A DNA stretch of 16,424 nt from Candidatus Jordarchaeia archaeon (GCA_029856435.1 JAHQXB010000092.1:1-16424); one strand, 5' to 3'; positions 1 through 16,424 are shown, counted from the stretch's first letter. Translations and numbers: made by a program. The notes: generated by a model not told the origin, from the sequence alone.

Positions 1-395
1 CTGATGTTGTATTTTTGGGCGGTTCTCAGCATCTCCCTTTCTAATCTTTTACCTTCCTCTCCCGCATCAGAGAAGCCCGCCGCGGCAATCATAGCCCCTT
101 TAACTCCCTTGCCCCCACAGTCTTCTAAAGCCTCAGGAACCAACTCCCGCGGAACAGCCAAACAAGCCAAATCCACAGTGCCGGGAATCTCAGAAACTGT
201 AGAGTAAACTTCGCAGCCATATATCTTCTCCCCTTTCGCCTTGGGATTCACCGGATAAATTCTGCCCTCAAAACCGTTAACAAGATTCCAAACAATAACA
301 TTCCCAATCTTCATAGGCGTAGTGGAAGCGCCAACCACTGCAACAGAATCCGGCTCCAAAACACTTTTCAAAAAAGATTCACCAGTACTAGGCAT
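1..395 (-). CDS. Acyl/acetate-CoA ligase (NDP-forming) alpha-type subunit, N-terminal CoA-binding domain; runs off the window at its 3' end
   Basis: Not in the ORF track. Hand translation from ATG 395: MPSTGESFLKSVLEPDSVAVVGASTTPMKIGNVIVWNLVNGFEGRIYPVNPKAKGEKIYGCEVYSTVSEIPGTVDLACLAVPRELVPEALEDCGGKGVKGAMIAAAGFSDAGEEGKRLEREM... It shows the family hallmarks P-x-SVAVVGAS, IYPVNP, VDLA-x-x-AVP and AGFS-x-x-G. GAGGGA SD lies just upstream. Confidence 0.9.
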   Translation of the reverse strand, partial: MPSTGESFLKSVLEPDSVAVVGASTTPMKIGNVIVWNLVNGFEGRIYPVNPKAKGEKIYGCEVYSTVSEIPGTVDLACLAVPRELVPEALEDCGGKGVKGAMIAAAGFSDAGEEGKRLEREMLRTAQKYNI

Positions 396-455
396 TAAAG
401 TCCCTCAAATAATAAACTATAAATTAGGGATGGGAAAAGCAGTTTCCAAAAGATG

Positions 456-463
456 TATATAAA
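456..463 (-). promoter_or_regulatory. Putative TATA box (TTTATATA) for the acyl-CoA ligase gene
   Basis: Minus strand reads AAAA-TTTATATA about 60 nt upstream of ATG 395. Confidence 0.45.
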
Positions 464-637
464 TTTTGAGACAAGTTATCCCTTTTAAACATTAAAGAGT
501 GAACCTCTTTTCAAATCGTGTTTATTGCTGTGGGAAACAGTTTAATTTTTCTTAAGAGGCGCATCTTTTGCAAAGTTTCTTACGAGAGGTAAAGCTTTAT
601 CTGAGAGAAGGCTGAGAATCCTTCATGGTGGATTTGT

Positions 638-1441
638 ATGGGTAACAATTCTGGAAAAAGGGAGATAGTGAAAAACTTATTTTTACTGTTGCTCTACTTG
701 CTTGTGAATGTTATGTATGGATATGTGGCGAGTGTGCACCTCACTGAGCCACACTTTTTATTCACGCCAATTGATTGGGCTATTCCTTTAAACCCGCCCT
801 CTGTGGTTATTTACATTTACCTGTTCTACAGCTTTGTGTTCTTCGCACTACTTTACTATGCAACTTTCCAGAGAGCCTATTTTAACCAGTTGATTTTCTC
901 GCTGATCACTATACACTTAGTATCATACATTGTCTACATCATATATCCAGTTATGATGATTCGACCCTACTGGGCGCCTACAAGTCTTTTTGATTGGGTC
1001 TTCTGGTACTATGTGAATCCTCAATACCTTCAAAATTGGCTGCTTTATAACTCGATTTATTCAAACTTGGATCCATTCCACTGGTCGCTCTGGATAGTCT
1101 ACGCTAAGGATACACCTTTGAACTGCTTCCCCAGCTTACACGCCGCAGTATCAACTATGATAGCTTACGGATTCTGGCAAGAAAAGAGAAGCTACGGCTG
1201 GATATCATGGCCCATAGCCGTAGCAGTAATGATTTCCACCCTACTTGTGAGACAACACGTTATCCTAGACGAAATATCAGGAGCCACACTTGCCCTAATC
1301 ATAGGATACACCTTCTATAAGAAGGTGTTTAAAACACCTGAAAACCAGCCAGAAAGTCCAAAGCCACTCCAAACCATACTCATCCTAGTAGTGGCGGAGA
1401 TAATGTTTGTTCTGTACTTATACGTGTATTTCATACTATAA
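638..1441 (+). CDS. PAP2-superfamily membrane protein, Aur1/inositol-phosphorylceramide-synthase-like subgroup
   Basis: Several hydrophobic helices. Motif remnants: C1 'YPVMMIRP', C2 'NCFPSLH', C3 'STLLVRQHVILD'. Confidence 0.8.
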   Translation: MGNNSGKREIVKNLFLLLLYLLVNVMYGYVASVHLTEPHFLFTPIDWAIPLNPPSVVIYIYLFYSFVFFALLYYATFQRAYFNQLIFSLITIHLVSYIVYIIYPVMMIRPYWAPTSLFDWVFWYYVNPQYLQNWLLYNSIYSNLDPFHWSLWIVYAKDTPLNCFPSLHAAVSTMIAYGFWQEKRSYGWISWPIAVAVMISTLLVRQHVILDEISGATLALIIGYTFYKKVFKTPENQPESPKPLQTILILVVAEIMFVLYLYVYFIL

Positions 1442-1665
1442 ACCCCCATCTGAAATGTTTACATTTTAGACTTCACCCTCGACTTGGTCAGGGGATTATC
1501 CTGCCAACGGCTTTTAGGGTAAAATTTTATGCTTCACTTGTAGCTACTTTTAAGCATGAATTATTGGAGTTTAGGAAAAATCAGTCGCAAAAAGGAGCTA
1601 AAAAGGTTGAGGAGTTAAATATATTATGTCTTTATGTTCCCACCTTTTGTTGAGAGTGATGTGTG

Positions 1666-2064
1666 ATGCCTGACTGGGTGGAAATCTACAAGAAGGCCCC
1701 AGAACTACTTGACAAGATATTATTGGGGGACGAGGTGGTTCTTTTTAAGGAGGCTTGCTCCTGTGAATCAGAGGAAGACTTTAACGACGGTCTGCTGGTG
1801 CTAACAAACCAAAATATTATTTTCATTAGGAGGGATAGCTTCGAGCCCGTATACGAAGTGGGGTTAAGAGCTCCAATTAAAAATATTTTATACATAACAT
1901 ATTCGGGTATTTTTTATCAAATGATTGAAATGGAAGTAGAGGTTGACGGCTGCCCGAAAAAGTTCAACTTTATGGACTTTACGACGTATGTTGATGGTGA
2001 GAGAAAAATATCGGAAATATGTGAGGAACTCCAAAAAATAATTTATACGGCCACCAAAAAATAA
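1666..2064 (+). CDS. Hypothetical protein, probable PH-like (bPH/GRAM/GLUE-type) domain; alternative GTG start at 1663
   Basis: 'DGLLVLTNQNIIF' resembles the G-x-L-x-LT-x-x-R-I-I strand pair of PH-like domains. It is followed by beta-type alternation and a C-terminal amphipathic helix (ISEICEELQKII). Confidence 0.55.
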   Translation: MPDWVEIYKKAPELLDKILLGDEVVLFKEACSCESEEDFNDGLLVLTNQNIIFIRRDSFEPVYEVGLRAPIKNILYITYSGIFYQMIEMEVEVDGCPKKFNFMDFTTYVDGERKISEICEELQKIIYTATKK

Positions 2065-2155
2065 CTAAGAAGCTTTCAGCCCCCTCGTAAGCCTTTAATT
2101 CAAATAAGGTTCAGAAGTTTATTTTACTCACTTCCGCGTTTTAAATAGAAAAATT

Positions 2156-2171
2156 TGATAAAATTTAAATA
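2156..2171 (+). promoter_or_regulatory. Putative BRE + TATA box for hsp20
   Basis: TGATAAAA followed by TTTAAATA (2164-2171), about 70 nt upstream of ATG 2240. Confidence 0.45.
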
Positions 2172-2239
2172 TTTTCTTGATGTAAGTTTCAAAAGGGAAA
2201 GATGGGAGCAATATTTAGTAACTAAAGAGGTGCAAAATT

Positions 2240-2713
2240 ATGTTTTGGGAACGGGAACCTGAGGACGAGTTTGAAAGATGGATGTACAGAATGATGAAAA
2301 GATTTTGGGAAAGGTACCCGAAACATTTTGCCTTTGAGTTTCCACCCTTCGGAAGGGTGAGTTTTGAACCCCCCACACCAGAAGTCAGAAGCATTTATGC
2401 AGACATCCAAGAAACAGATAAAGAAATCTTAATAGTAGCCGAGCTACCCGGGGTAAAAAAAGAGGACATAAACATTAACGCCACGGAGAATCAGGTTGAA
2501 ATCTCAGCTGAGGTAAAAGTGGGCAGAGAAGAAACGGAAGAAGGACGGGAATACATCCATAGAGAGAGAACACATAAAAAATTTTACCGATCCTTTAAAC
2601 TACCCGTACAGGTTATTCCCGAGAAGGCCGAAGCCACCTATAAAAACGGTATACTGGAGCTTAAACTGCCAAAAAAGGAAACCAGAGAAAAAAGACCCAT
2701 AAAAATAGATTAA
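2240..2713 (+). CDS. hsp20: Small heat-shock protein, Hsp20/alpha-crystallin family
   Basis: Motifs ADIQETD, AELPGVKKEDI, FYRSFKLP, AEATYKNGILELKLPK and the C-terminal I-x-I (IKID). GAGGTG SD at 2227-2232. Confidence 0.95.
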   Translation: MFWEREPEDEFERWMYRMMKRFWERYPKHFAFEFPPFGRVSFEPPTPEVRSIYADIQETDKEILIVAELPGVKKEDININATENQVEISAEVKVGREETEEGREYIHRERTHKKFYRSFKLPVQVIPEKAEATYKNGILELKLPKKETREKRPIKID

Positions 2714-2775
2714 CCGGGCAACACAACCAAACCAAAAAATTTTCCACAATCCAAAATTAATCTCTAAACCATTTT

Positions 2776-3195
2776 TTATTCGCCGATGATCTGAAGAATT
2801 ATATTCCTGTTTCTGGGCCTTACGTCTAATTCTATGAAAACAATTTGTTGCCAAGTTCCCAAAAGGAGTTTCTTTTGAGTGTAGGGAACAGTTAAACTGG
2901 GACCTAGAAGTGATGCCCTACAGTGACTGTGCCCATTTCCGTCATGCCACCTTAATTCATGCTCATAACCCATATTTTTGGGCGAGATTCTCTCCAAAAT
3001 TTTGGGAAAATCCTTCAGAAGACCTGGCTCATATTCAATGGTGGTAACGGCCCCTGTGGCACCGGGAACAAAAATTGTCACGATTCCACTTGTGGTTTGC
3101 GATTCGGAGACAGCCTTCTCTACCCTGTCCGTTATATCTATAATCTGAACCTCGCCCTGAGTTGAAAAACTAATTTTTTTAGTTTCCACAGTCAA
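2776..3195 (-). CDS. yjbQ: YjbQ/UPF0047 family protein (secondary thiamine-phosphate synthase-like)
   Basis: Motifs IIDITDRV, NGHSHCRASLLGPS and LLLGTWQQIVFIELD-x-RPR. Start moved from 3219 to TTG 3195, which follows a GAGGTG SD. Confidence 0.92.
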   Translation of the reverse strand: MTVETKKISFSTQGEVQIIDITDRVEKAVSESQTTSGIVTIFVPGATGAVTTIEYEPGLLKDFPKILERISPKNMGYEHELRWHDGNGHSHCRASLLGPSLTVPYTQKKLLLGTWQQIVFIELDVRPRNRNIILQIIGE

Positions 3196-3545
3196 CCAAA
3201 ACACCTCAACAAGCAACAAATATTATCTAAATATCTGAAAGCCCTTTAAAATATAAAGGATTTTACAAATCGATGCTAGACTTCCCGATGCGTTTTGTGT
3301 TGTTTAAGCTTGTAAATCTTTGGGGGAGGGTTTATTTGTGTGAAGTTTCCCACTTTTGGGAATTTAGTAAAAATTGGAAAAATATAACAGAAACATATTT
3401 AAATATGAATTAATCTATACTATATTAGTCGCAAAACTTTAAGCAAATATTGCGAATATCTCAAAAGATACAAGTGAGGAAAAACAAAACAAGCAATTTG
3501 ACCCAAAAGAAATAAAGGGATTATAAAAAAGGTTGGTGTTGTGCT

Positions 3546-3926
3546 ATGCCCAAAAAATGGCGTGAAGAGCTTGAAGGATTATTGAAAGCAATGGCTGACG
3601 CGGATCCTGATGTTGAAGCATCCGCAGTAGTTAGAACCGACGGCCTAGTCATGGCTTCCGCATTGCCCAAAGATGCAGATGAAGGTTTAATTGCTGCCAT
3701 GAGCGCGGCTCTGCTCAACATTGGCAACAGAGCAGTAACTGAATTGAATCGCGGCACCCTTGACAAGGTTATTGTAAGTGGGACGAAAGGAGACACCATC
3801 CTTCGTGGCGTGGGCTCCGAAGCTGTCCTATCAGCAATCACAAAGCCCGGTGCCAACATGGGGTTAGTTCTGGTTGAAATGCAGAGAACTGCTGCCAAAA
3901 TTTCTGATGTGCTGCGTTCTATGTGA
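3546..3926 (+). CDS. Roadblock/LC7 (MglB-like) domain protein
   Basis: Motifs DVEASAVVRTDGLVMASALP, IAAMSAALL, EL-x-RG-x-L-x-x-V-x-V-x-G and ANMGLV. Length 126 aa is typical for the family. Confidence 0.92.
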   Translation: MPKKWREELEGLLKAMADADPDVEASAVVRTDGLVMASALPKDADEGLIAAMSAALLNIGNRAVTELNRGTLDKVIVSGTKGDTILRGVGSEAVLSAITKPGANMGLVLVEMQRTAAKISDVLRSM

Positions 3927-3969
3927 ATGGAAAGCTGAACAGCGACTAGGCCATTTATTTAAAACTCTG

Positions 3970-4007
3970 ATTTTATTTTTATTTTTACTTTACTTTTAGT
4001 TTTTTAT
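3970..4007 (+). terminator. Oligo-T terminator region downstream of the Roadblock gene
   Basis: Repeated T4-T6 runs starting about 45 nt after the stop codon. Confidence 0.5.
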
Positions 4008-4019
4008 GTATGTTATTTA

Positions 4020-4918
4020 TTATAAATATTTGTTGATGATTTCAATTTCCTTACCGGTTATTTCGTACTGTTCCCTTAGAACTGGGCTTTTGAGATAATC
4101 TGCTAGGCTTCTTAATGATTCGATGTTTTCCTTTACTCTTTTATGTATTTTTTTCTACGAGTATTTCGTTACTGATTGCACCAATCCAAATTCCAAATCC
4201 TCCCGTGAAAAACCCTGGGGGATAAGCCGTTCATTTTTATTTCCAACTTTAAATATGATTGGAATTTTTTACCAGCCTCCTCCTCGCTTTCCCAAAGAAT
4301 GGCTAAAATTGTAATAAAAGAAGCTCTTATGTGTTCGGCCTCTTTAGCTCTGCATTTAACCAAGGTAATCAAATCTTGTTTTAATCGCCTAAAAACTTCA
4401 AATAGTACACTGACATTTTCCAAGCTGAAATCGAGCCTATCGCCAAAAACGCTACTTAGGTATATACTTAGCTGTTGTGTTTGAATAACAATATTGGGGC
4501 TCTAAACCCCGAAGGAAGGCTTATTTAGACTTTTCTGGCGAATGCCTCCCACCCCGGAAAAGAAAATAAGGTAGCCCTCCTTTCAGAAAAAGGAAGCATA
4601 TAACACCAGATCGGCTCCCAATAGCTAAATACATCCATATGTTTAGGCAGCACTCCTATTTGTAAGGATCTGTTTTTGTGGCTGGCTTTGAGAGAAAACA
4701 TCTCCCCATCTTTTAAACACATTTGTGTAGAAAAATGGAGGTAGGGAGGAATGCGGAGACAGGCTAAAGGCAAGGTCACCACAAAAATTCAGCCCCCGGA
4801 GTGTTGCTTAAACATATGAAATACATAACGTTACTTAAATAATTGGCCAAGCTTCTTATAATTCTCAAAAACTAAAGTCATTAATTATCCTAGAAATTTG
4901 GTTAGAGTAGTCTGAAAT
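4020..4918 (-). pseudogene. Decayed ORF of unknown function
   Basis: GAGGAGG SD at 4930-4924 has no intact start after it. One frame runs from 4918 through eight stops into the track ORF 4423-4169 (..SVLFEVFRRLKQDLITLVK..EEEAGKK). A shift at an A6 run gives IPIIFKVGNKNERLIPQGFSREDLEFGLVQSVTKYS*KKIHKRVKENIESLRSLADYLKSPVLREQYEITGKEIEIINKYL* (stop 4020-4022). The 3' half is protein-like. The 5' half has a stop density close to random. Confidence 0.45.
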
Positions 4919-5142
4919 ATCGGCCTCCTCTTTCCACAGTTGAGAAAAAAAGGTTCAACCCTTTTGCTTTTTTTCCCAGTCATTTTTCTGTTTTTTAATC
5001 TCTTCTAGAAATGTGTTTAGTACGCCTAATTTCAAGAAACCGGAAATCTTCCCGAGATCCTCCATTTTTTCAAGTGTATCTTTTTTTGTTTCGATAAGTT
5101 GTGGGTGAGCCAGCCGTTTCCAAATATTATATAGACGTTTAT

Positions 5143-5384
5143 AAAAGTTTATCTCAATGTGTCTGGAACATGCCCGATGTGTGGCGAGTTGAATAAGCCG
5201 AATGGGTATGTCTTCAAATGTAAGAGATGCGGCTTATAAGCGGACAGGCACCCAGCAGCCGCATGGAACATAGCCGCCAAACCCCCATGTGCCGCCCTTT
5301 ACCGCTGGCGGCGGAAGCCTTCCATGAGTCTCCAATAATAGAGGTAAGAGGGAAGGGATGAAAATCTACAAATCCCACAACGGT
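5143..5384 (+). mobile_element. tnpB: Non-autonomous IS200/IS605-family remnant or mini-element (3' end of tnpB plus right end)
   Basis: From 5159: VSGTCPMCGELNKPNGYVFKCKRCGL*ADRHPAAAWNIAAK, the TnpB zinc ribbon (CxxC..CxxC) plus RuvC-III strand, with premature TAA at 5237. After a frameshift: MCRPLPLAAEAFHESPIIEVRGKG* (TGA 5359-5361). No terminal inverted repeats. Boundaries are inferred from restoration of the host frame, with 1-2 nt ambiguity from a TA microhomology. Confidence 0.8.
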
Positions 5385-5402
5385 ATATTAACTCTTCCGT
5401 GG
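5230..5402 (+). ncRNA. Candidate TnpB omegaRNA (reRNA) scaffold plus flank-derived guide
   Basis: GC-rich nested stems: CATGGAA 5262-5268 / TTCCATG 5320-5326, GCCGCCA 5273-5279 / TGGCGGC 5306-5312, and an alternative GCCGCC 5291-5296 / GGCGGC 5307-5312. TnpB omegaRNAs are known to overlap the tnpB 3' end and right end. Limits are approximate. Confidence 0.45.
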
Positions 5403-5943
5403 TTCTTACTTGGAATTTTAAGAAACTTATTCAATGGTATCTGGGTTTATGAAATCTTTCAACTTTATTGACCTAAAATTTCAGAATAATTTGTAACAGC
5501 AAAAGGAAGGACTAAGTTCGAGAAAACGTCTAATCCCTTAACAATAACCTCAAATATAATCTTTTACAAGCAACACCAGTTTTGCAATAACTTCAGCAGA
5601 AACTTAGTTTCAACTAAAAATTCAAATTCATACTTTTCAAACGACGCCCCCCACACTCGAAGAAACATTTTTGTCCAGTGAGTGAATCGCAAAAACAACT
5701 TCTATTATTATCTCGCAAACGTTTTTCAACAGGTTTTTTACGTCTATGCCGAATTTTTGTAAACAAATTTTTCCCCACATAACATCTTACGTCTAACTAA
5801 CTAAGAATTGGGTTACGTTCTGTTTGACCTTAAATATATAATTGTGTTTAGACGTATTAAAATGATTCCAAGAAATCCGAGGTAATAAGTAACTAGTGTT
5901 TAGGCAGAGAAATCCTTTGTCTTATGCTCATACAACTTGGTTG

Positions 5944-7101
5944 TCATGCCGCTTTTTCTGGTGTTTTTGGCTTGTTTATGTCTGTTTTTAGTGTTATTTG
6001 TGGTTCTTGATTGATTGAGTATGTTTCGAGTGCTTGCTGCATCTTGTTGACTACTGGTTGAGCTTTTATCTTTAGTCTCTTTTTTATTTGTTTAGCGAGG
6101 TTAACTGGGTTTCCGAAAGTGGTGTATACTATTGATGGTTCGACTGCGCTTACGTATTCTAGTAGCTGGCTAAAGTCCGCGTGGGAGCTGAGCGGAAAGG
6201 CAGCATCAATATTGTAAGCTTGCTGCATGGAGAAAAAGAAGGAGTTCTTGGCAGCCCAACCGGTGCAAATGGCCACTTTGGGAGGCTTAGGAAGGTTGAA
6301 GGCCTTTGCCAGCTTTTCGGGAGCATTTCGACCCAGATAAGAGGGAGGTAATAAAAGCACATACTTATTTCCCTCAATAATTTCTCTCGCCTCCTCTGAC
6401 TCTATCTCGAAGTATTTTCCCAGTCCGGTCTTGTAACGTTCAAAAATTCTATTAAACTCAAAAATTTGCTTGGGAGCCAGAACGTCACAGCCTAGTCCCT
6501 TAGATATTAGGCTGGTTAGTTCCTGACACTTTCCAAGAGAGTAACCTATAAGAACAAGAGGGACACCATCGGAAACATTTTTCTCTGCGTAAGCTAATAT
6601 TTCGGAAATGATTTCCTCTCTCTCCGGAAAAACATATTCTTCTGAACCAAAGGTGGCCTCAATCAACAGAACGTCGCAATCCATAACATCTGCTTTCCTC
6701 TCAGTGATACTCTCACAAAAATTGAGGTCACCTGTATAGCCAATCAGGTGCTCTCCCGTATCAATTTTAAACTGTAGAGACCCCATACAATGCCCAGCAT
6801 CATAAGCCAAAACATTATACTTATCGGTCCTGAAACCGTGTTTCCTATCCATTAGAACAGTGTTTCCCAAAAATCTTCTGTCCCTCTCCACCCTCACTAA
6901 TCGGGCTATCTCATGTGTAATGTTTGAGGCCCCAACCCTGACATTCTCACTAGCCTCTATAAGACCAGAAATGTGGTCGCTGTGACCATGAGACACAAGC
7001 ACCAAGTTTGCAGAGTGGAAATCCGCTCTAGATCTAGGATCAAGTAAAAATTTGAGGCCTTCCGCCTCAATAATTAAACCCTTATCATAATAGACTCTCA
7101 T
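5944..7101 (-). CDS. beta-CASP family MBL-fold nuclease
   Basis: Motifs SHGHSDH, AGHCMGS, YTGD, motif A 'EATFG' and motif B 'LSSHAD'. ATG 7101 follows an AGGAAGG SD; the track start is TTG 7110. Confidence 0.88.
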   Translation of the reverse strand: MRVYYDKGLIIEAEGLKFLLDPRSRADFHSANLVLVSHGHSDHISGLIEASENVRVGASNITHEIARLVRVERDRRFLGNTVLMDRKHGFRTDKYNVLAYDAGHCMGSLQFKIDTGEHLIGYTGDLNFCESITERKADVMDCDVLLIEATFGSEEYVFPEREEIISEILAYAEKNVSDGVPLVLIGYSLGKCQELTSLISKGLGCDVLAPKQIFEFNRIFERYKTGLGKYFEIESEEAREIIEGNKYVLLLPPSYLGRNAPEKLAKAFNLPKPPKVAICTGWAAKNSFFFSMQQAYNIDAAFPLSSHADFSQLLEYVSAVEPSIVYTTFGNPVNLAKQIKKRLKIKAQPVVNKMQQALETYSINQEPQITLKTDINKPKTPEKAA

Positions 7102-7291
7102 AGGTAACAACCCTTCCTATGTCTAAACAAGGAATGTTTTTCTAATTTACGCATTTCGCTATTCGTATCTATCTTCAAATAGCTCCAACGGAAAAGGTCT
7201 CTGTTCCCTCTTGGTAAAATTTTAGAATATTTCTTTAAATTGTTCTTCGAGTAAAAGTTGGACGTGGCCTTAGGGGGTCCTTCATTGAATC

Positions 7292-8287
7292 CTATAAGGT
7301 ATTAATTTCGAAAAGCACCTTGTTGTCTTTGATGTGGGCGGTGACTTTTCCCTGTCTAATGAGTCTTTGCATGTAGCCGAGGGTGGCACCCTGAAGCATA
7401 TAGTTACTCTTGTCCACGTTATAGGATTCCGCAGTTAAATCTTCTAAGGTTACACACTTTCTTTTTTCCAAAATATCCAGGAAAATTTGTTCCCTTTTCA
7501 GCTTCCTTTCTATGTCTTCTTTTAGTTTCTTGTATGGCTCATTTATGAGGGGACCGTGGGCTGAAAGTATACATTTTAAATCTAATTTTTGTAATCTTTC
7601 CAGAGATTCAAGGTATATTGAAATGTTATCCGGTGTTTTGTTATCTGCACCTAGAATTTCGCCTATTTTTAGTGTACCCAATTCCCTCCAACCGTATCCT
7701 ACAAAGGTGGTTCCCGTTCCAATTACGTGGTCTCCTGAGAACAAAATTTTTTTATCCTCATCGTAGAGACAGATGTGTCCATTGGCGTGGCCCGGAGATT
7801 CAATTACCCTCAAATTAAATTTTTCCAAGCTTATTATTTCGTTTTCCTCAACCTTTCTTTCTACCTTTGACTCGTCGATCAACAGGTTGAAATCCATGTA
7901 CCTGTCTATCATTTCCCTTACTTTTGGCTCAAACTCTGAATAGCGCAGATTGTTTTTAATGCTTAAAATGTGCTGGTGATAGTTCTCAATTATTGCCGCA
8001 GCCTTATGTGAGGCGATAACAATGGCTTCAGATGCATTCTTTATTTTTTGGTTTCCCCCAAAGTGTTCAACGTGTTCATGAGTGTTTATTATTATTGAAA
8101 TGTCCTTCAAGCTTCTACCTATCTCCCCCAATTCTGAGGCAATCACATTCATCGACGAGGGGTCCCCCAGTCCTGTGTCAATTATTGCCGGCTCTTCGCC
8201 TTCCAAAAAATAAACGTTCAACTCAGGAGTGGCAGGGAAGGGAAGCTTCAGCGTAAACACATAAATATCTTTGAAGATCTCCTTCAT
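7292..8287 (-). CDS. MBL-fold metallo-hydrolase (glyoxalase II/LACTB2-like) with probable C-terminal winged-helix, paralogue A
   Basis: Motifs IDTG, THEHVEH, SPGHANGH, SGDH and AHG. C-terminal helix-helix-beta-hairpin pattern. GAGGTG SD upstream. Confidence 0.85.
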   Translation of the reverse strand: MKEIFKDIYVFTLKLPFPATPELNVYFLEGEEPAIIDTGLGDPSSMNVIASELGEIGRSLKDISIIINTHEHVEHFGGNQKIKNASEAIVIASHKAAAIIENYHQHILSIKNNLRYSEFEPKVREMIDRYMDFNLLIDESKVERKVEENEIISLEKFNLRVIESPGHANGHICLYDEDKKILFSGDHVIGTGTTFVGYGWRELGTLKIGEILGADNKTPDNISIYLESLERLQKLDLKCILSAHGPLINEPYKKLKEDIERKLKREQIFLDILEKRKCVTLEDLTAESYNVDKSNYMLQGATLGYMQRLIRQGKVTAHIKDNKVLFEINTL

Positions 8288-8388
8288 TCAAACTCACCTC
8301 TCTGATTACTAGAACTCTAGGAGCTTAAAGATAAGCGGAAAGTGAAGACATTTTATTGATCAAGGTTTACGATCCTTGGATTCTCTTT

Positions 8389-9375
8389 TCATTTTAGCCT
8401 GTAGTAGGTTTGGTTTTCTTTTACAATCCTCTCAATTTTTCCAAGCTCCATGAGCCTATCAATATAAGCAAGGGTTGATCCTTTAAGCAGGTAGTCGAGT
8501 TGGAACGAGCCATAGGCTTTCTGGGTTAAACCCTCTAAGGTTTCCTCACCACCTTCAAGAGCCTTCAGAATCATTTGTTCCCTCAAAAGTTTCCTATCCA
8601 TATCCTCTCTTATTTTTTTGTGAGGCTCAGTGATGATTGGGCCATGCGCTGGTAGTATTAGCTTTATGTCTAAAGGTAACAGGCGTTCAAGTGAATTGAG
8701 GTAGTGAGTCATGTTTCCATGCTCCACATTTTTAACATTCATCTTGCTTGCTACTCTGTCAATTATCATATCTGTGATGCCATAACCCACGAAGGGAGTT
8801 CCTGTGCCGAGTATGTGGTCTCCAGAGAATAGGATTCTTCTTCTCTCATCATAGAAACATATGTGACCCGGAGCGTGACCTGGGGTGTGAATGGTTTTAA
8901 GAGTGAATTTTCCGAGGTCTACAATGTCTCCTTCGCTTAATGGTTTTTCTACTTTTGTGGAGCTTATTGAGGATTGGAAGGACAGGTATCTCTCAGCCAC
9001 AGCCCTCATTTTGGGCTCTATCTCCACTTCCTTCAACGTTGTGAATAGTTCTGATACGTACCTAGAGAAGTTTTGGATAATGTTTGCGGCCTTTTTATGG
9101 GCAGAAACTTGGGCTCCAGAATTCTTTTTTATTATTTCGTCACCTGCAAAGTGTTCCACATGTTCATGGGTATTAAGTATTCTACTCACGTCACTGAGTT
9201 TAAGCCCTAAACTGCCCAGAAAATCGCAAATGGCTTGAAAAGATTTAGGATCACCTGGCCCAGTGTCGATTAATACGACTTCGTCTCCCATAATGAGGTA
9301 GAGATTCATCTCAGGCGTCCAAGTGAAAGGCAGATTGATTTTTAACCTGTAAATCCCTTCAACGATTTTTTCCAA
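8389..9375 (-). CDS. MBL-fold metallo-hydrolase (glyoxalase II/LACTB2-like) with probable C-terminal winged-helix, paralogue B
   Basis: Motifs IDTG, THEHVEH, TPGHAPGH, SGDH and AHG. Colinear with paralogue A (same residue numbering through H70-H75). TTG start after an AAGGGAG SD. Confidence 0.85.
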   Translation of the reverse strand: MEKIVEGIYRLKINLPFTWTPEMNLYLIMGDEVVLIDTGPGDPKSFQAICDFLGSLGLKLSDVSRILNTHEHVEHFAGDEIIKKNSGAQVSAHKKAANIIQNFSRYVSELFTTLKEVEIEPKMRAVAERYLSFQSSISSTKVEKPLSEGDIVDLGKFTLKTIHTPGHAPGHICFYDERRRILFSGDHILGTGTPFVGYGITDMIIDRVASKMNVKNVEHGNMTHYLNSLERLLPLDIKLILPAHGPIITEPHKKIREDMDRKLLREQMILKALEGGEETLEGLTQKAYGSFQLDYLLKGSTLAYIDRLMELGKIERIVKENQTYYRLK

Positions 9376-9392
9376 AGAAACTCCCTTCTTAA

Positions 9393-9560
9393 TTAATTAA
9401 TTTCTTGAACTCCGTTTTTGGGTTCAGTGTAAGTGGAAAATTGGCTTAGTTCCTCTCTCGCTATAAGCACCGCGCACTCTTTGCAGTACTTTTTTCCACC
9501 GATTGTGACATAGTTTCCTTCCTCTAGGATTTTTCCGCAATTAATCACTGCACACTTCAT
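9393..9560 (-). CDS. Small Cys4 zinc-finger protein (55 aa), resembling the second finger of a LIM domain
   Basis: Not in the ORF track (under 60 aa). Translation MKCAVINCGKILEEGNYVTIGGKKYCKECAVLIAREELSQFSTYTEPKNGVQEIN* has C-x4-C-x17-C-x2-C. The stop lies 17 nt before the MBL paralogue B start. Confidence 0.75.
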   Translation of the reverse strand: MKCAVINCGKILEEGNYVTIGGKKYCKECAVLIAREELSQFSTYTEPKNGVQEIN

Positions 9561-9627
9561 TCTAGCTACCAGCCAATCGTCCTTGAATCCAACAACTTTT
9601 TTGTCATTTTTAAGTGTTGCAGAGAAA

Positions 9628-9641
9628 CTTTAAACCCTTTC
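9628..9641 (-). promoter_or_regulatory. Putative BRE + TATA box for the Zn-finger/MBL transcription unit
   Basis: Minus strand reads GAAAGGG-TTTAAAG, a typical archaeal BRE-TATA arrangement. A start site would fall near 9605-9607. Confidence 0.55.
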
Positions 9642-9703
9642 TCTACTTAAAAAACCCAAAAATTCACCGAAGAATTCCCAAAGCGTTATTTAAAATGTGG
9701 CGG

Positions 9704-11224
9704 TTATGTTTCCGGGTGCAATTTAAAAGTGACAAGCAGATGCACTGATCTAGGTCCGAAGGTTGTAAGTAGATAAATGTTTTCCCTGCTGCCCAGCATC
9801 AGTTCTCCATTGCGATAGGGAACAATAATGTCTTTTTGTCCATAGGTGGTTGCCACGATGTGGTCTGGGAAATTGAAATCTGGCCTGTTTTCGGCCGCCA
9901 TGACGGTGTGGAGTTTCATATCTGGTGACTCTCTGGTCTTTTCCACAAATTCGTAGTGGAGTTGTAGGAAGTTCCCAGCCTCATTTTCATTGATAATTAG
10001 TGCGGTTGTGGTGTGTTTGGTTCTAATCTGAACCTCACCATTGCAAAATCTGGGAAAATTTCTCCTCACATTGGAAACTATCTCTTCTAAAGCCGGCTGA
10101 ATCCACAACAGTTGAGTTATGGAAAATGATTCTAATAGTAAGTCAAAGTGAAGTTCTATAGTGCTCACACCACTACCCTTCACATCAATCTCGCTAGCGG
10201 GACCAAATATTTGGGTTATGCGGTGTGGTTTGGGCACTTGCAAATTTTTCCCAAAAATTTCAGACTTTAGGGGAACATTTTTTAATTCGTACCAGCGATG
10301 AGCGTTGCGAAAACCAAGTATGCGTAGTAGGTCCCTCCAAGCTAGCGTCAGTTCCTCCGTGGCTTCCCAAAATCCTTTCACCACTTGTGAAATTTCTAGT
10401 GTGGGTGTTGCGCTCCCTATAAGAATTCGGCTGAACGAGTTTTGCACCAGCCCCGGTTGAGAAAATAATATTGAAAAAAACCTTCTGGGTGAAATACCCC
10501 CAATCGATCTTGGGTCAACCTCCACCGCGAGGTTGGGATGATATTTTAAAAGATTAAAGTATTGTAAAAGATCTGAACCTATGTCTCCGTTACTGATGAT
10601 GACCTTAAGTTTTGGGTAAGAGTAGAGGAAACGGTCTATTATTCGGGGGTCAGTTAGTCTCCTATCATTATCGGGAAGATGCATGTTTCCCGCATCAATC
10701 TTTAGTGGAAGATTGTGTGAAACGCAAATATTAACTAGCTGCTCAATTTTGGGTGTGTCCTCCGCCAAATTTAACCCAAGGTAGCTTGGGTAGACTGCTA
10801 TTCCTGCAACGGAATCATGATTAGATTCAACCTGTGAATTCAGTTCTTTAACGGAATTATTGTTAAGGGGGTTAACAGAAAGTATAGCTCTAAAAATTTG
10901 TTTATTCAATCTTGCCACTTTAAGAACCCACTCATTGGGAATTCCATAAGCCCTGTTGAGTTCCATTCCTTGGAGGAGAACGACCTCAATTCCGCTGCAC
11001 TGTAATTCCAAGGCAAATTCTCCAAGGCTAATCTTCCTATTGTAGAAGAGAGGATTTCCATCCCGGATCACATTAAAAAGGTTGCGAACAGATGGGGGTA
11101 AGGTTAAGTCTTCAAAAATGGGCCAGACAAGGCAGTCCACCATCGGAAAGTCAAAAGGATTCCTAAACTTGTCCCCAAATACTGGGCTGAAATCTGGACA
11201 GTACAATCTCTCCAACATTTTCAC
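9704..11224 (-). CDS. Fusion protein: N-terminal amidohydrolase-2-like TIM barrel lacking canonical metal ligands plus C-terminal YjbQ/UPF0047-like domain
   Basis: Residues about 26-315 follow the Amidohydro_2 layout (IPNEWV, LSVNP, GIAVYP, NLPLKIDAG, YPKLKVII, RILIGS-x-x-P, ILG-x-NA-x-R-x-Y). Residues about 355-501 have YjbQ motifs (KHTTTALIINENE-x-G, PDH, GELMLG, IY..GPR). GTG 11224 follows a GAGGA SD; ATG 11218 is an alternative start. Confidence 0.75.
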   Translation of the reverse strand: MKMLERLYCPDFSPVFGDKFRNPFDFPMVDCLVWPIFEDLTLPPSVRNLFNVIRDGNPLFYNRKISLGEFALELQCSGIEVVLLQGMELNRAYGIPNEWVLKVARLNKQIFRAILSVNPLNNNSVKELNSQVESNHDSVAGIAVYPSYLGLNLAEDTPKIEQLVNICVSHNLPLKIDAGNMHLPDNDRRLTDPRIIDRFLYSYPKLKVIISNGDIGSDLLQYFNLLKYHPNLAVEVDPRSIGGISPRRFFSILFSQPGLVQNSFSRILIGSATPTLEISQVVKGFWEATEELTLAWRDLLRILGFRNAHRWYELKNVPLKSEIFGKNLQVPKPHRITQIFGPASEIDVKGSGVSTIELHFDLLLESFSITQLLWIQPALEEIVSNVRRNFPRFCNGEVQIRTKHTTTALIINENEAGNFLQLHYEFVEKTRESPDMKLHTVMAAENRPDFNFPDHIVATTYGQKDIIVPYRNGELMLGSRENIYLLTTFGPRSVHLLVTFKLHPET

Positions 11225-11539
11225 AGCGTCCTCTTATTTTTAATTATTGAATAGTGACTTATATAACTCCACTTGATACAGGTTAATGTGCAAACCCACC
11301 TAAAAAGTTAAATATATTAAAATAGCCCATCCTTCAGACTTTTCGCATTTGGAAAGTGTGAGTTGGGCCGTTTTTCACGTGATTTTAATTAATAAAGGTA
11401 AATTATTTCTTGTTTATGTATATTTTAATAATAATATTTTTTATATTAAAAACACGGTTTTCCCATTTCGAAAGAGATATAAGCCCCCAAATTCAATTAT
11501 TTAGCATAGCAACACAATTTAGGGGATGCGGTGAGCATT

Positions 11540-11818
11540 ATGGAAAGCACAAAAACCATACGGTTCCAATCATCAAAAAATGGCACCACCCGCTGGTTAC
11601 ACATAGGAAACCTCCTCATCATGACCTTCTCCCTAGCAGGTTTAACCATTGCTTATAGCGCCATGAATTCACCAGCCGTAACCACACTAGGACTAGTATT
11701 TATAGCCTCACTTAGCCTTGAAGTTTTAAGAAACAATTATACAATGAACCCCGAGAAAAAACACACCATCGAAACACAGGAAATCAAACAAAAAACCAGC
11801 AGGAGAAAAAGAGGATAG
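11540..11818 (+). CDS. Small hypothetical membrane protein (two predicted TM helices, basic C-terminal tail)
   Basis: Hydrophobic stretches LLIMTFSLAGLTIAYSAM and LGLVFIASLSL. GGTGA SD at 11530-11534 favours ATG 11540 over GTG 11531. Confidence 0.6.
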   Translation: MESTKTIRFQSSKNGTTRWLHIGNLLIMTFSLAGLTIAYSAMNSPAVTTLGLVFIASLSLEVLRNNYTMNPEKKHTIETQEIKQKTSRRKRG

Positions 11819-11968
11819 GAATCTTTGGTACCTACTTTTATTTAAATTGAATAACAAGCCTCCCAAAGGCTACAGTACTGCTCCATTTAGAGCATAAAGG
11901 GGTTTTTACTTATTTTTGGTAAAAATTTAAATCTAGTTGAGGAGAAATACTATAAAAGCAACTGAAAG

Positions 11969-13123
11969 ATGGAGGTTAATCTTTTGCCCATTGACTTTGG
12001 ATTTACCCCCGAACAAGAAGAATTAAGAGCTTCGGTAAGGGAATGGTGCCAGAAAGAAATAGCACCCCTAGTGGACGAAATGGAAGCCAAGGAAGAATTC
12101 AACAAGGGTCTTGTGGCCAAGTTTAAAAAGAAGTTTCTAAACATGTGGATTCCCAAGGCGTATGGAGGAACAGAAGCCGACACCGTGGATATCTGCATCG
12201 TGGCTGAGGAGGTAGGCTACGTTTGCGGCTCCTGTTTAACCCTCCTAGAAGTGGGAGGCTTGGGTTGTCTACCCATTGTAATTGGTGGAACCGAAGAGCA
12301 GAAAAAGAGGTTTCTGCCACCTATAGCCAGTGGAGAGAAGTTTTATGGATTCGCTTTGACTGACGAGGGCCCAGGCTCTGACCCCGCCAATATGAAGCTG
12401 AGAGCGGAAAAAAAAGGTGACGAATACATCCTAAACGGGATGAAGCGCCTGATTAGCAACTGCGACATTTCACACAGCATACTCACATTTGCCAAAACCG
12501 ACCCCTCAAAAGGAGCAAGAGGCATCAGCGCCTTTCTGATTGATATAGGAACACCGGGATTTGTAGTTGGAAAAAGACTGTGGGGTTGGGGGATAAAGGT
12601 ACACCACACAAACGAGTTAGAGTTTCACGACTGCAGAGTCCCTGCAGACAGACTAATAGGAAAAGAGAATGAGGGATTCATATACGCTATGAAATGCCTT
12701 GACCGAACCCGGCTTGTTTTAGCTGCGGGCAACGTAGGGATAGCCAGAGCGTCCTTCGACATAGCGGTGAAATTTGCGCAGGAAAGAATAGCCTTCGGAA
12801 AACCCATATCCGAAAACCAAGCAATAAGCTTTAAACTCGCCGAGATAGCCACAGAGATCGAAGCCGCACGCCTCCTAGCCTACAAGGCAGCTTGGCTGGA
12901 CAATAAAAAAGTTCGCCACACCACAGAAACCTCAATGGCTAAATGGTACGCCTGCGAATTAGCAAGAAAATCCGCTGAAGCCGCAGTGAAAATATTGGGT
13001 GGCTATGGGTGGAGTAAGGACTACCCGGTGATGATACACTTACATGATGCTCTGGGATTCATTAACGCCCAAGGAACTACAGAAATACACAAAATGGTGA
13101 TATCCCGAGCAATATTTGATTAA
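11969..13123 (+). CDS. Acyl-CoA dehydrogenase-fold flavoprotein, non-canonical active site
   Basis: Motifs FALT..GSD, LNG-x-K, R-x-AFGKPI, NQAISFKLA, SMAK and GGYG. TTG 11984, after GGAGGT, is a plausible true start. Confidence 0.92.
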   Translation: MEVNLLPIDFGFTPEQEELRASVREWCQKEIAPLVDEMEAKEEFNKGLVAKFKKKFLNMWIPKAYGGTEADTVDICIVAEEVGYVCGSCLTLLEVGGLGCLPIVIGGTEEQKKRFLPPIASGEKFYGFALTDEGPGSDPANMKLRAEKKGDEYILNGMKRLISNCDISHSILTFAKTDPSKGARGISAFLIDIGTPGFVVGKRLWGWGIKVHHTNELEFHDCRVPADRLIGKENEGFIYAMKCLDRTRLVLAAGNVGIARASFDIAVKFAQERIAFGKPISENQAISFKLAEIATEIEAARLLAYKAAWLDNKKVRHTTETSMAKWYACELARKSAEAAVKILGGYGWSKDYPVMIHLHDALGFINAQGTTEIHKMVISRAIFD

Positions 13124-13326
13124 ATTCCCAATTTCGCCCCATTTTATTTTATCAGTAACCAAATAAGAAGCCACAAACTGTTTACGGAGATTCTTTGGGC
13201 TGAGTGTCTATAACTCCTGCATATTGGGACCGATTCTGTATCGTCACCCTGCTGAGACTAAGAATTGGCTTTCCCATCCGGATTTTGTTAGTTGCAGTTT
13301 TATGAGCTTGAATTTCCTAAAAGGTT

Positions 13327-14142
13327 TCAAATATTGAATAGAATTTGTAGTGCCACTGTGTAGAAACCGGCTTTTCCAAATGCTTTCCTCGCGGAAACAT
13401 TAGCGTGGGTGGTAAAGGAAATGGGGTGGTAGCCCATACTTTCCAGGTAGTCTGCAAGTTTTGATATCATGTAGGAACCGTAGCCCCTCCTCCGGAAACT
13501 TTTATGGATTATGGGTATTATTGTGGCGTAATTCTGGTATCTTGATTTTTTCCAATACGCTACTCCTACTACAATGTTTTCGCGAATCAAAATCCAGTAG
13601 GTGTCTTCACCAACCTCGAATTTTATGTGTTGATAATCCTCTGTTTGGGCTGTTTCTGCTTCAAGTTCTTCATTTAGAAGGATTTGAAGTGCATCCTCCA
13701 ACATATCTTTTGAAATTTTTGTAAATGTTAACTTTTCTTTTTGCTCTAAGGGCACACTTTTCTCCCTTATTAAAATGGAGCCTGCTACTTCGAAGGGATA
13801 ACCTTTCTCAAGGAGAAAAGATAGGAGATATGTGTCATCACTGCGTACATAAAACCTTTTTGGTGCAAACTGCTTGATTAGAAGGTTAAAAACTTCATCA
13901 ATTATACCTCTGTATTCCCCCTTAATGTAAAACTCTATTACACTTTTCCCATACCATGGTACAGGGAATTTTTCTAGGTAGATCCAGTAGGCTACTATCT
14001 CATTTTTCAGACATAAACCCCAGCAAGTGCCACTCTTAACTGCTAAATCAAAAAAATCCGTGATAAGAGGTAACTTTAACTCATTAAGCCAAGCTTCTCT
14101 TAATGGCTCAATAGTAGCCAATTCAAGTCGCTTTAGCTCCAA
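13327..14142 (-). CDS. GNAT-family N-acetyltransferase, probably tandem (degenerate N-terminal plus intact C-terminal GNAT)
   Basis: C-terminal motif A 'IHKSFRRRGYGS' and 'N-x-SARKAFGKAGF'. N-terminal remnant 'FYIKGEYRG'. GGAGGGTGA SD before TTG. Confidence 0.8.
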   Translation of the reverse strand: MELKRLELATIEPLREAWLNELKLPLITDFFDLAVKSGTCWGLCLKNEIVAYWIYLEKFPVPWYGKSVIEFYIKGEYRGIIDEVFNLLIKQFAPKRFYVRSDDTYLLSFLLEKGYPFEVAGSILIREKSVPLEQKEKLTFTKISKDMLEDALQILLNEELEAETAQTEDYQHIKFEVGEDTYWILIRENIVVGVAYWKKSRYQNYATIIPIIHKSFRRRGYGSYMISKLADYLESMGYHPISFTTHANVSARKAFGKAGFYTVALQILFNI

Positions 14143-14271
14143 GAATCACCCTCCAACATCGACAGTAGTAAATTTTCCACCATTGCCTTTATATGTTTTT
14201 ACAGAAACCCTTAATTAGATTAGGTCCAAATCGAAGTCTTGAATAGTGTATGACTTCTGGAGGGTATATTT

Positions 14272-15909
14272 ACGAGACGGCGAACAGACTTCCTTGTGAT
14301 TGGTTCGGGAATTGCGGGTTTAAGTTTTGCTCTTAAAGCGGGGAACCATGGAACTGTTACGGTGGTCACTAAGAAGTCGAGTGTGGAGAGTAGTACCAAC
14401 TACGCTCAAGGTGGAATTGCCGCCGTTATGGATTTTGAGAGGGACAGCTTCGAATCTCACATAAAGGATACCTTAGAGGCGGGGGGATATCTTAACGATT
14501 TGGATGTAGTGGAAATAGTAGTAAAAGAGGCCCCTGAGAGAATAAAAGAGCTGATTGATATTGGGGTGGAGTTTGAAAAAAGGGAGAACGGCTCCTTTGA
14601 CTTAGCTATGGAGGGGGGACACAGCCAAAGGAGGATACTACACGTAGCAGACCTCACTGGTGCAGCCATCGAGAGAGCATTGGTGGATGCGTGCGAAAAG
14701 CATCCCAACGTCACTATCATTGAAAACGCCATGGCAATTGACCTAATAACTGCACGCAAGCTTAAACTAAAAACCGACGAAGACGAATGTTTGGGAGCCT
14801 ACATTTTCGACAAAAAGTCTGGTGAAATTAGTACCTACCTTGCAAATGTCACAGTACTGGCCACTGGTGGTTGCGGCCAAATTTACCTAAACACAACAAA
14901 CCCCAGCATCTCTACAGGGGATGGAATAGCAATGGCCTATAGAGTAGGGGCAAAAGTCAGAGATCTGGAATTTGTTCAGTTTCACCCCACAGTACTCTAC
15001 ACCGGAGAGAAAAGCTCCTTCCTCATCTCAGAGGCAGTAAGGGGAGAAGGAGGAGTACTTATGACTATTAGTGAATACGAAGAATTCCTAAAATCGGGAG
15101 AAAAAGACCCAACAAAGTTCTCTTTTATGAGGAAATATGATGAAAGAGGAAGCCTAGCTACCCGAGACATCGTAGCCAGAGCCATAGACCGAGAACTGAA
15201 AAAGAGTGGAGACCGTTACGTGTACCTCTACATCGCACACCTAGATCCGGAACACATCAAGGAGCGCTTCCCAAACATTTACAATACCTGCCTATCTTAT
15301 GGCATAGACATAACAAAAGACCCCATTCCCGTAGTGCCAGCGGCTCACTATATGGTGGGAGGCATCGCTGTAAACAAGAATGGACAGGTTATCCGGAGAG
15401 ATAACCCCAACCAAGTTATTAATCGCCTTTATGCTATAGGTGAGGTGGCCTGCACGGGACTACACGGGGCGAATAGGCTTGCCAGCAATTCACTTCTGGA
15501 ATCTGTAGTCTTTGCCCACAGAAGCTACGTGGACTCCCTAAAATATTTAGAAAATCCAGTCAAAATACCACTAGAAGAAATGCCCCTATGGGACGCCACT
15601 AAATATAAACCCATAGATGAAAAAGTCTTTTTAAAACATGATTTTGACGAAATCAGACGCATAATGTGGAACTACGTAGGAATAGTAAGAAGCAACGAAA
15701 GATTGCAGAGAGCCATACGCCGCCTAAACCTTCTTGAGGAAGACATAAGCCACTATTACTGGAACTATATCCTAAACGAAGACCTAATAGAACTACGAAA
15801 CGTAATACTAGTAGCCCGCTTAATCGTAGAAGCATCAATGGAAAGAAAACAAAACATAGGACTATTCTACAACATAGACAACGAAAAAAGAGAAAAACAG
15901 TCTAATTAA
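14272..15909 (+). CDS. nadB: L-aspartate oxidase
   Basis: Motifs DFLVIGSGIAGL, STNYAQGGIA (no covalent-FAD His, unlike SdhA), EGGHS-x-x-RI-x-H, QFHPT, LISEAVRGEG, RDIV-x-RAI, PAAHY and GLHGANRLASNSLLE. The conserved N-terminus extends upstream of the track's GTG 14296 to an SD-spaced ACG at 14272. Confidence 0.92.
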   Translation, partial: TRRRTDFLVIGSGIAGLSFALKAGNHGTVTVVTKKSSVESSTNYAQGGIAAVMDFERDSFESHIKDTLEAGGYLNDLDVVEIVVKEAPERIKELIDIGVEFEKRENGSFDLAMEGGHSQRRILHVADLTGAAIERALVDACEKHPNVTIIENAMAIDLITARKLKLKTDEDECLGAYIFDKKSGEISTYLANVTVLATGGCGQIYLNTTNPSISTGDGIAMAYRVGAKVRDLEFVQFHPTVLYTGEKSSFLISEAVRGEGGVLMTISEYEEFLKSGEKDPTKFSFMRKYDERGSLATRDIVARAIDRELKKSGDRYVYLYIAHLDPEHIKERFPNIYNTCLSYGIDITKDPIPVVPAAHYMVGGIAVNKNGQVIRRDNPNQVINRLYAIGEVACTGLHGANRLASNSLLESVVFAHRSYVDSLKYLENPVKIPLEEMPLWDATKYKPIDEKVFLKHDFDEIRRIMWNYVGIVRSNERLQRAIRRLNLLEEDISHYYWNYILNEDLIELRNVILVARLIVEASMERKQNIGLFYNIDNEKREKQSN

Positions 15910-16377
15910 ACCAGAAAACAACATTCAACACTAATTTTAAAAATCTACAAAAATATTAAGACACCATCTCATACAAGATAAATTTGTAGAGATTAACAGG
16001 CTCAAACGTTTCAATTCTCCAATCTTGTTAAGTATATCAAAATTTCCTATTAATAAACTGGTTCTCATAGTAAACACCAAAAAATACATCAAACTAAAAA
16101 AGCTCCGAACCAAATGAAACAGAGCTAAAATCACAGGCGCGGTGTAGATTCGTTCGATTCCGCCTTCGAAAGAAGCTTTCATAGAGCTTCTTTTCTGATT
16201 TAGAGCCTCGATATGAGGGGTAGAATCGGACTAATCTACATCACCAAATCACAGGTTTGGAAAAATTTATAAAAAATTTAATAGTTCCTTTAATTTCAAA
16301 GATAGAAAAATGCTTGTGGCGGTTTTTTGCTGCCGGGCTTTTTCTATTTTGGTTAAATGTTTGTAAGATGAGTGGAT

Positions 16378-16424
16378 ATGTCTGAACCTGAAGAGTTTAA
16401 AGTTGTTGAAGATTTGAGGCCCGG
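16378..16424 (+). CDS. 5' end of a probable OB-fold single-stranded DNA-binding protein; runs off the window
   Basis: MSEPEEFKVVEDLRP(G) matches the 'K-V-x-D-L-x-P-G' opening of archaeal SSB/RPA OB folds. Only 15 residues are visible. Confidence 0.45.
   Translation, partial: MSEPEEFKVVEDLRP

Follow-up and report, generated by a model that had tools for sequence, protein, structure and literature searches.

One gene in a 16,424-nt stretch of DNA from a Candidatus Jordarchaeia archaeon (GCA_029856435.1 JAHQXB010000092.1:1-16424; the whole stretch is called the window below) encodes an Amidohydro_2-type barrel fused to a YjbQ/UPF0047 domain, an architecture that is built from two known families and is confirmed here as real and conserved. 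We put at roughly 0.55 the probability that its product is a two-part enzyme, in which a YjbQ trimer would be catalytic and the barrel would be a metal-free binding partner, the substrate being a sugar or amino sugar in phosphorylated form. YjbQ/UPF0047 proteins are found in all three domains of life, and their structures have been solved for about twenty years. To our knowledge the family has no established physiological function, and we know of no activity beyond a weak side activity. A 2026 preprint still describes YjbQ as a protein of no clear function. Full-text literature searches on YjbQ/UPF0047, archaea included, returned no paper describing the barrel–YjbQ architecture, in agreement with an initial annotation of this DNA that knew of no described family of this kind; databases name the fusion "YjbQ family protein" or "thiamine phosphate synthase YjbQ."

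The fusion is encoded on the minus strand, which the initial annotation left unstated. Its coding sequence spans 9704..11218, giving 504 aa from the ATG at 11218 to the stop at 9704-9706. An in-frame GTG at 11224 adds two residues, so that the minus-strand ORF 9704-11224 is 506 aa long when read from there, and residue numbers in this text are counted from that GTG. The likely start is the ATG at 11218, since both the database form (504 aa, MLERLY) and the consensus of 49 orthologues (MxERLY) begin at that codon. On the same minus strand, a TATA-box-like TTATATAA at 11259..11266, about 44 nt upstream of the ATG, and a putative ribosome-binding-site-like GAGG at 11230-11233 can be read from the sequence, the function of the former being likewise presumptive; two oligo-T runs at 9649..9662 (minus strand), 42-57 nt past the stop, resemble archaeal terminators and are also putative. 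Because the box and the GAGG precede the ATG and the oligo-T runs follow the stop, the gene looks like its own transcription unit and, in this window, is probably transcribed on its own. The encoded protein opens with an extension specific to the fused family (residues 3-27; 11144..11218, minus strand), in which E5, L7, Y8, P10, D11, F12, F16, and F24 are conserved. Next come the Amidohydro_2-type (beta/alpha)8 barrel without canonical metal ligands (residues 28-312; 10289..11143, minus strand), an inter-domain linker of variable sequence with a model confidence of ~74-89 (residues 313-333; 10226..10288, minus strand), and a YjbQ/UPF0047 domain of what we call the amidohydrolase-linked subclass (residues 334-506; 9707..10225, minus strand).

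The initial annotation had seen an Amidohydro_2-like barrel and a YjbQ-like domain in one ORF, and on this Pfam, AlphaFold2, and Foldseek agree. The UPF0047 match of Pfam lies above its gathering score (residues 387-497, 38.2 bits vs. a cut-off of 27), while the Amidohydro_2 match covers only residues 89-211 and falls just below it (26.2 bits vs. a cut-off of 26.4); the precomputed PF04909 match is missing from most orthologues of the fusion. Pfam found no DNA-binding or signaling domain in the protein. The fusion does not reach TIGR00149, the NCBIfam equivalog of ordinary YjbQ, scoring 33.1 bits against a cut-off of 67.75; a stand-alone YjbQ gene at 2776-3219 in the same window scores 103.5 bits. 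An AlphaFold2 model built on a 49-sequence alignment (pLDDT 92, pTM 0.90) runs from eight beta-alpha units through the linker to an alpha+beta domain. In Foldseek, a check that the initial annotation had proposed, the N-terminal part proved to be an amidohydrolase barrel and the C-terminal part a YjbQ fold. The former matched the Amidohydro_2 barrels 3irs (BB4693; E 7.7e-12, TM 0.71 by target), ACMSD, and LigI (4i6k) with probability 1.00, uronate isomerase also being among its matches, and an Amidohydro_2 cluster of the ESM Atlas superimposed on the barrel half with a TM of 0.88. The latter matched YjbQ structures (1vph, 1ve0, 1vmj, 2p6h) with probability 1.00 and a TM of 0.78-0.81 by target, and its matches take in every solved YjbQ protein. 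A profile search of PDB sequences agrees with this domain assignment, giving 1ve0 and 1vph for the YjbQ half.

The fusion recurs within one archaeal group. A word-indexed search returned 88 full-length clusters of ~490 aa, all named as Asgard archaea, with E values down to 1e-298. HMMER, run exhaustively against 1.84 billion representatives, gave only 47 matches: members of the family, fragments of these, and a handful of remote proteins with a single domain. No free-standing close relative of the barrel half was found by profile search, which returned only the fused family itself, and a search with the YjbQ half among longer proteins likewise gave this family alone, without any further type of YjbQ fusion. 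The fusion is present in 62 of 400 Asgard genomes, always in single copy and spread over five families, and in all 62 it is one uninterrupted frame; the concern in the initial annotation that the fusion might be absent from related genomes is thereby removed. Its distribution is patchy, and it was seen in Asgard archaea only. In the window's own genus it occurs in three of six species; a complete genome in a single contig does not have it. Because of this patchy presence, and its lack in a complete genome of the same genus, the fusion is best described as an accessory gene. It is under purifying selection: against an 86%-identical orthologue (L001), the whole protein gives a dN/dS of 0.15, the barrel (N domain) 0.14, and the YjbQ half 0.19; comparisons with L011 and L012, which were out of register, are not counted. 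The number of clusters, the uninterrupted frame throughout, and the low overall dN/dS together mean that the fusion is neither chance nor artefact.

In fold and strand order the barrel half is an ordinary member of Amidohydro_2 (PF04909: BB4693 3irs, ACMSD 2hbv, LigI 4i6k), and it shares D30, N97, P146, and P274 with ordinary members of that family; these four residues are probably structural. It differs from those barrels in that the HxH, the two later His, and the Asp are all replaced, with an invariant Trp at the second His, as well as in its sub-threshold Pfam score and its N-terminal extension of 27 residues, which the alignments show to be missing from free-standing Amidohydro_2 relatives. 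The motifs quoted in the initial annotation, namely D30-C-L-V-W34, K175-I-D177-A-G, I-S-N212-G, G-S-A272, and G141-I-A-V-Y-P, are placed correctly. When the protein is compared with Amidohydro_2 proteins that bear the ligands, including one encoded in this same genome, the strand-1 HxH aligns to L32 (codon 11129-11131, minus strand, as for the following) and W34 (11123-11125), the strand-4 Lys to A143, the strand-5 His to D177 (10694-10696), the strand-6 His to N212 (10589-10591), and the strand-8 Asp to A272 (10409-10411). The claimed loss of all canonical ligand positions is thus borne out, and it is common to the 49 aligned orthologues, in which the replacements are themselves conserved: L32 in 45, W34 in all 49, D177 in 47, G212 in 46, and A272 in 46. 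Position 212 is Asn in the protein of this window and Gly in most orthologues. As read from these alignments, the loss is old and fixed, and metal-dependent hydrolysis or decarboxylation by the fused barrel would not be possible in the usual way.

Despite the loss of its ligands, the barrel is not decaying. An array of polar residues, Y61, R63, Q85, K175, D177, E235, D237, R239, N262, E277, Q280, R306, and R310, is invariant or nearly so and maps to the C-terminal strand ends and the loops that follow them. This catalytic face, comprising W34 and the polar set other than N262, is conserved as strongly as the YjbQ site. Such conservation would fit an active barrel equally well.

Over its C-terminal 170 residues the protein folds like YjbQ/UPF0047 proteins (PF01894, TIGR00149; 1vph, 1ve0, 1vmj, 1xbf, 2p6c; TM ~0.8 by target) and retains the family-wide residues. 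The YjbQ motifs quoted in the initial annotation, K-H404-T-T-T-A-L, N412-E-N-E, and D454-H455, are rightly placed and kept (H404, 10013-10015; H455, 9860-9862; both minus strand). Across an alignment of fused and free YjbQ proteins G396, T406, E413, D449, N451, H455, and G478 are invariant and H404, E415, and H439 nearly so; H404, T406, E413, H439, D449, N451, H455, and G478 are thus features that the fused domain has in common with the YjbQ family. Other invariants are particular to the fused family: N418, H423, E445, R447, D454, R480, E481, T488, and F489. Unlike the free 140-aa YjbQ protein, the domain is fused to a partner, carries a 6-residue insert with the invariant E445 and R447, reads G-S-R-E in place of G-T-W-Q, and lies far below the TIGR00149 cut-off. 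R447 and R480-E481 (9782-9787, minus strand) are the subclass residues of amidohydrolase-linked YjbQ. Since the same genome also holds two ordinary stand-alone YjbQ genes, the fused domain is best seen as a specialized paralogue.

The fused domain is predicted to form a trimer with sites between chains. A three-copy model of residues 330-506 scored 0.83 against 0.00 for the best of three controls; of 30 proteins solved as pairs of one chain 20 reach that mark, as does 1 of 23 with single-chain structures. The model runs agreed in no less than 58% of contacts, with a partner pLDDT of 67 or more. Because YjbQ trimers are available as solved structures, this pass may reflect likeness to them and nothing further. 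In the modeled interface, H404-T406 of one chain faces G478, R480, E481, and N412-E413 of its neighbor, and N482 of that neighbor pairs with H404-T405.

The nearest free-standing relatives of the two halves turn out to be adjacent genes, and this gene pair is the main clue to the function of the fusion. Split partners were chosen by sequence similarity alone, and their adjacency was found afterwards. P0128, a 285-aa Amidohydro_2 protein and one of only three free-standing barrels matched by the N-terminal half among the 1.84 billion representatives, is encoded directly upstream of a 143-aa YjbQ gene. Longer contigs around genes of this type hold DeoR, SIS, PfkB, Amidohydro_2, YjbQ, and two EamA genes, and one member of the cluster bears the name Terriglobia. 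Eighty related metagenome loci were taken; among those with enough flank, YjbQ lies directly downstream of the barrel in 64 of 67, PfkB upstream in 54 of 72, and SIS upstream in 53 of 58. As these bacterial loci are close relatives (73-95% identity), they represent few independent observations. P0122, a free-standing YjbQ matched by the C-terminal half, has an Amidohydro_2 gene 3 bp after it, in the reverse order. A barrel 46-52% identical to P0128, with YjbQ behind it, occurs in three Asgard genomes whose family does not have the fusion; the gap is 8 bp in the one examined in detail (G002), and orthologues of this barrel were found in no other Asgard family sampled. Locus L076 completes, with the Terriglobia-type operons and the one Asgard family, the settings of this uncharacterized Amidohydro_2/YjbQ module. 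The adjacent pair had been overlooked in the initial annotation.

The likeness between pair and fusion extends from gene order to individual residues. Like the Terriglobia-type operon (DeoR-SIS-PfkB-barrel-YjbQ-EamA) and the pair of the one Asgard family, the fusion has the barrel before YjbQ, and in sister genomes it has, as in the operon, SIS and PfkB upstream. The YjbQ of the pair belongs to the subclass found in the fusion: linked and fused domains share the extra Arg, R447, and a G-S-R-E/Q that replaces the G-T-W-Q of ordinary YjbQ. Linked free barrels and the fused barrel have in common the signatures LKY-PN, SP..F, and GS..P..E. Unlike the fusion, the operon pair consists of two genes, at ~26% identity to the halves, and its free barrel keeps the HxH and both later His. 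At the strand-8 Asp this free barrel has Asn (GSNYP), and it may represent, from its sequence, an intermediate stage of metal-site loss. That the fusion arose from the two genes of a conserved Amidohydro_2-then-YjbQ pair is one element of the explanation that we favor, and the figure given at the outset applies to that explanation as a whole.

The surroundings of the fusion itself are more heterogeneous. The sister genomes L001, L002, and L011 have SIS and then PfkB ahead of the fusion; SIS-PfkB is also the order of the bacterial operon, with identities of 21-29% only. The SIS proteins are of the GlmS-C, GlmD, or AgaS-like kind; the kinases belong to the generic PfkB sugar kinases. In the window, the place of this 2.2-kb SIS + PfkB cassette is taken by an intergenic stretch (11219..11530; blastn, tblastn), the cassette being missing by a clean indel: in blastn the upstream region matches L001 4962-5734 and then jumps to 7961-8068. 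No SIS or PfkB remnant was found in the window by tblastn; L012 retains an SIS remnant. Elsewhere in this genome there is no SIS or PfkB orthologue, the best match being 27% identical. The 59 Loki-type loci have neighbors of their own, with PfkB at −2 (44/59), an oppositely oriented gene for a 664-aa Metallophos protein at −1 (39/59), a 486-aa coiled-coil protein at +1 (36/59), an amino-acid permease at +2 (31/59), and a PHP protein at +3 (29/59); this shared neighborhood is treated as common ancestry within one family and not as independent evidence. The Lokiarchaeia-type PfkB belongs to another NCBIfam subfamily than the Jord/Frey PfkB and has a divergent gene between itself and the fusion; single linkage groups the two kinases, but the idea that they are one conserved partner was rejected on account of the differing subfamilies. 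Six diverse loci (L005, L007, L013, L015, L057, and L060) have no neighbor in common, and no thiamine gene stands beside the fusion in any locus examined.

The favored explanation takes the fusion to be a working two-domain protein that would join both genes of the Amidohydro_2-then-YjbQ pair. Because the YjbQ site is intact and the barrel site has been emptied, YjbQ is the likelier catalyst and the barrel the supporting partner. The YjbQ half, as a predicted trimer with sites between chains, would, from its conservation, be the catalytic part, and such a trimer may also form in the cell. The barrel, with W34 and L32 standing for two His and with a conserved, arginine-rich C-terminal face, would bind or present the substrate or hold the trimer together; its role would most likely not be metal-dependent hydrolysis. 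As to the substrate, the DeoR, SIS, and PfkB neighbors of the split pair and the SIS-PfkB-fusion order in sister genomes point most readily to a phosphorylated sugar or amino-sugar derivative, a class that we infer from these operon neighbors. The initial annotation had suggested base or cofactor salvage, which is not supported: this genome already holds two ThiN genes along with two YjbQ genes of the ordinary kind, and the DeoR, SIS, and PfkB that accompany the split partners indicate sugar or amino-sugar phosphate. Points against the favored explanation are that the catalytic face of the barrel is no less conserved than the YjbQ site, that the link to a sugar operon is missing in this window and in several of the diverse loci, that the Lokiarchaeia-type PfkB is of another subfamily, and that the bacterial loci amount to few independent cases.

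Could the barrel instead be a catalyst in its own right? A bifunctional enzyme would then carry out two successive steps, the barrel working either without metal or through a new carboxylate/lysine site (D30, K175, D177, E235, D237). The strong conservation of the C-terminal face, whose polar residues are invariant where strands 1, 5, 7, and 8 end, speaks for such an enzyme, as does the presence among the structural matches of LigI (4i6k). LigI works without a metal. The free-standing partner barrels, too, lack the strand-8 Asp, and since they already have Asn (GSNYP) in its place, unusual barrel chemistry would predate the fusion. However, LigI keeps its histidines, whereas the fused barrel has none and fills the center of its pocket with the invariant Trp and a Leu. 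Moreover, D30 and one of E235/D237 are conserved in ordinary Amidohydro_2 proteins as non-ligands, so that few of the acidic residues are truly new. We therefore consider a catalytic barrel rather unlikely, if worth keeping in mind.

A less probable alternative dispenses with catalysis altogether and has both halves only bind a small molecule, as in a sensor, a chaperone, or a storage protein. It would account for a YjbQ family with no known physiological reaction, for a barrel whose catalytic metal site is lost, and for a gene that persists in this window without pathway neighbors. It sits poorly with an invariant His/Glu/Asp constellation typical of a metal or acid-base site, with a split pair found inside catabolic-type operons between kinase and transporter, and with a protein that has no DNA-binding or signaling domain; on balance we regard it as improbable.

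YjbQ proteins reportedly replace ThiE weakly when overproduced, and the automatic name "thiamine phosphate synthase YjbQ," together with the lack of a ThiE-type gene in this genome, might suggest a substitute thiamine-phosphate synthase. Such a role is highly improbable, because the genome already encodes two thiamine-phosphate synthases of the ThiN type as well as two stand-alone YjbQ proteins of the ordinary kind; the fusion also scores 33 bits against the TIGR00149 cut-off of 68, has no thiamine neighbors in the loci examined, and is absent from half of the genus. The thiamine reading was rejected on the sub-cut-off score and on the presence of the ThiN and ordinary YjbQ genes. An assembly or gene-calling artefact joining neighboring genes can be dismissed, for although metagenome contig L070 has the halves as separate calls (330 + 151 aa), that split comes from a frame shift within an A-rich stretch, 62 genomes from many studies hold one open frame without stops, and the linker is modeled within a whole-protein pTM of 0.90.

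A two-part enzyme with an emptied barrel, the explanation preferred here, has a parallel in principle. In Pseudomonas, the inactive dihydroorotase-like PyrC' supports trimers of aspartate transcarbamoylase. By analogy, the fused barrel may likewise be an amidohydrolase-superfamily barrel without a metal site that partners a trimeric catalytic protein. The analogy is one of principle only: PyrC' is an Amidohydro_1-type barrel, has another partner, and, unlike the fusion, is a separate protein.

For the YjbQ family, the conserved fusion, the gene pair, and the operon provide a concrete partner protein and a pathway class, and a short list of residues to mutate makes the question of YjbQ function directly testable. 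For the amidohydrolases, the fused barrel is a clean natural case in which a whole metal site was lost and strong selection was kept. Tentatively, and with odds against it, one might go further and propose that arginine-bearing YjbQ is the catalytic subunit of a new two-component enzyme of phospho-(amino)sugar breakdown, working beside a PfkB kinase and an AgaS/GlmS-like isomerase-deaminase and having as its second subunit an amidohydrolase-derived barrel that has either lost its metal altogether or ceased to need it. If this is true, the Asgard fusion would be the Rosetta stone that gives the universal YjbQ family its first physiological role.

The fusion is one of several YjbQ-type genes in its genome. 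A stand-alone YjbQ of 147 aa is encoded on the minus strand at window positions 2776-3219 and scores 121 bits to PF01894; the H-T-T of the family is replaced in it by G-A-T, such that the first His, elsewhere nearly invariant, is missing. A second, ordinary YjbQ gene, bearing HTT, lies on a different contig (L009, 1486-1926). Together with the fusion, the genome thus contains three YjbQ-type genes.

Directly upstream of the fusion, the sister genomes carry a SIS gene and a PfkB gene, while neither is present at that site in the window's genome. Comparison of window 11219-11530 with 5735-7960 of the sister locus L001 reveals a clean 2.2-kb presence/absence difference, produced by either loss or gain. 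At L012, a further fusion-related locus, SIS is reduced to a 139-aa remnant, and nothing else of the cassette is kept. Downstream, a small convergent UPF0147 gene directly follows the fusion at two otherwise different loci, L003 (9473-9736) and L007 (9949-10236).

Several copies of the fusion are irregular in form or label. On one metagenome contig (L070, 4001-5471), a frame shift within an A-rich run breaks it into calls of 330 and 151 aa; the break could be genuine, could mark a copy in decay, or could stem from an error in sequencing. Asgard-type fusion genes also occur on two contigs labeled Nanopelagicaceae bacterium (L036) and Bathyarchaeota (L062), the former together with a Loki-type neighbor, a 664-aa Metallophos protein; these non-Asgard labels are probably binning errors in the respective MAGs. 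A HMMER match of 1124 aa, P0108, aligns with the linker region of the fusion (residues 315-352) in 12 separate stretches, and may be a repeat protein or a case of low-complexity similarity.

Free-standing barrels paired with YjbQ are encoded at L077 (7604-8461) and, in an Asgard family devoid of the fusion, at L110 (8951-9808). Directly upstream of the L110 pair, on the same minus strand, lie two V4R-domain genes (9898-10997; 195 and 169 aa). Since V4R domains are presumed to be small-molecule binders, these genes may belong to the same unit as the pair. In the paired barrels, the strand-8 catalytic Asp position is occupied by Asn, within a GSNYP motif. Because this motif is identical between Terriglobia-type bacterial barrels and Asgard-family barrels, at ~50% identity, the sequences suggest that the Asn-bearing barrel was transferred between domains, and that a non-hydrolytic chemistry of YjbQ-paired barrels is older than the fusion itself.
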